A DNA stretch of 64,000 bases, taken from the IMG/VR virus record IMGVR_UViG_2925891887_000001; one strand, written 5' to 3'. The notes beneath the pieces were generated by a model, which saw only the letters and a list, made by a program, of their open reading frames with translations, was not told the DNA's origin and made no database searches. The DNA is from a virus (lineage: Duplodnaviria > Heunggongvirae > Uroviricota > Caudoviricetes). Position 1 is the stretch's first letter. The number at the start of each line of letters is the position of its first letter. The translations under genes were made by a program, and so were the position numbers. Below, piece by piece: positions 1 to 64,000 of the stretch.

Positions 1-2
1 TA

Positions 3-101
3 ACTGGTGTTGCGGCTGGTACTGCCACAATCGAGGTTACTACCCAAGATGGTAGCCACAAAGCGACAGCGACCGTAGAGGTCACTGCCGCACAGGAATA
101 A
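3..101 (+). CDS. 3' end of an upstream gene; C-terminal Ig-like (Big_2-type) segment, likely head or decoration protein
   Basis: Open frame from the window edge to TAA at 99-101; the translation (GVAAGTATIEVTTQDGSHKATATVEVTAAQE) resembles the C-terminal Ig-like tail of the protein at 2761..3507. Confidence 0.4.
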   Translation, partial: TGVAAGTATIEVTTQDGSHKATATVEVTAAQE

Positions 102-145
102 CCGATATTGGGCGGCGAAAGCCGCCCAAGAGGAGAGAAAGCGTT

Positions 146-580
146 ATGAAACCAGCAAAAATTGTTTTATTAGAACCGCAATTTTCCGGTTATTCGGGAA
201 TGCTGTGTGGCGTTCAGTTCGAGAACGGGGTATCCGTAGCGGAGTTGCCTTTTATCGATCAGCAAAGGATTTGTGCCTCAATGCGAGCATCAACAGTCGA
301 GGGCAAAAATGTTTCTCCGTCTGCCGCATACAGTGATCGTGGCGAGTTGACCGCAGACCTGATTACCGAGCCAGCAGCACCTGGCATTGTGCCAATGAAA
401 CGTGGGACACCAGATGAACCGGCCAAACAGATCCAGACTTTCACACGAGAAGAGTTGGAGTCAATTGCAGACAATGAAGGCATTGCCGGTCTACGTGTGA
501 TTGGTAATCAGGTTGGTGTCAAAGCGAAAGGAATTGTCGAGATGATTGAAGGCATCCTGAAAGCACAAGGCGGTGAGTAA
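146..580 (+). CDS. hypothetical phage structural/morphogenesis protein
   Basis: 144-aa ORF, ATG preceded by AGGAGAG, position in head-tail joining region. Confidence 0.6.
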   Translation: MKPAKIVLLEPQFSGYSGMLCGVQFENGVSVAELPFIDQQRICASMRASTVEGKNVSPSAAYSDRGELTADLITEPAAPGIVPMKRGTPDEPAKQIQTFTREELESIADNEGIAGLRVIGNQVGVKAKGIVEMIEGILKAQGGE

Positions 581-1413
581 TGGCGCAGATCGACTCGTAT
601 CGTAGCGGTGAAGCTGTTTCCCTTTCATTTGCCTTCAACGTGCTGGATATCGAATCTGCTACCTACACAGTAAAGGACAGCACCGGGGCTATTCTCGTTG
701 ATGGCGAGCCGCTAGAAATTACCAGCGGTCAAATGTCGATTCCGGTTGTCGTGTCGGCTGAATATAACCAGCTCTCTGAGAAAGAGCGAGATCTGCGGTA
801 CGTCATTGTGAAGGCTGTTGCATCGGGTCTGACGCATGAAGAGCGGCAAATGTATGTTCTGCTGAATAGTTTTGAACTGTCGATACCAGAACAGTCGTTT
901 GCAACTGTCGCTGATGCTCAAATGCAGGCGATCGATATGCTGAATGGGGACACTTTGCTGTCGGATGGTGAAGGCTTAATGCGCAAGCGTCTCATTGAGG
1001 CTACCAGACGAATTAAAACTTTACCGTTCTCAATCCGCAAAATTCTACGTATCGACTTTGACCGATACGATCGCCCTCAAAATATGCTGAATGTGTATGA
1101 CATTCCGTGGGGAGCAGATGGAGCGTACCGGCATGATTTAGTCGATTGGGAAAAGATGACGCAGGAGAAGTTTGAAGAGTTCCCTGACTACTTCAAAGAA
1201 GCGTTGATGCTTGCCGTTGTCAACGAAGCGTGTGAGATCGCAAATGGCAATGATGTAGCCGCAGCACGAGAGGATGGCATTTTGTCAGAGTCCATCGGTG
1301 AAACAACCAACATGTACCGTACCGGTAAAGCTGCAAACGTGCATGTGGCTCGTAGTACCTGGCGCTTGCTGGTCAGTTACATCAACAACCGTATGATTGT
1401 TCGCCGTGCGTAA
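580..1413 (+). CDS. hypothetical phage structural/morphogenesis protein
   Basis: 277-aa ORF, start overlaps upstream stop (TAATG), same strand as the morphogenesis operon. Confidence 0.6.
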   Translation: MAQIDSYRSGEAVSLSFAFNVLDIESATYTVKDSTGAILVDGEPLEITSGQMSIPVVVSAEYNQLSEKERDLRYVIVKAVASGLTHEERQMYVLLNSFELSIPEQSFATVADAQMQAIDMLNGDTLLSDGEGLMRKRLIEATRRIKTLPFSIRKILRIDFDRYDRPQNMLNVYDIPWGADGAYRHDLVDWEKMTQEKFEEFPDYFKEALMLAVVNEACEIANGNDVAAAREDGILSESIGETTNMYRTGKAANVHVARSTWRLLVSYINNRMIVRRA

Positions 1414-1492
1414 CGCCAGTCGCATTATTTACTTTTGGTCGAAAGGGTTTTTGGCCAGTAATGAGAGCGACCGACAACAACAGGGAGAGAGC

Positions 1493-1837
1493 ATGAATAT
1501 TTCATGGCAAACAGAAATTGCGATCTACCGCTTTGGCGCAAAGAACGTTTACGGTGAGGCGCAATTACAATTCGTCAGGAAGACGAATGTCGGCGTGGTT
1601 AAGTTCGAACAGAGTAATGAGAAATCGTCAGTTCGTGCTGATAGCTCTGGTAGTCGTGGTAAGGCGAGTCTGGAGCTGTTTGATGCTGTGTTAGTAGTCC
1701 CTTTAGAAGCGGCTGTACAACTTGATGATGTACTGATCCTTGAAGGTCAAAAATTAAAGGTGTCCAGTGTTCATCGCCGCTGGGGGCTACGAGGAAGACC
1801 TGGGCATCTTGAAGTAGGGGCGAATATATGGGTCTGA
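1493..1837 (+). CDS. hypothetical protein (head-tail joining region)
   Basis: Internal ATG (MNISWQTE) preceded by AGGGAGAG; the longer 1397 start would overlap the upstream gene. Confidence 0.5.
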   Translation: MNISWQTEIAIYRFGAKNVYGEAQLQFVRKTNVGVVKFEQSNEKSSVRADSSGSRGKASLELFDAVLVVPLEAAVQLDDVLILEGQKLKVSSVHRRWGLRGRPGHLEVGANIWV

Positions 1838-2301
1838 AATACGATGCGCATCAGTTCAAACGTGCGGGGAATAGACTCAACAACAGCCAGAAAGCATTTA
1901 AGCGATATCTTATTCGGGACATGGAAAAGCTGGCGCGTTTGGTTGAGCGCCTCAGCCGTGCAATGGCCCCGCTGGAAACCGGATCTCTGGAGACAGCCAT
2001 CTTTGCCAGGGTGATTAAAGAAGGTTATTCAGGGCTGCGCATTGAGCTTTCTGTGTCTGGAGCAAAACCACGTCAGGGGCATCCGGGCGTAGAAGTCGGT
2101 GACTATGCTAAGTACATGGAGCTGGGTAAATACCGACTCGGTTATCTTTCTCGAATGAAGAACGTGACAAACCCACCAATTGCCGGTGTTAAACCCCGTG
2201 TTGGGCCACACTTTCTGGAAAGAGCGGTGGAAATTAGCGAGAAGCAGTTCTCAGAAGCGATTCTTGAGGCTGCCAGAAAAGCCGGATTTACGAGAGGTTA
2301 A
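1828..2301 (+). CDS. hypothetical head-tail connector/tail completion candidate
   Basis: 157-aa ORF tightly packed in the operon upstream of the major tail gene. Confidence 0.55.
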   Translation: MGLKYDAHQFKRAGNRLNNSQKAFKRYLIRDMEKLARLVERLSRAMAPLETGSLETAIFARVIKEGYSGLRIELSVSGAKPRQGHPGVEVGDYAKYMELGKYRLGYLSRMKNVTNPPIAGVKPRVGPHFLERAVEISEKQFSEAILEAARKAGFTRG

Positions 2302-2302
2302 T

Positions 2303-2686
2303 GTGTTTATTGAAGCGTTTGCAAGTTTGATGCAGAAGGCAAAGATTGGCACGGTCGGGACTGACATTTTCTGTCACTACTTGCCTGCCAATGTGAAATC
2401 TGGCGTCCTGCTTATTAACCCAAATACCGGTATCAGCATCGATCATGAGCTACAGGGCTTTTACCACGAATCATTCACAATAATTGTGCGTGGTTCGTCA
2501 ATTACTACGACGGTTGAGAAAGCCAATAAAATCATTGAGATGTTTCCAGTAGAGGAAACGGAATCTGGTGGTGTTTATTTTCGACTGGTACGACCGATGG
2601 CGATGCCAATCATTTATCCCAAAAATGATGGGGCATTAATAGAAGCAGGCATTCCTATTGAATTTGCTGGCTATTTATTGAATTAA
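2303..2686 (+). CDS. hypothetical tail completion/terminator candidate
   Basis: ORF immediately upstream of the major tail gene; start uncertain (GTG 2303 after GAGAGG, or ATG 2330). Confidence 0.45.
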   Translation: MFIEAFASLMQKAKIGTVGTDIFCHYLPANVKSGVLLINPNTGISIDHELQGFYHESFTIIVRGSSITTTVEKANKIIEMFPVEETESGGVYFRLVRPMAMPIIYPKNDGALIEAGIPIEFAGYLLN

Positions 2687-2760
2687 CTCAATTGGTAAGT
2701 ATATACTTACTATTAGCGCAATGAATGCGTAGAATTAACGGAAAAAGGAGTTTTCCATCA

Positions 2761-3507
2761 ATGTCTAATACCCATGTAAAAAACATCAAACTTGGTGCCT
2801 GTAAGGTGTCGTTTGGTGGTGTGGATTTGGGTTACACCAAAGGTGGTGTTCAGGTTGAAATCGCAACCGAAACGCTGAAAGTGACCGTAGACCAGCTGGG
2901 CCAGACCACGATCTCCGAGCTGATCCAGGGCCGCAACATCACCATTACTGCGCCGCTGGCTGAATCCGTGTTGAAAAACATGGTCGATCTGATGCCAGGT
3001 TCCACGCTGAGTTCTGGCGAAGATACCGTAACCATCACGTCTGCGCAGGGAGTGAACCTGATCGACGTTGCGAAAGAGTTGGTGCTGACCCCGCAGGATG
3101 CGACGGATTATGTTCTGACCATCCCTAAAGCAGCAACCGCGGGTAACTTCACCATGACCTACCAGTCTGACGACGTTCGCGTGTTCTCAGTTGAGTTTTC
3201 CGCTTACCCGGACGACGCTGGCGTGTTGGGGAAAATGAGCCTCCCAAAGCCGGTTGAGAGCGTCACGCTGACCCCGTCTTCACCGACCGTAAAAGTGGGC
3301 ACTAAAGTTCAATTGAGCGCAACCTTCACCCCGGCCGATGCAACCAATAAGACTGGCGTGTGGAGCTCTGATGCGACTGATAAAGCGACCGTAGATCAGA
3401 ACGGACTGGTAACTGGTAAAGCTGTCGGTTCAGCCAATATCACCTTCACAACTAATGACGGTGCCAAGAAGGCGACCAAAGCCGTCTCTGTAACTGCCGC
3501 AAGCTAA
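2761..3507 (+). CDS. major tail protein with C-terminal Ig-like (Big_2-type) domain
   Basis: ATG after AAAGGAG; lies directly upstream of the chaperone/tape-measure genes (lambda gpV position); Ig-like C-terminal segment. Confidence 0.7.
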   Translation: MSNTHVKNIKLGACKVSFGGVDLGYTKGGVQVEIATETLKVTVDQLGQTTISELIQGRNITITAPLAESVLKNMVDLMPGSTLSSGEDTVTITSAQGVNLIDVAKELVLTPQDATDYVLTIPKAATAGNFTMTYQSDDVRVFSVEFSAYPDDAGVLGKMSLPKPVESVTLTPSSPTVKVGTKVQLSATFTPADATNKTGVWSSDATDKATVDQNGLVTGKAVGSANITFTTNDGAKKATKAVSVTAAS

Positions 3508-3569
3508 ATTGTGATAACCCAAGAGGCCCATGGATGGGCCTCTGTATGAGTTTAAAAGGATTTTAACCA

Positions 3570-3887
3570 ATGACCAAATTACTCGATCTCGATTCCATTC
3601 TGCCTCCGAAGAAAAGCATCAAATTTGGCGGTCAGGAATATCCCATCGTTGAAATGACGGTAGGTCTGTTCGTTTCCATCAAGCAGATGGAAGGCAAAGA
3701 TCTCATGAACATGTCTCCTGTTGAGCAAGTGACAGCTTATGCAGATCTGGTTCGTAAGGTTATCCCTTCAGTACCTGACGAAGTTCTTGAAAAACTGACT
3801 GTTCCGCAACTCCAGCAGATCTTCACCTTCGCTATGGAAGTGATTGATGAAGAAAACGAAAAAGCGGCTGGCGAAGGGGCAAAGTAA
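3570..3887 (+). CDS. tail assembly chaperone (gpG-like)
   Basis: 105-aa acidic protein between major tail and tape measure genes; AAGGA RBS. Confidence 0.65.
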   Translation: MTKLLDLDSILPPKKSIKFGGQEYPIVEMTVGLFVSIKQMEGKDLMNMSPVEQVTAYADLVRKVIPSVPDEVLEKLTVPQLQQIFTFAMEVIDEENEKAAGEGAK

Positions 3888-4237
3888 TTTCCCGCGATGA
3901 ATCCGGGACAAGGACCGTCTCAATAGATCTCGGATTCTATTTCAGTCGTGTAGTTGCTCACTACGCCGTGTCGCCATTAGAGCTACTGAACGTTCCTCTC
4001 ACGATGTTCTGGATGCTCAGTCGCAATATAGACCGTCTGCGTGCGGAAGAGGATGTCCGCAACTTACAAGTCGCTCGTGCGTCCCAGGCGGATGGCGAGG
4101 CTGTGAAGGCGTTCATGGAGGGTTTGCAACTCAGGATTGGAAGACCAGTCGTAACAGATAAAGTCTACGATCCAAGCCAGGATAAGGCAGACCCTGACGC
4201 CAAAGAGCAACTGATGCAAATATTTGGCAGAGGATGA
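3570..4237 (+). CDS. tail assembly chaperone frameshift product (gpGT-like), candidate -1 programmed frameshift near 3858-3863
   Basis: The -1 frame is open from 3851 (after TGA 3848-3850) to 4237 and overlaps the last 34 nt of the gpG-like gene; the A-run GAAAAAG at 3858-3864 allows a -1 slip on AAA. Confidence 0.45.
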
Positions 4238-4244
4238 CAAGGGA

Positions 4245-7200
4245 ATGTCACAAAACGTAGAGTTTATCCTGTCGCTGGAAGACAAACAGTTTACAGCGTC
4301 AATCGATCGTGCGGGGAAACTGCTTACTCGATTTGGTGAGCAGGTAACAAAGCCTGCTCAAAAAATCCAAACCTTTGAACGCTCTTTGGGTTCGGTCGCC
4401 CGTATCATTGGCGTTCTGGAAAGCAAGCTCGATTCTACGGCAGATAAACTACAGGATGTAGCTGCCGGTTTTGAGCTTGCTTCAGATGCTACGCGTAAAA
4501 TGCGTGGCAACATCACCAGCCTCAATTCTGGTCTTAAAGCCCTGATTGAGCGCGTCGATACGACAACTTCTTCAGTAGATAAACTCACCGCGTCATTACG
4601 TAAAGTGCAATCAGAGCTAAATGATTTCTCTGATTGGGCGACCTATGCAAGCAAAAGCGCAAGCCGCTTTGGTACGGAGGTCAAAGAAGCCTCTGCGTCC
4701 GTGAGTGGCATGAATACGCGCCTTAATACCACGACGAAGCGACTCAGTAATTGGGGTGTCTCAACGAGTCAGGCTGCCGAGGGACTGAAAAAGGTTCGTG
4801 AGCAGATGGACGAAGTTATCGGACGTCAGCAACTGATTAGCAAGCCGGTACGCGTTCGTACATCTGGAGGTAGCGATGGTGGCAGCGGGCGGCGTAGCGG
4901 CTCTGGCCATAGCGGTAAAAGTAACGAAGGAGGTATGTTCTCTGGCCTTCGTGGCAACATTTTCCTGCTTGGCGAGATCGGAGATGCAGCCAGAACGGTT
5001 ACTGACATCATGTTTGGGTGGCAGAAGCCTATTGTTGAAGCTGCGGCCGAAATGGAACGTATGCGGGTGATGCTTCGAGGGTTGAATAAGGAGAAGTCCA
5101 ACCCGGGCCAGGCTGCCGCTGATGATATGAAGTACATCGTAGACATGGCTCAAAATGCGCCGTTCGCGATGCAGGCGTTAACAGACTCCTTCGTGAAGTT
5201 TCGTTCTGCTGGCTTAGATCCAACCGATGGTTCTCTGAAGGCGCTGGTGGACTCCGTTGCTCGTTTTGGTGGTGATAGTGAGCTGTTGAAACGTGCGGCT
5301 GTGGCCGTTCAGCAGATGTCCGGTAAGGGCGTTGTGTCAATGGAAGAGCTACGTCAGCAATTAGGTGAAGCCGTTCCTAACGCGATGCAGGCAATGGCAG
5401 ACGCCGCAGGCATCACTATGGGGGAACTGACTAAAGCCGTTGCCAGCGGTACGGTTGAGGCAAAACAGGCGTTGTCTCTGATGTTTGTTGGTCTGCGTGC
5501 GGAGAATGAGAACGCAGCGAAAGACATGATGCAAACCTACACAGGTGCGCTGGCGCAACTTCAGACGTCATTCACGTTATTTGCTGATCGGGTTGGTCAG
5601 GCCGGATATCTGGATTCTCTATCGAAGGGGATGAAAGAACTGGCTTCAATCATGAATAGCGCCGAAGGGATTTCGTTTGCCAATTCTTTAGGTTCGGGGT
5701 TAACAACGGCAATCGATGGGTTGCGTCAGCTTGCTCAATGGTTAGCAAAGAACCAAGAGCTGGTAATTAATCTCGGTAAGGTCGTGGCCGCGATGGTTGC
5801 GTTCAAACTGATGCGAGCAGGGATCATGGGGGTAGTTGGCGCTGGGAGCCAGATGGTTAGCACCTTTGCCACGATGGCGACCGCCATACAGACTCCATTT
5901 AACCTCGGCGCTACAGCAGTAACTCGATTCAATCGTGCGGCACGTATGGGGCTGGCTCCGATCCCCTCTCTTATTTTCGCCATCCGTGGGGCGATTACGG
6001 GGCTTAAAGGCGCTTTTGCTGGATTAACGGCGTTCATTGCAGCAAACCCTATAGGGGCAGCATTTACAGTTGCCACAGTAGCTGTTGCTGGCCTAATCAC
6101 GTACATGACCATGCTCCGCAGCGAAACTTCAAAGGTCGTTGACGAGATTAGGAAAATACCAGAGGCGATGACGGCGGCCAAACGTGCACAGATGGCGGAG
6201 TATAAAGCGCGTCTTGAGCAACAAATCACGCAAAAGGAACAAGAGTTAAAATCTGGCGAAAAGGTGGTTTATGGGCCGGGTATGGCCGGAACTACAGTAA
6301 AGATTAATCAGGATGAACGTAAGCGTATAGAAAATGAGCTAAATGACCTTCGTGAGAAACGCGATAAAACTACTGGGGCAATTGAACGCGGAGACACTGC
6401 TGTAGCCAAACGTCTTGCAAAAGATGCGGCAGAATCACAGATAGAGAAAATACGGGAAGAGAATAGAGACTTTGCGGCAACATTCGCTAAAGCTCGTCAA
6501 GAGGCTCTGGATAAGATCCAGAAAATCAATGATGACGGTTCACTTTCAGATGACGAAAAGAACAAGCTATTGGCACCGTTACGTGAAACGGTAAACAAAA
6601 GCTATCTGGAGCCTGCGCAAAAACTGGTTGATTCACTTTCTTCTCGTAAGAATGCGACCGAGAAGCAAATTGCGACTCTTAATGATCAGCTTGAAAAAGC
6701 CAAAAAGGATGGAAATACCGAGCAGATCCAGAAACTGCAAGGCAGTATTCGTGGTTATCAGGAGCATTTGGAAGCCGTTGCTCAGGAGCTGACTCAGGCA
6801 GAGTTCGAGAGAGATAACGCGGCCAAAACTGGTAAGGGCGTAATGTCAAACCAGGGGACTGTTCTTGGGTTAGGTACAACTGATAAAGCTGCTCAGAAGG
6901 CGCTGGCGCAATATATGCGAAACCAGATGGATTCTGCGACTTATCAGCGTACTTTGCCTGACGGCACTCCGATGATGGACTTCGAAGGTAAGCCGATTAT
7001 TGGGCCTAAACAACTCAAGACGCAGCTTAATTTGCAGAAAGCATCCAGCGCCAGCTCTCTGGAGAAAATGAGCGATGAAGAGCGTGCCGCAGCCATTGCT
7101 GCACTGACTAAAGCTCGTGAACAGGATGCCGCAGCCGCCGAGAAAGCAGCCCAACGATCAGCTAACGCCTCGCAGCGTGCGGCCAAGAAGGAACAGGCAG

Positions 7201-8819
7201 CGCAACAGAAACTGGCAGCCGGATACCAGAAGGCTCTGGACAAAGCCGATCAGCTTATGGGGCAAATGGGTGAAAGCTCTAAGGCTACGGTATCGTTTGA
7301 TCAGTCTCTTCGCGATACAACGAAATCGCTGACAGATTTGGCTAATGCGGTTCCTAACGAGTTCATCACTCAAGAGATGATCGACAAGGCGAAAAAACGT
7401 CTTGAAGACCTCAAAAATGCGACACCTGAATATCGCGAGATGTTTAATCGCCGCAATGTTGAGCAGATGATCTCCACCTGGGCACCGGAGGCGGATTCCA
7501 TTATTAGTGCTGGCTATACGCCGTCTCGCGAAGAGAAAGTTGCTGATTTCGAAGACACCTACAACCGCAATCTCAAAGCGTTGATAGAACTTCGTGATAA
7601 GGCGTCTGATCCTAAAGTTGTGGCGCTTTATACAAAGAAAATCAATCAACTGATTGCTGCTGGCAATACCGCGCTTATTAAAGAGACGGGGACTGCGACG
7701 CAGAAGTTGGCACTGGAATACGAAAACCTGGCAGAGCAGATCGAAAGCACCTGGACTGATTTGTTTAGTGGCTTAACTGATGTCCTGACTGATTTCGTTA
7801 TTAACGGGAAGATGAGCTTCTCCAGCCTATCTCAGTCCATTTTGAAAGATATCACCAATATGGTCGTGAAGTCGCAAATCACGCTGCCTCTAATGAACAT
7901 GTTGGGGATGGGAACCACCGCAGCTGGTAGTTCACAGAGTGGCAATTTGCTCACTGGAGTTGCTTCTGCCGTTGCCAATCAAGGTGTACGAATGGGCAAC
8001 ACTGTTAATGGCGACAAGTCGGTAGGAGAAGCCACGAAGGAGACGTCCAGTTCGGTAACTGGATTGGGGCAAACAACACAGCAGACCACCAGCGCAATTG
8101 GCACAGCAACAAATGCGATTGGTAGCTGGGTATCGGGGCTATTTGATAGCACCGAAGCCAAAGATGCTGAGACAAAAGCAGTGAAGGACTCCATCTTCTC
8201 GATGCAGAACCTCAGCTCTGTTACCGGCGCTCTGTCTGCCGCGTTTGCAATGCTTGGAGCTAATGCTTCCGGCTCTGGTAATAAGTGGTTGAATTTCGGC
8301 GCGACAGTTGCATCTGGTTTGGTTTCAGTATGGGCTGGTGGTGGATTCGATGGATTGATGTCCGGTTCTTCTGGCTCAACTTCCGGGTTCAACAATCTGA
8401 CCAGTTCTGCTGCCGATGGCACGAATGGTATTCCTGCAATTCCGAAGTTTGCAAATGGTGGCATATTCGGAAAAGACGGCGTGATCCCGCTCCGGGCATA
8501 CCAGAAAGGCGGTATCGCCAACTCACCTCAATTGGCGTTGTTTGGGGAAGGCGATATGAATGAGGCGTATGTTCCATTGCCTGATGGCCGAACAATCCCT
8601 GTAACGCTCAGTACCGATGGTATGAGTGGAGGCGGAAATGTTCTTTCTCCTGTATCAATTGAGATCAACGTCCATAGTGACGGTAGCACGACAGAATCCG
8701 GCGATACAGAAAGCATATGGAACAATGCCGCTCAACGGATGAAAGCAATCGCGCTTGAGACTATCGCTCAAGAGAAACGCCCTGGCGGATCACTCAACCC
8801 AAACACTCAACGTAACTAA
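4245..8819 (+). CDS. tail tape measure protein
   Basis: about 1.5k-aa ORF directly after the chaperone pair; long helical segments, Gly/hydrophobic central region; start uncertain (TTG 4224 or ATG 4245). Confidence 0.85.
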   Translation: MSQNVEFILSLEDKQFTASIDRAGKLLTRFGEQVTKPAQKIQTFERSLGSVARIIGVLESKLDSTADKLQDVAAGFELASDATRKMRGNITSLNSGLKALIERVDTTTSSVDKLTASLRKVQSELNDFSDWATYASKSASRFGTEVKEASASVSGMNTRLNTTTKRLSNWGVSTSQAAEGLKKVREQMDEVIGRQQLISKPVRVRTSGGSDGGSGRRSGSGHSGKSNEGGMFSGLRGNIFLLGEIGDAARTVTDIMFGWQKPIVEAAAEMERMRVMLRGLNKEKSNPGQAAADDMKYIVDMAQNAPFAMQALTDSFVKFRSAGLDPTDGSLKALVDSVARFGGDSELLKRAAVAVQQMSGKGVVSMEELRQQLGEAVPNAMQAMADAAGITMGELTKAVASGTVEAKQALSLMFVGLRAENENAAKDMMQTYTGALAQLQTSFTLFADRVGQAGYLDSLSKGMKELASIMNSAEGISFANSLGSGLTTAIDGLRQLAQWLAKNQELVINLGKVVAAMVAFKLMRAGIMGVVGAGSQMVSTFATMATAIQTPFNLGATAVTRFNRAARMGLAPIPSLIFAIRGAITGLKGAFAGLTAFIAANPIGAAFTVATVAVAGLITYMTMLRSETSKVVDEIRKIPEAMTAAKRAQMAEYKARLEQQITQKEQELKSGEKVVYGPGMAGTTVKINQDERKRIENELNDLREKRDKTTGAIERGDTAVAKRLAKDAAESQIEKIREENRDFAATFAKARQEALDKIQKINDDGSLSDDEKNKLLAPLRETVNKSYLEPAQKLVDSLSSRKNATEKQIATLNDQLEKAKKDGNTEQIQKLQGSIRGYQEHLEAVAQELTQAEFERDNAAKTGKGVMSNQGTVLGLGTTDKAAQKALAQYMRNQMDSATYQRTLPDGTPMMDFEGKPIIGPKQLKTQLNLQKASSASSLEKMSDEERAAAIAALTKAREQDAAAAEKAAQRSANASQRAAKKEQAAQQKLAAGYQKALDKADQLMGQMGESSKATVSFDQSLRDTTKSLTDLANAVPNEFITQEMIDKAKKRLEDLKNATPEYREMFNRRNVEQMISTWAPEADSIISAGYTPSREEKVADFEDTYNRNLKALIELRDKASDPKVVALYTKKINQLIAAGNTALIKETGTATQKLALEYENLAEQIESTWTDLFSGLTDVLTDFVINGKMSFSSLSQSILKDITNMVVKSQITLPLMNMLGMGTTAAGSSQSGNLLTGVASAVANQGVRMGNTVNGDKSVGEATKETSSSVTGLGQTTQQTTSAIGTATNAIGSWVSGLFDSTEAKDAETKAVKDSIFSMQNLSSVTGALSAAFAMLGANASGSGNKWLNFGATVASGLVSVWAGGGFDGLMSGSSGSTSGFNNLTSSAADGTNGIPAIPKFANGGIFGKDGVIPLRAYQKGGIANSPQLALFGEGDMNEAYVPLPDGRTIPVTLSTDGMSGGGNVLSPVSIEINVHSDGSTTESGDTESIWNNAAQRMKAIALETIAQEKRPGGSLNPNTQRN

Positions 8820-8993
8820 CTATCGACTGCCCCGACCGGGGCAGTCTCACAAGGATGTGAGATGGAAAGACAAACGTTTAATTGGTATCCAGATTACGAA
8901 TCTGAAAAGAGCGTAAAACCGAATGTAACGGTACTTAATTTTGGTGATGACTACGAGCAGCGACAGGCTCAAGGTCTTAATCGTATTAAAGAA

Positions 8994-9002
8994 GAATGGT
9001 CG
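8994..9002. repeat. IS1 target site duplication, left copy (GAATGGTCG)
   Basis: Identical 9-mer directly flanks both IS1 ends. Confidence 0.9.
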
Positions 9003-9017
9003 GGTAATGACTCCAAC

Positions 9018-9521
9018 TTATTGATAGTGTTTTATGTTCAGATAATGCCCGATGACTTTGTCATGCAGCTCCACCGATTTTGAGAACGACAGCGACTTCC
9101 GTCCCAGCCGTGCCAGGTGCTGCCTCAGATTCAGGTTATGCCGCTCAATTCGCTGCGTATATCGCTTGCTGATTACGTGCAGCTTTCCCTTCAGGCGGGA
9201 TTCATACAGCGGCCAGCCATCCGTCATCCATATCACCACGTCAAAGGGTGACAGCAGGCTCATAAGACGCCCCAGCGTCGCCATAGTGCGTTCACCGAAT
9301 ACGTGCGCAACAACCGTCTTCCGGAGCCTGTCATACGCGTAAAACAGCCAGCGCTGGCGCGATTTAGCCCCGACATAGCCCCACTGTTCGTCCATTTCCG
9401 CGCAGACGATGACGTCACTGCCCGGCTGTATGCGCGAGGTTACCGACTGCGGCCTGAGTTTTTTAAGTGACGTAAAATCGTGTTGAGGCCAACGCCCATA
9501 ATGCGGGCAGTTGCCCGGCAT
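9018..9521 (-). CDS. insB: IS1 InsB (transposase part, expressed as InsAB by frameshift)
   Basis: 167-aa ORF recognised as IS1 InsB, overlapping insA in another frame. Confidence 0.9.
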
Positions 9522-9715
9522 CCAACGCCATTCATGGCCATATCAATGATTTTCTGGTGCGTACCGGGTTGAGAAGCGGTGTAAGTGAACTGCAGTTGCC
9601 ATGTTTTACGGCAGTGAGAGCAGAGATAGCGCTGATGTCCGGCGGTGCTTTTGCCGTTACGCACCACCCCGTCAGTAGCTGAACAGGAGGGACAGCTGAT
9701 AGAAACAGAAGCCAC
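9440..9715 (-). CDS. insA: IS1 InsA
   Basis: 91-aa ORF ([40 protein letters not shown]...) recognised as IS1 InsA. Confidence 0.9.
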
Positions 9716-9770
9716 TGGAGCACCTCAAAAACACCATCATACACTAAATCAGTAAGTTGGCAGCATCACC

Positions 9771-9779
9771 GAATGGTCG
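9771..9779. repeat. IS1 target site duplication, right copy (GAATGGTCG)
   Basis: Identical 9-mer directly flanks both IS1 ends. Confidence 0.9.
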
Positions 9780-10056
9780 TTAACCTTTACCAGATCATAC
9801 AACGAAATTAATGCAATCGATGACTTCCTGACTGAGCGAGCAGGCGTTGAGTCGTTCTATTGGGTTAATCCAAGAGGAAAACGGATTGTAGTTGTATGTG
9901 ACAGTCATACGGTCAAGCGATATCAGGGGTACTGTGTCTTAACTGCTACATTCAGACAAGTATTTGAGGCTTAAGTATCTGGATAAGTAAGTACTAATTT
10001 ACTATCATTGTGGCGCTGACAGGATGTTAGCGCCTACTTATTTCAAGGATGAAACA

Positions 10057-10755
10057 ATGGGAATTAAAGCTGATATTCAGAGCTTATCTCCCTCTGCACT
10101 CATTGAGTTGTTCGTACTGGATATGTCGAACACAACTTCAGGGGGGAAGTTATTCTTCCACGCCGGAACAAACGAACTGATGCAACCTGTCGTCTGGCAA
10201 GGAGTGACATACGAGCCGTGGCCAATCAAAGCATCAGGCTTTGACAAAACTGGCCAGGGAACGTTGCCACGTCCAAAAATTCAGGTATCGAACTTTGCCG
10301 GAACCGTCTCTGCGGAAGTTCAGGCGAACGACGATCTTGTTGGCTGCCGCATTATTCGCAAGATGACGCTGGCTCGCTTCCTCGATGCCGTTAATTTTAA
10401 AGACGGCAACCCAACAGCAGATCCAAACCAACATTTCCCGGATGAAATGTGGTTTATCGAACAGAAAACGCTCGAAACTCATCAGGTTGTCGAGTTTGAG
10501 TTGTCCAGTGTGTTCGATTTGATGGGGGTGCAACTGCCGTATCGTCAGATCATTAAAAACACCTGCCCGTGGAAATACCGAGGGCCAGAATGCGGCTATA
10601 CCGGTCCATATTTCGACAAAAATAACCAGCAGACGTCTATGTCTGGTGCTGATTACTGCACAAAACGTTATGACGCCTGTAATGCGCGTCGGAATTATTT
10701 TGCCAACGGAGTGATCCATTTTGGCGGGTTTATTGGAGCTACGCGATATGGGTAA
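10057..10755 (+). CDS. minor tail protein L-like
   Basis: C-terminal cysteine cluster (CPWKYRGPECGY, CTKRYDAC) as in lambda gpL; gene order M-L-K-I-J. Confidence 0.75.
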   Translation: MGIKADIQSLSPSALIELFVLDMSNTTSGGKLFFHAGTNELMQPVVWQGVTYEPWPIKASGFDKTGQGTLPRPKIQVSNFAGTVSAEVQANDDLVGCRIIRKMTLARFLDAVNFKDGNPTADPNQHFPDEMWFIEQKTLETHQVVEFELSSVFDLMGVQLPYRQIIKNTCPWKYRGPECGYTGPYFDKNNQQTSMSGADYCTKRYDACNARRNYFANGVIHFGGFIGATRYG

Positions 10756-11545
10756 TAAAGCAATCCCTGAGCTTGGCTCTGATGTTATGCAGCAAATCTA
10801 TCTCTGCGCCATAAATCGCTACCCTAATGAAGCGTGTGGCTTTCTGGTGAGAACTAATGGCGACAAATATCGCTTTATGGAAGCGCGAAATGTTTCGGAG
10901 AACCCGCAGAACACTTTTGTAATGCACGTTGACGACATTATAGCGGCAGAGGATGCAGGTGACGTAATCGCAATCTGGCATTCACATACTGATGAATCAG
11001 CAGAAGCATCTGATGCCGATCGTGCAGGCTGTGAAGCGACGGAAGTTCCGTGGATGATTCTGGCTATTCGCAAGAATGTTGAGGGAGATGCCCCTTTCCA
11101 TTTTAGCGAGATGAATGTGATCACACCTGATGGTTTCGAAATGCCATACCTGGGTAGACCGTATGTATTTGGCGTATTCGATTGCTGGATGTTGTGTCGG
11201 GACTATTTGAAGCGTGAGTTTAACGTCGAGCTTAACCCGAACGCACACCTGCATATTCCATCGTGGTACACCGGCGATAACGACATTCTCGACCAGAACT
11301 ACCGAAACGAAGGGTTGGTACGGCTTGCGCCTGGAACAGAGCCTCAACGTGGGGACGTCTTCTTTATTCAATACGGGAAAATGCCAGATCACTGCGCGGT
11401 TTATATCGGCGATGGAATGATTCTTCATCACCAGATCGACCGTCTTAGTTGTCGTGCTTATTACGGCGGAATGTATCAGAAACATACGACGCATCACTTG
11501 CGTCACAGAGACTTGCTCAAGGGAGATGAGACGTGTCTGAGTTAG
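10748..11545 (+). CDS. tail assembly protein K-like (MPN/JAB plus NlpC/P60 domains)
   Basis: JAB-type HSHT motif region followed by Cys/His of an NlpC/P60-like domain (DCWMLC); gpK position. Confidence 0.75.
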   Translation: MGNKAIPELGSDVMQQIYLCAINRYPNEACGFLVRTNGDKYRFMEARNVSENPQNTFVMHVDDIIAAEDAGDVIAIWHSHTDESAEASDADRAGCEATEVPWMILAIRKNVEGDAPFHFSEMNVITPDGFEMPYLGRPYVFGVFDCWMLCRDYLKREFNVELNPNAHLHIPSWYTGDNDILDQNYRNEGLVRLAPGTEPQRGDVFFIQYGKMPDHCAVYIGDGMILHHQIDRLSCRAYYGGMYQKHTTHHLRHRDLLKGDETCLS

Positions 11546-12126
11546 TTCATGTGCAGCTTGGCGGACCTATGGCTAAACATTTTGGTCGCCACTGGCATCT
11601 AAAGGTGCGCAATACAAAACAGGCTCTGGATTTAATTGAAGCCAACAAGCCTGGGTTTAAAGCATGGATGAAGCGCAATATCAAAACCTATGACAGTTAC
11701 CACATCCAGATCACCAATAAACAGGGCCACAAGTGGTCTGTTGACGAAAGTGAATATCAGATGATGGGGCAGTCTGACAACATTGCCAAAATCCGCATTA
11801 CACCTGTTCCGCGAGGAAGCGGTGGATCTGCTTTTGGGTGGTTTCAGACGGTAGTAGGGGCCGCTTTGTTGGTTGTATCGGCGGTAGTGATGCCTGCTTT
11901 AGCACCTCTCGGTTTGTCACTGATGATGGGCGGCATATCACAAATCATATCGCCGCAAGCCACTAACGAAAGTGTGAGACAGGCAGATAACTCGAACTCT
12001 TATTATTTCGACGGCCCTCAAAATACAGAAAACCAGGGCAACCCAGTACAACTTATCTATGGCGAGGAAATTCTGGTTGGCTCACAGGTTGTGAGTTCTT
12101 CAATCACGATTGACCAGCTAATGTAA
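11533..12126 (+). CDS. tail assembly protein I-like
   Basis: GTG start after GGGAG; hydrophobic C-terminal segment; gpI position between K and J. Confidence 0.6.
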   Translation: MSELVHVQLGGPMAKHFGRHWHLKVRNTKQALDLIEANKPGFKAWMKRNIKTYDSYHIQITNKQGHKWSVDESEYQMMGQSDNIAKIRITPVPRGSGGSAFGWFQTVVGAALLVVSAVVMPALAPLGLSLMMGGISQIISPQATNESVRQADNSNSYYFDGPQNTENQGNPVQLIYGEEILVGSQVVSSSITIDQLM

Positions 12127-12143
12127 ACAAGGATTTTTTGAAC

Positions 12144-15100
12144 ATGGAACAGTTCAAGAAGAAAAAGCTACCGCTGTTTATTGCCGGTGCGGGTGGTAAA
12201 AAAAGCAGCAAAAGCTCTAGTCGTACACCGGTTGAAGCCGACGATACCGTAAATTCTCGTGCAATGGCCGCTATCCTCGATCTTCTTGGGGAAGGGGTAA
12301 TTGGCGGCTTAGTAAATGGCGCAAGATCTATTTTTATCGACGATCTGCCGATTGTAAATGAAGACGGTTCCTCCAACTTCAGCGGAATCACATGGGATTT
12401 TCGCGACGGTTCACAAGACCAGACTCCAATGTCTGGCTTTGATTTCGTTGAAACGCCTAAATCCGTCAATATCCAGTTAAAAAAAACACATTATGTAACG
12501 GTTTCAATCGATAACGATGAAGCTGATCGGGTTCGTGTCATCATGAAGTTTCCTTCTTTGCGAAGCATAGATAAAAAAACTGGTGACACGAACGGTACGA
12601 CTGTTGAGTACAAGTTCCAGATAGCAAATGGCGACTCAACATTTGTAGATGTGGTCGCGGAAGGTGAAAAAAGCGTTGGCATTAAGCTAACAGCAAAGAA
12701 GACCGGCGTTTATTACCGTAGCTACGAGCTGAAGCTGCCTAAGCCTGGACGCGCATACAAGGTTCGTGTAGTCCGTATTACCGATGATAACAGTAGCCAG
12801 TATCTCTATAACGATACATGGGTGGATTCAATCGGGGAAATTGTCGATACACCGATGAACTATCCAAACTCTGTTTTGGTTGGATTGAAGGTAAACTCTG
12901 AGCAATTCGGCAGCACCATGCCATCTCGCTCTTATCTGGTGCGTGGCCTAAAAATTCGAGTACCTTCAAACTATAACGAGTCCAGTAACACTTACGCTGG
13001 GGTATGGGATGGCACTTTTAAGCTGTTGTCTTCTTCGAACCCCGCGTGGATTCTCTTTGATTTGCTGACCAATGCTCGATATGGCCTTGGTCAGTATGTG
13101 TCGGAATCTATGATTGACCTTGGCCAGTTGTACCAGATTGGTCGATATTGTGACGAAGAGGTCGATGATGGCTTTGGTGGCAAAGAGAAACGCTTTGCAA
13201 TCAATACGCAGATCACCAGTCGACAGGACGCATACCGGCTAATTCAGGATATTGCCGGAGCATTCCGCGGCATGGTGTTTTGGGCTGGTGGGATGGTTAA
13301 CATCATGCAGGATAGCCCATCAGATCCGGTAATGATGTTTACCAACTCTAACGTCAAAGATGGATTGTTTACCTATAAAGGTTCTGCGCGTAAAGATCGC
13401 CCATCCGTTGCGCTCGTAACCTACAACAACAAGGAGGACGGTTATAAGCAAAACATCGAGTACGTCGAAGATCAGGACGCAATGCGCCGTTATGGTGAGC
13501 GTAAAACAGAAGTCGTAGCATTTGGCTGTACAAGCCGAGGGCAGGCTCACCGAGTTGGTTTGTGGCTTTTATATACCGCCAGAATGGAGTCGGATGTAAT
13601 TACATTTACTGCCGGCTTAGACGCGTCATTTCTGATGCCTGGTGAAACCGTTCTGATTCAGAACAAATATCGCGCAGGCAAACGTAACTCAGGTCGAATT
13701 GTGGCGTTTACCAAAAACAGCGTCACACTCGATGCGCCTGTGTCGTTAGCCAAAGGCGGCTGCTTTATTCGAATACTGAATCAGGAAGGCAAAATCGTTG
13801 AACGCGATGTTCTTGAAACTGGCGAAAATATAACAAAAGTTACGTTTTCAAAAGCCCTGTCTTCGGCTGAAACGCCTGTTTTGAACGGCGTCTGGACTAT
13901 TACAGAACCAGACCTCGAACCTATGCGCGTTCGCATCGTTAACATCGCGCAGGGGGAAACGCCGGGTAGCTTTGACATCACCGCTGTTGAGAACAATCCG
14001 TCTAAATATGAGGCAATCGACAATGGTGCAACGCTGATCCCACAGAATACGACGGTATTGGACCCAACTTACTCCAAGCCATCTAATCTGCAAATCACTG
14101 AAGGGACTTATCTCTCAAGCCCGGGCAACCTGTCAGTAAAACTGACTGCAACATGGGAAGGGAAATCTCCAGAGTATTGGATCAGTTGGCGACGTTCTGA
14201 TGAAAACAATGTATCGAACTGGCAATCGGCGCGTGTAACCGAAGAGCAATACGAAATCGTTAATGTCGCGGAGAATGGACGCTACGACTTCCAGCTGTAT
14301 GCGGTTTCATTCAACGGTAAAAAAACAGAGATTATCAGTACCGTTTATCAGGTGTTGGGCACAATGACACCGCCGGATGCCCCAACGTCATTAACGGCCG
14401 TTGGAGACTATCGTAATGTGATACTGAATTGGGTTAATCCAGATTCGGTAGACCTTGATCACATTAATGTTTACGCATCCCAGACCAACAATCTGGATAC
14501 GGCGAAACTGATCGCAGAGTCTGCAAGCACCACCTTTACACATGCTGGTCTTGGGGATAGCGAAACGTGGTATTACTGGGTTCGAGCATCGAACAAGCGA
14601 GGTATGTTAAGTCCTCCGAACTCAAACTTGGGTACAGAGGCGACAACTCGCGATGTACTGTCGTTCCTGACTGGCAAAATTACATCTTCCGAGCTTGGTC
14701 AGGCTCTGCTTGAGGACATCAACAGCAAAGCCTCTCAAGAAGCAGTTGACGAGTTAAATGAGCATATCAACCAGAGCGTCGAATCTTTGGAGGGGGCGGT
14801 AAACGACGTTAAGGAAGATATAGCTGAATTAGATAAGCAGTTCAGCGATAACCTCGCGGATTTTGAAATAAAATTCAACGAGCGTAGCGATGCTTTGGAG
14901 AACGCACAAACCGAGCTTAAAGGTGAGGTTTCGGCAACGATCGACAAGGTCAATGAAGCGTTTGAAAAAATTGATGCTACTGATGCTGCAATTGTTGAAA
15001 TCGAAAACACCGTATCTGAACACGATAAAGCTCTCGCTAATACAGTCGAGGCAATAAAGGCTGCAAGAGATGAAGCGGCGGCTCTTATTGCTAAGGAAAG

Positions 15101-16871
15101 CGAGGCTCGTGTTGAAGGCGATGCTGCAAACGCTAAACAACTGGAAGTGTTGCAGTCAACGGTAGAGGAAAGCTCCGCTGCCGTTGAAGAAATGAAAAAG
15201 ACGGTTGCAGAGGTCGATCGTGCCAGTGCAGAACTGACTACGAACATTGAAGCGTTAGCTAAAACAAATATTGACCTGGCTCTTCGTCAAGATGAAGACC
15301 AGCACAAGCAGATGGTCAATAACGCGAAGATCGCAACAACACAGAAAACCTTTGCTGATGATATGTCCGCAATGGCCACGAAGGTTGAGGAAATTCGCGT
15401 AGAAATTGGCGAAGACATTAAGGCCAGTATTCTGGAAGAGTCCACCGCTCGTGCCGATGGCGATGAAGCGTTGGCAAAGCGTGTCACTCAGCTGCAATCT
15501 AAGTTTGAAGGAGATATCAGCGCGGCGATTAGTACAGAGCAGGAGGCTCGTACATCTGCCGATGAAGCTCTGACGACACAAATCACTCAGCTTGAGTCGA
15601 AAGTAAGCAACGATATCGTCGCAGCTATTAAGGAAGAGCAAGAAGCCCGAGCAACGGAAGATTCGGCTCTGGCAAGCCAGATCACCCAACTTCAGGCAAA
15701 AGTTGATGATGATATTTCTGCTGCAATACGCAGTGAGCAGGAGGCCCGAGCAAGCGGGGACTCTGCGTTAGCCAAACAAATAAACCAGCTTCAGTCAAAG
15801 GTTGACGGTGATATATCCGCTGCCATCACTCAGGAGCAGGAGGCCAGAGCAAGTGCTGACCAGGCGCTCTCACGAGAAATTAACAGCCTGCGAGCACAAA
15901 CCGGAACTGATATTGCCGCAGCGGTTGCTGTAGAGACAAAAGCAAGGACTGATGCCGATAGTGCATTGTCTACCCAGATTACGTCTCTTACAGCAAAAGC
16001 TAATGATCTCAAGGCGTCTCTTGCCAGAGAAACAACGGCTCGTGCAGATGGTGATACCGCTTTAACAAAAGAGGTTTCAAGTTTAAAAGCACAGACAGCG
16101 AAAGATATTAGTGCGGCCGTTGCAGTTGAAACGCAGGCTCGAACTGATGCTGACTCGGCGTTGTCGTCTCAGATCACCAAGCTGACCTCTCAATACAAAG
16201 AGGATATTAAAGCGGCTGTAGCAACCGAAACGAAAACGCGTACAGAGCAAGATGCTGCATTGGCGACTCAAATCACAAACTTAGAGTCTCAAACGGCAGC
16301 CAACATTTCCGCGGCGGTCACAACTGAAACGAAAGCGAGAACGCAGGCAGATAATGCTCTGAGTGGGCGAATCGATACTCTGAAAGCAGAGGTGAATGGA
16401 AATACCGCGACAATTCAACAGCAGGCAACAGCTATTGCTGATACCAACAAAAAAGTGTCAACCGCGTGGACGTTGAAAATGGAGACTTCAACGAGCGGAG
16501 GGCAGAAGTATGTTGCCGGTATTGCGCTTGGTATTGACACCACTGGGCTATCTCAGTTTTTGGTTCAGGCGGACAGGTTTGGTTTGGTCAACTCTGTTAA
16601 CGGGAAGATCACAACGCCATTTGTTATCGAAAACAGTATCGCCTATATGAATGGAGCGTATATCAAGGATGGCACAATCACCAATGCAAAAGTAGGCGAT
16701 CTGCAATCTACCAATTTTGTTAGCGGTAGATCTGGATGGCGGTTCGGCAAAAATGGAACGCTTGAGATCAACGGTAATAGCGGCGGCAATGGGCGATTGG
16801 TTATAAATGGTCAGCGGATTGACGTTTATGACGATAACAACGTCCTACGAGTAAGAATTGGCCGTCTGTGA
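12144..16871 (+). CDS. tail tip/host specificity protein J-like with long coiled-coil repeat shaft
   Basis: about 1575 aa; N-terminal region with gpJ-like features, then about 12 in-frame 31-32 aa repeats, C-terminal distal domain. Confidence 0.8.
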   Translation: MEQFKKKKLPLFIAGAGGKKSSKSSSRTPVEADDTVNSRAMAAILDLLGEGVIGGLVNGARSIFIDDLPIVNEDGSSNFSGITWDFRDGSQDQTPMSGFDFVETPKSVNIQLKKTHYVTVSIDNDEADRVRVIMKFPSLRSIDKKTGDTNGTTVEYKFQIANGDSTFVDVVAEGEKSVGIKLTAKKTGVYYRSYELKLPKPGRAYKVRVVRITDDNSSQYLYNDTWVDSIGEIVDTPMNYPNSVLVGLKVNSEQFGSTMPSRSYLVRGLKIRVPSNYNESSNTYAGVWDGTFKLLSSSNPAWILFDLLTNARYGLGQYVSESMIDLGQLYQIGRYCDEEVDDGFGGKEKRFAINTQITSRQDAYRLIQDIAGAFRGMVFWAGGMVNIMQDSPSDPVMMFTNSNVKDGLFTYKGSARKDRPSVALVTYNNKEDGYKQNIEYVEDQDAMRRYGERKTEVVAFGCTSRGQAHRVGLWLLYTARMESDVITFTAGLDASFLMPGETVLIQNKYRAGKRNSGRIVAFTKNSVTLDAPVSLAKGGCFIRILNQEGKIVERDVLETGENITKVTFSKALSSAETPVLNGVWTITEPDLEPMRVRIVNIAQGETPGSFDITAVENNPSKYEAIDNGATLIPQNTTVLDPTYSKPSNLQITEGTYLSSPGNLSVKLTATWEGKSPEYWISWRRSDENNVSNWQSARVTEEQYEIVNVAENGRYDFQLYAVSFNGKKTEIISTVYQVLGTMTPPDAPTSLTAVGDYRNVILNWVNPDSVDLDHINVYASQTNNLDTAKLIAESASTTFTHAGLGDSETWYYWVRASNKRGMLSPPNSNLGTEATTRDVLSFLTGKITSSELGQALLEDINSKASQEAVDELNEHINQSVESLEGAVNDVKEDIAELDKQFSDNLADFEIKFNERSDALENAQTELKGEVSATIDKVNEAFEKIDATDAAIVEIENTVSEHDKALANTVEAIKAARDEAAALIAKESEARVEGDAANAKQLEVLQSTVEESSAAVEEMKKTVAEVDRASAELTTNIEALAKTNIDLALRQDEDQHKQMVNNAKIATTQKTFADDMSAMATKVEEIRVEIGEDIKASILEESTARADGDEALAKRVTQLQSKFEGDISAAISTEQEARTSADEALTTQITQLESKVSNDIVAAIKEEQEARATEDSALASQITQLQAKVDDDISAAIRSEQEARASGDSALAKQINQLQSKVDGDISAAITQEQEARASADQALSREINSLRAQTGTDIAAAVAVETKARTDADSALSTQITSLTAKANDLKASLARETTARADGDTALTKEVSSLKAQTAKDISAAVAVETQARTDADSALSSQITKLTSQYKEDIKAAVATETKTRTEQDAALATQITNLESQTAANISAAVTTETKARTQADNALSGRIDTLKAEVNGNTATIQQQATAIADTNKKVSTAWTLKMETSTSGGQKYVAGIALGIDTTGLSQFLVQADRFGLVNSVNGKITTPFVIENSIAYMNGAYIKDGTITNAKVGDLQSTNFVSGRSGWRFGKNGTLEINGNSGGNGRLVINGQRIDVYDDNNVLRVRIGRL
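15440..16390 (+). repeat. in-frame tandem repeat region (about 12 x 31-32 aa units, EQEAR..D.AL..QI.QL.SKV..DISAAI) within the J-like gene
   Basis: Periodic repeat visible in the translation; nucleotide copies are diverged. Confidence 0.6.
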
Positions 16872-16964
16872 TGGTGGAAAAAAAATTTTATATCGGTAAA
16901 AATAGGTAGGTATATACTTAATGGCGGGCAAGGATAGCCCGCCAAATCAAGGAGCATATTCAAC

Positions 16965-19900
16965 ATGTGGTACAGGGAAGGTACTATCACATTTACACAG
17001 GGCAGCAATACTCTGGTTGGGGCAGGGACAGCCTGGAACGTAACAGCTAATGGTGTGTTGCCGGGGATGATCGTCATTGGCCCCGACAATAAGCTGTATG
17101 AGATCAAGCGCGTAACCAGTGATACGAACATTGTTCTCTCAGAACCTTATACCGGCGAAACTCAGTCTGAAGTTCCGTGCCGAATCATTACGACCTATGA
17201 AGGCGACTTAACACAGTTTAGCGCGCGCTTTACTGCGCTAATGTCGCGTATGTCGGCTGATTCCAAGTCCATACGCAGTTGGTTGACTGCGCTGGATGAG
17301 GTGACAATCGAGCGTGAAGACGGTACAGAAGTGACCGTTAAGCCGCTAATGCAGATCGTCAACGAGCACAACGAAAACGTTGAGTGGTATAAAAATAACA
17401 CTGACGCGATTGATGCTGCTGGCGACAAAGCTCGTGAGGCGGCGGCCAGTGCTGCCGCAGCAGCAAAAAGCGCCAATGCCGCTGGAGAAAAAGCCTCTCA
17501 AGCGTCTCAAAGTGCATCCGCTGCGGCATCCTCACAAAGTGCCGCAAGTGCGAGTGCAACTGCTGCGAAAAAATCTGAAACGAATGCTGCAGCGTCACAA
17601 AAATCTGCAGCCACTTCTGCATCCACCGCGACCACGAAGGCGTCAGAAGCTGCCACCTCAGCCCGGGATGCGGCGGCCTCAAAAGAGGCAGCGAAATCAT
17701 CAGAAACGAGCGCAGCCTCGAGCGCCAGTAATGCCGCTTCCTCGGCAACGGCGGCAGGAAATTCCGCGAAGGCGGCAAAAACGTCCGAGACGAACGCCAG
17801 GTCTTCTGAAACGGCAGCGGGACAGAGCGCCTCGGCTGCGGCAGGCTCAAAAACAGCGGCTGCGTCGTCTGCCAGTGCCGCGTCAACAAGTGCCGGGCAG
17901 GCCTCAGCCAGTGCCACCGCCGCCGGAAAATCGGCAGAAAGTGCCGCATCGTCTGCTTCAACTGCCACAACGAAGGCTGGCCAAGCCACTGAACAGGCCA
18001 GCGCAGCAGCGAGGTCTGCTTCCGCAGCGAAGACATCCGAAACGAACGCGAAAGCGTCGGAAACCCGTGCAGAATCCTCAAAAACGGCAGCCGCATCGTC
18101 CGCCAGTTCGGCGGCGTCATCGGCATCATCGGCGTCTGCTTCAAAAGATGAGGCGACCAGACAGGCGTCAGCAGCGAAGGGCAGCGCCACGACGGCATCC
18201 ACGAAAGCAACAGAGGCGGCAGGCAGTGCGACGGCAGCATCTCAGAGCAAAACTGCTGCTGAATCCGCTGCGACCCGTGCGGAAGCTGCTGCTGATCGTG
18301 CTGAAGAGATTGCCGGTGCAGTTGCGATGGAAGACGCAAGCCTTACAACTAAAGGTGTTGTGAAACTTAGCAGTGCTGTCGACAGCACCAGTGAATCGCT
18401 GGCCGCAACGCCAAAAGCAGTTAAAGCAGCCAATGACAATGCGAATAGCAGGGTGCCATCTAACCGAAAAGTTAACGGTAAAGCACTGACTGCGGATATC
18501 AAATTAACGCCGAAAGATATTGGTACTTTAAATTCAGTAACGATGTCTTTCTCTGGCGGGGCAGGGTGGTTCAAACTGGCTACGGTTACCATGCCACAAG
18601 CGAGTTCCATCGTTTACATCGCATTGATTGGTGGCGCTGGTTACAACGTCGGCTCCCCACATCAGGCAGGCATTTCAGAACTGGTTCTACGAGCAGGCAA
18701 TGGAAACCCCAAAGGGATTACAGGTGCTTTGTGGAAGCGTACAGCTGTCGGATTAACGAATTTCGCCTGGATCAACACATCCGGCGATACATATGATATT
18801 TACGTTGAGATTGGCAATTATGCGACTCGTGTAAATATCCATTGGGATTGTACTGCAAATGCGACAGTTTCTATTTATACCTCGCCAACATATTCAGCGA
18901 GTAAGCCTTCCAGCGTTACCGATGGTGTTGTTTATACGATGTATAGCACACATCAGAAACCGACGCCGTTAGATATTGGAGCACTGCCAACAACCGGAGG
19001 AACAGTTTCAGGTCCGTTGTCTGTTACAGGTGGATTAACTGGTTCATTGAATGGTAATGCAAGTACAGCCACGAAATTGCAGACGGCAAGATCTATCGGT
19101 GGAGTTGTTTTCGACGGTTCTGCAAATATTAACCTTCCAGGTGTAAACACTACGGGTAATCAGAACACCACTGGTAATGCTGCAACTGCTACAAAACTTC
19201 AGACTGCAAGAAAAATATCCGGTGTTCCATTTGATGGTTCTACTGATATCACTTTAACCGCTGCGCATGTTGCCGCTTTCGCAAGAAGGGCAACAGGGTC
19301 ATATGCGGATGCTGATGGTGGCGTGCCGTGGAATGCTGAATCTGGTGCTTACAATGTAACTAGAACAGGCGACACCTATATTCTTGCCAACTTTTATACC
19401 GGTGTAGGTAGTTGCCGGACCCTGCAGATGAAGGCGCATTACAGAAATGGAGGTCTGTTCTACCGTTCCTCAAGAGATGGCTATGGTTTTGAAAGTGGTT
19501 GGGAGCAGGTTTACACGACTGGATTTATGCCTCAGCCGGCTGATATAAACGCGCCAACCGCTGCCGCTGGATGGTTAAATAGTGGTAACGGAACGGCATT
19601 TACGACTGCTCAATTTATAACTTGGCTAAATAATCAGGGGGCATTTACAAACAAACATTGGATCGCACGGTGCTCATGGACTTACGCCAACAATAATTAT
19701 ATAGACGACACTGGTTGCGGTAGGATCGATCTATCTGGTTCCGTGATTGAGGTGTTTAGTAATAAGGCAACAAGCCACTACACTATTCGTGTTACAACGA
19801 CAACAACATCGGGTCATGGTGGTGTTAACAATGCGGAATTTATTTATGTGTACAATGGAAGTGATTATGCACCAGGCTGGCGTCGTTCTTATAACACTAG

Positions 19901-21263
19901 AAACAAACCAACAGCTTCTGATGTAGGAGCATTACCGCTTTCAGGTGGCACATTATCTGGAGGGTTAACATCTTCTGGTGAGATCATTTCAAAATATGCA
20001 AATGGTTTCCGCATTGCTTACGGTAAGTTTGGGTTCTTTATCCGTAATGATGGGGTGAACACATATTTCCTGCTAACAGCATCAGGAGACACATTAGGTT
20101 CATGGAACGGTTTGCGACCTATTACAATTAATAATACCAGCGGTGCTGTATCAATTGGTAATGGACTAAATGTGACTGGTGGCGTAAATGGTAGTTTGAA
20201 CGGTAATGCTTCAACAGCTACGAAGTTGCAAACAGCGAGAAACATCAATGGTGTTAAGTTTGATGGTTCAGGCGATATCAATATTAATACATTGGTATCT
20301 CGTGGCCGAGTTACGGCGTTAAGCGGCTCTACTCAAGGCACTGCTGGCATTCAAATGTATGAGGCGTACAACAATAGCTACCCGACCACGTATGGCAACG
20401 TATTGCACATGAAAGGTGCGAGTGCTGCTGGTGAGGGCGAGTTGCTTATTGGCTGGAGTGGTACGAGCGGTGCACATGCGCCAGTTTTCATTCGCTCACG
20501 AAGAGATAACACAGGTGCAGCATGGTCAGCGTGGGCGCAGGTATATACCGCTAAGGATTCAATCCCTGGTGTGAATACAACTGGTAATCAGAACACTACT
20601 GGTAATGCCGCAACCGCCACAAAATTGCAGACAGCAAGGAAAATTGCTGGTGTGGCGTTTGATGGCTCTGCCGATATAACTTTGACTGCGGCTAACCTTA
20701 ATGCTTACACGAAAACAGAGGTAGCAAACCTTCTAAGTTCCTATGCAAGCAGATCATCACTGACAGGCTATAGTGGCAACCTGGATATTGTTGCTGAAAC
20801 ACTGGTTGTCAAATCAGGCGGTAGTGGAGGGTTTGCTATATGGGATATTGGCACAACTACTAGCGGTGCCAATATGTACATTGATCCAAACCCAGGTATC
20901 AATACAGTTTGGCGTTCAACGTCTTCAAGGCGCTATAAAAAGGATATTGAAACATTACAAGATCGATATGCTGATGAACTTTTGTCATTAAGACCTGTTT
21001 GGTATCGTTCAATTTGTCGAGGTGACCGAAAGGATTGGGGGTATTACGGCCTTATTGCTGAAGAGGTTGGTGAGATTGCCCCGCAATATGTCCATTGGCG
21101 TGAACCAACAAATAATGATTCTCCAGAAGATATTTCCTCAAATGGTATGGTCGCTGAAGGAGTGATGTATGAGCGTTTGGTTGTACCACTCATTTATCAT
21201 ATTCAGCAATTGACCAAAAGGGTTGAGGAGCTTGAAACGAAGTTAAATTCACCTAAAGAATAA
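16965..21263 (+). CDS. tail fibre protein with Ala/Ser-rich low-complexity region, four phage-fibre repeat modules and C-terminal S74-type intramolecular chaperone domain
   Basis: AAGGAG RBS; repeated ATKLQTAR.I.GV.FDGS.DI.L modules; C-terminal segment containing SRRYKKDIE typical of the auto-cleaving chaperone domain. Confidence 0.85.
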   Translation: MWYREGTITFTQGSNTLVGAGTAWNVTANGVLPGMIVIGPDNKLYEIKRVTSDTNIVLSEPYTGETQSEVPCRIITTYEGDLTQFSARFTALMSRMSADSKSIRSWLTALDEVTIEREDGTEVTVKPLMQIVNEHNENVEWYKNNTDAIDAAGDKAREAAASAAAAAKSANAAGEKASQASQSASAAASSQSAASASATAAKKSETNAAASQKSAATSASTATTKASEAATSARDAAASKEAAKSSETSAASSASNAASSATAAGNSAKAAKTSETNARSSETAAGQSASAAAGSKTAAASSASAASTSAGQASASATAAGKSAESAASSASTATTKAGQATEQASAAARSASAAKTSETNAKASETRAESSKTAAASSASSAASSASSASASKDEATRQASAAKGSATTASTKATEAAGSATAASQSKTAAESAATRAEAAADRAEEIAGAVAMEDASLTTKGVVKLSSAVDSTSESLAATPKAVKAANDNANSRVPSNRKVNGKALTADIKLTPKDIGTLNSVTMSFSGGAGWFKLATVTMPQASSIVYIALIGGAGYNVGSPHQAGISELVLRAGNGNPKGITGALWKRTAVGLTNFAWINTSGDTYDIYVEIGNYATRVNIHWDCTANATVSIYTSPTYSASKPSSVTDGVVYTMYSTHQKPTPLDIGALPTTGGTVSGPLSVTGGLTGSLNGNASTATKLQTARSIGGVVFDGSANINLPGVNTTGNQNTTGNAATATKLQTARKISGVPFDGSTDITLTAAHVAAFARRATGSYADADGGVPWNAESGAYNVTRTGDTYILANFYTGVGSCRTLQMKAHYRNGGLFYRSSRDGYGFESGWEQVYTTGFMPQPADINAPTAAAGWLNSGNGTAFTTAQFITWLNNQGAFTNKHWIARCSWTYANNNYIDDTGCGRIDLSGSVIEVFSNKATSHYTIRVTTTTTSGHGGVNNAEFIYVYNGSDYAPGWRRSYNTRNKPTASDVGALPLSGGTLSGGLTSSGEIISKYANGFRIAYGKFGFFIRNDGVNTYFLLTASGDTLGSWNGLRPITINNTSGAVSIGNGLNVTGGVNGSLNGNASTATKLQTARNINGVKFDGSGDININTLVSRGRVTALSGSTQGTAGIQMYEAYNNSYPTTYGNVLHMKGASAAGEGELLIGWSGTSGAHAPVFIRSRRDNTGAAWSAWAQVYTAKDSIPGVNTTGNQNTTGNAATATKLQTARKIAGVAFDGSADITLTAANLNAYTKTEVANLLSSYASRSSLTGYSGNLDIVAETLVVKSGGSGGFAIWDIGTTTSGANMYIDPNPGINTVWRSTSSRRYKKDIETLQDRYADELLSLRPVWYRSICRGDRKDWGYYGLIAEEVGEIAPQYVHWREPTNNDSPEDISSNGMVAEGVMYERLVVPLIYHIQQLTKRVEELETKLNSPKE

Positions 21264-21323
21264 ACAACTTCAATCGGGGCTGGAGCTAAACCAGCCCCTG
21301 CTTAAAAGTATAAGGATATATTT

Positions 21324-21578
21324 ATGAGCTATGGTGCACAGGTTTGGTCGCCATCAAGACAGGAGATGGTCAATGCGTTGGCCCCTGTTTATTACCTCGA
21401 TTATTTTACTCCCTCTGGTTCAGGAAGTAGAACATATGAGGTTGAGGCGGGATTGGGAATCGACTATTACATAATGGACGTAACCAATGGAAAGTACACA
21501 AGTCTTACGGTTTCTGGAAATACCATTTCGTGGTCTGGAGCTAGTGGTAATTTAAACATATTGGTTTTTCAAAAATAA
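21324..21578 (+). CDS. hypothetical protein (tail fibre-associated)
   Basis: 84-aa ORF after the tail fibre gene; lower GC than flanking genes. Confidence 0.5.
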   Translation: MSYGAQVWSPSRQEMVNALAPVYYLDYFTPSGSGSRTYEVEAGLGIDYYIMDVTNGKYTSLTVSGNTISWSGASGNLNILVFQK

Positions 21579-22186
21579 TGTACGGAAGCAAGATATATCG
21601 ATCTGACGGGAAGGTCTGGATGTCTCCTTCTTTGTCTCCTATCGTTTTTCAGAGAAAGCAGGTTGTTTCTTTGTCCGGCGGGACAGAGTTTAACACCAAA
21701 ATATCTCCAGATCGTTCACCGATTATTTTTGTTGCCTATTCGAAAGCTGTTTCATTAATAGCCAACAGAATAGTGCGTAACAACCAGGTGATTTACAGTT
21801 TCGGAGGTCAGGGTAGCGACTCTAGTGCCACGATATACGTATTTTCGAAAGGTATAGCCAAAAAAGAAACTTGGGGCATGAGTTTTTTCAATGCACAAGG
21901 GGAGGAAATCTATAATACGGCAAATATCCCACTTTCATTTACCTTTCTTAATAATACGGAGTGGAACAGCTCTGGAGGGCATGTTTTTGATTACCCTCCA
22001 GCGATAATCCCAACATATGCGAATGTGTTCGCTGTTCCAGTACCGGGCGGAGCCATGACAATGGTTTATGGATATGCGGCATATGGAAATACTGTTAGCT
22101 CGATATTCGTAAACCAACTTAATGGCGGCCATAGTTTTAGCGTAAATGGCAGAGTACCGGTAATAAATAGAAATCTGTATAACTGA
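21578..22186 (+). CDS. hypothetical protein (tail fibre-associated)
   Basis: 202-aa ORF with start/stop overlap to the upstream gene. Confidence 0.5.
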   Translation: MYGSKIYRSDGKVWMSPSLSPIVFQRKQVVSLSGGTEFNTKISPDRSPIIFVAYSKAVSLIANRIVRNNQVIYSFGGQGSDSSATIYVFSKGIAKKETWGMSFFNAQGEEIYNTANIPLSFTFLNNTEWNSSGGHVFDYPPAIIPTYANVFAVPVPGGAMTMVYGYAAYGNTVSSIFVNQLNGGHSFSVNGRVPVINRNLYN

Positions 22187-22193
22187 TGAGTAG

Positions 22194-22427
22194 ATGATGA
22201 AAAGATTATTTCTAACAATAGCTGTTGTTCTCTCTCTTACTGGCTGCCAGAAATTGCCGACACCTATATGTTACGGTGAGGCTATCATTGGTGGACAGGA
22301 GACAGTCATACCCATATATGCTGTTAAAAAAGTGAACGACTATACCTTATACAAAGCGGGTAGCATCTATAACTGGCGATGGGTAGGAGTAGGTGCTTTC
22401 TCATCAGTCCGTTGCAATGCTGAATGA
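22194..22427 (+). CDS. small lipoprotein, candidate Cor-like superinfection exclusion protein
   Basis: Signal peptide with lipobox LTGC; 77 aa; located between tail fibre genes and the lysis cassette. Confidence 0.45.
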   Translation: MMKRLFLTIAVVLSLTGCQKLPTPICYGEAIIGGQETVIPIYAVKKVNDYTLYKAGSIYNWRWVGVGAFSSVRCNAE

Positions 22428-22508
22428 TAGGTAAGTACACACCTACAACAAAAGGGTGAAATGTGATATAAATCCGCCATCCCGATTTGACTTTTCATGG
22501 AGGAAAAC

Positions 22509-22832
22509 ATGTCGAACGAGATGGCGGGCGTTACAACAGAGCAAGTTGAGCGTATTGCCGCGATCGTTGCTCGGGAGGTTGTTGGCAAATTAGGTAAAGA
22601 GCTACGTGAAGAAATTGGCCAGGAGGTCAACGATCAGCTGAAAACCTACTTTGGTGATATGACCCCGGCGCAACATAGTATTCAACACTCCAACCTGGAC
22701 AAACTCCTTAACCGGTTAGATTCCATCTCAAGTGGGTTCTTTGGCGGCATTGTTTCTAAAATAACGTCGTTCATTATTACCGCACTGCTTTTGGGGTTAG
22801 CCGCGTATGGCGTAAAAAATGGACTGCAATAA
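22509..22832 (+). CDS. membrane protein, holin candidate
   Basis: GGAGG RBS; single C-terminal hydrophobic helix; first gene of the putative lysis cassette. Confidence 0.4.
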   Translation: MSNEMAGVTTEQVERIAAIVAREVVGKLGKELREEIGQEVNDQLKTYFGDMTPAQHSIQHSNLDKLLNRLDSISSGFFGGIVSKITSFIITALLLGLAAYGVKNGLQ

Positions 22833-22845
22833 CAGGAGATCAAGG

Positions 22846-23538
22846 ATGAAGACTCCGAGAGGTATTCGTAATAATAACCCCGGTAATCTTGATAAAGGAT
22901 CACCGTGGCAAGGTCTGGTTGCGAATCCAGACGAACCGCGCTTTTGCACGTTTAAAGACCCTGTTTGGGGGATTCGTGCACTGGCGGTGACTCTAATTAC
23001 CTACCACGACAAGCGTCGCGCAAAAGACGGCTCAAGTATCGATACCATTCGTGAAGTTATTGAACGTTGGGCACCGCCGAATGAAAACAACACTGACGCC
23101 TACATTAATGAGGTGTCTAAAGCCGTTGGTGTAACCGCAGACATGATTATCGATCTGCATGATTACGACATTCTTCGACCTTTGGTTGAGGCAATCATTC
23201 GCCATGAGAATGGGCGAGGTCCGCTAAAAACGCTGAACACCTGGTATGCGGCAGAAGTTATTGAGGAAGGTCTGCGTCGAGCTGGCGTCGTTAAGCCGGT
23301 GAAAACCGTGAAGGCTGTTCCTGTAACTAAAGAAACAGCAGGCGCAACTGTTACAGCAGGTATTGGTCTGGCGCAGCTGGCCGATGTTATGCCGCAGGTT
23401 TCCGCTGCTATGGATAAAGCACAAGGTCATATCTCTAGCGGGGATACAGTACGCATCATCTTCGGTATTGCCACTATTGTTGTGGCTGGATTTATCGCCT
23501 GGTCGCAGGTAAGAAGACACCAGAAAGGGATGGTCTAA
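22846..23538 (+). CDS. lysis cassette protein, candidate endolysin with C-terminal membrane anchor
   Basis: CAGGAG RBS; conserved-looking RGIRNNNPGN N-terminal motif; sits between holin candidate and spanins; C-terminal hydrophobic helix. Confidence 0.35.
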   Translation: MKTPRGIRNNNPGNLDKGSPWQGLVANPDEPRFCTFKDPVWGIRALAVTLITYHDKRRAKDGSSIDTIREVIERWAPPNENNTDAYINEVSKAVGVTADMIIDLHDYDILRPLVEAIIRHENGRGPLKTLNTWYAAEVIEEGLRRAGVVKPVKTVKAVPVTKETAGATVTAGIGLAQLADVMPQVSAAMDKAQGHISSGDTVRIIFGIATIVVAGFIAWSQVRRHQKGMV

Positions 23539-23539
23539 T

Positions 23540-23791
23540 ATGCTAGGCAGCCTGATGACAAAGCTAAAAGTTGCTTTGATTACGCTGGCTGCCGTTCTTT
23601 TCGTTCTGGTCGGCGCTTACACGATGGGCGGAAATGCGGCGCGACGAGCAATGGAAGAGAAGGCAAAACAGGAAGACAGAAAACGACTTCAAAGCACAGT
23701 GGATGTCAAAAATGAAACGGTTAATGAAGTGCGGCAAAAAGATGCCTCTGGTGTTCATCGCGAGCTGTTTGATAAATGGGTGCGTGATTAA
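23540..23791 (+). CDS. i-spanin (Rz-like)
   Basis: N-terminal transmembrane anchor followed by a charged helical periplasmic region; an o-spanin candidate is embedded in the +1 frame. Confidence 0.6.
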   Translation: MLGSLMTKLKVALITLAAVLFVLVGAYTMGGNAARRAMEEKAKQEDRKRLQSTVDVKNETVNEVRQKDASGVHRELFDKWVRD

Positions 23792-23939
23792 GACGCAGGC
23801 TCCAGGCGTGCTATTCTGCGATGCTGCAAATCCTATCTATGTGAGTAGAGAGGATTTTATGACTGAGGAAACGGAGCGACAGTTGCTTATCCACAATACG
23901 ATAGGTGAAAGGCTGTGTGAGTGGGGGCACCTGAACTGA
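23703..23939 (+). CDS. o-spanin (Rz1-like lipoprotein), partly nested in the i-spanin gene
   Basis: Short signal peptide with lipobox (FIASC) in an ORF that begins inside the i-spanin gene in another frame; start uncertain (ATG 23703 or 23712). Confidence 0.5.
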   Translation: MSKMKRLMKCGKKMPLVFIASCLINGCVIKTQAPGVLFCDAANPIYVSREDFMTEETERQLLIHNTIGERLCEWGHLN

Positions 23940-24163
23940 GTCGATGATTGATGAGTGGTCTCAGTTTACCTTTTATCCTAAAGATGGCATCTTCACTCAT
24001 ATACACGCCTGTTCACTCAAGCTCATGTTGAATCATTTAGTAATTTGATGTAGATTTATTAGGCATCCACGTAAGTGGGCACATACAGGCTACGCATCCT
24101 CGTAGCCTTCAACCCCGAGAGGGGTGCCGCAATGACACTTGTGTTAACGGCTAAGGTGGATAT

Positions 24164-24583
24164 ATGCTAAATTATCATGACAATACGCGTTCTATGCAGA
24201 CGATCCGCACCAATACTGCGGTCATCGACAGCTTTCCTATGCGTATTCACAACAGTGAAGACGCAGTAGAAGTGCGACGTATGTTGTGCCGTGAATCAGC
24301 TAACCGCCAGCACTTCATCGTCACTTTTAAGAGCGATGTGGCGCGTGCCGAAAAGATCTCTAATTCTACGTCACTGGTTAAACCGTTGGCCGAGGTTGTC
24401 GCTAACGGTAAACGAACCTCTTTTGTTTTAGATGTTGCTGAACAATATCCTGACTTGAAGTGTTTAGATCGTGATATTTCTTCACGAATCAAACAAGTTG
24501 TAGAGTCTTTTATGAAGAAATTCTGTAAAATCGATGATATGGAACCATCAACGGCACAGAATACTTCATGGCACCATCTCTAA
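24164..24583 (+). CDS. hypothetical protein
   Basis: 139-aa ORF, first gene after a 220-bp non-coding gap following the lysis genes. Confidence 0.5.
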   Translation: MLNYHDNTRSMQTIRTNTAVIDSFPMRIHNSEDAVEVRRMLCRESANRQHFIVTFKSDVARAEKISNSTSLVKPLAEVVANGKRTSFVLDVAEQYPDLKCLDRDISSRIKQVVESFMKKFCKIDDMEPSTAQNTSWHHL

Positions 24584-25341
24584 TTGGTCAGGCGAACAGA
24601 TTAATCCCTGAAATAGAAGACTACAGCAAGGTCTTGTCTGAAATGCCGAGAGCGACGAGAATTATCGCTCTCGGTGAGTTCTATTTTATCTCCCGAGGTT
24701 TCGATCTAATTCGATTTACCGAATACGAGCTTGTTGATTCGGCCTATGAACGCTGTATTGTTGGCGAGTGTCTTGAGTCATGTGATCCTGATTACCAAGA
24801 GCAGGAAGTTAAGCGACTCAAACGTGCTGGTTACACACCTCTTGAGATAGGAGCAGAAATTGAATCCTACAAGTTGCATGTGGGGCAGCCAGTCCAAACA
24901 GTCTTCCGCGTGGCCTACTGCGAGTTTCCAATCAAGGATAAATCTGGAGTAAAAGTCAGCGCCAAGCAGATTAGAGGGGTTTTTACTCATGCTGATTATA
25001 TGGGATTAGGCATCGCAAGTTTTGCTTACCTTTATCTCGTAGATAAGTATCAGTACTTGGTTTGCGATACGTTACAGACGGTAAAAGGCGCAACTCTTTG
25101 GGCTGTGAGTATGCGCAAACATGGACTGGTCGAAATTTACGATACGAAGAACGAAAATTTTATAGAGGAATTGGGTGAGGATGCCTGTGGCGTAAGTGGT
25201 TTTATTCCGTGGGATATCGGTAAGTCTGACGGAGGCCAGATGCGAAGACGTGAAGAGTGGGGGACTAATAAAATCAATCTCACCCCAGGTGCTTGTACTC
25301 ATATAGTGAACATTCTGACTAAACGATCTATGAATCAATAA
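24568..25341 (+). CDS. hypothetical protein
   Basis: 257-aa ORF followed by a hairpin plus T-run terminator. Confidence 0.55.
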   Translation: MAPSLIGQANRLIPEIEDYSKVLSEMPRATRIIALGEFYFISRGFDLIRFTEYELVDSAYERCIVGECLESCDPDYQEQEVKRLKRAGYTPLEIGAEIESYKLHVGQPVQTVFRVAYCEFPIKDKSGVKVSAKQIRGVFTHADYMGLGIASFAYLYLVDKYQYLVCDTLQTVKGATLWAVSMRKHGLVEIYDTKNENFIEELGEDACGVSGFIPWDIGKSDGGQMRRREEWGTNKINLTPGACTHIVNILTKRSMNQ

Positions 25342-25342
25342 A

Positions 25343-25366
25343 CCCGCTACGGCGGGTTTTTTGTTA
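25343..25366 (+). terminator. Rho-independent terminator
   Basis: CCCGCTACGGCGGG hairpin followed by TTTTTTGTT. Confidence 0.7.
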
Positions 25367-25490
25367 TTAAGCCCCCCCTATGTACCTATCATTAAACCTT
25401 TACACCGCAGCCGTAGGCATTTAGGCTATATCACATATAAGAAAACAAGTTGTTTCAGACGATAATTATATACGCAAAGGGAACTCTCCA

Positions 25491-26159
25491 ATGACCAAGA
25501 TCTTTGTGGTTGGCGGCACAAAGGGCGGGCCTGGCAAATCCACCGTTGCCCAGCAAATTGCCGTTTGCCTGAAAGTCAAAAAGAAGAAGAAGGTTTATAT
25601 TACCGATATAGATATTCAGCGCACGACAACGAGCTGGTGTGAAGACCGTCGACAGAACGAAGACCTTGAGCTGATTCCTTTCGCATACGTTCAGGATGAC
25701 ATCATTAAGCACCTAAAATCGCTTCAGGGTAGAGCTGAGTTTGTAGTGGTAGATGCTGGTGGCTTCGACTCCGAAATTCAGCGACAAGCGATGCTGATGG
25801 CTGACGTTATCATTATCCCGCTGCGTCCTAAGCGTCGTGATTTGAAATCTTTACGTGACATCGATCCTATTATCGACAATGTTCGCAATGTAAACGATAA
25901 AGTGAAGGTCCGCGCGGTCATGAACCAGTGCCCGGCTTTGCCATCACAAGTGTCTCGCATTCTGGCGGCTAAAGAGATTGTTGAGACGTTTGGCATCGAG
26001 TCTGCGCCAGTCAATCTATATAACCGCAACGTCTATGATGATGCGGAAGAGTCTGGTCGTTCTATCTTTGAAATGACCGGTAGCGAGCGCGACAAAAAGG
26101 CGGAAGCCGAGTTTGAAGAATTTGTAGATTATCTGTTGAGTCTGGAGGAAGAAGAATAA
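25491..26159 (+). CDS. parA: ParA-family partition ATPase
   Basis: N-terminal deviant Walker A (GGTKGGPGKST), about 220 aa, followed by a small overlapping gene. Confidence 0.75.
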   Translation: MTKIFVVGGTKGGPGKSTVAQQIAVCLKVKKKKKVYITDIDIQRTTTSWCEDRRQNEDLELIPFAYVQDDIIKHLKSLQGRAEFVVVDAGGFDSEIQRQAMLMADVIIIPLRPKRRDLKSLRDIDPIIDNVRNVNDKVKVRAVMNQCPALPSQVSRILAAKEIVETFGIESAPVNLYNRNVYDDAEESGRSIFEMTGSERDKKAEAEFEEFVDYLLSLEEEE

Positions 26160-26518
26160 TGTCCATGAAAATGGGTGACCTAGCAAAGCGCAAAGAGCCT
26201 GATGCACCGGCTAAGAACACAACTCCTTTGCGCCAACCAGTCAGACCACAGGGACGCCCGACTCGTGGCAAAGAGAAAATTAAAAGCCGCACAATGTCAC
26301 TGGAGGACGAATACTTCGAACTGCTGGAGATGATGAAGTTCATCCCTCGCTTCGAGAAGTTCACTCGTTCTGACGTGATTCGTGCTGCTATTTTCCATCT
26401 TGCGGAGAAGACACCGCAGGAAATCGAGGACATCGTGAAACTTAACGAGGCGATCACAGCTGCCGATGTCACGATGCGTACCGATGAAATTAAACGCGAG
26501 TTGATGAAGAAAGGGTGA
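26159..26518 (+). CDS. small partition/centromere-binding protein candidate (ParG-like ribbon-helix-helix)
   Basis: 119 aa, basic N-terminus, RHH-like segment (RTMSLEDEYFELLEMM...SDVIRAAIFHL); start overlaps parA stop. Confidence 0.5.
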   Translation: MSMKMGDLAKRKEPDAPAKNTTPLRQPVRPQGRPTRGKEKIKSRTMSLEDEYFELLEMMKFIPRFEKFTRSDVIRAAIFHLAEKTPQEIEDIVKLNEAITAADVTMRTDEIKRELMKKG

Positions 26519-26569
26519 TTATATTGGGCGTTTGTTACGCCCAATATATGAGTTGAAGGATAGACACCA

Positions 26570-28276
26570 ATGGAATCGATAGAAGTATTTTTAAAAAATT
26601 TTTTGGACTCAGATCATCGGGTTGCTGTCATAAAAGGAAATTGGGGAGTAGGTAAAACGCATTATTGGAATAGCTTTTATACTAAACATTCTAAAAAATT
26701 AGATTTTAATGCATATTCATATGTTTCTTTGTTTGGAATAAATTCTATTGGAGACATTAAAAAAGCTCTTTATCATTGTGCCACACCAATTAATGAAAAG
26801 AAATATAAAGAACTGATTTTATCTGAAACGGATCGAACTATGATTCGTTATAGAAATGGGTTTTGGGGATGGTTGAAATACAACTCCTTGTCAAAATTTA
26901 TAATACATTTTGGAAAGAACGATTTTTTTGGGTTCAAAACTGATAATCTGCTGTCATCTCTTGAGTATAAATTTGTTAATAATTATTTGGTTTGCATTGA
27001 TGATATTGAACGAAAAGGTAGTGCGCTAGAAATTAAAGAGATTATGGGGGTAATTGATGAGTTGGCAAGAAGAAAAAATTGCAAGGTTGTTCTAATATTA
27101 AATGAAGATAACTTACATGAAGAAACTGCACAACAACAGTTTTTAGAGTATAGAGAAAAAATAATTGATGTGGAAATAAAATACGATCCCACGCCTGAGA
27201 AAAACTTAAGAAAAGTTTTTTATGAGACTGACCCTGATTTTCTTTTGTTAAAAAACCTAGCAAATGATTTAAACATCAAAAACATTAGAATATTAAATAA
27301 AATAAAATCATCTCTAGTTATATTTAGAGATGTGCTAAAGTTAGCAGAGGATAAGGTTAGAGAAAGTTTTATTAATAGATTGGTCTTATTTTCAGTGGTT
27401 TACTATTTTGGTGTTCCTAGCGTTGATTATGCTTCATTTAAGGAGTCAATCAAAAATATACATGCATTCGACTATATGTTAGATGATAAAGATGAAAAGG
27501 AAGAAGTTAACTCTGTATATTCATTTGTTAATAGCCTTGATGTTATTTATGAACGAGCAGAAAGTGCTTTCGATGATGATATAGATTTTTACCTTAAGAA
27601 CGGTTATGTTTCTTCTGAAAGCAATATTCTAAATATAATAAAAGAAAAAAATGAACAATATAGAGATAATAGGGTTTTATGTGAGGTTTATAAAATTTGG
27701 GATGTTTTTAGAAACTCTTTTAAAGATAATGAATCAGAGTTTATTTTTCAAATTGAGCGCGTAATTAACGATAGTCTGTTGCGTATACCAATTGGACAGT
27801 TCGTAGGTTTAATAAATGTCCTAATTAAATTGGATAGAGATTGTAATAATATTATAGAGGCATATGCAGATGCTTTTGTTAATAAAGACAATGCGTATGC
27901 TACATTTAATTCTTTGCGAGTAGAGATCTTCGGAAATGAAGAATTAGGTTTCAGAATTGAAAAAAAATTGAAAGATAGAAATCCAGATGACTATAACTTA
28001 GATAAAATTATAAAAAAAATAGCTGGTGGAAGATTTAACCATAGTGATGTGAATATTCTTAACAGTTTTTCTAAAGATGATTACGTAAACTGGATATTAT
28101 CCTGTGATCAGGATGCTTTGAATTTAGTAGAAGAGACTATGCTCAAGTTCAAGGGTATGCAACACCCGACAGACGAACAGAAGAGCATCACTGATAAAGC
28201 AATAGAAGCTTTGGAGGAAGTTGCTTCAAAATCAACACTTAATAAGCTGCGTGTTAATAAAATACTCAATCATTAA
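26570..28276 (+). CDS. KAP-family-like P-loop NTPase, strongly AT-rich cargo gene
   Basis: Walker A in KAP style (GNWGVGKTHYW), Walker B (LVCIDDIER); codon usage and base composition differ sharply from neighbours. Confidence 0.6.
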   Translation: MESIEVFLKNFLDSDHRVAVIKGNWGVGKTHYWNSFYTKHSKKLDFNAYSYVSLFGINSIGDIKKALYHCATPINEKKYKELILSETDRTMIRYRNGFWGWLKYNSLSKFIIHFGKNDFFGFKTDNLLSSLEYKFVNNYLVCIDDIERKGSALEIKEIMGVIDELARRKNCKVVLILNEDNLHEETAQQQFLEYREKIIDVEIKYDPTPEKNLRKVFYETDPDFLLLKNLANDLNIKNIRILNKIKSSLVIFRDVLKLAEDKVRESFINRLVLFSVVYYFGVPSVDYASFKESIKNIHAFDYMLDDKDEKEEVNSVYSFVNSLDVIYERAESAFDDDIDFYLKNGYVSSESNILNIIKEKNEQYRDNRVLCEVYKIWDVFRNSFKDNESEFIFQIERVINDSLLRIPIGQFVGLINVLIKLDRDCNNIIEAYADAFVNKDNAYATFNSLRVEIFGNEELGFRIEKKLKDRNPDDYNLDKIIKKIAGGRFNHSDVNILNSFSKDDYVNWILSCDQDALNLVEETMLKFKGMQHPTDEQKSITDKAIEALEEVASKSTLNKLRVNKILNH

Positions 28277-28448
28277 TAGATTATGACCTGCTTCCGTATG
28301 TATTTAATAAGTTACTTATTATTTGTATATACAGAAGCAGGTCTTTTAAAGACGCCCACCAGAACAAGTCCCTTCCGTTTCCACTTCCAAAAACTGCCAC
28401 CAGTCGCTATCATCCGCTCATTGTGATAAGTAAGTAACTACCTACCAG

Positions 28449-29198
28449 GTGAGCCACATGAGCCAAATCTTTTTCGATACCATCGACAACGACCAGTACG
28501 ACTTCATGACAGAGTGGAATACCGCTGTTATGGACAAGTGGGTTGCTGAAAACATTGGTTTGTCGCGCTGCAAAGACGAGGCTGAACTGTTTGAGACGAA
28601 GTGGTTTGATTACCGCGATATGCATCCTCTCATGGCCACCTGTCTGTTTACGGAGGCATACAAACGTCAGTACTCAAATATCATGCTGACGCACGGTCGT
28701 GAACACTTTGAAACAGCTCCGTTCACCACCGGGTTAAAACGCTTGCCTTATCAGGAGTTGTCGACTGCTAATAAAACGTCGCTATGGAAAGCACGCCAGT
28801 TTGCGGATCGCTATTGCTGCTCATACGACTACTTTATCTCCACTGTTCTTTCCGCAGCTGCACGACGTCTGTGGGACAAGCTGCCTCGCCCACAGCATTT
28901 GTGGCAGCCAGAACTGATTGAGATATTTGAAGAGAAATTAGCCAGACGCGCAACAACCCGTCTGGATGACTCTCTGGTTAGCTTTAAGCATATGGGAGAC
29001 ATGCAGTTCAACCCGATTCAGGAAAGCTATTTTGAGTGGATTCTGGAGCGTTTGCGCACCATCCCTCGCAGTAAGCGCATACGCGCAATTTTCTCCGCTA
29101 TCTGGCTAATGGAAATCGTTCCAGAGCGCCTTATTTCCGCCCACTTTCCAGAAGAACTGGAAGAAGCACGGCGGTTTATTGATCCCCTATCTAATTAA
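28449..29198 (+). CDS. hypothetical protein (upstream of replicative helicase)
   Basis: 249-aa ORF; GATAAGTAAGTA motif upstream. Confidence 0.5.
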   Translation: MSHMSQIFFDTIDNDQYDFMTEWNTAVMDKWVAENIGLSRCKDEAELFETKWFDYRDMHPLMATCLFTEAYKRQYSNIMLTHGREHFETAPFTTGLKRLPYQELSTANKTSLWKARQFADRYCCSYDYFISTVLSAAARRLWDKLPRPQHLWQPELIEIFEEKLARRATTRLDDSLVSFKHMGDMQFNPIQESYFEWILERLRTIPRSKRIRAIFSAIWLMEIVPERLISAHFPEELEEARRFIDPLSN

Positions 29199-29219
29199 CT
29201 AATACTAGAAAACAATTTG

Positions 29220-29232
29220 TTTAAAAAACAAA
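29220..29232. promoter_or_regulatory. AAACAATTTGTTT palindrome upstream of the helicase gene
   Basis: 13-bp perfect palindrome; near-identical copies at 48876-48888, 57309-57321, 42839-42852 and 25442-25455, each 20-45 bp upstream of a start codon. Confidence 0.5.
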
Positions 29233-29241
29233 GGAAAGCAC

Positions 29242-30582
29242 ATGACCGAACTTTGCCATACAGGACGCGGGCTGTCCGAAGAGTTTGATGAAGATTTCCA
29301 GAACAGACTGACGGCATATTTTTGTCGTGATCACGAGTTTCTTACTCGTGCGGGAGATCTGGTTGTGCCTAGCCAATTTGCCAATGCGGCCAATGCCATA
29401 TTGGTTAATATGGTTTCGGGCTATTACCGTATGTACAAGAGCGCGCCCTCTTCATCTGCAATTCTGGATATGCTTAAGCGTGCGAAACGCGATAAGACTA
29501 TCCGTGAGGAACTATTCGCCGATGTTGTTGTTGCGTTTAAGCGCATCCTTGCAGAAAAATTGTCCGATACCTCGTACATGGTTGACCAGGTATCAACCTT
29601 CGCAAAAAGCGTAGCGTTTGATGATGCTCTGATTAAGGCTGCTGAACTGAAAGAGAAGGGCGACTTTCAGGGGGCGATGGCAATCATGGCCAAGGTTCAG
29701 CAGATTGGATCGAACGAAGCGACCGGAATCTATGACTACTACACCTCCGCAAGTGAGCGATTGAAAGCGCGTGAATATGAGGCTTCAGAGGAGTATGTAC
29801 CAAACAGTATTACAACTGGACTCCCTCTTCTCGATAGGTTGCTGTACCAAAAAGGCTGGGCAAAGCGCGAAATGGTGCTCTTCATGGGGTTCGCTAAATC
29901 CGGTAAATCGACCGCAATGGGTGAGTTTTCCATAAACGCAACGCTTGCTGGCTACAATGTTCTGTATCTCTCGCTGGAGGTTCACACCAACATTTTGTCC
30001 GACCGTTTTGATGCAAGATTGTCGGAGACGGAAATGTCCAAGTTGGTGGAACGGCGCGATGAAGTTCATCGTAAGTTGGCAGAGTTGGGAGCCTCTAAGG
30101 GGATTGGTAGTTTGTGGGTTGTTGAGCGTCCGTCAGGAAGTATGTCACCGGCAGATCTGGACCGTATGCTTAACAGCATGAAAGCCAACGGCATGGTGCC
30201 TGACATGGTTGTTGTCGACTACGCAGATTTGATGCGTGCCAGTTATGACCTTCGTGATGATCGCGCCAACATTCGTAGTATCTACACCGATTTACGTGCT
30301 CTTTATGACAAGCATAACGTTGCTGGGATCACGGCATCGCAGACAAACCGTGAAGGTGGCGCGTCAGAAGTTGCCACAATGATGCACGCTGCCGACAACA
30401 TCGAAAAAGTACGTATTGCTGACCTGGTAATAACGATCAACAAAACCGAAGAAGAAGAAGCGAAAGGAGAGGCTCGTCTCTACTTTGCCGGTTCACGTAA
30501 CCAGCAGGGAGGGATCAGCATTCGCGTTAAACAAAACCTCGAACAAATGCGCTTCATTGAGCGAATCTTAGACGTTACCTAA
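29242..30582 (+). CDS. DnaB-like replicative helicase
   Basis: Walker A (GFAKSGKST), DnaB-type Walker B (VVVDYADLM), about 446 aa. Confidence 0.75.
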   Translation: MTELCHTGRGLSEEFDEDFQNRLTAYFCRDHEFLTRAGDLVVPSQFANAANAILVNMVSGYYRMYKSAPSSSAILDMLKRAKRDKTIREELFADVVVAFKRILAEKLSDTSYMVDQVSTFAKSVAFDDALIKAAELKEKGDFQGAMAIMAKVQQIGSNEATGIYDYYTSASERLKAREYEASEEYVPNSITTGLPLLDRLLYQKGWAKREMVLFMGFAKSGKSTAMGEFSINATLAGYNVLYLSLEVHTNILSDRFDARLSETEMSKLVERRDEVHRKLAELGASKGIGSLWVVERPSGSMSPADLDRMLNSMKANGMVPDMVVVDYADLMRASYDLRDDRANIRSIYTDLRALYDKHNVAGITASQTNREGGASEVATMMHAADNIEKVRIADLVITINKTEEEEAKGEARLYFAGSRNQQGGISIRVKQNLEQMRFIERILDVT

Positions 30583-30591
30583 AAAATAAGC

Positions 30592-31845
30592 GTGGAGAAC
30601 ACCTCCACGCTTGATTCATTGGTGAAACAACTTTTCTTTTGCCAAACCACAAAAGAAAAACACATGAGCCTTTATGTTATATCAACATTTAGGTTGGTCA
30701 CAATATTGCCTGTTAAAAGTGGAATTATCGTGAGCGAGCTGAAAGAGCTAATTGCCGAATTAGATTTTGAACAATGGTTGGATACTGAAGGTATCGTTTA
30801 TCGACGTGGAGGCGTGAGTGCTCGCGGTCGTGAAGTGAATATCAAAGAGTGTCCGGTATGCGGCAGCTCCAACTGGAAGGTATATTTCAATCTGACCAGT
30901 GGCGTCGGCAAATGCTTCGCTGGTGATCATCCCGAAGAGATTCAGTTCAATAAGCTGGTCTTCCTCAAGCACTACAGCGGTAAATCACGACGACAGTTCG
31001 AGGAATATGTGCAGAACGCTCTTCTTTCCCAGGGGTGGACACCAAAGAAAGAAGAGCTAGTGCTTGCAAGCACAGTCGAGTTAGAGGGGCCAGTTGCACT
31101 CCCTCGTCATTACGAGCTTCCTATAGATGGCCGTCTTCCAGACTATCTGGTTGAACGAAACATATCACCTGAAATGGCAAAGTATTTTGACCTACGATAC
31201 TGCGTCGAAGGCAAGCACGCTTATGTAGATCCGTATACAGATCAGGTAAAAGGGCAGATATTCGATATGCGAATACTGATACCGGTTTACGATCTGGATG
31301 GGGTAATGAAGACATTTCAGGGACGAGACATTACCGGTACAGCAGAACGCCGCTACCTCTTTCCTATGCAGCTTCCAGCTTCAGGTAAATTTCTCTACAA
31401 CGGCCATAATGCAGTCGGCAAACAGACTGTAGTTGTCTGTGAGGGTTCGTTCGATGTTATGGGGGTCAAACGAGCTATTTTCGACGAAGAAACATTACGT
31501 GATTACGTGGAGCCAATAGGAACGTTCGGGATGCATCTATCTGGCAACACCACTCAGGATGCAGAAGATCAGTTGGGCGCGTTCCTGACGCTCAAGGCGC
31601 GTGGATTACGTAATGTGATCATGATGTGGGATAGTGAAAAGCAAGCTATACGAAACACGATGGCCGCAGCCAGGCGACTGACCAGTATTGGTCTTAATGT
31701 CAAAGTTGCGTGTTTGGGCGAGGAAGGACTCGACCCCGGCGATGCGACACCGGGGCAGATTATCAAAGCCTACTATTGCGCAAAACCTTATTCACGACAG
31801 CTTGAACTTTTAAGCAAGGTAAAAGGTATAGCAGCATTAGTTTGA
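30592..31845 (+). CDS. DNA primase (zinc ribbon plus TOPRIM)
   Basis: CPVCGSSNW...CFAGDH zinc-binding motif and TOPRIM-like acidic motifs (VVVCEGSFD); start uncertain. Confidence 0.65.
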   Translation: MENTSTLDSLVKQLFFCQTTKEKHMSLYVISTFRLVTILPVKSGIIVSELKELIAELDFEQWLDTEGIVYRRGGVSARGREVNIKECPVCGSSNWKVYFNLTSGVGKCFAGDHPEEIQFNKLVFLKHYSGKSRRQFEEYVQNALLSQGWTPKKEELVLASTVELEGPVALPRHYELPIDGRLPDYLVERNISPEMAKYFDLRYCVEGKHAYVDPYTDQVKGQIFDMRILIPVYDLDGVMKTFQGRDITGTAERRYLFPMQLPASGKFLYNGHNAVGKQTVVVCEGSFDVMGVKRAIFDEETLRDYVEPIGTFGMHLSGNTTQDAEDQLGAFLTLKARGLRNVIMMWDSEKQAIRNTMAAARRLTSIGLNVKVACLGEEGLDPGDATPGQIIKAYYCAKPYSRQLELLSKVKGIAALV

Positions 31846-33090
31846 ACCAGTATTAGTCACGTAAACATTGACCGAAAATGATTTAACTTCTGTGTTGAAG
31901 TTGTCAGTCATTACCGCGAGGTAGGCATTCTTGGTATCTCTGAATTGCTTCAGGATGATTTGAACGTTATCGGTGCAAACAAACGAGGTAGCCAGATTGC
32001 CTCCTTTCTCTGAAAAATCCTTCAAGAAGGTGCAGTCAACTTTGCCATCATTAGCGGTGAAGACGGCATCATCACCCTGCCAGGTAAATGTTGCGTTAAC
32101 GCCTTTATCAATGGATTTAGCAATAAGTCGCTGAGTGTCAGATTTGGCATTTTGCTGTTTTGAAGGCGAACGGAACGTACCTTTTGCTTTCATTGCAGCA
32201 ACGTTTTCGCAGCCCGTTTCGTCATCTTTATCGCAAGCAGCTTGGTAAAGCTCTGATGCTTTCCGATAATCCTGTTTGACGCCCAATCCCTTAAGATACA
32301 TGTAACCAAGGTGGTTCATGGCATAATCATTTCCTAAGCTGATTGCTTGTTCTAAAAGACTTCTGGCCTTCGAATAGTCTTTTTTTATACCTTCTCCATG
32401 CATCAACTTGTATCCAAGCGCGCTCATGGCGTTATTATTTCCTAATTCAGCTGCTTTCAAGTACCACTTAATTGCCTCTTTATTGTTGCGCTTAACAGCA
32501 ACACCATCGTCGTACATAGAGCCTAGCCCATACATTCCTGCGGCATTTCCACTATCCGCAGCCTTTTTATAAGATTTAAATGCTTTCTTGTAATCTTTCG
32601 GAACTCCCTTACCGTATTGATATAAATATCCCATATAGGCAAGCGAAGGTATATCACCAGCTTCTACTGCTAGTTTGTGATATTTTAAAGCAGCTTCTGG
32701 GTCCTCCTTTCCAGTCCAACCTCGTTCGTATATAACGGCAAGATTATGGTAAGCACTGCCGTTGCGAGCATTTCCTGCTAGTTTGTAGTACTCAACGGCC
32801 TTATTTAGATCTTTATCTACTCCCTTCCCAATTGTGTACATAACCCCAAGCGCATAATATGCTACTTTATCTCCCTTTTCTGCGGCGAGATCGATCCACT
32901 TCTTGGCCTCTACTAAATCCTCATCAAAGCCATTAGCCCCATCCAAATAATTTGTCCCTAACGCACTTTGTGCTGTGGTATCTCCTGCGGTGGCGGCGTC
33001 GATCAGCGTTTGTTTATTATCTGCGTTAACGTATCCAGGGCCGAAAAGCAAAGCTAATGCCAGCAACGATGAAGGTTTTATGAGTTTCAT
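31837..33090 (-). CDS. secreted Sel1-like repeat (TPR-like) protein
   Basis: Signal peptide then multiple about 36-aa repeats of Sel1 type (A..YYKLAA..G...A...LG.MY..G.GV..D); only large minus-strand gene in the replication block. Confidence 0.7.
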   Translation of the reverse strand: MKLIKPSSLLALALLFGPGYVNADNKQTLIDAATAGDTTAQSALGTNYLDGANGFDEDLVEAKKWIDLAAEKGDKVAYYALGVMYTIGKGVDKDLNKAVEYYKLAGNARNGSAYHNLAVIYERGWTGKEDPEAALKYHKLAVEAGDIPSLAYMGYLYQYGKGVPKDYKKAFKSYKKAADSGNAAGMYGLGSMYDDGVAVKRNNKEAIKWYLKAAELGNNNAMSALGYKLMHGEGIKKDYSKARSLLEQAISLGNDYAMNHLGYMYLKGLGVKQDYRKASELYQAACDKDDETGCENVAAMKAKGTFRSPSKQQNAKSDTQRLIAKSIDKGVNATFTWQGDDAVFTANDGKVDCTFLKDFSEKGGNLATSFVCTDNVQIILKQFRDTKNAYLAVMTDNFNTEVKSFSVNVYVTNTGSN

Positions 33091-33317
33091 ATTTTATGTT
33101 CTGTTGATATAGGATGAACAGTTTAGACGCGGCAAGCGTCAAGTGTGCGAAAAGGGTACTTAAATTTAGTTAATCTGTCAGCTTTGATAATTTATGAACT
33201 GTAAAGTTGATGTGATATTAATCACTGATGGAAATAATGAGCTATGGAATTATTGTGACACGGCTCGTGTTTTGGTTAACTAATACCTACGATAAATATA
33301 AATAAAGGGAAGTCAAA

Positions 33318-33731
33318 ATGAGCAAAAAGAAGTTGATTTTAACAGGTGCTTTATTGTCGTTGTTTGCATTAGTTGGGTGTAAGCCTACAGACGAGAAGGC
33401 TATTACTCTGGGCCAACAGGCAATTGCGGATGATATGAAAGATCCCACGTCGGTGATGTTTAGGAAAGATAAGTTTGTCAGGACTGATCATGATGATGGG
33501 AGTGTGACAGGCTTTGTGTGTGGTGAATTAAACGCCAAAAATGGCTTTGGTGCATACGTGGGCTATCACTCATATGTTGTTGAACTCGAAATGAAGCCAA
33601 AGGGCATGTTTTCAAAAGGGGTGGTATACAAAATCCTATCGAAGTCGTTGGCACCTAATGATCCTCATGATTTACAGCGTTATAAGCAGGTCTACAGAAA
33701 GATGTGCAACAGTGAGGCTGTAGCTCATTAA
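33318..33731 (+). CDS. lipoprotein, function unknown
   Basis: Signal peptide with lipobox LVGC; AGGGA RBS. Confidence 0.55.
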   Translation: MSKKKLILTGALLSLFALVGCKPTDEKAITLGQQAIADDMKDPTSVMFRKDKFVRTDHDDGSVTGFVCGELNAKNGFGAYVGYHSYVVELEMKPKGMFSKGVVYKILSKSLAPNDPHDLQRYKQVYRKMCNSEAVAH

Positions 33732-33856
33732 AGGTGAATGCTGGGCTGAGGATATGCCCGGCATCTTAGTATAAAGAACTATTGCACCTAAAATGATAAG
33801 TAGATACATACTTAAGTTTTTGTAAGAATACTTTCATCCGTTAGCTAGGAGTTGGT

Positions 33857-34639
33857 ATGAAAGAAGAAATTAAGAGATTAGCCTGCAACATCATTGATAA
33901 AACTGGTTTAGAAATCAGCGAGAGCAATCGGCTAGACATCATTGAAAAAGCCGTCAATACGGCAATGGATCATATCGCCACTCGTTTGGTCGAGATCCCT
34001 CTACCGGGGCTACCTTATCTGAAGGTTAAGTTGTGCGTATGGGACGAACCTGCACATGCACGACGTTCTGCATTAGTTGTTTTTGTACGCAAAGAAAACT
34101 TACGAACTCTAAAAGTGCAGGTTGGGGCGTGGTTTGATGGCAGAGTCATCTATACAGATACCATTATCTGTCCTCCAGGTGACGAACATATTGAAGCCGT
34201 TATTCGAGAATCAATTCGAGCTATGCGTAGTTTAGCTTTGCTGGAAGACAAGCAAAACTTTGAAGATTACTTGCTGTCGGTAAAAGCTGAACCAACATTG
34301 TCTCTGAAAGCCGATTTCGTCACCCCGACAAATCTGTTGGAGGTTTTGATTAATAAAGGGGCTAATGATGCTGTAAACCTAATCAGGGAGAGCGAATATT
34401 CGACTCTTTGGGACATGTGCAAAAGCCAGTTGGATCTTGTGCATATCATTGTTGATGCGGGTAAGGCGTGTGATGGCGTAATGGCGGAATTTGCTGGGAA
34501 GATGGTCAGGATTGCTAACGAATTACCGATGATAGAGCAAGAGGCCAAATCATACGCCACCAATCATGTCACAGAGCTTCTTGCCCCCTATCGCTTAGAA
34601 AGCGATCAGCGCAAGATGATTAGCTGGGGAAGTTGGTAA
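33857..34639 (+). CDS. hypothetical protein
   Basis: 260-aa ORF with AGGAG RBS. Confidence 0.55.
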   Translation: MKEEIKRLACNIIDKTGLEISESNRLDIIEKAVNTAMDHIATRLVEIPLPGLPYLKVKLCVWDEPAHARRSALVVFVRKENLRTLKVQVGAWFDGRVIYTDTIICPPGDEHIEAVIRESIRAMRSLALLEDKQNFEDYLLSVKAEPTLSLKADFVTPTNLLEVLINKGANDAVNLIRESEYSTLWDMCKSQLDLVHIIVDAGKACDGVMAEFAGKMVRIANELPMIEQEAKSYATNHVTELLAPYRLESDQRKMISWGSW

Positions 34640-34706
34640 GCTCTCTGTGTGTCGTTTTTTACGCAAATAATGATAAGTAAGCACAAGATTATTTCTGGCG
34701 GTAATT

Positions 34707-35177
34707 GTGAAAGCTGATTTGTCAAAAGTCCCTTCTATTTCAGGAAATAACGGTTATTCACTTCGTTGTGAGGAAGTAAAGATAAACGGTGAGTCGGCAT
34801 ATTGCAGCTACTCCGTTTGCCAGCACACCATTCTTGCCTTCAAAGAAAACCGTCTTCCTCGAACGTCTTTCCAGTCGTGCGCAACCGCTATTAAAGCAGG
34901 CAAATGCAAGGCGTTAAAAATGATGGTTGAAGAGATTCGTAAAGGAGAATCTCTGTATTTCGAAGATATGACCGCACTCATTAAGGAGGTTGAAGAACGG
35001 AATAAACAAGCCAGAACTATAAAACGAAAACGTGACAGTGTAACGATTAATAGCATGGTTAAGAAGAGCGCCACATCACAAACAGCGATCACTGACGTGT
35101 ATGCGGCGTTGATTGAAGAAACAACAAAAGAAACACATGAGCAAATCGATCAACATATGGAGGCAAAACAACAATGA
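34707..35177 (+). CDS. hypothetical protein
   Basis: 156-aa ORF; start uncertain; stop overlaps ligase start. Confidence 0.45.
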   Translation: MKADLSKVPSISGNNGYSLRCEEVKINGESAYCSYSVCQHTILAFKENRLPRTSFQSCATAIKAGKCKALKMMVEEIRKGESLYFEDMTALIKEVEERNKQARTIKRKRDSVTINSMVKKSATSQTAITDVYAALIEETTKETHEQIDQHMEAKQQ

Positions 35178-36496
35178 AAAAGTTGATCGCACTTAAGCAT
35201 AAGCTGGACGAAATGAAAGCTATAGGAACCAATGCAAAAAAAGAGGCATTGGCCAACATGGATGACTTTGAACAAAGCATGGTTTCATTGATGCTCAACC
35301 CTTTCATCCGTTTTGGGGTAAAGAAATACAAAGTGGCAGAGCCGCTTAGTGAGTCCATCCCAAGTGACGTAAAAGCCATTGATGTACTGAATAAGCTGGC
35401 CTCTCGCGAGCTAACGGGGAACGCAGCAATAGCAGCTGTTGAGTCTATCGTGGCGTCAATGTGCGCCGATGGGCAGGACGTGTTCCGTCGTTTCCTCTTA
35501 AAAGACCCGAAAGCAGGTGTTGGGATTAGCCTATGCAACAAGGTTTTTGAAAATCCCATTCCGAAATTCGAGGTGCAGCTGGCGTCACCGTATAAAGAAA
35601 AAGGCGACAAATACCCCTTCAAGCCAAATCCTAAAGCAAAATGGCCGATGATTGGCAGTCTTAAGCTCGATGGTTTGCGAGTAATTTGCGAGGTTATTGT
35701 TGACGAGGAAGAGGTTAACTTCCTTTCTCGTACTGGTAATCCAATCACGTCTCTCGATCACCTAAAGCCAGCAATGCTCGAATTAGGCAAACTTTCAGGC
35801 CACAAACACATCTTCTTCGATGGTGAAGGAACAGCCGGTTCATTTAACCAGTCCGTATCTGCATTGCGCAAAAAGAACGTGCAGGCAATTGGCGCTATTT
35901 ATCATGTTTTCGACTTCTTCCTACCGGAATGGCGAGCACAGGCTAAATCCAAAGAGTATGCAAAGACAGGTATGAAGCTGAAAGAGCGCCTGGCTATTCT
36001 CGTGGCGTTGTTCAAAAACGATCGCAGTGAAGGCTACACACAAGACATTCACCTGCATCCGTTCTATATCATCCATAGCCACGAAGACTTCATCGAACGC
36101 TTCATGAAACGCCTGGACGATAATGAAGAAGGGGAGATGGGCAAAGATCCGAACTCTGTTTACGAGTTTAAACGTACCCGCAGCTGGTGGAAGTTAAAAG
36201 ACGAAGATTCAGAAGATGGTGAAATTATCGATTTTGAGCCGGGCGATCCGGACTCTGGTTTTGCCAACACGCTTGGAAAAATTGTTATTCGTCTTGAAAA
36301 CGGCGTCATCGTTCGTGCGAGCGGTATTAAGCATAAATATCTGGACGAGATCTGGAACAACAAAGAGAAGTACCGTGGTCGTATTGTTGAGGTTCATTGT
36401 CACGAGAAAACACCGGATGGCAGCTTACGCCACCCCCGACTGAAATGGCCGCGTTGCTTACGCGATACAGAAGATCGAATCGGAGATAAAGAATGA
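35174..36496 (+). CDS. ATP-dependent DNA ligase
   Basis: Adenylation motif I KxDG (SLKLDGLRV) and ligase-size ORF. Confidence 0.8.
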   Translation: MKKLIALKHKLDEMKAIGTNAKKEALANMDDFEQSMVSLMLNPFIRFGVKKYKVAEPLSESIPSDVKAIDVLNKLASRELTGNAAIAAVESIVASMCADGQDVFRRFLLKDPKAGVGISLCNKVFENPIPKFEVQLASPYKEKGDKYPFKPNPKAKWPMIGSLKLDGLRVICEVIVDEEEVNFLSRTGNPITSLDHLKPAMLELGKLSGHKHIFFDGEGTAGSFNQSVSALRKKNVQAIGAIYHVFDFFLPEWRAQAKSKEYAKTGMKLKERLAILVALFKNDRSEGYTQDIHLHPFYIIHSHEDFIERFMKRLDDNEEGEMGKDPNSVYEFKRTRSWWKLKDEDSEDGEIIDFEPGDPDSGFANTLGKIVIRLENGVIVRASGIKHKYLDEIWNNKEKYRGRIVEVHCHEKTPDGSLRHPRLKWPRCLRDTEDRIGDKE

Positions 36497-36672
36497 TGCT
36501 CGGCTGGATGATTGCATTTTTAGCAGTTGGTTTTTTCATAGGTATTGTGGTGATGTCCAGTTGCATCAATGACTACATTAAAAGCGGTGTTATAGAAAGA
36601 CGCGGTCGTATTTATCGCATTGTAGAAATAACCAACACCCTGAAGGAGATTAAGGATGATCGTATTAAGTAA
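36493..36672 (+). CDS. small membrane protein (59 aa)
   Basis: Not in the ORF track (below 60 aa); ATG overlaps ligase stop; one TM helix; paralogous to 36868..37020. Confidence 0.4.
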   Translation: MMLGWMIAFLAVGFFIGIVVMSSCINDYIKSGVIERRGRIYRIVEITNTLKEIKDDRIK

Positions 36673-36871
36673 ACGGGAGAAGGAAACGCTTCATGAAATC
36701 AGTAAGTGGCCGGAGTTCCCTGAGTACTGGAAGCCTAAAACGCGAGCTAAGTTAGAGCGTTTAGGGTTGGTTGCAAACGTTTCTGAAACGTGGTGTTCGG
36801 CCAACTACCAGTTAACTGATAAAGGGAAAGTATTGCTACAGCAATTAGTAGAATCAGGAGTGTTAAAATGA
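36656..36871 (+). CDS. hypothetical small protein
   Basis: 71-aa ORF with AAGGAG RBS. Confidence 0.5.
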   Translation: MIVLSKREKETLHEISKWPEFPEYWKPKTRAKLERLGLVANVSETWCSANYQLTDKGKVLLQQLVESGVLK

Positions 36872-37020
36872 TTCCATACATCTCATTAGCTTTTATGGGT
36901 GGCTTCCTTATCGGCTTCGGCATCTGTCGTGATTTAGTTAAGCAGGAACTTAAAACCAAAACACTGTGCATCGGAAAGCGTGTGTATCGGGTAGTTCATG
37001 AAACAAAGGTGAAAAAATGA
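36868..37020 (+). CDS. small membrane protein (50 aa), paralogue of 36493..36672
   Basis: ATG overlapping upstream stop; TM helix followed by a shared basic motif (RVYRVVHETK versus RIYRIVEITN). Confidence 0.4.
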   Translation: MIPYISLAFMGGFLIGFGICRDLVKQELKTKTLCIGKRVYRVVHETKVKK

Positions 37021-37307
37021 GCAATTTAACTTCTTGGGAATGGTGGTTGGCCACCTATTTCTTAGCGGCCGGAGTCGCATTCGCCTTTTACGTAGGTCAG
37101 TTAGTCGTAAAACTGTTGCTGATTAAATTTGCTAGTCATAAACGTATCGATGATGGTCTGTGGCGTCTTGGCGCCCTGGTGGAAACTCGCTACGGGCAAC
37201 TTAAGGAGAACGAAACCATTACTATCCAAGCGAAACGATTCACTGCCACCATTACAAGAACACCTAGTCGTAGAGTGGCCTTGATCAAAAAAGTCACAAC
37301 CGAATAA
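37017..37307 (+). CDS. small membrane protein
   Basis: 96-aa ORF, N-terminal TM helix, ATGA start/stop overlap. Confidence 0.5.
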   Translation: MSNLTSWEWWLATYFLAAGVAFAFYVGQLVVKLLLIKFASHKRIDDGLWRLGALVETRYGQLKENETITIQAKRFTATITRTPSRRVALIKKVTTE

Positions 37308-37316
37308 AAACATATT

Positions 37317-37338
37317 GATAAGTATTTACTTACTTATC
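37317..37338. promoter_or_regulatory. perfect inverted repeat GATAAGTA-N6-TACTTATC, member of the recurrent GTAAGTA motif family
   Basis: Read directly from the sequence; related palindromes recur in many intergenic regions. Confidence 0.5.
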
Positions 37339-38085
37339 TTTTGTGTATAAGATGACTTTGTTTTCGTTGAGACGCGACTGTTTGAACTTAAATACAAGTG
37401 CAAACGAAGAAGTCTATCTGGCAGTAGCCTAATAAGCCAAACACCAGCGAGGTCAGTTTCCAGCCTCGTTACCGAAATGGGACACACTGAGCGAGTGTGA
37501 TTGCAGAACGCAGGAGGGAACATTCATGTTCCCTCCGATGAAGTAACAGAATGGGCGGTTGGTATATTTTCAACTCCATATGACTCCCGGATTCTTAGCC
37601 ACTGACCGCCCATCCTGTTACGTCATTTTGTTCAATTATGTCGTTTATACTGGGTTAAAAAGCGGCGACGTAGCCCGGCTGGTATGGTTAGCCAGCACAC
37701 AACGTTGAGGCCATTACATTTTTATCAATTCTAAGGTTCTATTCACAGAGATACCGGCGAGCGTTGATATGTAACATGTTGGGCAAACATTCAATCGGAG
37801 TAGTGGCCTCAACGTTGTGAAGACGGGATTGTTGTGTAGGTTTAACCACTGTTGCCATTGGTGCCTGTTTTCACAACAAATGATTCCATACATCACATTG
37901 TATAAATTACAAAGTAGGTGCTGTCCTCAGAAACATCATCTACTTAAAGATTTTGCCTTCTACTATTGAGCGAAGTCGAAAGCGTCTGGCACTAACGAAA
38001 AGTGCAAGTAGCGGTGCGTTTCCTGGCAGAAACTAAACCGTCGCGATTGGCACTGTTGAGTAATAAATACTGGCAGTGCTGAATT

Positions 38086-38160
38086 GATGGTGTAGCTCAG
38101 CGGTAGAGCAGTTGGCTGTTAACCAACTGGTCGGTGGTTCGAATCCACCCACCATCGCCA
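38086..38160 (+). tRNA. tRNA-Asn (anticodon GTT)
   Basis: Cloverleaf read by eye: acceptor GATGGTG/CACCATC, anticodon loop CTGTTAA, T-loop GGTTCGAATCC, encoded CCA. Confidence 0.8.
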
Positions 38161-38165
38161 ATTTA

Positions 38166-38252
38166 GGGGAGTTAGTCCGTAGAGGTAGCGGTGTAGACTG
38201 TAAATCTACTGTCATGGCGACTCGGGTGGTTCGACTCCATCACTCCCCACCA
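38166..38252 (+). tRNA. tRNA-Tyr (anticodon GTA), long variable arm
   Basis: Acceptor GGGGAGT/ACTCCCC, anticodon loop CTGTAAA, T-loop GGTTCGACTCC, encoded CCA. Confidence 0.75.
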
Positions 38253-38256
38253 AATT

Positions 38257-38332
38257 GCCGGTTTAGCTCAGTTGGTAGAGCAGTCGCTTTGTAAGCGAAT
38301 GGCCAGCGGTTCAAGTCCGTTAACCGGCACCA
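38257..38332 (+). tRNA. tRNA-Thr (anticodon TGT)
   Basis: Acceptor GCCGGTT/AACCGGC, D-arm AGCTCAGTTGGTAGAGC, anticodon loop TTTGTAA, T-loop GGTTCAAGTCC, encoded CCA. Confidence 0.75.
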
Positions 38333-38652
38333 ACACAACAGGTAAGAGCATTGGGCGAATCGGCGATACTGACCCACAAGGCCGTAAATCGATAGAGTCA
38401 GACCAGTGCTCTTACCGTTGTGAGGAAGTGCAGCTCTTTGAAGCAACCAGAAGATAAGCATCTGGCTTCACAACACAACGATAATATCATTACGGTTAAT
38501 CGTCGTTCATGTGCACAATGACTGGTCGAAAGGTAGTGATCTTACCGTTGTGATGAATGCACAGGCTGATGTGCCGCAACTACAGTAGTGCGCGCTTTGC
38601 GGGGCTTGCTACAACCCTGTGTCGGAGTTCAGCACCGACCATCACAATAGCT

Positions 38653-38739
38653 GGAGAGTAGGGAGCATGGTGCTCAAGCGGTCTTGAAAACCGTCCCATT
38701 GTGCAAACGATGATGGTTCGATTCCATTACTCTCCGCCA
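38653..38739 (+). tRNA. tRNA-Ser (anticodon TGA), long variable arm
   Basis: Acceptor GGAGAGT/ACTCTCC, anticodon loop CTTGAAA, T-loop GGTTCGATTCC, encoded CCA. Confidence 0.7.
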
Positions 38740-38894
38740 GACACAGCGTTGAGCGGTTTGGCCTTTTAATCAACTCGATTAAGACTCCGCTAACATAAAC
38801 CAGACCGCTCAACGCTGTGATAGATAATTACGGCAGACGTTCTTAACCATAGCTTGCTAACATCCTAGCAACACTTTTTTCAGCGCAAAATTCA

Positions 38895-38918
38895 AAGGGG
38901 CTTCGGCCCCTTTTTTGT
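38895..38918 (+). terminator. Rho-independent terminator closing the tRNA cluster
   Basis: AAAGGGGC-TTCG-GCCCC hairpin followed by TTTTTTGTT. Confidence 0.75.
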
Positions 38919-38931
38919 TGAACAGTGCAAT

Positions 38932-40194
38932 TTACTTTGCATAGTCGCCCAATTTTAATATTTCGCGCTTATATTCATTAACCATGCTACTGGATTCAGT
39001 ATAAATTCGATTTAAAAGATTATCGTTATCTTTATTTTCATTTATCTTAATTAGTGCTAATTTATATTCATAGTCATCAAATGCCACAATTAAATGGTGG
39101 CCTGGGATTATATCTTCGTCACTCTTAAAGTATATATCTTCAAGTATGTAATCTAGTTGATTAGATTTTCTTTTCTCGATGTAATCTTCAGCCATAGCTA
39201 TTACATCATTCCTGTCATTTAACCTGTTTTTTTCGGAAGGCACATCTTCGTAATGTTGCACGATTGAACAACCAATAAGGCGTGGGATGTAAACGTCAAA
39301 ATGAGTAACTCTATCATTCGCGGTTTTAAGTAGTTCCTCAAAGTAGTTTCTTACATGTAAAGGCAACTTCTCAAAGTAATCATTAATTATAGGAGAACAA
39401 GGAGTTTTATAATTCATAAGAACCGACGGTACGAGCTTTGGGTGTCGAAACATCCAGTCCCTTTTAACGTCCGATGGAACATAATAACTTTTAATGATAT
39501 TATCAAAATAATTTATCATTCGAGATTTGAATATTTTGTTGAATCTAAGGTTTATGAATGTATCCAGATAAGGCATATTTGAATAAGCATCATCAAAAAA
39601 TATTTCATCATTGAAAAAATCATATTTATTCAATAAACAACACAGTTTTTCCGAATTAATATGTTCACAATAATCGATTTTTAATCCAAAGATAGCAATG
39701 ATCAACTTCATCTGAGGTGGGATTTTAAAAATTAATTGTGACACATACGCTCTTTTTTCCTTGAGACATTCCCCATCAATATAAAATGAACCATCCACAT
39801 ACTCAAATATATTAATAATATGCTTCACATACTGTATTACCTCATGCTGTCTTACCAATGGATAATATAGTCTATGTAACTCATCGCTGTTTAAATTAAT
39901 TTTGTGTTTATCGATAATTTGTTTTGCAAGAAGACATAACTCATCATGTTGATTTAATAAGGAATCAAACCATTGTTTAAATGCACTCTTTCGCATTTCG
40001 AACAATGATTCAGTTGTTAATTGAAGGGCTGAAAAAGCTGCTTTTGCACTTTTTCTCGCTTCGTAGGCATTCCATGCTGTTGCTATAAAAGCAAATGCTG
40101 TAGCCAATGTTCCAACAGTTTGACCATTTAAAACAACCCAATCCCAAAAAATGACGGTGAGCAGTAGTATAATAATGAAAATTAAAAAAGGCAT
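38932..40194 (-). CDS. AT-rich membrane-anchored protein of unknown function (cargo gene)
   Basis: 420-aa ORF, two N-terminal hydrophobic helices, strongly AT-rich, adjacent to tRNAs and an integrase. Confidence 0.55.
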   Translation of the reverse strand: MPFLIFIIILLLTVIFWDWVVLNGQTVGTLATAFAFIATAWNAYEARKSAKAAFSALQLTTESLFEMRKSAFKQWFDSLLNQHDELCLLAKQIIDKHKINLNSDELHRLYYPLVRQHEVIQYVKHIINIFEYVDGSFYIDGECLKEKRAYVSQLIFKIPPQMKLIIAIFGLKIDYCEHINSEKLCCLLNKYDFFNDEIFFDDAYSNMPYLDTFINLRFNKIFKSRMINYFDNIIKSYYVPSDVKRDWMFRHPKLVPSVLMNYKTPCSPIINDYFEKLPLHVRNYFEELLKTANDRVTHFDVYIPRLIGCSIVQHYEDVPSEKNRLNDRNDVIAMAEDYIEKRKSNQLDYILEDIYFKSDEDIIPGHHLIVAFDDYEYKLALIKINENKDNDNLLNRIYTESSSMVNEYKREILKLGDYAK

Positions 40195-40368
40195 GTATGT
40201 ATTTCACTCTACTAACTATAAAATATTAGGCTAATGTTAACCAAACAATGCCTTAATTAATAGATTGATCGAGGCTTTAATAGCTTTATAATGCAGACTT
40301 TAAAGATAAGTATGCACATACCTATCTTCTTTGTAAGTAAAGTTGCATATCAATTCTATGAGGTAACA

Positions 40369-40614
40369 ATGACGATCACTATCTACGGACGAGATAACTG
40401 CTCATACTGCAAACGTGCGGTCGAGCTGGCGAAGCAACTAAAGGGACATGGCTACGGTGATTATGAGTACATCGACATCACCACTGCCGGTATCGACAAG
40501 GAAAAACTAAGTGAAATTGTTGGTAAACCGGTAGAGACTATCCCCCAAGTGCTGATCGATGGCCAACCGATTGGCGGATACACAGAACTGGCTGCATACG
40601 TCAGCACCCTCTGA
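40369..40614 (+). CDS. glutaredoxin-like protein (NrdH/NrdC-like, CxxC)
   Basis: MTITIYGRDNCSYCKRA... with GAGGT RBS; about 81 aa; followed by a terminator. Confidence 0.7.
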   Translation: MTITIYGRDNCSYCKRAVELAKQLKGHGYGDYEYIDITTAGIDKEKLSEIVGKPVETIPQVLIDGQPIGGYTELAAYVSTL

Positions 40615-40632
40615 TTTTAACGGCTCACAGGA
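40611..40632 (+). terminator. Rho-independent terminator
   Basis: CGGCTC-ACAG-GAGCCG hairpin followed by TTTTTA. Confidence 0.65.
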
Positions 40633-40824
40633 GCCGTTTTTATTCCCACCAAACTCACTCCCGTTTCCCTTAAAATTCAAAAAACAACGTCAAAATGATT
40701 CCATACCTACTATGTATGGAATCATTACTGAAAATGAGTTACTTTTACTCTTGATCCTATAAGAATCTATGCCTAATATACTGTTTACTTATACAGTAAA
40801 TCGGCGTAACTCGGTGATTGTCAT

Positions 40825-41928
40825 ATGAAAAATAGCTTTGACAGAGCACGCGCTGCGGAGAACACCTCAAAAGAGGCGATTGAGTATCTCGAAAGAGCAT
40901 CTCAAATGCAGGCCGTTATGATCTCGCAGGTCAGCAATGACATGAGATTCTCGGACGCATTCATGTTATTCACTCGCTTATCTCTGCTGATAACAAGACG
41001 TCGGCCAGAGATCGCTGTTCATTGTATTTTGATACATGTTTTGCCGCACATTGCCGATGTAAAAGTAAGTGACATTAATAGGTTCATGGTGAACCAACTG
41101 GTCAACCCACTAATACTGGATGGCAAAATTGTTATGGGCCGCCGCGTTTTCTCTCTGATGAAGCAGTTCCTTAGCTGGTGCGCCTTCCAGGGGATGATAG
41201 ACGTGTCACCGTTAAACGATATGTCACTAAACAAAGTTGCCGGTGGCGCAAAGCCCACACCTCGCGAGCGGAAGCTGACCGACGCAGAGGTATGGGTGTT
41301 CTGGAATATATGGGACTACTTCAATGTGTGCGCTGGTACAAAATGGGCGGCCAGGCTGTGTCTTGTATCCGCAAGACGACCTGACGAAGTACTGCGGGCT
41401 AAAAAAAGTGAGTTCAATCTTAAGCGTGGGGTTTGGAATCAAGGCAAGAGGAACAAATCTGCCCGTGAGCATTCGCTGCCTTTAAGCACATTAATGCGCA
41501 CATGTATTGAAGAGTTGTTCGAATACGGTAAAGGCAGCCAGTGGCTCGTGCCTTCGAATAAAAAAATCGGGAAAGACCTTCCTATGTCTAAAGTGGCAAT
41601 AGCCCAGGCATTACGTCGTATCCTGGAACGACCAGAACTGATGGAGCTTGAGCCATTTACACCCCGAGACTTGCGCCGTACTGCGCGTAGTTACTTCCCA
41701 GCATTAGGCATAAGCCAGGAGGTCTCACGCAAAATCATGAACCACAGTCTTGAGGGGATAGATCGAGTCTACGACCGGCACGATTATATGGACGAGATGC
41801 GAGACGCCTTAGAAAGTTTCTCGACGTACATCGCATCAATCGTAGAGCAACCGGATTTAGACGAAATTGACCACAAATTCAAGGGAGATCGTCTATCAAC
41901 AGAGCTTATTCGTGTAAATTTTTCATAG
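40825..41928 (+). CDS. tyrosine recombinase/integrase
   Basis: C-terminal catalytic signature (RDLRRTARSY ... HS..G.DRVYDRHDY); 367 aa. Confidence 0.75.
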   Translation: MKNSFDRARAAENTSKEAIEYLERASQMQAVMISQVSNDMRFSDAFMLFTRLSLLITRRRPEIAVHCILIHVLPHIADVKVSDINRFMVNQLVNPLILDGKIVMGRRVFSLMKQFLSWCAFQGMIDVSPLNDMSLNKVAGGAKPTPRERKLTDAEVWVFWNIWDYFNVCAGTKWAARLCLVSARRPDEVLRAKKSEFNLKRGVWNQGKRNKSAREHSLPLSTLMRTCIEELFEYGKGSQWLVPSNKKIGKDLPMSKVAIAQALRRILERPELMELEPFTPRDLRRTARSYFPALGISQEVSRKIMNHSLEGIDRVYDRHDYMDEMRDALESFSTYIASIVEQPDLDEIDHKFKGDRLSTELIRVNFS

Positions 41929-42309
41929 AGACTTTATGGCCTCAACAACCTTTTGTGATGCGCCTTTCTCTTTACCGAATCGCTCGTTATATGCAGCAAG
42001 AACCTGTTTTTCGTCCTCGTTAAGAGGAGCGGTGCCTTCTTTGTATAAAAATGCTGCGAGTTCAGGTTGGCGTTCTTCCAGCACCATCATCATAAGACGA
42101 CTTGGCTCAATACCCAGCGCCAGCGCCAACGGACGAACCTTATCGATAGGCAAAGGAATTTTGCCACTTTTAATTAAAGAAAGGTTGTTGGCATTTTTAT
42201 AACCAATAAGTCTGGCTATTTGGGCCTGACTCATAGGTGAGGATTCAATCAGCCCTGCGATAAAAGCGGCATAGCGACTTTCTATAAATTCAATCTTGTT
42301 GTCAGACAT
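41923..42309 (-). CDS. HTH (XRE-family) transcriptional regulator
   Basis: Helix-turn-helix segment QAQIARLIGYKNANNLSLIKSGK; divergent from 42560..42772 across an AT-rich intergenic region. Confidence 0.65.
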   Translation of the reverse strand: MSDNKIEFIESRYAAFIAGLIESSPMSQAQIARLIGYKNANNLSLIKSGKIPLPIDKVRPLALALGIEPSRLMMMVLEERQPELAAFLYKEGTAPLNEDEKQVLAAYNERFGKEKGASQKVVEAIKSL

Positions 42310-42559
42310 TGTTACAACCTTTGCGCGTTCAATTCTCTCTGGTAAGTGCTTACCGATATTACATCAAAGGTTAGGGTTGTAAAGCTATTATCATTTTTTC
42401 GATAGGCACTTAAAAGACCGGTTAAAGGCCATTGCACGGAGAAAAATTAGCCCAAAACAGGTAAGAAAATTAACTTGCATATGATATGAATGTATTCAGT
42501 ATTGATATAAATTTTAGTAGTATTCCTTACCATAGTATAAGTTAGAATGGATTGATTGA

Positions 42560-42772
42560 ATGAACACCACTATTTCCAGCCTAATCGCTCTTGAGATCGG
42601 ACACGTACAGAAATTAGCTGATGAGTGTGTAGCTGACATCCTCACCGATCTACCGAATGAGCAGATTCAGGTTGGTGTGAATGACACAACTGGCTTTATA
42701 TTCGAACTTAACAACAAACGCTTCACGCTTCTCAATATCGGCTCCGGGTCTTTAGCCGTCAGAATCTGTTAA
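42560..42772 (+). CDS. hypothetical small protein
   Basis: 70-aa ORF divergent from the HTH regulator gene. Confidence 0.4.
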   Translation: MNTTISSLIALEIGHVQKLADECVADILTDLPNEQIQVGVNDTTGFIFELNNKRFTLLNIGSGSLAVRIC

Positions 42773-42870
42773 CCCCTCTTCTCCCTGCGCGAATGGCTTA
42801 GTTCCCTGTTCGCGCAGTGCTACATTAAACACACTAGTAAATAATTTGTTTTCATAACAAAGGATTAGCC

Positions 42871-44979
42871 ATGTCTAAAAAACGTTCCATCAAAGAGGTT
42901 CAGGACTTCCGTGACAGTGTAAAACGAGTAGTCGCTCTCCTTTCAGGTAAAAACATCCCTGTTGCAGAACGAGGGGACGACGCTTATGTACGCTATAACG
43001 ATGATGGAGAGCCAATTCTCGTAAACATCCCATCAATCCCGGATAACGCAACACCGGCATTGATGAATGCTGTGCGCGGATTTCTCGATCATGAGGTTGC
43101 TCACATTTTGTTTACCGATATTCGTGTGTCCAACAAAATGAGAGAAAAAGGACGCGTTCCTTCCTGGTCGCTATGGAATGCCTTAGAAGACGTGTTCATC
43201 GAGCGAAAAATGGGTCAGGTCTTTAACGGAACAAGACGTAATCTGATGGCAACTCAGCGCCTTATAATCGAAAAAGTCTTTAAACCAAAGGCTTCAGAGG
43301 CTATTGCTTATTGTGGCAAAGATCAGCGCGCGCTTTTTCTAAACTTCTTTCTCTGTCCGGTTGTAAGAGCCTGGGATGGCCAAGCACCGTTCGTAGATTT
43401 CATGGATGAACATTGGCCTGTCATTGAGAAACCAATTTCATTATTAAAAGAACATGGTATCGATGTGGCCGTGCGTAACATGTCTTGCACCGAGGATTGT
43501 GTAAAGGTGGCTGCGACCATAGCTAAGATCCTCAAAGACACTGAAAGTGAAAGCAAAGGTAAGGAGTCAGCTCCGGGAAAAACTTCCGATCCTTCAGACG
43601 CTGACCAGACGGATGCCTCTGGAGAAAACAATGAAGACAACGAAGATCATGAGACTCCCTCAGTGTTAGATAATCACAAATCTATCAAATCAGAATCACA
43701 TAGTAAGTACAAACATGATAATAACAACAGTGATGATTCAGATAATTCTGAATCATCAGAAACAATATTCGATGATACAGAAAATGATAAAGAGGTATCA
43801 GATTCTGATGCTTCTGATAACGCGGCGTCAGAATCATTAACCGCTGACCACGAAAAAAGAAAAACGACAGAAGACGGCTCTTCAGATATCCCAACTCCGT
43901 CAAAAATGAGTCTGGAAGAGGCTTTAGAGGAGCTGGATAGCATAGAAGATGAAGTCGGAGGCATGACAGAAGATGCTCTATCCGAAACGATTAAAAGCGA
44001 GTTAACAGAAAGCTCGAAAAGCGAATACAGGCCATACAATCGCTCATACGACTTCATCGGCTCGATTGATCAGGCAGAAGCCCATATCAAACGGCTTATT
44101 AAAACATTCTCCGATATTGATTTGGGAGGATATCCAATCAGCCGCTATCGCATCGTTCCTGAAGGCAACCAGCTCTTCGACAAATATATTGAAAAGCATC
44201 TTTCGTCAGGTGTTTCGTCGACGCTGGCAAAAGACCTGGAGCGAGCAATAGCAAGCAGAAACAGAGTTCAGTTTATACCGGGCCAGCGTCGGGGGCGCAT
44301 TCATGGTTCTAGTATCTACAGATTAGCAATGAATGATGCTCGCGTGTTTCGTAAAAAAGAAGAATCTAAAGCCGTTAACGCCTGTGTTCAACAAGTGATT
44401 GATTTATCAGGTTCAATGAGTGGTATAACGATTAAACTGGCTCTTGCAAGTGCATATACCATCGCCGATGCCCTTGATCGAATAAATGTTCCCAACATTA
44501 TCACTGGCTTCACTACATTTGGTAGTCATATGGCGGCAGGAGAACTTAAGGCTGTCAAGTATGAGTTCTCTCGCTTTGAATCTTTAATGCTACCTATCAT
44601 CAAAAATTGGAATGAAAAGGTAAATTCTCGCGAAGTTCGCTCACGTATGGGGTGCGTAGGCTACACATTCCCACTTCTTAATAACGTGGATGGTGAAAGC
44701 ATAGCCAGCCTTGCATCGTTATTTTCCGGTCGCATGGAGGACAGGAAGATCATGCTTGTTCTGAGTGATGGCGCGCCGTGGGCTGTTGGGAGAGGTTTTG
44801 ACGCTCATTTGCGTTCAGTTGCGAAGCAAATTGAAACGCAGACTGATATTGATTTGATGGCAATTGGCATCATGACTGACGCACCGGAGAGATTTTACTC
44901 AAATCATGCCCTGGTAACGAGCGTTGATAGTCTTGGTTCATCTGTAGTTACTGAACTATCTCGTATCATTTTAAAGTGA
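42871..44979 (+). CDS. von Willebrand factor A (vWA) domain protein with acidic Asp/Glu/Ser-rich linker (CobT-like)
   Basis: MIDAS motif DLSGSMSG in the C-terminal part; long acidic low-complexity segment; paired with the downstream AAA+ gene. Confidence 0.65.
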   Translation: MSKKRSIKEVQDFRDSVKRVVALLSGKNIPVAERGDDAYVRYNDDGEPILVNIPSIPDNATPALMNAVRGFLDHEVAHILFTDIRVSNKMREKGRVPSWSLWNALEDVFIERKMGQVFNGTRRNLMATQRLIIEKVFKPKASEAIAYCGKDQRALFLNFFLCPVVRAWDGQAPFVDFMDEHWPVIEKPISLLKEHGIDVAVRNMSCTEDCVKVAATIAKILKDTESESKGKESAPGKTSDPSDADQTDASGENNEDNEDHETPSVLDNHKSIKSESHSKYKHDNNNSDDSDNSESSETIFDDTENDKEVSDSDASDNAASESLTADHEKRKTTEDGSSDIPTPSKMSLEEALEELDSIEDEVGGMTEDALSETIKSELTESSKSEYRPYNRSYDFIGSIDQAEAHIKRLIKTFSDIDLGGYPISRYRIVPEGNQLFDKYIEKHLSSGVSSTLAKDLERAIASRNRVQFIPGQRRGRIHGSSIYRLAMNDARVFRKKEESKAVNACVQQVIDLSGSMSGITIKLALASAYTIADALDRINVPNIITGFTTFGSHMAAGELKAVKYEFSRFESLMLPIIKNWNEKVNSREVRSRMGCVGYTFPLLNNVDGESIASLASLFSGRMEDRKIMLVLSDGAPWAVGRGFDAHLRSVAKQIETQTDIDLMAIGIMTDAPERFYSNHALVTSVDSLGSSVVTELSRIILK

Positions 44980-45074
44980 ACAAAACAGCCTTAACGATAA
45001 GTAACCACTTACGATATATAATGATATATTTATATAAGAAGTTGAACGCTCATTAGAGAACAAAGGAAAAACGC

Positions 45075-46310
45075 ATGACGACTACTGCACTGCAAAATGA
45101 AAAAAATCCTTCTGATTACCTTGTTTGCAAGTGGTGCGGCAAATCATTTCACTATTTTAAGTCCCATGTAGCCAATGGTAATTGCGAGGGCATTCCTGAG
45201 TCAGTAAAAGATGCCGATCCTGACACCGTACTGAAAATGTACACAACGCAGTTTCCAGATGAACCAACGCTATCGAAAAAGGCACTTGATGCAATTCAAG
45301 CTAAACGTGCCGAGCAAAAAAGCGAAATGGCCAAATCTTCTGGCTTGACCAGTAGCCCTGGCTACACAGGCACAGTTGAGTACAAGACAGATCTGGTCGC
45401 AGCTCACGAACTGCTAAACGTAACAGTGGAAGAACTCGGAACAAAACGTGGGACGCCGCTCATGGTTAGCGTCAACGTCAATACGCCGTATCCAGAGTTC
45501 GTTCCCGAAGTGAAGAAAGGCTACGTATATGGCGACTTCGAACTGATCAAAGATATTTTCATGATGCTTGAACTTGGCATACCTGGCTATTTGTGGGGTC
45601 ATGCAGGAACAGGCAAATCGTCATTGCCTACACAGCTATGTGCTTTGCTCAATCGTCCGTTGATCCGTGCCCAACATACAGCATCAATGGAAGAGGCACA
45701 TGTTACGGGGCAAATTCTGGCGCGTGATGGCTCTACGTATTTCGAACCTGGCTTGCTTGCGCTCGCAATGAAGCATGGCTGGGTTTACCTCGCGGATGAA
45801 TACGACTTTGCGTTTCCACAAATTCTTGGCGTGTATCAGCCAGTGCTGGAAGGTGAAGCGTTGGTCATCAAAGAGGCAACTCCAGAATGGCGTCGCATTA
45901 CTCCGCATGAACGGTTTGCTTTCATTGGCACTGGCAACACGAACGGATCTGGTGATGAAACCGGCTTGTACCAGGGTACAAACATCCAGAACGCCGCGAA
46001 CTTTTCGCGTTTTGGCATCGTTTCGAATGTGAAATACATGAGCAAAGACGCAGAGATCAACATGTTGACAAATGCAGGCATCGTGGATGAATACGCTGAA
46101 AAGATGGTTAAGTTTGCCGGTATCGTTCGCGATGGATACGAAGAACACCTCATTAGTCAGCCAATTGGCCCTCGTGAACTTTTGTTGTCGGCCAAGATTG
46201 GAATGATGCGAGGCGACTTTGTGACAGGTATTGAGCGTTCTTTCATTAACAAACTCCCTTCAGCTTCTGCACAAGCGGCTCGTGAAGTTGTTCAAAAAAT
46301 ATTTGGTTAA
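45075..46310 (+). CDS. MoxR/CobS-like AAA+ ATPase
   Basis: Walker A GHAGTGKSSL, Walker B-like VYLADEYD; 411 aa. Confidence 0.65.
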   Translation: MTTTALQNEKNPSDYLVCKWCGKSFHYFKSHVANGNCEGIPESVKDADPDTVLKMYTTQFPDEPTLSKKALDAIQAKRAEQKSEMAKSSGLTSSPGYTGTVEYKTDLVAAHELLNVTVEELGTKRGTPLMVSVNVNTPYPEFVPEVKKGYVYGDFELIKDIFMMLELGIPGYLWGHAGTGKSSLPTQLCALLNRPLIRAQHTASMEEAHVTGQILARDGSTYFEPGLLALAMKHGWVYLADEYDFAFPQILGVYQPVLEGEALVIKEATPEWRRITPHERFAFIGTGNTNGSGDETGLYQGTNIQNAANFSRFGIVSNVKYMSKDAEINMLTNAGIVDEYAEKMVKFAGIVRDGYEEHLISQPIGPRELLLSAKIGMMRGDFVTGIERSFINKLPSASAQAAREVVQKIFG

Positions 46311-46490
46311 TCGTGCGTAAAGGATGTTTCGGCTCTCTTATCGCTGCTTCTGAAACTGGTAAGGCTTGTCTGGTGTGTCCAGACAAGCCCGATTGTCACC
46401 AATCAGCAAAAGAAGTTGCGATTTCGATGCATGGGAAGTTCGTAGGCTTCCCCAATGACAAAATCAAAAAAACCAGAAAGGTAAAAACAC

Positions 46491-48854
46491 ATGAAGGCAC
46501 TGATGGTTCGAACTGACTTCTCACTTGGGGAGTCGGCTCTAAAAGCAGAAAACGCGGTGAAGATTGCCAGAGAAGCTGGCTACACCGCTGTAATTTCAGC
46601 AGATAGCATGAATATTGCGAGCGTTATTCCACTACAACGTGCCGCTGGTGACGACATGGCGGTTATTTGTGGTGTGAAACTAAACATTGTTGATGATCCC
46701 ACATACGAGCACCGGGCTAAACTTGCTAAAGAATCTATGAGATGTATGGAATCATTAGAGCGAGGACGTAACTACTCGTTTACCGCTCTAATTAAAAATG
46801 AGAAAGGATATCGCGACATCTGCGAACTAATGACGGCGGCCAACACACGAGAACAGTTCTACTTTGTACCGCGTCTCTCGCTCGAACAGTTGGTTTCTAC
46901 ATATGCCAAAGGCAACATCATCCTGCTTACTTCCGACATCGGTAGCGTGTTCCAACGCAACGATTTTGCAAAAATCATAAGCACACTGATTACAGCGGGT
47001 GGAAAAGACAACTTCTATAGTGTGGTTTATCCGCACCCTACCCCATTCTACGACCAGATTAACGTCCGGGCGATGAAAGTCGCCAGCGCATTGAAAATAG
47101 AGCCAGTGGCGTTCTATCCCGCTTATTACGAATCGATCGACGATGCAGACATTAAAGACATTGCGCACATGGTTACGAACAACATCAAAATCGACCAGCC
47201 GCATCGTCTGCGTATCCCCCACCAGCGAGATAACGCCGTCAATGGTCGCCGCCATCTCCTTGAGGCGCTTAAAGCCTTCTCCGTTCGCATGGATGTGCCG
47301 GTAACAGCTGCAATGGCCTCAACAACGCAGGATACCATTATCGATGCCTGCACATGGCGCTGGCATGAATTGCCGCCAGCACTGCCAAAGATGGCAGACG
47401 ACGAGCCTGCAACGCTGATGAAACTGGCTGTTGCAGGGCTGCGTAAACGTCTTACCACAAAAGAGTTTGGCTACACACCACCTGCTTCTGAGAACAGGGT
47501 TTATGTTGAGCGGCTAAAGTACGAAATGGACACGCTGACTCGCCTGGGATTCTGTGGTTACTTCCTGATGGTGCGCGATCTGATGAATCATAGTCGTGAA
47601 ACTGGCATTCCCGTTGGGCCTGGTCGTGGTTCCTCTGCCGGTTCTCTGGTGGCGTGGTGCATAGGCATAACCAACGTCGACCCAATCCGTCACGGTCTTC
47701 TGTTTGAGCGTTTCATCAACCCTGAGCGTCTCGACTTGCCGGATGCGGACTTGGACTTCAGCCAGGCACGTCGCCATGAGGTGATCGAGTATCTGAATGA
47801 ACGCTACGGCGAAGATTACGTTGCAGGCATTCCGAACTTCACCTACCTGGGCGCAGCCTCTGCACTACGTGATACCGCTCGTATTTATGGTGTGGAGTCC
47901 GCAGATATGGCGGTATCAAAAGAGCTGAAGAACGTCGAGGATGATAGCCTTCCATTGGAGGAGCTGCGCGAACAACTGGCAAGTCTCGACAAATACGCAA
48001 CAAAATATCCTGATGCATTCAATGCAGCCTGCAAGTTACAAAGCCTTATGCGTGGCTTTGGTAGACATGCGGCAGGGATGATCGTAGCAGGTGTTCCTCT
48101 GACAGAACGTACACCGGTTGAACGCCGTGGTGACGCGCGTTGTATCGCATTTGACAAGCGTTACTGCGAGGCTATGGGCCTAATTAAGCTGGACGTGCTT
48201 GGCCTGGCAACTCTCGATTTGCTCGATAGTGCAAAACGCTACATAAAAGAGAACACAGGTGAAGATATCAATCTTGATGCCATTTCTCTTGAAGATCGCA
48301 AGGTGCTGGATGGTTTTGCTGCAGGGTATACACAGGGCGTATTCCAGCTTGAATCAGGCCCAATGCGCAAGCTGCTTAAAGATTTAGGTGGTGGAATTGA
48401 GCCAATGAGCTTTAAAACGGTCGTCGCTACAACTGCGCTCTTCCGACCTGGCCCGATTCAATCCGGCATGTTGGACGATTATGTGTCCGTGGCCAAAGGC
48501 TTCATGGCCCCACATTCCTTACACCCAATGCTGGACGACATCTCTCGCGACACAAACGGAGTTCTGATTTATCAGGAACAGATCATGGCTGCTACGCGAA
48601 TCTTGGCGGGGTTCTCAATGGCGGAAGCAGACTCGGTCAGGAAAGCGATCGGGAAAAAAGATATGGAGAAAATGAAATCCATTGGCGGCGACTTCATTAA
48701 GCGAGCGGAGGAAGGCTGGGTGACAGTGTCACTGGATGATGGTTCTACGAGAAAAATCCATAAAGCAGCACGCCTACTTTGTGCTGATGGTGAGCGTCGC
48801 ACTTATGCCGAAGCAATGGCAATAAATGCCGACATAACGAGCTTCGATATTTGA
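46491..48854 (+). CDS. DNA polymerase III alpha-type (DnaE-like) replicative polymerase, N-terminal part
   Basis: Polymerase core block GRGSSAGSLVAWCIGITNVDPIRHGLLFERFINPER; ORF ends in non-conserved sequence just before the finger-domain motif. Confidence 0.75.
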   Translation: MKALMVRTDFSLGESALKAENAVKIAREAGYTAVISADSMNIASVIPLQRAAGDDMAVICGVKLNIVDDPTYEHRAKLAKESMRCMESLERGRNYSFTALIKNEKGYRDICELMTAANTREQFYFVPRLSLEQLVSTYAKGNIILLTSDIGSVFQRNDFAKIISTLITAGGKDNFYSVVYPHPTPFYDQINVRAMKVASALKIEPVAFYPAYYESIDDADIKDIAHMVTNNIKIDQPHRLRIPHQRDNAVNGRRHLLEALKAFSVRMDVPVTAAMASTTQDTIIDACTWRWHELPPALPKMADDEPATLMKLAVAGLRKRLTTKEFGYTPPASENRVYVERLKYEMDTLTRLGFCGYFLMVRDLMNHSRETGIPVGPGRGSSAGSLVAWCIGITNVDPIRHGLLFERFINPERLDLPDADLDFSQARRHEVIEYLNERYGEDYVAGIPNFTYLGAASALRDTARIYGVESADMAVSKELKNVEDDSLPLEELREQLASLDKYATKYPDAFNAACKLQSLMRGFGRHAAGMIVAGVPLTERTPVERRGDARCIAFDKRYCEAMGLIKLDVLGLATLDLLDSAKRYIKENTGEDINLDAISLEDRKVLDGFAAGYTQGVFQLESGPMRKLLKDLGGGIEPMSFKTVVATTALFRPGPIQSGMLDDYVSVAKGFMAPHSLHPMLDDISRDTNGVLIYQEQIMAATRILAGFSMAEADSVRKAIGKKDMEKMKSIGGDFIKRAEEGWVTVSLDDGSTRKIHKAARLLCADGERRTYAEAMAINADITSFDI

Positions 48855-48902
48855 GAATTAATTTATAAGATAAGAAAACAATTTGTTTAGTGAGTCTTAG
48901 AA

Positions 48903-49637
48903 ATGCCGAGTACGAAGTACAAAATCACAGAAGAATGGTTACGTCAGCGTTACATGGTTGACCTGATGAGAAAAGAAGACATTGCCGCCGAAGCTGGTTG
49001 CAGCAAGGCAAATATTGACCGCTTATTAGCCAAATGGGGGATCAGGCGCGGAAGCGCGCGGATCTCCGCTACCCCAGCCTGGAATCGTGGCAAAAACAAA
49101 AATAATGACGAACGTATGAAGCGTCTCTCCGAAGCCCGGACTGGCACTGGCAACCCTATGTATGGGAAAACCTCGTGGAATGCCGGTCTGCGTGCTGATA
49201 TCGATGAGCGAGTGGCCACCGTTTCGAAAAAGCTAACCGGCAGAACAATCCGCGCGGAGACGAAGGAAAAGCTGGCGGCTGCCAAACGCGGAAAGATCGG
49301 AGAAGAAGCGAACAACTACAAAGGTGGCATCATCGTAAAAACCAACGGCTACATGATGCAGCTGGTTGGTAACAATGGCGTTTCGCAATACGAATACGTT
49401 CATCGATTGATAGCGAAAGAACGTCTCGGTCGGGAGCTACGTGACGATGAACATGTCCACCATATTAACCGCGATACGATAGATAACGCCCCTGGGAATC
49501 TTGTAGCACTTCCAGAAGACGCCCACATTCGCCTGCATAGTGAAATGCGTGAAGAGATATGGAGCTGGGAGCGCCAACGGAACTGGCTGGCCTCCAATGG
49601 GTATGAGTTCGTGAAGATTGATGAGGTGACTGCATGA
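48903..49637 (+). CDS. HNH homing endonuclease inserted within the split DnaE gene
   Basis: HNH motif (HHINRDTIDNAPGNLVALPEDAHIRLH) and repeated basic NUMOD-like motifs (WNRGKNK, MYGKTSWNAGL). Confidence 0.75.
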   Translation: MPSTKYKITEEWLRQRYMVDLMRKEDIAAEAGCSKANIDRLLAKWGIRRGSARISATPAWNRGKNKNNDERMKRLSEARTGTGNPMYGKTSWNAGLRADIDERVATVSKKLTGRTIRAETKEKLAAAKRGKIGEEANNYKGGIIVKTNGYMMQLVGNNGVSQYEYVHRLIAKERLGRELRDDEHVHHINRDTIDNAPGNLVALPEDAHIRLHSEMREEIWSWERQRNWLASNGYEFVKIDEVTA

Positions 49638-50803
49638 AAATTACCGGTGTTGTCGAAGAGAGCAATGGCCTGACGCACGAACGAGCCGAAGAAATCTGGA
49701 ATATGTTTGAGAAATCCGGCGCGTATGCCTTCAACAAATCACACTCTGTTGCTTACTCCTTAATCAGTTATCAATCTATGTGGTTGAAAACTCATTATCC
49801 CGCAGAGTTTTTCGCTGCTGCTCTCACTATTCTTGGCGAAGATAAACACCAGGGGCTGGTTAAAGATGCGCTGACCTATGGCATTCGCGTATTGCCACCA
49901 GACGTTAACGTGTCATCTAACCGAATCGAGATCCGCACGCTTGAAGATGGCAGCCAGGTGCTGTATGCGCCCTTCTCTGCTGTGAAGGGGTGTTCTGAGA
50001 ATGGCTGCCAAGCCATCATGAGAGCGCGAGAAAAAGTTGGCGGCAAATTCGAGTCACTGGCGCAATTCGAAGAAGCTGTCGAGAAACGTGCCTGTAATAG
50101 TCGAGTGCGCGAATCGCTGCAAAAAGTAGGGGCGTTTGCATCCATCGAGCCAGGCAGTCTGCCAGCAACTGATCCAGAGCGCCTACGCGACCAGGCTGAA
50201 TTGATGGGAAACCTTGTCATAGACGCAGTTAAAGCCTCACGTCCGTTTGAGATGAACCCCAAACGTTCGGCTGAAATTAACGTACTCATGACGCGGATGG
50301 CGGCTGAAATGGGCTTAGGTGATGAACTAATCCGCCCCAGCATTGGTATTAAGCCGAAAATCATGATCATTCTGGACAATGCGAACGGCAATGATGCTCG
50401 AACCGGTTACTTTATGGAGAACGGATACGACGACTTTAAGGCCAAGCTATTGACGGCTGGAGATTTACGCATGGGCGATCTCTATGTCACAGGTGTTTGC
50501 AAGAAGGTTAAAGACAAAGAAAAAGACTACACCAAAGACGAGATCGGCCAGTTCACCGACTTTATGCGTGAAGAGATCAATCTGGTGCGTCCGACCTATG
50601 TGCTGACGTGTGGCAGCCGGGCAACTTCATTGTTTAACAACAAAAACAAGCCATCCGATTTGGTCGGCAGGAAGGAGTATCTTCCAGACCTTGACGTTAC
50701 TGTCTTTTACGGGTTTAACCCCAACATTCTTTACTTCAGACCTGAAGAGGGAGAACGACTAGAAGCGATATTAGCCGACGTAGCAGAAACTATTAAGACG
50801 TGA
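49634..50803 (+). CDS. DnaE-like polymerase, C-terminal part
   Basis: Begins with the conserved finger motif region (GAYAFNKSHSVAYSLISYQSMWLKTHYPAEF); own ATG overlapping the HNH stop. Confidence 0.75.
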   Translation: MKITGVVEESNGLTHERAEEIWNMFEKSGAYAFNKSHSVAYSLISYQSMWLKTHYPAEFFAAALTILGEDKHQGLVKDALTYGIRVLPPDVNVSSNRIEIRTLEDGSQVLYAPFSAVKGCSENGCQAIMRAREKVGGKFESLAQFEEAVEKRACNSRVRESLQKVGAFASIEPGSLPATDPERLRDQAELMGNLVIDAVKASRPFEMNPKRSAEINVLMTRMAAEMGLGDELIRPSIGIKPKIMIILDNANGNDARTGYFMENGYDDFKAKLLTAGDLRMGDLYVTGVCKKVKDKEKDYTKDEIGQFTDFMREEINLVRPTYVLTCGSRATSLFNNKNKPSDLVGRKEYLPDLDVTVFYGFNPNILYFRPEEGERLEAILADVAETIKT

Positions 50804-50810
50804 TCCAATA

Positions 50811-50836
50811 AACATGGCCATAAAGGCCATGTTTTC
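50811..50836 (+). terminator. Rho-independent terminator
   Basis: ACATGGCC-ATAAA-GGCCATGT hairpin followed by TTTT. Confidence 0.65.
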
Positions 50837-50905
50837 CCTTATCCCCTCACCCCCCCTATCTTCAAGCTCATTGCCTCATCATTACAATGATATAATCAAT
50901 ACAAA

Positions 50906-51361
50906 ATGATAAGTGATAAGGAAATGTGCATGATCGCCGATATTTACGAGAAAATAATGTCTGATCTCGAGTTTGACCGAGACAATCTGGAGGAAGTCTG
51001 GCGTAGACAACCCCGCCTTTTAATGGAGTATGGCTCAAAACTCGCTCATGCAGAAAGAAGTGTCGCAGAGGCAAAACTTAACCTTGAAGCTGTTGAAGCA
51101 AAGCTATACGACACAGAGCGTAAGAACTTGAGTATGAACGGCATTAAGTTCAACGAATCTGTACTGGACGCTAAGGTTAAAACAAACCCACAGTATCTGT
51201 CTAAAAGGCAGAAGTTGGATGAAGCACGGCACATCGCAGACATATACAAACATGCTGTCGCCGCCTTTTCGCATCGCCGAGACATGATCGTTCAGGCGTC
51301 AAAGATGGCCATCGTTGAATTAGAGCGATTAGGCTCTGAACGCTTTATTACTCCCCGTTGA
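50906..51361 (+). CDS. hypothetical protein (possible recombination mediator)
   Basis: 151-aa helical ORF immediately upstream of the SSB gene; function not supported by motif. Confidence 0.45.
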   Translation: MISDKEMCMIADIYEKIMSDLEFDRDNLEEVWRRQPRLLMEYGSKLAHAERSVAEAKLNLEAVEAKLYDTERKNLSMNGIKFNESVLDAKVKTNPQYLSKRQKLDEARHIADIYKHAVAAFSHRRDMIVQASKMAIVELERLGSERFITPR

Positions 51362-51478
51362 TTTTTGATAGATAATAAGTAAGTACTGATCTATCATTTA
51401 ACAGCTCGAAAGAGCCACGAATGAACGAAAGCCCAACGCGCATAGCGCCATCGGCCAAATCACAACAAGGAGAAACAC

Positions 51479-52507
51479 ATGTCTAAGACATTACTTGATT
51501 TGCTTAACAAAACTCGTGAAGACATTGCCGCCAAACGTGGTAACAACGTTGATCTGACTCGCTTAAAAGACGGCGTCAACTATATCCGCATCTTCCCGAA
51601 TAAAGACGACCCAAACGGTAAGTTCTTCCAGACTTTCGGTATGCACTACGTTAAGTATCAGAACGAGGAAGGTAAAGAAGCAACCAACGCTTATATTTGT
51701 GAGCAACATACTCACGGTCGCGCTTGTCAGCTATGCGAAATGGTGATGGAAGGTCGCGCTCGTCACAAGGGTAACAAAGCAATGGAAGAACGCATCGGTC
51801 AAATGCGTGCCACTCCTCGCTACCTGGTCAACGGCATTCTTTCTGCTCGTGAGGATTTCGCAGATGCTGAGAAATGCCAGTTAATCGAGCTGCCGTCTAC
51901 TGTATTCGATGATATCTGCAAAGCAATCACCGAAGACATCGCTGATGATATCGGCAATCCACTGAGCAAAGAGGAAGGCTACGCATTCCTGATTAAACGT
52001 ACTGGCTCTGGTCGCGATACCAAATATGACGTCTCGCCTAAGCGTAAAGTCTACAAAGGCGATATCGAAGATAAATTCTGGAATACCCAGCATGATCTGA
52101 TCGCATACGCAAATCAGGCTGATGAAACTCGTCTTCTGTCGACAGTTCGCACTATGGGTCGTCTGATTGGCATCGCTGCACCAACTGCCGCAGCATCTGC
52201 ACCAGCAATTTCCTCAACCGCGAAAACATCGGCTGCGGCACTACCTGGATTTGGCTCTGTCACTGGTCATACGGAGGGTGCGACTGCTGTAGCTACCGCT
52301 CATACCCCAGCTTCTGAACCAACCAGTCTGGTTGATGAAGAAATCCTCCGTGCCGTTGAAACTGAATTTAAACCAGAAGCAAGTCCCGCTGCCGTTGCAG
52401 TATCAGTCAAAGAGTCTGAAGCAGTCGCAACGACATCTGTAGCAGCCGCATCTGCGACGGAAGATGAAGGTCTGGATGACCTACTGAGAGAGCTGGACTC
52501 TCTGTAA
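51479..52507 (+). CDS. single-stranded DNA-binding protein (T4 gp32-like)
   Basis: Zn-binding His/Cys cluster (HTHGRACQLCE), Ala/Ser-rich linker and acidic C-terminal tail (EDEGLDDLLRELDSL). Confidence 0.6.
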   Translation: MSKTLLDLLNKTREDIAAKRGNNVDLTRLKDGVNYIRIFPNKDDPNGKFFQTFGMHYVKYQNEEGKEATNAYICEQHTHGRACQLCEMVMEGRARHKGNKAMEERIGQMRATPRYLVNGILSAREDFADAEKCQLIELPSTVFDDICKAITEDIADDIGNPLSKEEGYAFLIKRTGSGRDTKYDVSPKRKVYKGDIEDKFWNTQHDLIAYANQADETRLLSTVRTMGRLIGIAAPTAAASAPAISSTAKTSAAALPGFGSVTGHTEGATAVATAHTPASEPTSLVDEEILRAVETEFKPEASPAAVAVSVKESEAVATTSVAAASATEDEGLDDLLRELDSL

Positions 52508-52523
52508 TCCCATTACGTGACCA

Positions 52524-52552
52524 GTAAGGCGTCTACGGACGCCTTACTTTTT
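52524..52552 (+). terminator. Rho-independent terminator
   Basis: GTAAGGCGTC-TACG-GACGCCTTAC hairpin followed by TTTTT. Confidence 0.7.
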
Positions 52553-52567
52553 GGAAGGAATGTACCG

Positions 52568-53512
52568 GTGAATTATCTCTTCGTAGATGGCAATAGCCTG
52601 GGTTATTACCACCAACAATCTGACAAATTGCACAACGGCGAAATGGAAGTACAGGCTGCTTTCGGCTTTGTTAAGAACGTCCGTCGTTATGCCTCCATCC
52701 TCCATGCCCGACCTATGATTCTTTGGGATGGATTTAGTGACAAGCGTCGCGACTTTTACCCGGACTACAAAGCAAATCGCGACGACGATCCTGATATGAA
52801 AAAGATGAAGGAAGGCTTTGCTATCCAGAAGCCATACATCCTCAAAATGATGACCGCGCTTGGAGTTACCCAACTCATTGCAAAAGATGCAGAAGCGGAT
52901 GATCTGGCCGGGCTGCTGGTATCCCGCATGGCACCGCAGCCAACCGTTGAACACATCTATCTGTTAACAGGCGATAGCGACTGGCTTCAGTTAGTTCGTG
53001 AAAACGTAAGCTGGGTAAGCCTGCGTGAAGACGCCAAAAACAAGCAGGTTAATTTTGAGCAATTTGCGGAGCTGACAGGATTCGCTACTCCTCGCGCATT
53101 TTTGGAAGCAAAAGCATTACAAGGCGATAAATCGGACAACATTAGCGGTGTTGGTGGCATTGGTGCTGGCGGTGCGAAAGAGCTGCTGCATGAATGGGGA
53201 AGTGTCGCAACGATGGTACGCGGCATCAACGACGGCTCAATCGTGGTTGACAAAGGACGCCATAAGACCGCCTTCAACAAACTAGCGAAGAATGCCTTCA
53301 ACGAGAAAACAGGCTGTCGAATGCTCGAAGCGTTCAAGAGAAACATCACGCTAATGAACCTGATTGAGACGAAGTTTCCGCCTACCGAAATCGAAACAAT
53401 CAAAGGCAATCGTGACGTGAAAGCATTCGAGCAACTGTGCTACGAGCTGAATTTCCGTTCGTTCCTTGAAGACCTTGAAGTGTATGTTCTTCCATTCGAA
53501 AGGTATTGCTAA
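52568..53512 (+). CDS. 5'-3' exonuclease/flap endonuclease (RNase H-like)
   Basis: N-terminal LFVDGNSLGYY and H3TH-type glycine-rich segment (GDKSDNISGVGGIGAGGAKELL); GTG start after GGAAGGA placed downstream of the terminator. Confidence 0.75.
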   Translation: MNYLFVDGNSLGYYHQQSDKLHNGEMEVQAAFGFVKNVRRYASILHARPMILWDGFSDKRRDFYPDYKANRDDDPDMKKMKEGFAIQKPYILKMMTALGVTQLIAKDAEADDLAGLLVSRMAPQPTVEHIYLLTGDSDWLQLVRENVSWVSLREDAKNKQVNFEQFAELTGFATPRAFLEAKALQGDKSDNISGVGGIGAGGAKELLHEWGSVATMVRGINDGSIVVDKGRHKTAFNKLAKNAFNEKTGCRMLEAFKRNITLMNLIETKFPPTEIETIKGNRDVKAFEQLCYELNFRSFLEDLEVYVLPFERYC

Positions 53513-53778
53513 TGCTTAAATCAATTATTAATGGCGCTACAACCACCCCTGCCCAACTGGCAAAAGAGATTGTCTTTTATCACGGTGAGTACGCTGTCAT
53601 CGCACTGCCGTCAATTCTAGGCGCTGCCGGAATGAAAGCGACAGATCGCGAGTTTGGATTAGTCAGCGAGCAGGTCGTAAAAATCCTCGCTCGTGTATCC
53701 AGACTCCTTAACCACGATGCGATTGTATTCGATGAATCCGCCGCTTTAAAACGAATCAACGAAACAAAAGGAGCCTGA
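53506..53778 (+). CDS. hypothetical protein
   Basis: 90-aa ORF between the exonuclease and recA. Confidence 0.45.
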   Translation: MLMLKSIINGATTTPAQLAKEIVFYHGEYAVIALPSILGAAGMKATDREFGLVSEQVVKILARVSRLLNHDAIVFDESAALKRINETKGA

Positions 53779-53780
53779 TC

Positions 53781-56120
53781 ATGGCAAAAGGAAAATCCGC
53801 ACTGGCACTTGCTCTGAAAAAGAAAATCGGTAGCAACGACGAAATTCAGAAAGTAACTCATTGGATTGATACAGGCTTTCCACCGTTAAACAAAGCTATT
53901 TCTGGTCGTTACGATGGCGGCTTCCCATGTGGTCGTATCGTCGAAGTATTCGGTCCTCCAAGTGCAGGGAAATGTGTTACCGCAGACACCATGCTGCTGA
54001 CGGAGCGTGGAATGGTAACAGTGAAAGAGTTGTTTGAGATTGAAGGGTACAAAGCGACATGCACTACTCGCGATGTAGAGCATAACGTTGGACTCATCAA
54101 TGAAAATGGCGTGATAGAGAAGACCTCACACCTGACATGGAACAACCGTCGCAAATTCAAGCGTATTAAGCTGGCATCAGGCGGTTATATCGAGGCTACG
54201 TTCCGTCACCCAATCCGTGTGGTTGACGACTTAGGTAATGTCGTCTGGCGACATGCTGAAAAAATCAGTGTAGGCGACACGATTCCTTCAATGGTTGGCA
54301 CACATCAATTCGGCGATCAGCACCTGGATGCCAATATCGCAAAACTGATGGGCTATTTAATTGCTGACGGATACGTCGCCTCTGAAAATTCAGTGAATTT
54401 TTCTAACACAGATCCTTTCATCAAGGATGAGTACTACCGCCTCATTTCGCTGGTATCAGACAAGATGCCAGTTACGAGAAAACATAACGGCTCGGAAGAC
54501 CATGTGCTGTTTAGCAAAGAGGTGCGTTCGCTGCTTTTTAAAGAATATGGTCTGGAGTATGAGAAAGCTGCTGGCAAGCAGGTTCCGTTGAGTGTGCGTC
54601 GCGCCAATAGCGAGGCTCAAATTGCATTCCTTCGCGGCTACTTTGAGCTGGAATGCCACGTCAATGATGGTCGCTGCATTGAGGTTGTGAGCGCGAGTGG
54701 GCTGCTGCTACAGCAAATTCGCCTCATGCTCCTGAATCTGGGGATTACGTCAACTATCTCTGAAAAACACGTCGCGGGTTATGAAAATACATATTACCGG
54801 CTGTCATTCAGTGGCTCTAATTACGACCTTTTTCTGTCAACGATTGGTTTCGAATCTCCGGCACGTTTATCAGTGGCAACCAAACGGGACATTGGTTTTG
54901 ACCGCACTTACTCAGGCTATGTTCCGCACATCAGCGGCTTAGTGAAATCACTCTACGAGTCGCTCACCAAGACCACCCGTGAAGACTACGCTCTGGTAGA
55001 CCACGTTATTGGCCGCGGCGATCGTGTCGGAATAGACAAACTGCGAGAAATCTATGTCTCCTTCATTGGCAGAAAGAATCGTTTTAACGAGCATCTGTTT
55101 GCACAACTGGCAGCGGTAATTGGCTCTAACTTGTTCTACGACGAAGTCGTGGCTATTGAGGAAGGTGAAGCACCAACGTTCGACGTAGCGATGCCGGAAA
55201 CACACTCTTTCTGGTCTAACGGGATTATCAGCCACAACACATTCCTTGCAACAGCAGCGATGATCTCCGCTCAAAAACAAGATGGTCTGGCGGTATTCCT
55301 CGATCATGAAAACAGTTTTGACGTTGGCCTGGCTGTAGCCAATGGCCTGAACGCAGATGAGGATGACGGTCAGTGGGTCTACAAACAGCCGGATACCTTC
55401 GAAGACTCCGTAGAGCTGATCGGCACAATCCTCAAGCTGGTGCGCGACGAAGAGCTTATTCCGGAAACAGCCCCTATCTGCATCGTAGCCGACTCTCTGG
55501 CGTCGATGGTTCCGAACTCGAAGGCTGAGAAGTTCGACAAGATGGCAGAAGGCACTGCGAAAGACAAAGATCAGCTGAACATGAACGACAACACGGCGCT
55601 GGCGCGCGCGACAAGTGCGAACTTCCCTACTCTGGCGCTTTGGGCGCGTAAGTACAACGCGTGCATCATCTTCTTGAACCAGGTGCGTACCAAAATTGGT
55701 GTGATGTTTGGCGATCCGACTACGTCTCCGGGTGGCGACTCTCCGAAGTTCTACGCTTCTGTACGTATCCGTCTTGGTGCATCGGTGATGAAGGATGGTA
55801 AAGAGAAGATCGGCCAGGACGTAGGCGCAGAATGCATCAAAAACAAAGTTGCACCACCGTATGGCAAATGCACCTGGAAATTCTACTTCGATCCTACTCG
55901 TGGCCTCGACGTTATCGAATCGCTCGTCGAGTACATGCTGGAAGAAGGATACCTGCCAAAGAACGCCAGCGGGCGAGTTGAAATTGGTGACAAGAAATAC
56001 ACCAAATCGCAGATCGTCGAGATGTATCGGGAGAAGCCACTGGCTGAAATCATTGCGGCTTTGCAGGCAATCGACGACCGAAGAGCAAAAGACAACCCCA
56101 CCGAGTCAGTAGAAGAGTAA
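53781..56120 (+). CDS. recA: RecA recombinase precursor containing an intein
   Basis: Exteins (64 + 293 aa) align to bacterial RecA (GRIVEVFGPPSAGK | TFLATAA..., IIFLNQVRTKIGVMFGDPTTSPGG, KFYASVRIRLG); intein residues begin with Cys and end HN before Thr. Confidence 0.85.
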   Translation: MAKGKSALALALKKKIGSNDEIQKVTHWIDTGFPPLNKAISGRYDGGFPCGRIVEVFGPPSAGKCVTADTMLLTERGMVTVKELFEIEGYKATCTTRDVEHNVGLINENGVIEKTSHLTWNNRRKFKRIKLASGGYIEATFRHPIRVVDDLGNVVWRHAEKISVGDTIPSMVGTHQFGDQHLDANIAKLMGYLIADGYVASENSVNFSNTDPFIKDEYYRLISLVSDKMPVTRKHNGSEDHVLFSKEVRSLLFKEYGLEYEKAAGKQVPLSVRRANSEAQIAFLRGYFELECHVNDGRCIEVVSASGLLLQQIRLMLLNLGITSTISEKHVAGYENTYYRLSFSGSNYDLFLSTIGFESPARLSVATKRDIGFDRTYSGYVPHISGLVKSLYESLTKTTREDYALVDHVIGRGDRVGIDKLREIYVSFIGRKNRFNEHLFAQLAAVIGSNLFYDEVVAIEEGEAPTFDVAMPETHSFWSNGIISHNTFLATAAMISAQKQDGLAVFLDHENSFDVGLAVANGLNADEDDGQWVYKQPDTFEDSVELIGTILKLVRDEELIPETAPICIVADSLASMVPNSKAEKFDKMAEGTAKDKDQLNMNDNTALARATSANFPTLALWARKYNACIIFLNQVRTKIGVMFGDPTTSPGGDSPKFYASVRIRLGASVMKDGKEKIGQDVGAECIKNKVAPPYGKCTWKFYFDPTRGLDVIESLVEYMLEEGYLPKNASGRVEIGDKKYTKSQIVEMYREKPLAEIIAALQAIDDRRAKDNPTESVEE
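53973..55238 (+). mobile_element. intein (422 aa) with LAGLIDADG homing endonuclease domain, inserted in the RecA Walker A motif between K and T
   Basis: In-frame element CVTADTMLL...IISHN followed by +1 Thr; LAGLIDADG-like motifs LMGYLIADGYV and FLRGYFELECHV. Confidence 0.8.
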
Positions 56121-56124
56121 ACAC

Positions 56125-56148
56125 AAGGCGTCCACAGGACGCCTTTTT
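56125..56148 (+). terminator. Rho-independent terminator
   Basis: AAGGCGTCC-ACA-GGACGCCTT hairpin with TTTTT. Confidence 0.7.
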
Positions 56149-56211
56149 ATCTCTTGAAAATATATAAGTACTTACTTATTATTTTCGCATAACAACCACA
56201 TAGGAAAACAC

Positions 56212-56412
56212 ATGATCAAAATCTATCTATTGGCAGTAGCCACAGGCGTTTCAGTGGCTCTCATCTACGGTTTACTGGTTCCGTCGCTGATTTCTACCAA
56301 GAGTGATTTAGCCGTCATGTTTGGAGTTATCGTTGGTTTTGGTGCTCCTGTAATCGGTCTTATTGCTGGTCGTAAGTTTATCAACTCATTAATCAAAGCA
56401 AAGGGGAAATAA
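56212..56412 (+). CDS. small two-helix membrane protein (partner of the SPFH protein)
   Basis: 66 aa, two hydrophobic helices, 4 nt upstream of the SPFH gene. Confidence 0.5.
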   Translation: MIKIYLLAVATGVSVALIYGLLVPSLISTKSDLAVMFGVIVGFGAPVIGLIAGRKFINSLIKAKGK

Positions 56413-56415
56413 GTA

Positions 56416-57246
56416 ATGAAGAAAGGTTTACTTGCAGTTGCTCTGGCGGCTATTTGCACAATGGGTCTTACTGGCTGTGATCGCGTGGAGCCTGGATACG
56501 TTGGCATCAAAGTAAACAAATTAGGTGAAGACAAAGGGATCGGTGAAGTGGTTGGCGTTGGTCGCCAATGGACAGGTCTTAACACCGAACTTTACGTATT
56601 CCCGACCTTCAAACAAATGAAGACCTACGACGAACCGTTCACATTCCAGATGAGTGACGGTACTGCTATTGGTCACAAAATTGGCGTTGCGTATCTGGTT
56701 AATCGTGACAAGGTAACGACGGTGTTCCAGACCTATCGCAAAGGCGTAGACGATATCACCGAATCAGATCTGCGTCAGAAAATTGCCGACTCTCTAAACC
56801 GTTTGGCCAGCCGTATGACCACTGACTCATTTATCGACGGTGGTAAGGCGCAATTGCTGGACAACGCACTGAAAGATATTCAGAAAGAGATGTCTCCGGT
56901 TGGTATTGAGGTACTGAGCCTGTCATGGGTTGGAAAGCCTGATTACCCAAAAACCGTCATTGAATCTATCAACGCCAAAGTAACGGCTAACCAGCGTACT
57001 CTGCAACGTCAGCAGGAAGTTGAACAACGTAAAGCTGAGGCGAATATGCTACGTGAACAGGCTAATGGTGAAGCTGATGCTATCCGTGCTCGTGCGCAAG
57101 CAGAAGCAGACGCCATTCGTCTGCGCGGTGAAGCTCTGCGTCAAAACCCGAACGTTATGGAACTGGAAGCCATCAATAAATGGAATGGCCAGTTACCGCA
57201 GTACATGACTCAAGGGGCTAACACTCCTTTCATTACAGTGAAATAA
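56416..57246 (+). CDS. SPFH/Band-7 (stomatin/HflC-like) domain lipoprotein
   Basis: Lipobox LTGC; SPFH-like core followed by Ala/Glu/Arg-rich helical segment (EADAIRARAQAEADAIRLRGEA). Confidence 0.6.
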   Translation: MKKGLLAVALAAICTMGLTGCDRVEPGYVGIKVNKLGEDKGIGEVVGVGRQWTGLNTELYVFPTFKQMKTYDEPFTFQMSDGTAIGHKIGVAYLVNRDKVTTVFQTYRKGVDDITESDLRQKIADSLNRLASRMTTDSFIDGGKAQLLDNALKDIQKEMSPVGIEVLSLSWVGKPDYPKTVIESINAKVTANQRTLQRQQEVEQRKAEANMLREQANGEADAIRARAQAEADAIRLRGEALRQNPNVMELEAINKWNGQLPQYMTQGANTPFITVK

Positions 57247-57262
57247 CTCCCCTAAAAAGTTC

Positions 57263-57288
57263 AGGCGTCCAGTTGGACGCCTTTTTTA
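57263..57288 (+). terminator. Rho-independent terminator
   Basis: AGGCGTCC-AGTT-GGACGCCT hairpin followed by TTTTTTAT. Confidence 0.7.
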
Positions 57289-57337
57289 TCGCAATTATCT
57301 TATTAAGAAAATAATTTGTTTAAAAGGATAAGAAAAC

Positions 57338-57763
57338 ATGACAGCTATTAAGAAACTCTACGATGCCGCAAACGTGGCTCTGGATGTTATTGATGATGAA
57401 GCAGCAAAAGGCTTTCCTGAACCTGATTGGGCGCATCAGCTACGAAACGCTATCGCAGAAATGACCCCACCAGATCCAACCCCCGAGGAGACAGACTGGC
57501 AGCGATTCATCCGTATGTACGCTCAGGAAATAGGTCCAACGCCAACGGCAGAGCAGGCAATGCTGCTGAAATACTTCAAAGAGGCGGGAGAGGATTTACC
57601 AATTGATGACTCAGCATATTGGTTCCACTGCGCATGGCGTAAGTATGACGTGATATTCACACAAGGCATGGGAAGCAAAGATATGGTTGTGTGGCATCTA
57701 CTCCATATAGACACAGCCGTTGACAGAGTTATTGAACAGTTTTTCCCTAAACAAGAAGATTGA
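57338..57763 (+). CDS. hypothetical protein
   Basis: 141-aa ORF preceded by the AATAATTTGTTT palindrome. Confidence 0.5.
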   Translation: MTAIKKLYDAANVALDVIDDEAAKGFPEPDWAHQLRNAIAEMTPPDPTPEETDWQRFIRMYAQEIGPTPTAEQAMLLKYFKEAGEDLPIDDSAYWFHCAWRKYDVIFTQGMGSKDMVVWHLLHIDTAVDRVIEQFFPKQED

Positions 57764-57818
57764 TCGCCTATTCATAACTAACAAAATAAGTAAACACTAA
57801 CCACAAAAGGAAAAACAC

Positions 57819-58094
57819 ATGAGAGTTTTAGTTCGAATCGTTACCAGCACTGTCTATGACGTGTTTCCGCTTTTTATGGTCAAAGTCGATGGCCTTAACG
57901 ATGAAGAAACTGACGCGCTGATCCAGCGTACTCTTGTTGAATATACAGGTCATGACGCTGATTCAGTGATGGTTGATGACGATGGTGTTTGTTGGCATAA
58001 CGGCAACTGTTGGTACGTAGAAGAGACTCAACAAATCAGTAATGAAGATGCTGAACATCTTGAGCGTATTTTAAGCATCAGCACTTTTGAGTGA
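57819..58094 (+). CDS. hypothetical protein
   Basis: 91-aa acidic ORF with the conserved AAAGGAAAAACAC leader. Confidence 0.5.
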   Translation: MRVLVRIVTSTVYDVFPLFMVKVDGLNDEETDALIQRTLVEYTGHDADSVMVDDDGVCWHNGNCWYVEETQQISNEDAEHLERILSISTFE

Positions 58095-58309
58095 GTTTAC
58101 AGTAAAGTTTATATAAGTTAGTATCTACCTATCATGAAGATTTTTATTGAATACTTGTTACTCATCGTTTCAATAGCTTTTGTCATCGACTGCATTTTCA
58201 CTGGTGTCATTCGTAAAGTCTTTTCCCCGGTGCACGACGTAGTCATAAACGCTTTGGCTATCGTGCTCGTATTTAATTCAGCATTTGATGTAATCAAAGA
58301 GGTGGCAGC

Positions 58310-58645
58310 ATGAAGACCATCCCATTCGCGCTGTTGTTTCTTTCTTCGATCGTTGTGGCCGACACCACTGTTTATCAGTGTGAAATGTCTGTAGCCGACG
58401 TTAAGAATGGCGCTCTTACCGACGTCATAAAAGCACCATATGGAGCGATGGTCGTAGACAGCGGCGACCAGTTCTATGTTGTGCGTGACGATCGAGTGTT
58501 GTCATCCCCATATCTCACAAATCGTAATGGCAAATTAACCGGCGTCGGAGAAGACCACTTCGTATACAACAAATACAAGGGCTTCTATGGCGTTCACGCT
58601 TCTCAGCAAAGCTACCTTTTCGATGACTGCAAGGAGGTTGGGTAA
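58310..58645 (+). CDS. secreted protein with signal peptide, function unknown
   Basis: 111 aa, N-terminal signal peptide (MKTIPFALLFLSSIVVA). Confidence 0.5.
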   Translation: MKTIPFALLFLSSIVVADTTVYQCEMSVADVKNGALTDVIKAPYGAMVVDSGDQFYVVRDDRVLSSPYLTNRNGKLTGVGEDHFVYNKYKGFYGVHASQQSYLFDDCKEVG

Positions 58646-58857
58646 TGGCATTAACACTGGCAGGTCTGGAAATCGAGAAAACAAGCGGCTACTGGCGTGC
58701 TAAGGGTTTCAAGCAGCCTGGCATTCTTGAGCGTCTGGAACGTGAAGATGGGTATATCGTCCACCAGCGGCGTGAATGGCGTATGTACGATCCAGAAACA
58801 GGAAAACTGACTACAAAAGCCGGAACACTTTGGGGTCTGTTAAAGAAAATACACTAA
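58645..58857 (+). CDS. hypothetical small protein
   Basis: 70-aa ORF with ATGA overlap; followed by hairpin 58867..58888. Confidence 0.45.
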   Translation: MALTLAGLEIEKTSGYWRAKGFKQPGILERLEREDGYIVHQRREWRMYDPETGKLTTKAGTLWGLLKKIH

Positions 58858-58904
58858 ATGCAAACTGACTGCGGCACGTTCCGCAGTCATATTTCATAGT
58901 CGTC

Positions 58905-59437
58905 ACCGCTGACAGCATACACAATCAACTACCGCTGATAGCATATCGAGAGTCTATCTCACCGCTCACAGCATACTTTACTCGATTCTTTACCGCTGAC
59001 AGCATACTTAAGAAATTGCATGAATAATGTGTCCCGGTATGGGTATAACCAGAACAAAATTACCGCTGGCAGCATACGAATGTCTGACATATACCATTAA
59101 TTACCGCTGATAGCATATCCAAACAAAAATTCCTCAATAACACACCGCTGACAGCATACGTTCTATCAGGGAGTAGCAGGCAATAAATGCCTTTCACTAC
59201 AAGCAACCAGCGCAATAGCAATAGAATGTTAGTGAGCGCAAACCTATATGGAATGCACTCTTCGAGGTTAGTAACCACTGGGGAGGTATGACAGAGCATT
59301 GAGTGGTGATAGATGATTTACCGCTCACAGCATACGTTCATCTCACTATACCGCTGGTAGCATATCTTTAACCGTTCACAGCAAACTTTTCAGAAAAATA
59401 GCCGCTGATAGCATACATTTCACCGCTGACAGCATAT
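58905..59437 (+). repeat. iteron array downstream of rep: about 12 direct copies of a 16-bp unit (consensus ACCGCTGACAGCATAC), incA-like
   Basis: Copies read at 58905, 58931, 58961, 58992, 59062, 59103, 59144, 59320, 59350, 59371 (degenerate), 59401, 59422, all in the same orientation. Confidence 0.85.
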
Positions 59438-60531
59438 CAAAGCAGTTTGAGACTATTGGAAAGGATCTCAATCATCTTGATATTTTCAGGCGTCAAATTC
59501 TGCGAAAGTTCGGTTATCTTGTTGATAATGTTCTGTTTGGCATCAATTTCCCCAGCTTTCTCATCTGGTTTTTTGGGTTCGATGTCTTCAGGTTTTGGCG
59601 GTGCGACTTTGAGTTTTGGATTGCGGCTGTGAATCTGGATATAGATCGACCGCCCACGCTTAATCTCGCTGTATTCGAGATAGCCCAAATCTTGGAGAGC
59701 TTTTAAGCCGTTACGTATAGTCTGATTCTGCGAGCTGACATTCCTGCTACTCAAATTGAGTCGCGCACGCAATCGAGCAAGCGATACCGGCGCAGGCTTG
59801 GTTGGAAGACTTTCGATGAAGGTGTACAGAGCCTGTGCTGTTTCTTTGCGTGGTAGCTTATTGATAACCTTTAACTGCAAAAGAACCTTATGGTCAAAGC
59901 GATATAGTTCGGCCAGCTTCGGTTCTGCATAGAACACCACCGTATCTTTCTGCTCGTTGTAGTCCACGCTATTGATGAGGTGCACCATCAGAAGCGAGAT
60001 CTTGTTAGAGCCGTCGACGTTCTTTTCTTCATACGTTCTCTGGAAAGACAGAGTTGTACGCATGATCTTCAAAAGACTGTTTGTAAGCCGGTCGCGGAGT
60101 GTTTTGCGGATCTGTGACGATGGATAGCCACAAAACTTAGCAAATTTCGTGATGCTTAACTCGACACGACCGTTAGGTTCGCCGTATTCTGCCAGCGAAC
60201 GCACAACGCCCACCCACGTTTTGAAATCATGATCCATGTCGAGACGAGGACCGGTTATCTTGATATCGGAATAGCCTTCAGAACGGGCTACTTCGAGCTG
60301 GACAAGCTCCTTTGAAGCATCGATCTCATTTGGCTTGTTACGTTTACTGTATTTTGTTCCCTTAAGCGTGGGGACGAACAACCCCAGTCGCATCAACGCA
60401 ATTGGTTGGACTGTATTGTTGCTATTAGGGACAAGTTCCCCTGTGTACAATTCAAGGGAACCTTCTTCAAAGTTGTCGATGTTATCTTCTACTTCTTTGT
60501 TATTTTTACCTTTTTTATTTTTTGTGGACAT
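59437..60531 (-). CDS. replication initiator (iteron-binding Rep protein) candidate
   Basis: 364-aa ORF flanked on both sides by the same 16-bp iterons; basic N-terminus; start MSTKNKKG at the DnaA-box-like TGTGGACA pair; assignment from replicon architecture, not from a protein motif. Confidence 0.6.
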   Translation of the reverse strand: MSTKNKKGKNNKEVEDNIDNFEEGSLELYTGELVPNSNNTVQPIALMRLGLFVPTLKGTKYSKRNKPNEIDASKELVQLEVARSEGYSDIKITGPRLDMDHDFKTWVGVVRSLAEYGEPNGRVELSITKFAKFCGYPSSQIRKTLRDRLTNSLLKIMRTTLSFQRTYEEKNVDGSNKISLLMVHLINSVDYNEQKDTVVFYAEPKLAELYRFDHKVLLQLKVINKLPRKETAQALYTFIESLPTKPAPVSLARLRARLNLSSRNVSSQNQTIRNGLKALQDLGYLEYSEIKRGRSIYIQIHSRNPKLKVAPPKPEDIEPKKPDEKAGEIDAKQNIINKITELSQNLTPENIKMIEILSNSLKLL

Positions 60532-60551
60532 GTGGACACCTTTGTCATTCA

Positions 60552-60653
60552 ACCGCTGACAGCATACTTGATTTGCCGCTGACAGAATACCAAAAACAGT
60601 TGGCAGCATACGGTGAACCGCTGACAGACTATCAATTACCGCTGACAGCATAC
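60552..60653 (+). repeat. iteron array upstream of rep (origin-proximal, about 5 copies at roughly 21-bp spacing)
   Basis: Copies at 60552, 60575, 60596 (degenerate), 60617, 60638 of the same 16-bp unit. Confidence 0.8.
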
Positions 60654-60693
60654 ATGAACATGACTTCAGACCAGTCGTGGCGCGGCTTACAGC

Positions 60694-60766
60694 GATCGGG
60701 GATCTTATTTGATCTATATAAGGATCTATCTATGGATCTCTTTATTAGGATCTATCCTGTGGATAT
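60694..60766. promoter_or_regulatory. origin-associated AT-rich region with six GATC sites and a DnaA-box-like 9-mer (TGTGGATAT)
   Basis: GATC at 60694, 60701, 60711, 60723, 60735, 60749 within GGATCT-type repeats; TGTGGATAT at 60758-60766. Confidence 0.6.
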
Positions 60767-60852
60767 GTGAATAATTAAAACAGGCATTTACTACCTTCGG
60801 CGCACCTGGTGGGTTATCGTTGCCTCGGCTAACAATCACAGAAAAATGACAT

Positions 60853-61497
60853 ATGGATCTAAAACGCACGCGCTGGGTTCGTCGTCTTGAAGACGGCTCC
60901 TACACTATCGAATCAAATTCCAACCTGAATAAGCAGAAGTTGCTTTGTGACATCTGCGGTATAGCGGCGAAGTGCCCGATCTACGAAACCAGAATTAAAC
61001 TTGATAAGGCTGGTGTGAATTTTCATTTAAACAGTTGCATCAGGTACGTTCCATTACTCGCATTTCGTAAACCGATCATCGGATTGGATGCTCCCTACTT
61101 CAACACACTCCGTTCAGGTGTGACGTGGCGAGATCGTTTATCACCAGACAAGCTGATTTGCCTCGTATCCGCAGACACAGGGAAAATCATCCGTTTTGGG
61201 AAAGTAGACAAGGTTTACTCAGGCCCAGTAGACGAAATGTTGCGGAAACACAGCCGGTTTAATCATCTCTGTATGGGTGGTGAGAAAATCGAGAAGGTAG
61301 AAGAAGTGATCCGCAAATCCTACGGACACTTTCTGACCAAAGATAGCCTGCTCACCGCAATCTACATCAGACATGTAAAACGTGAGTTCGACCTCGAATA
61401 CCACAGCGAAGAAGAGCTTAACCTTGTTGACCCACGTCCAAAAGCTGGCGTCATAAGCATAAACGCAGCGCGTAAAAAGCCCACTGACGCGCTGTAA
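60853..61497 (+). CDS. hypothetical protein
   Basis: 214-aa ORF downstream of the origin region. Confidence 0.5.
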   Translation: MDLKRTRWVRRLEDGSYTIESNSNLNKQKLLCDICGIAAKCPIYETRIKLDKAGVNFHLNSCIRYVPLLAFRKPIIGLDAPYFNTLRSGVTWRDRLSPDKLICLVSADTGKIIRFGKVDKVYSGPVDEMLRKHSRFNHLCMGGEKIEKVEEVIRKSYGHFLTKDSLLTAIYIRHVKREFDLEYHSEEELNLVDPRPKAGVISINAARKKPTDAL

Positions 61498-61751
61498 CCC
61501 TCCAGATCGTATATTGGCGTAGATAGAATCTACGCCCCCTCAAAATAGCTCTCATAGCGTTCTACAGTGATCCTGTCTTATTTTTAGTCATACAGACAAG
61601 CAAAGTTGCGCCACAACAAATAGGTATATACTTACTTATAAATTTTGTATATTAAGGCGCTCGTTTCATTCCTAACATACCGTTATGCATAGTTGTTTAC
61701 CTTCTCATTGCTCTTAGAATTTGTATCAAAATAATCACAAAGGAAAAACAC

Positions 61752-62837
61752 ATGACTTTGCCATACGGCGTCATTTCTGACTGCCACTACCACAAATGGG
61801 ATGCGTTCTCCACGACGAACGCAGAGGGGCTTAACTCCAGACTTGAAATACAGTTGGAAGCAACGAAAGAAGCAGCCATCGCCATGAAGAAGGCCGGTTG
61901 TAAGTACATGTTGGTTGCCGGTGATACATTTCACGTCCGAGGAACTGTGTCCCCTTCTGTTTTGCATTACGTAACTGAAACGTACAAGTGGATTATCAAC
62001 GAGCTTGATCTGACAGTAGTAATGCTGGCCGGTAATCACGATCTTGAAACCAACGATTCAGTATATAGCGCCAACGCAGCAGCATCGCTGAGTTCTATCG
62101 GCGTGGTAATCGTATGTGGCAAACGCCCACACTCAATAAAAATTGGTGATGTGACTGTCCACCTGATTAGCTGGCGTAACAATCATGCGGAGCTTATCAG
62201 CGATCTGAAAGCATTACGTAAGAGCGTAGAAGGTGACAATCATGACGTTGTTATCCATACATCCATTAACAAAGCCATTCCAACAATGCCTGACGTCGGT
62301 ATCGATGCGCAGGAGTTAAAGGATATCGGCTTTCGTCTCGTGCTTAGTGGGCATTACCACAACCACAAAGAGGTCATTCCTGGAGTTATCAGTGTCGGTG
62401 CACTGACTCATCAAAATTGGGGAGATGTTGGATCTCTGGCTGGCTACATGATCGTAAACCCGGACGGCAGTTTCAGTCACTACGAAACCAGTGCGCCTAA
62501 ATTCATTAACCTGGAAGATGATGTTGCTGATGACCAAATTCGCGGCAACTACGTGCGTTTCCGCGCCGTAATTGAGAACGATGAAGAAGGCATTAAGTAC
62601 CAGAACATCCTCAAAACAATGGGTGCAAAAGGTGTCGTGTGCAACTTCATCCGTAAGTCATCAATGATGGAAGGGACAGCCAGCACAACTGAAACCAGCA
62701 AAATCGATAGCCTGGGAGAGTCGGTATCTGCTTATTGCAAGATTGTCCACGATACTGACGGCGGATTTGATCTGAGCAAATTGGATATTTTGTGTCAGGA
62801 AATCCTCACCGAAGCGGAGAGTTCGGAGGCTGTGTGA
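61752..62837 (+). CDS. sbcD: SbcD/Mre11-like metallophosphoesterase nuclease
   Basis: Phosphoesterase motifs (SDCHYH, AGDTFH, LAGNHD, SGHYHNH); conserved AAAGGAAAAACAC leader. Confidence 0.75.
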   Translation: MTLPYGVISDCHYHKWDAFSTTNAEGLNSRLEIQLEATKEAAIAMKKAGCKYMLVAGDTFHVRGTVSPSVLHYVTETYKWIINELDLTVVMLAGNHDLETNDSVYSANAAASLSSIGVVIVCGKRPHSIKIGDVTVHLISWRNNHAELISDLKALRKSVEGDNHDVVIHTSINKAIPTMPDVGIDAQELKDIGFRLVLSGHYHNHKEVIPGVISVGALTHQNWGDVGSLAGYMIVNPDGSFSHYETSAPKFINLEDDVADDQIRGNYVRFRAVIENDEEGIKYQNILKTMGAKGVVCNFIRKSSMMEGTASTTETSKIDSLGESVSAYCKIVHDTDGGFDLSKLDILCQEILTEAESSEAV

Positions 62838-63070
62838 AGCAAAGTCGTTATGGGAGCTTTCGAGACTTTGCCATCACGATGAAAAGACTTGAACGAGGCC
62901 AGACGGTGATGTTTCACAAGCCCTACCCGCCACAAGGAAATCCCGTAGCGTTTTATCTTGGAAGGTTAACAAGAAAAGGCGTATTGAGGCGCAGATCCTT
63001 CCCGGCGCATACGGAGTTCAGATTGAAAGAAGGTCAAAAGCTAACACACGGTATCAAAGGTGTTATATGA
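62792..63070 (+). CDS. hypothetical small protein (uncertain)
   Basis: 92-aa ORF overlapping the end of the sbcD-like gene; may not be expressed. Confidence 0.3.
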   Translation: MSGNPHRSGEFGGCVKQSRYGSFRDFAITMKRLERGQTVMFHKPYPPQGNPVAFYLGRLTRKGVLRRRSFPAHTEFRLKEGQKLTHGIKGVI

Positions 63071-64000
63071 AGTTTTTAAAGCTCCAGGTTGAGAATTTTA
63101 TGGCTATCGCCAGCGCGGAGGTCGAGTTAGATCAGCGTGGTTTAGTGCTCATTCAGGGTGTTAATAGTGATGATAGTTCCGCATCAAGTAATGGCTCTGG
63201 AAAGTCAACGCTAATGAATAGCCTGATGTGGTGTCTTTATGGCGAAACAGCTCATGGTGTGAAGGGTGACGATGTGTTGTCTACCGACCATGAAAAGAAC
63301 TGTCGTGTTGCAGTAACCATCGAGGATGAAGGCAAAAGATATGCGATCATTCGTCACCGTAAACACAAAGAGTTCAAAAATCGGCTTATCGTTCGTGGTG
63401 AAGACGGCGATATGACGAAAGGCAAAGATGCGCTGACGCAAGAGTTCGTCGAGCGTCTGATCGGTGCATCTAAAGAGGTTTTCATGGCTTCCATCTATGC
63501 AAGCCAAGAAGCTATGCCAGATTTACCTGGAATGTCCGACAAAAACCTCAAAACCATCGTAGAAGAAGCCGCTGGCGTTGACAGACTGACACGCGCCTAC
63601 GCTATTGCTCGTGAGCGAGCTAATGCAGCTGCCGCACGTATGGATGTGGTTAAAACCAAATTGGAGTCGACAATCTCGACCATTGAGGCAACACAGTCAG
63701 AAATTGAGTCAGCGAAAGCCTCCTCTGAATCATGGGAGCAAGAGCGTTCTAAACGTTATGACGATGCCCTGGCTGGGCTGGCCAGTGCCGAAGTTGAGTT
63801 AACGGAAGTTGAACTTGAGATCCGCACTCTTCCCGAACAGATCCGTGATACCGAGAAGGCAATCGAAAGTGAGCGCAAAAAGTTAGCCTCAAAAGAAGAA
63901 CATGACGCCAAGTTGCTCAAAGTTCGTGGTGCGATAACTGATATTCGGGCAAGCATCAAAGCTACAGAAAATAGTCAGGCTGATGCAATGAACCGCGCGC
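63067..64000 (+). CDS. sbcC: SbcC/Rad50-like ATPase, 5' part (truncated by the window end)
   Basis: N-terminal Rad50-type Walker A (LIQGVNSDDSSASSNGSGKSTLMNSL) followed by coiled-coil sequence; ORF runs to the window edge. Confidence 0.7.
   Translation, partial: MKFLKLQVENFMAIASAEVELDQRGLVLIQGVNSDDSSASSNGSGKSTLMNSLMWCLYGETAHGVKGDDVLSTDHEKNCRVAVTIEDEGKRYAIIRHRKHKEFKNRLIVRGEDGDMTKGKDALTQEFVERLIGASKEVFMASIYASQEAMPDLPGMSDKNLKTIVEEAAGVDRLTRAYAIARERANAAAARMDVVKTKLESTISTIEATQSEIESAKASSESWEQERSKRYDDALAGLASAEVELTEVELEIRTLPEQIRDTEKAIESERKKLASKEEHDAKLLKVRGAITDIRASIKATENSQADAMNRA

Follow-up and report, generated by a model that had tools for sequence, protein, structure and literature searches.

In Aeromonas phage Aeh1, nrdA is split by the free-standing HNH gene mobE, a case of "genes in pieces" (Friedrich 2007; Crona et al. 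2011, PMC3045599), and the polypeptides reassemble through terminal "tails" at the break. A replicative DNA polymerase is also made in pieces in T4-related Aeromonas phages. According to section 17 of a review (PMC2988022) that covers the work of Petrov et al., the two polypeptides of gene 43 (PolB) co-purify, and the gap between their genes holds the seg43 homing endonuclease gene (HEG) in phage 25 and a HEG-less intercistronic untranslated sequence (IC-UTS) in 44RR. Marine metagenomes contain "fractured genes" in the order host-N plus IntN, free-standing HEG, IntC plus host-C, and three of these are in DnaE (Dassa et al. 2009, PMC2677866). The split inteins there are complete and presumably active, the HEGs are of the GIY-YIG or Vsr-like type, and the model proposed for these loci predicts that the HEG is lost while the split persists. 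In cyanobacteria, DnaE is encoded by two genes at separate loci and the halves are covalently ligated by split inteins (Npu/Ssp; PDB 4kl5, 2keq, 1zde, 7qil). Finally, a DnaE-UDG variant is known from Yersinia/Salmonella plasmids (Timinskas et al. 2014, PMC3919608); that survey treats contiguous proteins, and fragmented sequences were re-joined as presumed frameshifts.

The locus studied here lies in a viral sequence of 64,000 nucleotides (IMGVR_UViG_2925891887_000001), the whole of which is called the window. Its features are as follows.

46491..48854, plus strand: dnaE-N cistron, 787 aa (Pfam PHP, DNA_pol3_alpha, DNA_pol3_finger), with PHP, polymerase core and most of the fingers; its C-terminal end is the N-side of the beta module
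48470..49745, no strand: imported mosaic patch of ~1.27 kb from the identity profile, the HEG with about 385 nt upstream and about 110 nt downstream of dnaE (putative co-conversion tracts)
48714..48851, plus strand: beta module N-side, G742-I787, GWVTVSLDDGSTRKIHKAARLLCADGERRTYAEAMAINADITSFDI
48855..48902, plus strand: intercistronic leader of 48 nt, 5' of the HNH gene (from the sequence)
48875-48888, plus strand: one copy of the palindromic motif AAAACAATTTGTTT, in the HNH leader
48903..49637, plus strand: HNH/NUMOD3 gene, 244 aa, a free-standing HEG (Pfam, phrog_21964)
49623..49637, plus strand: dnaE-C translation start region, within the HNH gene 3' end (from the sequence)
49634..50803, plus strand: dnaE-C cistron, 389 aa (Pfam HHH_6, weak UDG), with the last beta-module strand MKITGVV (49634-49654), the remaining fingers with FNKSHS, (HhH)2 and a UDG-like domain
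about 50363-50800, plus strand: family-4 UDG-like domain in dnaE-C (Pfam UDG, NCBIfam TIGR00758)
50810..50837, plus strand: Rho-independent terminator (stem and U run) ending the dnaE-N / HNH / dnaE-C transcription unit

ORF calling and Pfam returned the three plus-strand ORFs of the initial annotation, with the polymerase core in the first and the HNH/NUMOD endonuclease gene in the middle. The N and C ORFs start 3143 nt apart (2 mod 3), in agreement with the frame difference reported between them. Both are parts of one DnaE and not unrelated neighbors, since they aligned contiguously and colinearly with four uninterrupted DnaE proteins of 1168-1172 aa (SSU5, PhiR41_1, Cyrano, CMS-2020a), with no residue lost and 4-8 extra residues at the junction. 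On the NCBIfam DnaE model PRK05673, the N ORF covers positions 9-726 and the C ORF 725-886, and thus the two matches abut exactly. The C ORF had been said to start at GAYAFNKSHS; this was incorrect, and the real start is 28 residues upstream (MKITGVVEESNGLTHERAEEIWNMFEKS, then GAYAFNKSHS). By Pfam and NCBIfam, the domains run PHP-Pol3-fingers-(HhH)2 and then UDG family-4, without an OB or tau-binding domain. This is the family of the DnaE-UDG plasmid variant, in which a family-4 UDG-like domain replaces the OB and C-terminal domains, but a natural two-cistron form and an inserted module are not described in the 2014 survey (PMC3919608). The terminator has a GC-rich stem of 10 bp (AAACAUGGCC/GGCCAUGUUU) and then a U run; no sigma-70-like promoter or plus-strand terminator was found in 46200-50800.

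With 85-96% DNA identity to SSU5, Cyrano, PhiR41_1 and CMS-2020a, the element is classified as an SSU5-like phage-plasmid of E. coli. It is also syntenic with SSU5 and pHCM2-type elements, with CobT/CobS-like genes on the upstream side and a gp32-like gene two ORFs further downstream. Among the 106 complete E. coli genomes matching the region, 22 carried the identical split arrangement, and the same arrangement was found in Enterobacter (95% DNA identity) and Cronobacter (91%) plasmids. The HNH leader is conserved in Cronobacter, Enterobacter and a HEG-less Buttiauxella allele.

DnaE-C has translation signals of its own: a Shine-Dalgarno sequence, GAGGTG, at 49623-49628, a spacing of 5 nt and an ATG at 49634-49636. 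This ATG overlaps the HNH stop codon, TGA, at 49635-49637 (ATGA), suggesting that DnaE-C translation is coupled to that of the endonuclease. The homologous GGTG...ATG is retained in the Buttiauxella spacer, and the Shine-Dalgarno sequence and ATG of the downstream half are kept in all alleles compared. Both halves are under strong purifying selection (dN/dS 0.015-0.05 at dS 0.6-1.6), with dN/dS of 0.03-0.05 for dnaE-N against Cronobacter, Enterobacter and Buttiauxella, and 0.015-0.023 for dnaE-C. Together with split relatives that carry no HEG, the signals and the selection support the suggestion of the initial annotation that two polypeptides are made, "as in some T4-like split genes". This dnaE is a "fractured gene" by its sequence, predicted to give two polypeptides. 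Like Aeh1 nrdA, it is an essential replication-related enzyme gene cut into adjacent cistrons by a free-standing HNH HEG, with no intron and no intein; the cistrons are colinear on the same strand, the HEG ORF lies between them, the downstream one has its own translation signals, and both are under selection. In contrast to Aeh1, the carrier here is a temperate phage-plasmid, the split gene encodes a C-family polymerase, and reassembly is predicted. Also, the break is common to very many lineages, often HEG-less, and its residues are not insertion-made tails but are colinear with a module of the uninterrupted forms.

The same break was found without an endonuclease in at least five other lineages, namely Buttiauxella, E. 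kobei and three metagenomic lineages. These HEG-less spacers are 69-84 nt long, each with its own purine-rich Shine-Dalgarno sequence ahead of an ATG, and the frame offsets are 0 or 1. Two inverted copies of AAAACAATTTGTTT form 15-bp hairpins in two of them (L014 and L018). In Klebsiella, the same gap holds an unrelated NUMOD4-HNH-HTH HEG (cluster of 1105 member sequences), and unknown ORFs fill it in lineages L017 and L023. The break recurs throughout the DnaE family, in members with identity as low as 54% and in still more distant ones. At 50% clustering, nine DnaE-N clusters (756-790 aa) end directly after the module versus one uninterrupted cluster. This distribution indicates that the split predates the HNH gene of the window and extends far more widely. 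Since the break is also empty or otherwise occupied, the HNH gene would be a tenant and mobilizer of a pre-existing gap, not its unique cause, and the intercistronic gap appears to be a landing pad for free-standing endonuclease genes. In gene 43 of the Aeromonas phages, as presented in that section, related genomes likewise have a HEG or a short untranslated spacer in the same gap, and in both systems the HEG may have invaded an already split gene. The polymerase families (C here, B there) and the HEG families differ, and the two polypeptides are predicted in the present case. This locus also differs in having at least two HNH types, two unknown ORFs, mosaic patches and a break in an intein-like module.

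The HNH gene product scored above the Pfam cut-offs for both HNH_3 (31.9 bits) and NUMOD3 (27.6 bits), has an N-terminal DNA-binding part with NUMOD3 and a C-terminal HNH_3 nuclease, and is matched over its full length by phrog_21964 (HNH endonuclease). Its relatives form only five clusters, all at least 88% identical and all from Escherichia or Cronobacter. The gene has a dN/dS of ~0.2, and dS is lower in the HEG (0.15-0.38) and the junction than in the host dnaE (0.66-1.3). Across the imported patch, the window shares 91-100% identity with the split allele of Enterobacter and 38-78% with uninterrupted E. coli alleles; beyond its limits, identity to the best-matching uninterrupted E. coli allele is ~95-100%. 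The boundaries are sharp in the window, and a like pattern was seen around the Klebsiella HEG. These data indicate a mobile HNH gene, and the patch looks like the signature of homing with co-conversion by a putative endonuclease. The identical patch was present in three other E. coli plasmids in differing backbone mosaics. Because the boundaries are shared by all four E. coli HEG-containing plasmids examined, repeated homing and one ancestral acquisition with later recombination of the backbones are equally likely. The claim that the polymerase is split by this HNH gene therefore holds in part: in this E. coli lineage the split and the HNH gene arrived together in one imported patch, but in several other lineages the break lacks this HNH gene.

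The module at the break has ~55 aa and is inserted in the fingers, with the break at the turn before its last strand (AF2 model, pLDDT 86-90). It is absent from cellular DnaE, where the equivalent point lies between residues 729 and 730 of E. coli Pol III alpha. When the module profile was searched against the PDB, DnaE inteins were the only natural matches below E=0.01, and the E-value went from 0.005 to 1.5e-5 on adding more diverse members. With hhalign the probability for inteins rose from 76% to 92%, and in a shuffle test 0 of 3000 shuffles attained the real score; both used approximate Npu, Ssp, DnaB and gp41-1 intein sequences, of which the PDB searches are independent. Profile positions 26-47 also match designed TIM barrels, and so the profile includes a generic helix-strand motif. 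In alignments with the Npu/Ssp inteins, the module corresponds to residues ~57-102 of IntN plus the first strand of IntC, and its break falls in the same turn between strands. Against an intein origin, the cyanobacterial DnaE inteins insert ~30 residues further downstream, directly before CFNKSH, and no "living" intein was found at the site of the module among the DnaE homologues searched. On balance, we favor the reading of the module as a fossil of a DnaE-type split intein (the IntN end and first IntC strand) that now acts only as a non-covalent clasp.

An unlikely alternative is that this HNH gene itself made the split by entering a surface hairpin. The beta module would then be an ordinary lineage-specific insert unrelated to inteins, the HEG-less alleles would be scars of HEG loss, and the halves would associate via the general DnaE interface. 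The joint arrival of HEG and split in the window fits this, as does the Buttiauxella spacer, which keeps the HNH leader, the HNH ATG and the last ~17 nt of the HNH ORF and so resembles an HNH ORF with an internal deletion. There are precedents in Aeh1 nrdA/mobE and in the HEG-loss step of the Dassa model (PMC3045599, PMC2677866), and the similarity to inteins is short, with a profile that partly matches a generic motif. However, two unrelated HEGs and two unknown ORFs use the same gap, and the break occurs in DnaE lineages of very low identity while the HNH relatives are confined to at least 88%. Three independent methods point to inteins, with a score that grows with family diversity, and the break is in the turn that corresponds to the one where natural split inteins are broken.

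It is very improbable that the module is a functional split intein and that protein trans-splicing joins the halves, as happens with cyanobacterial DnaE or is presumed for the metagenomic fractured genes. The host-N / HEG / host-C order is that of the fractured genes, three of which are DnaE (PMC2677866), and the module resembles DnaE split inteins. The likeness to the Dassa loci extends to the host enzyme, the HEG stop overlapping the downstream start, and a HEG-leader hairpin kept in a HEG-less derivative, but the intein halves are present here only as an apparent non-catalytic remnant. A minimal split intein has ~138 aa and the module only ~55, with no counterpart of IntN residues 1-56. Block A with Cys/Ser/Ala at position 1 was not found, the module beginning ...AEEGWVTV straight after extein-homologous sequence. 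Block B TxxH is not conserved, and block F/G, the terminal His-Asn and a Cys/Ser/Thr at +1 are absent (C part MKITGVVEESNGL), whereas the cyanobacterial inteins have all splicing blocks. Pfam intein models did not match. Since uninterrupted homologues retain the module in frame, it does not look removable. The frame difference had been taken to exclude an intein. This holds for a functional intein, whether in-frame or trans-splicing, but the break lies within an apparent dead split-intein remnant.

Group I introns that encode HNH proteins classically occur in phage polymerase genes (SPO1/I-HmuI type), and the N and C ORFs align colinearly with uninterrupted homologues. A self-splicing intron carrying the HNH ORF, whether of group I (as the initial annotation had offered) or of another type, would give a spliced mRNA and a single 1170-aa DnaE. 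No Rfam intron family matched at E<=10, either in 46000-51500 or at the HEG-less Buttiauxella locus. Only 48 nt between dnaE-N and dnaE-C are non-coding, the HNH ORF abuts and overlaps the C ORF, and the DnaE-C start signals are conserved. The relatives are split without an endonuclease, and their spacers are too short for a ribozyme. An intron was therefore rejected as highly unlikely.

Ribosomal bypassing or read-through in the style of T4 gene 60 would instead give one polypeptide, at least in the short-spacer alleles. The T4 bypass element is associated with a mobile HNH cassette, according to a preprint (bioRxiv 10.1101/2022.08.31.505936), and the spacers have strong hairpins. This is hardly credible here, since the gap in the window is 779 nt, the frame offset varies among alleles (0, 1, 2), the Buttiauxella spacer has four in-frame stops, and every allele has a canonical, properly spaced Shine-Dalgarno sequence and an ATG. 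A decaying pseudogene or assembly error, for which PGAP's label of "frameshifted; incomplete" on DnaE-N in one record (RefSeq pSTEC388_1, where dnaE spans the record origin) could be cited, can be dismissed: many independent complete assemblies of several genera share the architecture, including the E. coli genomes and the Enterobacter and Cronobacter plasmids above, the halves are intact with dN/dS of 0.02-0.05 at saturating dS, and no single indel removes the 779-nt insert.

We consider it probable, with good confidence, that this is a fractured dnaE without splicing, made as two reassembling polypeptides, with a likely intein-fossil module and a gap into which the HEG homed as on a landing pad. 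One transcript would encode DnaE-N, the HNH homing endonuclease and DnaE-C of a replicative DnaE-UDG polymerase, and neither RNA nor protein splicing would occur. DnaE-N would terminate at its TGA and DnaE-C initiate at its own signals. With the dNTP-contacting FNKSHS on DnaE-C and the catalytic palm on DnaE-N, the halves would have to come together again; this split active site and the selection on both halves suggest that an active enzyme is assembled. The most likely route is the beta module, to which DnaE-N would contribute five strands and a helix and DnaE-C the last strand. It is broken in the turn where intein endonucleases reside, and without any splicing residue it would act only non-covalently. 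The donor of the HNH gene and flanking dnaE would have been a diverged split allele, from which they were copied as a cassette; the nearest relatives of the receiving E. coli backbone are uninterrupted.

For this family, we see about an even chance that an ex-split intein has been kept as a ~55-aa non-covalent clasp joining the halves of a replicative C-family polymerase, after losing all its splicing chemistry and two thirds of its length. Its old endonuclease slot would be a landing pad through which unrelated HEGs cycle, converting uninterrupted alleles into split ones, and possibly the reverse by re-fusion, in common E. coli and Klebsiella phage-plasmids.

The dnaE-N, HNH, and dnaE-C genes very probably make up a fractured polymerase gene that carries a mobile cassette. 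ORF calling placed all three ORFs exactly at the positions of the initial annotation, although DnaE-C was found to begin 28 residues upstream of the GAYAFNKSHS motif and not at the motif itself, as had been proposed. The features are as follows:

46491–48854, + strand: DnaE-N ORF, 787 aa, with PHP, DNA_pol3_alpha, and DNA_pol3_finger domains (Pfam)
48903–49637, + strand: HNH ORF, 244 aa, with NUMOD3 and HNH_3, both above the Pfam cut-offs
49634–50803, + strand: DnaE-C ORF, 389 aa, with HHH_6 and a weak UDG match (Pfam) and family-4 UDG (NCBIfam)
50363–50800: family-4 UDG-like domain in the C-terminal ~145 aa of DnaE-C (Pfam UDG, E = 0.0047; NCBIfam TIGR00758, E = 5e-8)
50810–50837: perfect rho-independent terminator directly 3' of dnaE-C

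The region was 85–96% identical at the DNA level to Salmonella phage SSU5 and Escherichia phages Cyrano, PhiR41_1, and CMS-2020a and, therefore, the window is an SSU5-like phage-plasmid. In all four, dnaE is a single gene of 1168–1172 codons. DnaE-N and DnaE-C were colinear with these uninterrupted relatives, with no residue lost and 4–8 extra residues at the junction, and their matches to the NCBIfam DnaE model abut (positions 9–726 and 725–886, respectively), in agreement with the earlier claim that the two ORFs are parts of one DnaE. The UDG-like domain stands in place of the OB and tau-binding domains of cellular DnaE, a DnaE-UDG variant that is already known (Timinskas et al. 2014; PMC3919608). 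A 67-aa ORF (46313–46516) overlaps the start of dnaE-N by 26 nt. It had no family matches on record, and equivalents were annotated or called in SSU5 (SSU5_051), Klebsiella, E. kobei, and the metagenomic loci.

Two ways of expressing the gene had been suggested, a group I intron with an HNH ORF or a polymerase made as two polypeptides. Positions 46000 to 51500 of the window were scanned against Rfam with permissive filters (E ≤ 10), and no group I or group II intron was found; a scan of the HEG-less Buttiauxella locus, which is split and lacks the endonuclease gene, found no intron family either. The only Rfam matches were spurious miRNA and snoRNA hits on the terminator-proximal hairpin, the miRNA hits being due to a long imperfect hairpin downstream of the dnaE-C terminator. 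The interval 50810–50935 (fold z-score -3.9) covers the terminator and this second hairpin, which runs into the start of the next ORF at 50906. Only 48 nt of non-coding sequence separate the DnaE-N stop from the HNH start, and the HNH stop overlaps the DnaE-C start. The intron is decisively contradicted by Buttiauxella plasmid p1WJP83, since its dnaE has the same 787 + 389 codon split with a 69-nt gap containing four in-frame stops. This gap consists of the 48-nt leader, the HNH ATG, five more bases, and a homologue of the last ~17 nt of the HNH gene, including the SD. Read-through or bypass was ruled out by the in-frame stops, variable frame offsets, and conserved SD and ATG.

A scan of the dnaE-N/HNH/dnaE-C unit found no sigma-70 promoter-like or + strand terminator-like sites within it, and DnaE-C has its own GAGGTG five bases upstream of its ATG. 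Together with the 3' terminator and the negative intron result, this leads us to infer that the polymerase would be made as two polypeptides from a single transcript. A leader hairpin (predicted fold z = -2.4, with no covariation support) could possibly sequester the HNH start.

The proposal of a pseudogene was rejected, as both halves are under strong constraint, with dN/dS values of 0.03–0.05 for DnaE-N and 0.015–0.023 for DnaE-C at a dS of 0.6–1.6 (pairwise Nei-Gojobori), and the architecture recurs across genera. Plasmids of Enterobacter ludwigii/asburiae (95% DNA identity) and Cronobacter sakazakii (91%) share the layout of 787 codons, 48-nt leader, 244 codons, ATGA overlap, and 389 codons. 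Sequencing error is contradicted by these plasmids and by E. coli: of 106 complete genomes matching the region, 22 have the identical 1.2 kb junction, which was plasmid-borne every time. RefSeq flags DnaE-N of pSTEC388_1 as "frameshifted; incomplete" and names DnaE-C, depending on the record, "uracil-DNA glycosylase", "helix-hairpin-helix domain-containing protein", or "DNA polymerase III subunit alpha". PGAP systematically mis-annotates what is a functional gene in two cistrons: in NZ_CP041426.1 and other RefSeq records, it calls DnaE-N a frameshifted or incomplete pseudogene.

The split is not confined to alleles with the HNH gene. With DnaE-N as the query, many homologues of 784–792 aa were recovered, at 87, 79, 78, 74, 70, 68, 62, 61, 59, and 54% identity, and uninterrupted forms of 1168–1210 aa were interspersed among them. 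The Klebsiella alleles (a cluster of 1105 member sequences) have another endonuclease gene in the gap, NUMOD4-HNH_3-HTH, whose product is 28% identical to the window HNH protein over just 57 aa of the HNH core. The gap is 70–84 nt long and free of ORFs in E. kobei and in three metagenomic lineages whose DnaE-N is 74%, 68%, and 62% identical to that of the window. The gap of the 54% lineage holds a 184-aa ORF (L017, 3681–4235), and that of a much more distant DnaE holds a 176-aa ORF (L023, 5324–5854) and a reverse ORF. The 184-aa ORF had no convincing match in Pfam, PHROG, or NCBIfam, its one PHROG hit being marginal and to a function-unknown family, and the 176-aa ORF had none in Pfam or NCBIfam; both are candidate endonucleases of unknown family or cargo genes. 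The break point was constant in every allele, with DnaE-N ending in ADIxxFDx and DnaE-C starting with MK(I/V)xxxxSE..GLS behind a purine-rich SD. The split is older and more widespread than the window's HNH gene. In one assembly (L019, 3501–6728), DnaE-N runs on in frame into a RecA_N-like segment as a 1075-aa fusion, with a ResIII/restriction-endonuclease and methyltransferase pair as its neighbours. This element has apparently been rearranged, with loss of DnaE-C.

The empty spacers carry strong hairpins of 12–15 bp. A palindromic motif, AAAACAAnTTGTTTT (window 48875–48888), is common to the window, Buttiauxella, and the 68% and 74% lineages. The window and Buttiauxella have one copy, and the HEG-less spacers have two inverted copies that form 15-bp hairpins (L014, 5887–5925; L018, 5044–5085). 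The motif may act as a regulatory hairpin in RNA or as an operator for a protein.

Among 5.8 billion proteins searched, the HNH gene had relatives in only five clusters, all at least 88% identical, all in Escherichia or Cronobacter, and all at the same dnaE site. In phages, tblastn gave only matches below 42% to the HNH core of unrelated HEGs, and phmmer against the PDB found no solved homologue. The gene is under purifying selection (dN/dS ~0.2), and its dS of 0.15–0.38 is two- to four-fold below the host gene value for the same pairs of genomes. This low dS is explained by a mosaic patch seen in sliding-window identity. Up to ~48,470 and from ~49,745, the window is ~95–100% identical to the best-matching uninterrupted E. 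coli allele, whereas between these points it is 91–100% identical to the Enterobacter split allele and only 38–78% identical to uninterrupted alleles. Third-codon-position identity falls from 0.93 outside the patch to 0.44 inside for CMS-2020a, the closest uninterrupted allele, and from 0.85 to 0.32 for PhiR41_1. The sharp switches indicate that a ~1.27 kb cassette, consisting of the HEG flanked by dnaE sequence (~385 nt upstream and ~110 nt downstream), was pasted into an "uninterrupted-type" backbone, and such a patch is what homing with co-conversion would be expected to leave. Three other E. coli HEG-containing plasmids have the same patch with differing backbone mosaics. The Klebsiella HEG allele shows a similar patch against the uninterrupted Klebsiella phage pJN2-26 (L010 against L009), which starts at the same dnaE-N position, ~nt 1980–2000, and reaches ~400 nt into dnaE-C. 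The common 5' boundary may be a recombination or cleavage hot spot. Of the original idea that an HNH gene splits dnaE, the presence of the gene in the gap stands, but it is not the unique cause, as the gap is elsewhere empty or otherwise occupied. The HNH gene is a passenger and mobiliser, not the sole cause of the split.

Compared to E. coli Pol III alpha (4jom), this DnaE family has a ~55-residue insertion, the beta module, between fingers residues 729 and 730. This region of an uninterrupted homologue was modelled with AlphaFold2 using a 25-sequence alignment, and the module was predicted to be compact (pLDDT 86–90), with four strands followed by a helix and a further pair of strands. As the break falls in the turn before the last strand, only that strand (MKITGVV) would come from DnaE-C, and the helix and the other five strands would come from DnaE-N. 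DnaE-C also carries the FNKSHS motif, which contacts the incoming nucleotide, so the halves must reassemble. Strand complementation within the module would be the most economical route.

The module is probably a relic of a split intein that acts as a clasp. When a module HMM was searched against all PDB sequences, DnaE inteins were the only natural proteins at E < 0.01. The first HMM matched 7qil_A at E = 0.005 and Npu DnaE at E = 0.07; with distant members added, these improved to 1.5e-5 and ~1e-4, among some 16 DnaE-intein entries. With intein sequences entered by hand, the hhalign probability for the Npu DnaE intein was 76% at first and 92% with distant members, none of 3000 composition-matched shuffles attained the real score, and DnaB and gp41-1 inteins gave no score in this control. 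The module aligns to IntN ~57–102 plus the first IntC strand. At the junction, ELDLMRVDNLPN/MIKIATR matches NADITSFDI/MKITGVV (the slash marks the break; a gapless alignment is offset by 2–3 residues), which puts the dnaE break in the inter-strand turn where natural split inteins are also broken. The intein similarity is short and the structural scores are individually weak. Profile positions 26–47 also match designed TIM barrels, so part of the profile is a generic helix-strand motif. A Pfam scan of the module alone (E ≤ 10) found no intein families, only scattered weak matches. A profile search of 1.84 billion representatives found no living intein at the module site, recovering only the DnaE family, its fragments, and repeat proteins that sum many weak stretches. 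The site lies ~30 residues upstream of the cyanobacterial DnaE intein site. Cys1/block A, the block B TxxH, blocks F/G, and the +1 nucleophile are all absent from the module, and uninterrupted homologues retain it in frame; splicing is therefore excluded, which agrees with the earlier rejection of an intein.

A neighbor-joining tree of DnaE-N residues 1–680 had a paraphyletic inner grade in which all members are split, and outer clades that hold uninterrupted forms with the full-length module. In the crown group (E. coli, Klebsiella, Salmonella, Cronobacter, Enterobacter, and Buttiauxella), split and uninterrupted alleles are intermixed, with backbone distances close to zero. The uninterrupted alleles of this group are 4–8 residues shorter exactly at the break, and the split alleles are colinear with the full-length outer forms. 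Clustering at 50% gave nine DnaE-N clusters ending just past the module versus one uninterrupted cluster. The tree, the shortening, and the cluster counts suggest a possible origin of the SSU5/E. coli uninterrupted alleles by secondary re-fusion.

Essential phage genes fractured by free-standing HEGs are established, namely Aeh1 nrdA/mobE, T4 gene 39/60 with mobA, and T4-like gene 43 (PMC2988022; PMC3045599). The states of the dnaE gap parallel those of T4-related gene 43, which has a seg HEG in phage 25 versus only untranslated intercistronic sequence in 44RR (PMC2988022, section 17). Marine metagenomes contain fractured genes with active split inteins, DnaE included (PMC2677866). The fractured-gene model covers HEG loss and separation of gene halves (PMC2677866), and the HEG-less dnaE spacers parallel its HEG-loss step. 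Our literature search (SSU5/phage-plasmids with HNH or Pol III, split phage DnaE, and intein relics) did not find this arrangement described. Within it, the two-cistron DnaE-UDG of enterobacterial phage-plasmids and its breadth are apparently undescribed. The same holds for the mosaic patches, for the intein-like module, and for the way different tenants succeed one another in a single gap.

In these phage-plasmids, which are clinically common, the catalytic alpha subunit of a C-family replicase thus occurs widely in a natural two-subunit form, now mis-annotated as a pseudogene plus a "uracil-DNA glycosylase". The alleles form a natural series (uninterrupted; split with an empty gap; split around HNH type 1, HNH type 2, or unknown ORFs; and, apparently, re-fused with shortened hairpins), which is rich material on the homing endonuclease life cycle and on the origin and reversal of genes in pieces. 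If the relic reading is true, a split intein has been reduced to a pure association domain, an end-state not spelled out in the fractured-gene model (PMC2677866), and the relic would be a very small natural heterodimerisation module for protein engineering.

Follow-up and report, generated by a model that had tools for sequence, protein, structure and literature searches.

A P-loop intein in a RecA-type recombinase of SSU5-like phage-plasmids, probably the published c2 element

Organization of the locus

The window analysed here, a stretch of 64,000 nucleotides from a tailed-phage record (IMGVR_UViG_2925891887_000001), carries at 53781..56120 an open reading frame for a RecA::intein precursor of 779 amino acids plus stop (about 86.5 kDa). 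This and all other features given below lie on the + strand. The precursor matches phrog_9666 over its full length, and an exact-sequence look-up showed that the protein is already public (e.g., AXG20746.1). Upstream lie a FEN-type 5'-3' exonuclease (52517..53512; Pfam 5_3_exonuc_N and 5_3_exonuc) and, in the same recombination module, a gp32-like single-strand DNA-binding protein (51479..52507; Pfam gp32, E=1.7e-66), which is annotated as 'SSB T4 gp32-like' in phage Cyrano. By its position and the annotation of phage Cyrano, the reading frame at 50906..51361 is a candidate 'UvsY recombination mediator'; it returned no Pfam match and corresponds to phrog_2058, a family of unknown function. A group I intron behind the neighbouring split dnaE was also considered and rejected, as the Rfam search returned no intron and the HNH reading frame starts just 48 nt after the first reading frame stops.

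The recombinase is encoded in two parts. The N-extein (aa 1-64, 53781..53972) ends with the Walker A fragment GPPSAGK and aligns to E. coli RecA ...GRIVEIYGPESSGK, and the C-extein (aa 487-779 plus stop, 55239..56120) begins with the Thr+1 of GK/T (the slash marks the insertion point here and below) and aligns to the E. coli RecA structures 3cmu/3cmt. The C-extein contains the Walker B-like motif ICIVADS and the L2 region NQVRTKIGVMFGDPTTSPGG. Pfam RecA (PF00154) was found in two stretches flanking the insert (E=4e-36; 125.2 bits against a gathering threshold of 27), and Walker A, Walker B and L2 motifs are all present. The original prediction had called the protein a bacterial-type RecA, which holds in part. 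Bacterial RecA structures (E about 1e-26) are closer to the extein than T4 UvsX (6e-5); however, the spliced extein scored below the cut-off of the NCBIfam bacterial recA equivalog TIGR02012 (153.6 vs 325.3), and the gene is borne by plasmids and phages. The extein also matches phrog_97, 'UvsX-like recombinase' (E=1e-83). Judged by these matches, the recombinase is a divergent phage-type RecA of plasmids and phages. Removal of the insert would leave a product of 357 aa (39.0 kDa) that differs by 2 aa from the RecA of phage CMS-2020a, and a free intein of 47.5 kDa, in agreement with the sizes of about 39 and 47 kDa foreseen earlier.

Structure of the intein

The 422-aa insert (aa 65-486, 53973..55238) has the architecture of a Hint splicing domain into which a LAGLIDADG homing endonuclease is set, as indicated by Pfam, NCBIfam, an AlphaFold2 (AF2) model, Foldseek and alignment to empty-site alleles. 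The original prediction of an in-frame element beginning with Cys, ending with His-Asn and followed by Thr was borne out at every position. Cys65 (block A, codon at 53973..53975) is the predicted nucleophile of the first splicing step, block B reads T-F-R-H (intein T76..H79, protein T140..H143; 54198..54209) and lies inside the Pfam Intein_splicing and TIGR01445 matches, and blocks F and G (PTFDVAMPETHSFWSNGIISHN, 55173..55238) close with H485 and N486, ahead of T487 at the +1 position. The P/T/D/V/P/T/S/F columns of blocks F and G are nearly invariant among relatives. Domain scores were above threshold for Intein_splicing (E=2e-11; 44.3 vs 35.8) and for intein_Nterm (TIGR01445; 34.9 vs a cut-off of 24.5).

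Both of the LAGLIDADG-like motifs that had been noticed were found again, each as a helix with a terminal acidic residue. Motif 1 (LMGYLIADGYV, aa 189-199, 54345..54377) corresponds to helix 120-131 of the model and offers intein D132, in LMGYLIADG, as candidate catalytic Asp. Motif 2 (FLRGYFELECHV, aa 283-294, 54627..54662) lies within the Pfam LAGLIDADG_3 match over aa 279-356 (E=2e-17; 63.4 vs a threshold of 22.5) and offers E227, in FLRGYFELEC, as candidate catalytic Glu; both were assigned by motif alignment. Motif 2 is non-canonical, reading ELEC instead of D-G, so that endonuclease activity is not readable from the sequence alone. ELEC is, however, the majority residue in the consensus of distant same-site relatives. 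A homology search with the intein as query returned 13 proteins, with same-site relatives but not the full-length cluster among them.

The AF2 model of the intein (pLDDT 79.8, pTM 0.83; last 7 residues of low confidence) matches solved inteins and mini-inteins in Foldseek, as expected for a Hint fold, with the TliVMA intein 7qss (E=2.5e-19), PI-PfuI, PI-PkoII and PI-SceI as top matches. The pseudo-dimeric alpha-beta-beta-alpha-beta-beta-alpha core was likewise recovered in matches to PI-PfuI, PI-PkoII, TliVMA and I-DmoI. At the level of sequence and modelled fold, the insert is thus confirmed as a self-splicing-type intein with full-size Hint and LAGLIDADG domains, rather than a chance pattern.

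Insertion point and empty sites

The intein separates Lys64 from Thr487 within the Walker A motif, GPPSAGK/T. The intein-less proteins of phage CMS-2020a (357 aa) and Salmonella phage SSU5 (358 aa) align to the reading frame with a single clean gap of 422 residues exactly at K/T, which bears out the placement originally given, between the Lys and Thr of GxxxxGK-T (K64/C65 and N486/T487). The possibility that the insert is an ordinary RecA domain, singled out earlier as the alignment result that would overturn the proposal, is ruled out by these empty-site alleles together with the Pfam and fold evidence.

The base-level DNA comparison covered 6 alleles with the intein and 2 without it. It was made segment by segment; when entire genes were aligned with MAFFT, intein-less rows had their N-extein placed inside the intein, and these rows were discarded. 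At the occupied, presumed homing site, the upstream half reads GGGAAA (53967..53972) and is invariant in 6/6 intein-containing alleles, and the downstream half is ACATTCCT (55239..55246). The Thr+1 codon is ACA in all intein-containing alleles compared, and ACG or ACC in intein-less ones. In CMS-2020a the empty junction reads …GGTCCTCCAAGTGCAGGGAAA/ACGTTCCTTGCAACAGCAGCG…, and the DNA of the window's N-extein is identical to this intein-less allele at 192/192 nt. Overall, between -192 and +140 the window allele departs from CMS-2020a at a single base, the third of the Thr+1 codon.

Prior description and distribution

The original prediction rightly held that this is not one of the classical mycobacterial RecA sites, as it differs from site a (M. 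tuberculosis, aa 252) and site b (M. leprae, aa 206). The possible novelty of the site, which had been left unconfirmed, did not stand. Topilina et al. (2015, NAR 43:6631, PMC4513877) list in their Table 1 the RecA insertion point "c2 (65-486)" in E. coli, Enterobacter and Salmonella, and the GPPSAGK/C...HN/T boundaries in the window have identical coordinates. In that scheme, c2 is the bacterial name of RecA/RadA insertion point c; Thermobifida fusca RecA (96-517) has its intein at the same point, and the P-loop inteins of archaeal RadA, at the same position, are named c1 (PMC4513877). The plasmid allele of E. coli MS 145-7, a strain in the set of Topilina et al., also encodes 779 aa, shares these boundaries and deviates from the window protein at 2 residues. 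Nothing structural separates the two elements, both of 422 aa at coordinates 65-486 and at P-loop K/T. The intein in the window is therefore very probably the published RecA c2 intein, a full-size class-1 element in the P-loop of an SSU5-like phage-plasmid recombinase of E. coli. It is an already known intein, published in 2015 and present in hundreds of public plasmid records. The NCBI pipeline labels such proteins either 'LAGLIDADG family homing endonuclease' or 'intein-containing recombinase RecA'.

The present analysis adds two points to the published description: the replicon, which is a phage-plasmid and not the chromosome, and the contrast in synonymous divergence between intein and exteins described below. 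The gene in the window is 100% identical to that on SSU5-like phage-plasmids of E. coli, and among complete E. coli genomes it was placed 250 times on plasmids and 0 times on a chromosome, leaving only SSU5-like phage-plasmids and phages as carriers. This corrects the impression of an intein in E. coli RecA proper, as the carrier is the recombinase of a mobile element. The intein is present in 239 of the 566 PLSDB plasmids carrying this recA, and in 113/248 E. coli genomes. Our literature search found no published experiment on this intein and no paper stating the phage-plasmid context or the homing dynamics of the 'first E. coli intein'; searches for inteins with SSU5 or pHCM2 returned nothing relevant, and those with phage-plasmids brought up engineered toxin-inteins or unrelated phages only.

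Selection and mobility

Omega values, based on 13-14 amino-acid changes, indicate purifying selection within the intein: about 0.07 for the splicing domain and about 0.2 for the endonuclease. These values bear on whether the gene is functional at all. With the host cell owning a separate RecA, a non-splicing intein could persist, as a selfish insert or a passenger, in a gene that the element can do without, and decaying copies do exist, one with an IS-sized insertion and another truncated. The product name assigned by PGAP, often only 'LAGLIDADG family homing endonuclease', also fits such a reading. However, every complete allele examined has an intact reading frame of 779-781 aa, 236 PLSDB plasmids gave full-length matches, the residues needed for splicing are all retained, the splicing domain has the low omega just given, and residue-level alignment to E. 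coli RecA structures shows that the exteins of intein-containing alleles retain every RecA motif. We consider a functionally dead gene highly improbable.

The divergence of the intein is far below that of its exteins. For the same allele pairs, dS is 0.003-0.10 in the intein and 0.24 to >2 in the exteins. Identity across Escherichia, Klebsiella, Enterobacter and Cronobacter amounts to 96.8-99.9% for the intein and 79-95% for the exteins. This contrast suggests recent homing across genera. Low intein divergence could also come from ordinary recombination between co-resident phage-plasmids, without an endonuclease. A splicing-competent intein with a dead endonuclease would then account for both the polymorphism and the low divergence, in line with the non-canonical ELEC of motif 2 and the visibly mosaic replicons (the window's N-extein equals that of CMS-2020a, yet its C-extein has a dS of 0.31). 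We regard this as unlikely. The endonuclease domain is under the purifying selection noted above, ELEC prevails among the same-site relatives, and the intein occurs in at least five genera at ≥97% identity. Further, the flank common to the alleles is just 6-8 nt, which points to repair of a precisely placed break more than to generic recombination.

A bolder proposal can be made: that the 'first E. coli intein' is a phage-plasmid intein which is actively homing now, that in Escherichia, Klebsiella, Enterobacter, Citrobacter and Cronobacter it is sweeping through the SSU5-like phage-plasmids and co-converting only a few bases at a time, and that the Yersinia and Salmonella lineages have not, or barely, been reached. 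We give this proposal an even chance. If true, co-resident phage-plasmids would offer a natural, tractable system to watch intein invasion in enterobacteria.

Proposed splicing and homing

From the intact motifs we infer that the precursor splices. Before splicing, the 86.5-kDa protein would be unable to bind ATP, because GPPSAGK and its Thr lie 422 residues apart. The reaction would begin with an N-S acyl shift at Cys65, assisted by T140/H143, after which the thioester would be handed to the hydroxyl of Thr487. Cyclisation of Asn486, aided by His485 and the block F Asp, followed by an O-N shift would create the K64-T487 peptide bond, yielding the 39-kDa recombinase with an intact GPPSAGKT and the free 47.5-kDa intein. 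The latter may be active as a monomeric LAGLIDADG endonuclease that, in a cell containing two related phage-plasmids, would cleave recA alleles lacking the intein across ...GGGAAA/ACNTTCCT..., and recombinational repair off the intein-containing allele would copy the intein in, with few flanking bases co-converted. Homing we infer from population genetics, namely the dS contrast, the near-isogenic pair of alleles with and without the intein, and the patchy occupancy.

The discovery value is small, since the 2015 paper already gave the element with its site and coordinates. The practical value lies in a full-size, apparently intact and recently mobile intein in a mesophilic, genetically tractable host, the phage-plasmids of E. 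coli. Together with natural intein-less sister alleles, such a host makes splicing, homing and conditional control directly testable in the native context; such tests are harder with the hyperthermophilic RadA or mycobacterial RecA inteins.

Comparison with known inteins

The RadA c1 inteins of Pyrococcus horikoshii (Pho) and Thermococcus are also class-1, also interrupt the recombinase where the Walker A P-loop ends and also have Thr at +1. Their splicing domains are structurally similar to that of the window intein (4e2t, Foldseek E about 1e-4). However, the Pho and Tsib RadA elements are archaeal, chromosomal mini-inteins without an endonuclease, in contrast to the full-size intein of the window, and their sequences are unrelated, which has been judged in the literature to reflect independent invasion. 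Temperature-gated splicing has been demonstrated for these archaeal inteins, whereas splicing of the window intein is a prediction.

By analogy with the proposal made for the Pho RadA intein, redox-, temperature- or stress-sensitive splicing might gate the phage-plasmid recombinase, giving the element a role beyond selfishness. The shared P-loop position and the Cys1 nucleophile would fit such a switch, as would the precursor models of Topilina et al. (PMC4513877), in which the E. coli RecA intein is unlike Pho RadA and a precursor-specific adaptation is suggested. Nevertheless, the intein is absent from roughly half of otherwise similar phage-plasmids and is therefore not required; being far younger than the exteins, it has also had little time to co-adapt with them. 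A conditional switch thus appears improbable.

PI-MtuI of M. tuberculosis RecA (site a) and the M. leprae RecA intein (site b) are likewise LAGLIDADG inteins in RecA that make recombinase activity dependent on splicing, as is predicted for the window intein. However, their insertion points (aa 252 and aa 206) map to the interface between monomers (PMC4513877) and not to the P-loop. The intein lineages differ too, the splicing domain of Mtu RecA matching the model only weakly in structure (E about 2e-3). The score against the mycobacterial-type family NF007072, 'intein-containing recombinase RecA', is also far below its cut-off (100.7 vs 1024); insertion point and score exclude sites a and b and this family as the identity of the element.

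Same-site inteins in the RecA-like recombinases of Herelleviridae phages (e.g., Bacillus phage fHSPT3) are 31-34% identical over the full 422 aa. The fHSPT3 intein also directly follows the P-loop GK (GKPGGGK/C...NHN/S). These elements differ from the window intein in having Ser instead of Thr at +1, virulent phages of Gram-positive bacteria as hosts and divergent exteins. Related inteins occur in the helicases of Twort-like and Listeria phages. Finally, TliVMA (7qss), PI-PfuI (1dq3), PI-PkoII (2cw7) and PI-SceI (1vde) share the same architecture of Hint plus pseudo-dimeric LAGLIDADG domains (Foldseek E 2.5e-19 to 1e-8, TM up to 0.68), but are only 9-22% identical to the window intein and reside in V-ATPase, RNR and DNA polymerase.

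Gene Structure and Evidence for an Intein

The ORF at 53781..56120 (+) encodes 779 aa and contains, as originally predicted, RecA exteins around a 422-aa in-frame element (53973-55238, +) that begins with Cys (C65), ends with His-Asn (H485-N486) and is followed by Thr (T487). The junctions in the sequence read ...GRIVEVFGPPSAGK64/C65VTADTMLLT ... SNGIISH485N486/T487FLATAAM.... Pfam places RecA (E=4e-36) in two stretches either side of the insert, which itself matches LAGLIDADG_3 (aa 279-356, E=2e-17) and Intein_splicing (aa 73-486, E=2e-11), and the score for the NCBIfam intein N-terminal model exceeds its cut-off. In a PDB sequence search, aa 29-66 and 487-731 aligned with RecA structures of E. 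coli and other bacteria, the break falling exactly at E. coli ...GPESSGK/T..., and the middle of the protein matched V-ATPase inteins and PI-PkoII.

The strongest evidence that the insert is an intein comes from natural intein-less alleles. The same gene lacks the insert in Escherichia phage CMS-2020a (357 aa) and Salmonella phage SSU5 (358 aa), and protein alignment against both leaves a single, clean gap of 422 residues that separates K from T, in keeping with the claimed insertion between Lys and Thr of Walker A. Computed removal of the 422 aa yields a 357-aa product of 39.0 kDa with Walker A GPPSAGKT intact, which differs from CMS-2020a RecA at just 2 positions, and an excised intein of 47.5 kDa; about 39 and 47 kDa had been anticipated. 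The observation is confirmed and its interpretation as an intein supported.

Inspection of the sequence revealed the full set of canonical intein blocks, all on the + strand: block A at Cys1 (C65, from which intein residues are numbered), block B at T76-x-x-H79 (protein T140/H143), block C LMGYLIADGYV, block E FLRGYFELECHV, and blocks F and G, PTFDVAMPETHSFW and SNGIISHN, followed by Thr+1. Blocks C and E correspond to the two LAGLIDADG-like motifs of the original prediction, and motif alignment makes D132 (block C) and E227 (block E) candidate catalytic acidic residues. The best structural matches of an AlphaFold2 model of the intein (10-sequence alignment; pLDDT 79.8, pTM 0.83) are full-size endonuclease-containing inteins, headed by TliVMA (7qss, E=2.5e-19, TM 0.68) and including PI-PfuI, PI-PkoII and PI-SceI. 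Pho RadA and Mtu RecA are among the mini-inteins that match its splicing domain, and I-DmoI matches its endonuclease core.

From the complete class-1 residue set, we infer that the RecA intein undergoes protein splicing. Cys65 would undergo an N-S acyl shift, followed by trans-esterification onto Thr487, cyclisation of Asn486 and an O-N shift that would restore GPPSAGK-T. With its P-loop split by the intein, the unspliced protein would be expected to lack ATPase activity, which would make recombinase function dependent on splicing, as the original prediction also held.

Host Recombinase and Replicon

Copies 100% identical to the gene lie on plasmids of two E. coli strains, 22AR0322 (NZ_CP195468.1, 109 kb) and 205; those in two Escherichia phages, PhiR41_1 and Cyrano, are 96-97% identical and that in a Klebsiella phage is 90% identical. 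The carriers are SSU5-like phage-plasmids. Among 5,426 complete E. coli genomes, 248 carry the gene (113 of them with the intein), on a plasmid in every case and with no chromosomal copy. The extein scores above the Pfam RecA threshold and also matches the PHROG 'UvsX-like recombinase', and it falls below the NCBIfam bacterial recA equivalog TIGR02012 (153.6 vs a cut-off of 325.3) and the mycobacterial-type NF007072. The most fitting description of the recombinase is a divergent RecA carried by phages.

Its neighbourhood is a phage-type replication and recombination module comprising a DnaE-like polymerase, a small ORF (putative UvsY per the Cyrano annotation), a gp32-like SSB, a FEN-type 5'-3' exonuclease and a 90-aa ORF preceding recA, with an SPFH protein and a Rep protein beyond it. 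The conserved 90-aa ORF (53506-53778, +; phrog_2207) stops 2 nt before the recA ATG, and the small putative UvsY ORF, likewise conserved and 151 aa long (50906-51361, +; phrog_2058), lies at the position of Cyrano's annotated 'UvsY recombination mediator'; a Pfam search gave no family for either. Elsewhere, the window holds a tRNA cluster at 38086-38739 (+), Asn-GTT, Tyr-GTA, Thr-TGT and Ser-TGA, counted as four by ARAGORN and three by Rfam.

The DnaE-like DNA polymerase III alpha gene (46491-50803, +) is itself split into two ORFs, one of 787 aa with PHP, NTPase and finger domains (46491..48854, +) and one of 389 aa with HHH_6 and the C-terminus (49634..50803, +). Between them lies a free-standing 244-aa HNH endonuclease gene (48903..49637, +; HNH_3 plus NUMOD3), whose stop codon overlaps the second ORF's ATG. 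CMS-2020a has a single uninterrupted 1,168-aa ORF, and Cyrano, PhiR41_1 and SSU5 likewise lack the HNH insert. About 100 aa on each side of the break are far more divergent than the remainder, Rfam identified no intron at the split, and just 24 PLSDB plasmids carry the HNH gene. It appears to be the module's second and rarer homing element, and the split polymerase may function as two polypeptides.

Distribution and Proposed Homing of the Intein

A PLSDB search with the gene matched 566 plasmids, 236 of them at full length, and one with the intein alone matched 247, of which 239 were nearly full-length. Occupancy, expressed as intein over gene matches with megablast denominators that are lower bounds, is 122/228 in Escherichia, 71/94 in Klebsiella, 41/91 in Enterobacter, 6/25 in Citrobacter, 1/44 in Salmonella and 0/63 in Yersinia. 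The identical protein is already public (e.g., AXG20746.1) on 168 contigs, and its 90%-identity cluster has 1,496 members; PGAP names such proteins 'LAGLIDADG family homing endonuclease', 'hint domain-containing protein' or 'intein-containing recombinase RecA'.

Some copies are damaged. The one on E. coli plasmid p2 (CP059946.1) is decaying: a 771-bp, IS-sized insertion with an 8-bp target duplication interrupts the intein coding sequence (gene positions 616-623), and the gene has no annotated CDS. The most divergent intein seen (94% identity), on a 62-kb Escherichia albertii plasmid that is a shortened derivative (CP043255.1), is probably part of a remnant; homology stops at gene nucleotide 1771, the C-extein is truncated and the gene carries no annotation. 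Two E. coli plasmids, NZ_CP075717.1 (query nucleotides 683-1266) and CP057895.1 (1024-1266), retain just a 3' portion of the intein, presumably as rearrangement remnants.

Population genetics points to intein homing. Compared with five intein-containing alleles (phage Cyrano and plasmids of E. coli, Klebsiella, Enterobacter and Cronobacter), DNA identity is 96.8-99.9% in the intein versus 78.6-95.3% in the flanking exteins, and synonymous divergence is 0.003-0.10 versus 0.24 to >2. The intein flanks common to all six alleles are limited to GGGAAA on the upstream side and ACATTCCT on the downstream side, and the Thr+1 codon is ACG or ACC in intein-less alleles. This low divergence and these minimal common flanks suggest that the intein is much younger than its host alleles and was transferred among them with co-conversion of very little flanking DNA. 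Omega is ~0.07 in the splicing domain and ~0.2 in the endonuclease domain (13-14 substitutions; indicative only), values consistent with upkeep of both activities.

The window allele is identical to that of CMS-2020a from -192 to +140, bar the third base of the Thr+1 codon. The N-extein (53781-53972) matches at 192/192 nt, and the C-extein (55239-56120) agrees over its first 140 nt except at position +3, diverging thereafter (overall dS 0.31). This pattern indicates a mosaic recA gene with a recombination breakpoint ~140 nt downstream of the intein site.

Relation to Known Inteins

The element is already known, so the tentative suggestion that the intein was novel fails. A survey of RadA/RecA inteins by Topilina, Novikova, Stanger, Banavali and Belfort (NAR 2015; PMC4513877) distinguished five points of insertion (a to e), with c at the end of the P-loop and termed c1 in archaeal RadA or c2 in bacterial RecA. 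In Table 1 of that survey, 'c2 (65-486)' is given for eight E. coli strains, Enterobacter cloacae BWH 29, Enterobacter sp. MGH 26 and Salmonella enterica 557928, and a c2 intein of likewise 422 aa (96-517) in Thermobifida fusca. The now complete genome of one of these strains, E. coli MS 145-7, carries a 779-aa plasmid gene with C65 and HN486/T as in the window, its protein differing only by T563S and D586E.

Topilina et al. (PMC4513877) do not mention phage anywhere, and a literature search found no splicing or cleavage experiment for the RecA c2 intein and nothing relevant on the intein with SSU5-like phage-plasmids. That the carrier is a phage-plasmid recombinase, not E. coli RecA proper, appears unstated in searchable papers, as does the distinct signature of recent inter-genus spread; both are modest additions to the known c2 intein.

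P-loops are a recognised hot-spot for inteins. Relatives at the same site, with 28-45% identity, are found in further RecA proteins of genomic and metagenomic origin (GK/C...SHN/T) and in a RecA-like protein of Bacillus phage fHSPT3 (GGGK/C...NHN/S), and related inteins also reside in helicases of Twort-like and Listeria phages.

Follow-up and report, generated by a model that had tools for sequence, protein, structure and literature searches.

A self-contained two-gene phage cassette encoding an SPFH-domain lipoprotein and a small membrane partner

Layout and boundaries of the locus

The window (the whole stretch of DNA that was analyzed, 64,000 nucleotides) is an SSU5-like phage-plasmid. Its recombination/replication region, a setting correctly recognized in an earlier reading of the sequence alone, holds two genes, with a recA-like gene directly upstream (Table 1). 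The first encodes a 66-aa membrane protein and the second a 276-aa lipoprotein with an SPFH domain. Between the stop codon of the partner gene and the ATG of the SPFH gene lie three bases (GTA), essentially the gap of 4 nt given by the sequence-only reading. Purine runs resembling Shine-Dalgarno sequences are present for both, AGGAAA at 56202-56207 for the partner gene and AGGGGA, within the 3′ end of the partner gene, for the SPFH gene. The G+C content of the cassette is unremarkable (0.457 versus 0.461). An antisense ORF of 106 aa (56265-56585), which sits inside both strongly supported genes, was dismissed as spurious.

Table 1. Features of the cassette, in positions of the window.
Feature	Position	Strand	Description and basis
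Left terminator	56125..56150	+	Stem 56125-56145, 9 bp with 6 G-C pairs, then T run
Putative sigma-70-like promoter	56154..56182	+	TTGAAA, 17-nt spacer, TATTAT; 10 of 12 consensus positions
Partner gene (66 aa)	56212..56412	+	PHROG 1130, E=9e-26; hydropathy
SPFH lipoprotein gene (276 aa)	56416..57246	+	Pfam Band_7, E=2.6e-30; PHROG 200, E=3e-108
Right terminator	57263..57288	+	Stem 57263-57282, 8 bp with 6 G-C pairs, then T run

Two strong terminators bound the cassette and serve as its left and right repeats, and the left one also closes the recA-like gene. Their stems share one sequence. The folding energy of the left hairpin was −17.6 kcal/mol (z=−5.2) and that of the right one −15.6 kcal/mol (z=−3.9), and in neither case was any of 200 shuffles as stable. 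Within the 64-kb window, the stem pattern GGCGTCC-N(2-6)-GGACGCC occurs in two copies, one at each end of the cassette, where 0.00 would be expected. The full 26-nt string of the putative promoter is found only once in the window. Its spacer contains a 10-bp palindrome, TAAGTACTTA, at 56165-56174; considered as the mark of a regulon, this palindrome was too weak a candidate (five sites compared with 1.4 expected, with 2 of 100 shuffles reaching five). Both hairpins and the promoter are kept in phage Cyrano, which is 93.6% identical across the cassette stretch, and in phage SSU5 (∼80% identical to the window overall), the promoter being nearly invariant.

The plasmid CP056788 is 98% identical but does not contain the gene pair. 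The flanking genes are adjacent there, exactly one terminator is present, and the 3′ flank of the right terminator follows this single terminator directly. An empty site with exactly one terminator indicates that the unit is a discrete cassette, and its natural absence from CP056788 indicates that it is dispensable for the phage-plasmid. The corresponding pair of an N4-like phage, gp19-gp20, is also flanked by annotated terminators. Insulation of the unit by terminators, as claimed in the sequence-only reading, is borne out by the empty site and by published RNA-seq data for Cyrano (PMC9928086; see below). The two-gene phage cassette is real and self-contained; with a promoter-like site and a terminator of its own, and inserted between genes that are neighbors in a close relative, it has the makeup of a moron.

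The two products and their pairing

The SPFH domain of the larger product was detected with Pfam Band_7 (PF01145; 106.2 bits compared with a cut-off of 23.6) over residues 23-209 (56482-57042). Residues 1-20 form a signal peptide (MKK-GLLAVALAAICTMG-LTG, then C21), the end of which agrees with the lipobox pattern applied here, [LVI][ASTVI][GAS]C. The lipobox, L-T-G-C21, with Cys21 at 56476-56478, is followed by Asp22 and Arg23, and lipidation of the cysteine is predicted. The SPFH-domain lipoprotein proposed from the sequence alone was therefore found by the HMM search that might have spoken against it. Several phage records name homologues “serine protease” or “transposase fusion protein”; these names were rejected, the only Pfam matches in the window protein being SPFH-related. 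A lipobox-like motif is present in 331 of 358 homologous loci. When the SPFH proteins were clustered at the 80% identity level, 8 of the resulting 66 clusters lacked the lipobox cysteine and had an N-terminal hydrophobic helix in its place. According to the “+2 rule” of E. coli, an aspartate after the lipidated cysteine leads to retention in the inner membrane. The window protein conforms to this rule by Asp22, with arginine at +3, and Asp is found at +2 in 174 of the 358 loci, as well as in the homologues from P88 and KpCHEMY26. Most non-enteric clusters contain Ser at this position (33 of the 66 clusters), so inner-membrane retention is not established for the family as a whole.

The fold of the SPFH protein was predicted as an AF2 monomer from 30 homologues, a set less diverse than the nine-phage alignment. 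Homologue search starting from a distant-first alignment still yielded mainly enteric sequences. The model (mean pLDDT 79, but <50 for the C-terminal 27 residues) consists of strands between residues 20 and 95, helices and one strand up to residue 176, and a 65-residue helix from 179 to 243 (56950-57144); the SPFH strands begin at the lipobox Cys21, without a linker. Toward the C-terminus, the motif AINKWNGQLPQY..PF..VK (residues 253-276; 57172-57243) is conserved, and K255, W256, G258, P261, and P271 are invariant in nine distant phage homologues. The best Foldseek matches were HflC/HflK (7vhq), prohibitin, and erlin (E about 1e-13). The Foldseek probability was 1.00 for HflK/C, prohibitin, erlin, stomatin, and flotillin, and the major vault protein was also matched. 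All of the best structural matches are cage formers, and the predicted fold appears to be a cage-type SPFH architecture. When a sequence profile was compared with solved structures, HflK (8e-5), prohibitin-2, and HflC were found; QmcA was absent from these matches.

The 66-aa partner has, as the sequence-only reading had it, two predicted transmembrane helices, seen in the hydropathy analysis as hydrophobic segments from about residue 1 to 29 and 31 to 54. Its N-terminus and its C-terminal tail are basic, and the short loop is conserved (P24, L26, S28). The positive-inside rule suggests an N-in/C-in topology. Across 52 cluster representatives, the signature of this family comprises P24 (49 of 52), S28 (again 49), and G38 (46). 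No Pfam or NCBIfam family, NfeD included, matched the partner at E≤0.1, and none of the PADLOC-DB 2.0 defense models matched the partner or the SPFH protein at E≤1. A phmmer search with the partner against 1.84 billion representatives gave seven matches at E≤0.001, all of them 46-75 aa long. Searches with single sequences are too weak for such a fast-evolving family, and an iterated local profile was therefore needed.

In 52 of the 66 SPFH clusters, this profile matched the ORF that immediately precedes the SPFH gene. Among 5,544 ORF segments, it had only four further matches, all of which were in loci without an adjacent match. In the paired clusters, the most common spacing between stop and start was −4. 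Divergence of the partner and of the SPFH protein is correlated (r=0.29; Mantel 0/2000). Rare natural read-through fusions (P0049, L220) join the partner to the signal peptide/lipobox and the SPFH domain, in this order, which is consistent with the predicted topology; a model of P0049 made without an alignment was poor (pLDDT 49) and was set aside. The partner could not be detected in phiCbK-like and distant clades, and 20 of 80 loci in bacterial genomes were positive, which indicates that the SPFH protein can also occur on its own.

Both genes of the window are ordinary members of known families, PHROG 200 (“lipoprotein”) and PHROG 1130 (“membrane protein”), whose catalogue entries assign no function. 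Other pairs from these families, namely gp20/gp19 of N4, SSU5_062/061, gp12/gp11 of P88, and gp43/gp44 of phiE125, have the same order and spacing as in the window. Unrelated phages share the pair, which was found in P2-like, N4-like, Klebsiella, Aeromonas, and Burkholderia phages, and an SPFH homologue is encoded in 413 phage records. A homologous stretch is present in 767 of 5,426 complete E. coli genomes (∼14%, about one in seven), and Yersinia pestis pMT1 plasmids and related Salmonella plasmids are also among the carriers. The view that an SPFH module is unexpected in a phage was thus overstated. The carriers extend to groups of virulent phages (N4-like Schitoviridae, Vequintavirinae, Bruynoghevirus, and phiCbK), and many of them have been described as strictly virulent (PMC8540360). 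In the P2-like phage P88, the pair is tightly packed among genes of the same strand, between cox and a replication gene; in every phage examined, its neighbors are DNA-metabolism genes. The searchable literature contained no experiment on any member of the family and no report of a function for the cassette. Whereas the gene families are already annotated, the conserved pairing and the boundaries of the cassette were not found described in the literature searched.

Expression in a lysogen and possible roles

The corresponding genes of Cyrano, CYRAN_56 and CYRAN_57, are included in a published RNA-seq analysis of the lysogen (PMC9928086). According to its S1 Table, they lay at the floor or close to it after overnight growth in LB (2.3-4.3 log2(fpkm+5)) and had risen to 7.3-7.7 log2(fpkm+5) by 6 h inside macrophages, whereas both flanks stayed low (RecA, 3.1-4.2; CYRAN_58, 2.3-4.2). 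In these tabulated values, expression of the pair shifts independently of both neighbors. Some Cyrano structural genes listed there also rise in macrophages, which may be due to partial prophage induction. Because the pair is not among the genes expressed by the Cyrano lysogen in LB, that study did not count it among the morons.

On balance, we consider it probable, all parts taken jointly, that the unit between ∼56150 and 57288 is an autonomous accessory cassette, composed of a putative promoter, two translationally coupled genes, and a terminator, and that its products form a two-component, HflK/C-like scaffold at the periplasmic face of the inner membrane, which conditions or protects this membrane. 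The larger product would be exported, lipid-modified at Cys21, and kept at the periplasmic face. Assembly into a ring or cage, as in HflK/C, prohibitin, and erlin, would involve its SPFH domains together with the long helix and the motif conserved at the C-terminus. The partner would be the integral-membrane subunit, with both ends in the cytoplasm; its conserved short periplasmic loop would dock on the membrane-proximal SPFH domain, and its helices would supply the transmembrane “fence posts” missing from the lipid-anchored SPFH protein. In effect, the complex would be an HflK-like protein split over two polypeptides, and it could partition or stabilize a patch of the inner membrane. The role we favor is conditioning or protection of the inner membrane in an infected or stressed lysogenic cell, possibly together with exclusion of incoming phage DNA. 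The roles put forward in the sequence-only reading, modulation of membrane microdomains during lysogeny and exclusion, are both possible. We infer the placement at the periplasmic side of the inner membrane because of the Asp at +2, the lack of a linker between Cys21 and the fold, the helix-anchored clusters (8 of 66), and the helices and basic ends of the partner. More specifically, many unrelated phages, virulent and temperate alike, might use the pair as a portable two-gene kit for building an SPFH nanocage that faces the periplasm from the host's inner membrane, with a lipid-anchored HflK/C-like shell and the two-helix partner as a detachable “fence post” subunit; the cage would wall off a patch of membrane and either trap FtsH or another host factor or block entry of DNA from rival phages. 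This version is possible, if rather doubtful.

Alternatively, the cage could be a modulator of FtsH that mimics HflK/C and captures or displaces the host protease on the periplasmic side, altering the turnover of its substrates (sigma-32, LpxC, CII-like regulators, membrane proteins) in favor of the phage. The structure would be the same as that of the favored scaffold, with a different cargo. HflK and HflC, the closest solved relatives both by sequence and by fold, do cage FtsH in the periplasm, one phage annotation of a homologue reads “putative FtsH membrane protease modulator,” and inhibition of FtsH by a phage has a precedent in lambda CIII (PMC1838920). NCBIfam also returned matches to hflK and hflC, but these are partial and weak, with scores far below the equivalog cut-offs (18.7 compared with 159.4 bits for hflK, TIGR01933; 30.2 compared with 134.4 bits for hflC, TIGR01932), and identity is only about 16-17%. 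Furthermore, there is a single SPFH gene and no K/C pair, and for the many carriers described as strictly virulent, a role in the lysogeny decision is irrelevant. We regard an FtsH modulator as unlikely.

That the SPFH protein is instead a lysogenic-conversion lipoprotein, associated with the outer membrane or with vesicles and beneficial to the bacterial host (by envelope stress tolerance or interaction with host immunity) without any role in phage infection, appears distinctly improbable. Such a function would fit the cassette's own promoter-like site and terminator and the induction in macrophages, where most of the Cyrano genes seen in the table, both neighbors included, stay low. It would also fit the +2 residue, which is other than Asp in most non-enteric members of the family. 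Outer-membrane vesicles of Pasteurella multocida contain a prophage protein, OAZ06802.1, HflK/C-like by description, that signals through TLR1/2 and has a part in virulence (PMC9872710); if this protein is truly homologous, an outer-membrane location would be indicated, which would count against the inner-membrane reading. Against lysogenic conversion stand the occurrence of the pair in groups of virulent phages, its tight packing between cox and a replication gene in P88, and its absence from the LB-expressed gene set of the Cyrano lysogen. In addition, the partner is a protein of the inner-membrane type, and in the window protein, Asp occupies the +2 position and no tether follows the lipidated cysteine.

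The sequence-only reading had likened the pair to NfeD/stomatin operons. The gene arrangement holds up, since a small membrane-protein gene lies just upstream of the SPFH gene and is tightly coupled to it, and the QmcA-YbbJ cage is among the structural matches (rank 37). A true operon of this type, with the small protein as a minimal NfeD that promotes assembly of a stomatin-like SPFH protein, is nevertheless very improbable, and the HMM results refute it for the most part: neither NfeD nor any other Pfam family matches the partner, its 66 aa with two transmembrane helices leave little space for a soluble domain, the sequence profile picks out HflK, HflC, and prohibitin among solved structures but not QmcA, and the window protein is predicted to be exported, whereas the QmcA-YbbJ cage extends into the cytoplasm (PMC13086221). 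Equally hard to credit is a lysis-related pair, spanin-like or a lysis-timing inner-membrane protein with a lipoprotein, because its superficial likeness to two-component spanins (PMC3556154) is outweighed by the Cyrano holin, endolysin, and Rz/Rz1 being annotated about 30 kb away, by a full SPFH protein unlike a short proline-rich o-spanin, and by the DNA-metabolism genes that surround the pair in every phage examined.

SPFH cages (HflK/C, prohibitin, flotillin, stomatin, and erlin) have been a focus of membrane biology since the recent cryo-EM structures. The module described here is a minimal, portable, virus-borne version, a lipid-anchored protein with one partner of 66 aa, and should be suited to asking what SPFH cages enclose and why viruses want them. 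If the nanocage reading were true, the pair would represent a widespread, previously uncharacterized phage device for membrane remodeling or exclusion, with gp19-gp20 of N4 as a tractable model. An effect on exclusion of other phages or on tolerance of envelope stress would be relevant to phage therapy and to understanding the phage-plasmids of pathogens; if the pair proves to be an accessory that is dispensable and subtle in phenotype, it would remain a well-annotated curiosity.

Comparison with known systems

T4 Imm and other superinfection-exclusion proteins are small inner-membrane phage proteins that are found in virulent and temperate phages. The cassette may be compared with them in its setting only, no sequence relationship having been found. 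Like phage morons, which have their own promoter and terminator and are transcribed independently of their neighbors in the lysogen, the cassette and its Cyrano counterpart form a separate unit; in the other phages examined, in contrast, the pair is packed tightly among phage genes. In the operons for QmcA-YbbJ and for stomatin or flotillin with NfeD, an SPFH gene also lies beside a gene for a small membrane protein, and the products are probably co-assembled; the cassette is alike in arrangement. The QmcA-YbbJ cage (8z5g), however, protrudes into the cytoplasm, whereas the export signal of the window protein predicts the opposite orientation.

The closest likeness, by structure and by sequence among solved structures, is to HflK/HflC (PDB 7vhq, 7wi3, 9cz2), an FtsH-modulating SPFH cage on the periplasmic side of the inner membrane, where the window protein is predicted to be located as well. 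They have in common the order of a membrane anchor, SPFH domain, long helix, and C-terminal closure segment. The window protein is not an orthologue of HflK or HflC. HflK/HflC are encoded by two paralogous SPFH genes lying together, whereas the cassette combines one SPFH gene with that of a non-SPFH partner; and whereas HflK/HflC are anchored by an N-terminal transmembrane helix, the window protein would be held by the lipid anchor of its lipobox, with a separate partner contributing two transmembrane helices.

The cassette and its boundaries

The two ORFs were as the sequence-only reading had described them, three bases separating the partner stop codon from the SPFH ORF. The 276-aa protein, whose N-terminus has the make-up of a typical lipoprotein signal (MKK, a hydrophobic core, and L-T-G-C21), belongs to the SPFH superfamily and to PHROGs family 200 ("lipoprotein"; E = 3e-108), and the partner to family 1130 ("membrane protein"; E = 9e-26). 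The claimed SPFH domain was recovered by HMM search (Pfam Band_7, residues 23-209, E = 2.6e-30), so the possibility that the protein lacks one falls away. The partner had no match in Pfam or NCBIfam, and neither protein matched the PADLOC defence models. An antisense ORF that overlaps the partner gene and the 5' end of the SPFH gene is probably spurious, as it sits inside two well-supported genes.

Features of the window, and positions of the pair or its parts at other loci
Feature	Position	Strand	Remarks
Partner gene	56212-56412	+	66 aa; hydrophobic stretches ~1-29 and 31-54, lysine-rich tail
SPFH lipoprotein gene	56416-57246	+	276 aa; Pfam Band_7/SPFH
Antisense ORF	56265-56585	-	106 aa; probably spurious
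Palindrome TAAGTACTTA	56165-56174		perfect, 10 bp
One-mismatch copies	9988, 37319, 42343, 51380		
Putative repressor gene	41923-42309	-	
RecA/UvsX-like recombinase gene	53781-56120		contains intein
Second gene set	58134-58857		
Strong hairpin terminator	58866-58889		after second gene set
Counterpart of P0046	56416-57763		
Pair in P2-like P88	gp11-gp12		
Pair in Klebsiella phage KpCHEMY26			
Pair in N4-like Jura	gp19-gp20		annotated terminators on flanks too
Pair in Aeromonas Gekk3-15			
Pair in Burkholderia phiE125	gp44-gp43		
Profile match in L220			same reading frame as SPFH gene
Profile match in L128	914 nt upstream		
Profile match in L009	454 nt upstream		
Profile match in L122	few hundred nt downstream		of SPFH gene
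Fusion in L220	1757-2843		
GAP31 locus (L006)	2142-3376		

The cassette is real, and its limits are well defined. By their scores, the two hairpins are strong predicted terminators (left, -17.6 kcal/mol, z = -5.2; right, -15.6 kcal/mol, z = -3.9), with 0 of 200 shuffles as stable in either case. Their stem sequence is identical, and GGCGTCC-loop-GGACGCC occurs in the 64 kb at these two sites only, where none is expected. In plasmid CP056788, both flanks are 98% identical to the window, the two cassette genes are absent, and the junction holds exactly one terminator, which matches the left hairpin in its left flank, stem, and loop and the right hairpin in its right flank. This empty site with its single terminator shows the unit at ~56150-57288 to be an insertion/deletion cassette, with the terminator directly repeated at its two ends. 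In base composition the cassette does not stand out (0.457 versus 0.461).

A sigma-70-like promoter (TTGAAA-17-TATTAT, matching at 10 of 12 positions) lies between the left hairpin and the partner gene and is nearly unchanged in Cyrano and SSU5 despite divergence of the surrounding DNA. Its spacer contains the palindrome TAAGTACTTA, one-mismatch copies of which adjoin TATCAT-like -10 boxes, one of them 34 nt upstream of the putative repressor gene and one upstream of the SSB gene. The palindrome may be a shared operator, although the statistics are weak (five sites in the window versus 1.4 expected; 2 of 100 shuffles reach five).

Genomic setting and transcription

The window is a phage-plasmid of the SSU5-like kind; over 1.6 kb spanning the cassette, its identity is 99.4% with Escherichia phage CMS-2020a, 93.6% with Cyrano (the plasmid-prophage carried by E. 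coli LF82), and 79.6% with Salmonella phage SSU5. Because UvsY-, SSB-, and exonuclease-like genes and a RecA-like recombinase lie upstream, and RepA, beside small unknown genes, downstream, to call the setting a replication region was fair. In the recombinase (Pfam RecA, LAGLIDADG_3, and Intein_splicing), the ATP-binding loop is interrupted by an intein (GPPSAGK|C...HN|T) that contains a LAGLIDADG homing-endonuclease domain; the SSU5 orthologue, only 1,077 nt long, is uninterrupted across this point. Downstream, a second small envelope-directed gene set encodes 59-aa hydrophobic, 111-aa signal-peptide, and 70-aa Cra-like proteins. In the database variant P0046, SPFH residues 1-226 run straight into the DUF7238 protein encoded downstream; this deletion chimera has lost both the C-terminal motif of the SPFH protein and the terminator on the right.

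Published RNA-seq of LF82 (log2(fpkm+5), two replicates; PMC9928086, S1 Table) supports independent transcription of the cassette in this close relative. Between LB overnight culture and macrophages at 6 h, CYRAN_56 went from 2.32/2.32 to 7.61/7.70 and CYRAN_57 from 4.30/3.02 to 7.25/7.42, the flanking RecA (3.1-4.2) and CYRAN_58 (2.3-4.2) being low throughout (PMC9928086). The pair is not on the authors' list of LB-expressed morons (PMC9928086). Its rise may reflect either regulated moron-like expression or patchy partial induction, since some other Cyrano genes, among them the capsid gene and one tail gene, go up in macrophages as well (PMC9928086). The same pattern was seen for CYRAN_60-62, orthologues of the second gene set (at or near the floor in LB, 8.3-9.0 in macrophages at 6 h; PMC9928086). 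The proposed insulation by terminators is borne out by the strength of both hairpins, the CP056788 empty site, and the independent transcription in Cyrano.

Conservation of the pair

Homologues of the SPFH lipoprotein were found in 413 phage records from many hosts; among complete E. coli genomes, 767 of 5,426 carry a homologous stretch (418 placements on chromosomes, 447 on plasmids). Since the family is common in phages, the surprise at finding it in a phage was overstated. Annotated phages have a small ORF directly 5' of the SPFH gene, mostly overlapping its start; the small proteins of the phages tabulated here are alignable and have the loop motif in common.

When the SPFH proteins of 358 collected loci were clustered at 80% identity (66 clusters; 17 at 50%), an iterated partner profile matched the directly upstream ORF in 52 of the 66 (E ≤ 0.001), the most frequent distance from partner stop to SPFH start being -4. 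Only four other matches occurred among 5,544 ORF segments, all in loci without an adjacent match. The pairwise divergences of the two proteins are correlated (r = 0.29; 0 of 2,000 permutations), the partner evolving much faster (mean identity 21% versus 45%). Two natural read-through fusions, P0049 (347 aa, eight members) and another, in one reading frame, in L220, consist of partner, signal peptide/lipobox, and SPFH protein, and could be ready-made constructs for structural work. The pair is a conserved module. It tolerates an insertion between its two genes, because in Cronobacter phage GAP31 (Vequintavirinae) a 54-aa non-membrane ORF, GAP31_160, lies between the partner (GAP31_161) and the SPFH gene.

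The pairing is not universal: the partner was undetected in phiCbK-like and distant members (Bacteroidota, Firmicutes, others) and found at just 20 of the 80 loci from bacterial genomes. The C-terminal KW[ND]GxLP motif is shared by SPFH proteins from bacterial genomes (L359-L438) of Alpha-, Beta-, Gamma-, and Deltaproteobacteria, Bacteroidota, Firmicutes, Nitrospirota, Acidobacteria, and candidate-phyla bacteria, the distant carriers mostly without lipobox or detectable partner. The literature searched yielded no description of the conserved pairing, the naturally occurring fusions, the cassette with its terminal repeats, or its independent condition-dependent transcription.

Predicted architecture, role, and known systems

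In the AF2 model of the lipoprotein (pLDDT 79), the SPFH strands begin at the lipobox cysteine with no linker, and a 65-residue helix spans residues 179-243. The C-terminus, modeled with low confidence, carries the most conserved motif of the family (K255, W256, G258, P261, and P271 invariant among nine distant phage homologues). The best Foldseek matches were without exception SPFH proteins that form cages (HflC/HflK, prohibitin, erlin, stomatin, flotillin, and major vault protein); a sequence profile against solved structures returned HflK, HflC, and prohibitin only. The signal peptide is predicted to place the SPFH domain outside the cytoplasm. Under the established sorting rules of E. coli, Asp at position +2 of a lipoprotein favours inner-membrane retention, and because the protein has Asp there (C-D-R) and no tether, its retention in the inner membrane is favoured. 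In 8 of the 66 clusters, an N-terminal hydrophobic helix replaces the lipobox cysteine, an exchange compatible with anchoring in the inner membrane. In the partner, both ends are basic and a conserved loop (P24 and S28 in 49 of 52, G38 in 46 of 52) lies between the helices; the positive-inside rule predicts cytoplasmic ends and a periplasmic loop, which the order of parts in the fusions fits. The most economical model would be a periplasm-facing, two-component SPFH ring or cage, with the lipoprotein as its shell and the partner as the source of transmembrane elements; oligomerisation and partner-SPFH contact are what we infer.

The physiological role is the weakest part of this explanation, and no test of it was found in the searchable literature. 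The pair is carried by temperate and virulent phage groups alike, is surrounded in each phage examined by recombination, replication, and nucleotide-metabolism genes, and in Cyrano lies ~30 kb from the lysis genes. The role we favour is to condition or protect the inner membrane, and exclusion of incoming phage DNA may be part of it. Chief among the alternatives is an HflK/C mimic that modulates FtsH. A third possibility, a conversion factor associated with the outer membrane or with vesicles, is raised by work on a prophage HflK/C-like protein of Pasteurella multocida (PMC9872710), which is a putative homologue.

The analogy drawn to NfeD/stomatin operons proved superficial: the partner has no NfeD match (Pfam), and the SPFH protein, which is predicted to be exported and not to face the cytoplasm, falls outside the stomatin type. 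Orthology to HflK/HflC was likewise rejected, given scores far under the cut-offs, a single SPFH gene, and a lipid anchor instead of a helix. In predicted placement and architecture, HflK/C are the closest likeness of the SPFH protein, and in genetic organisation the cassette resembles a moron.
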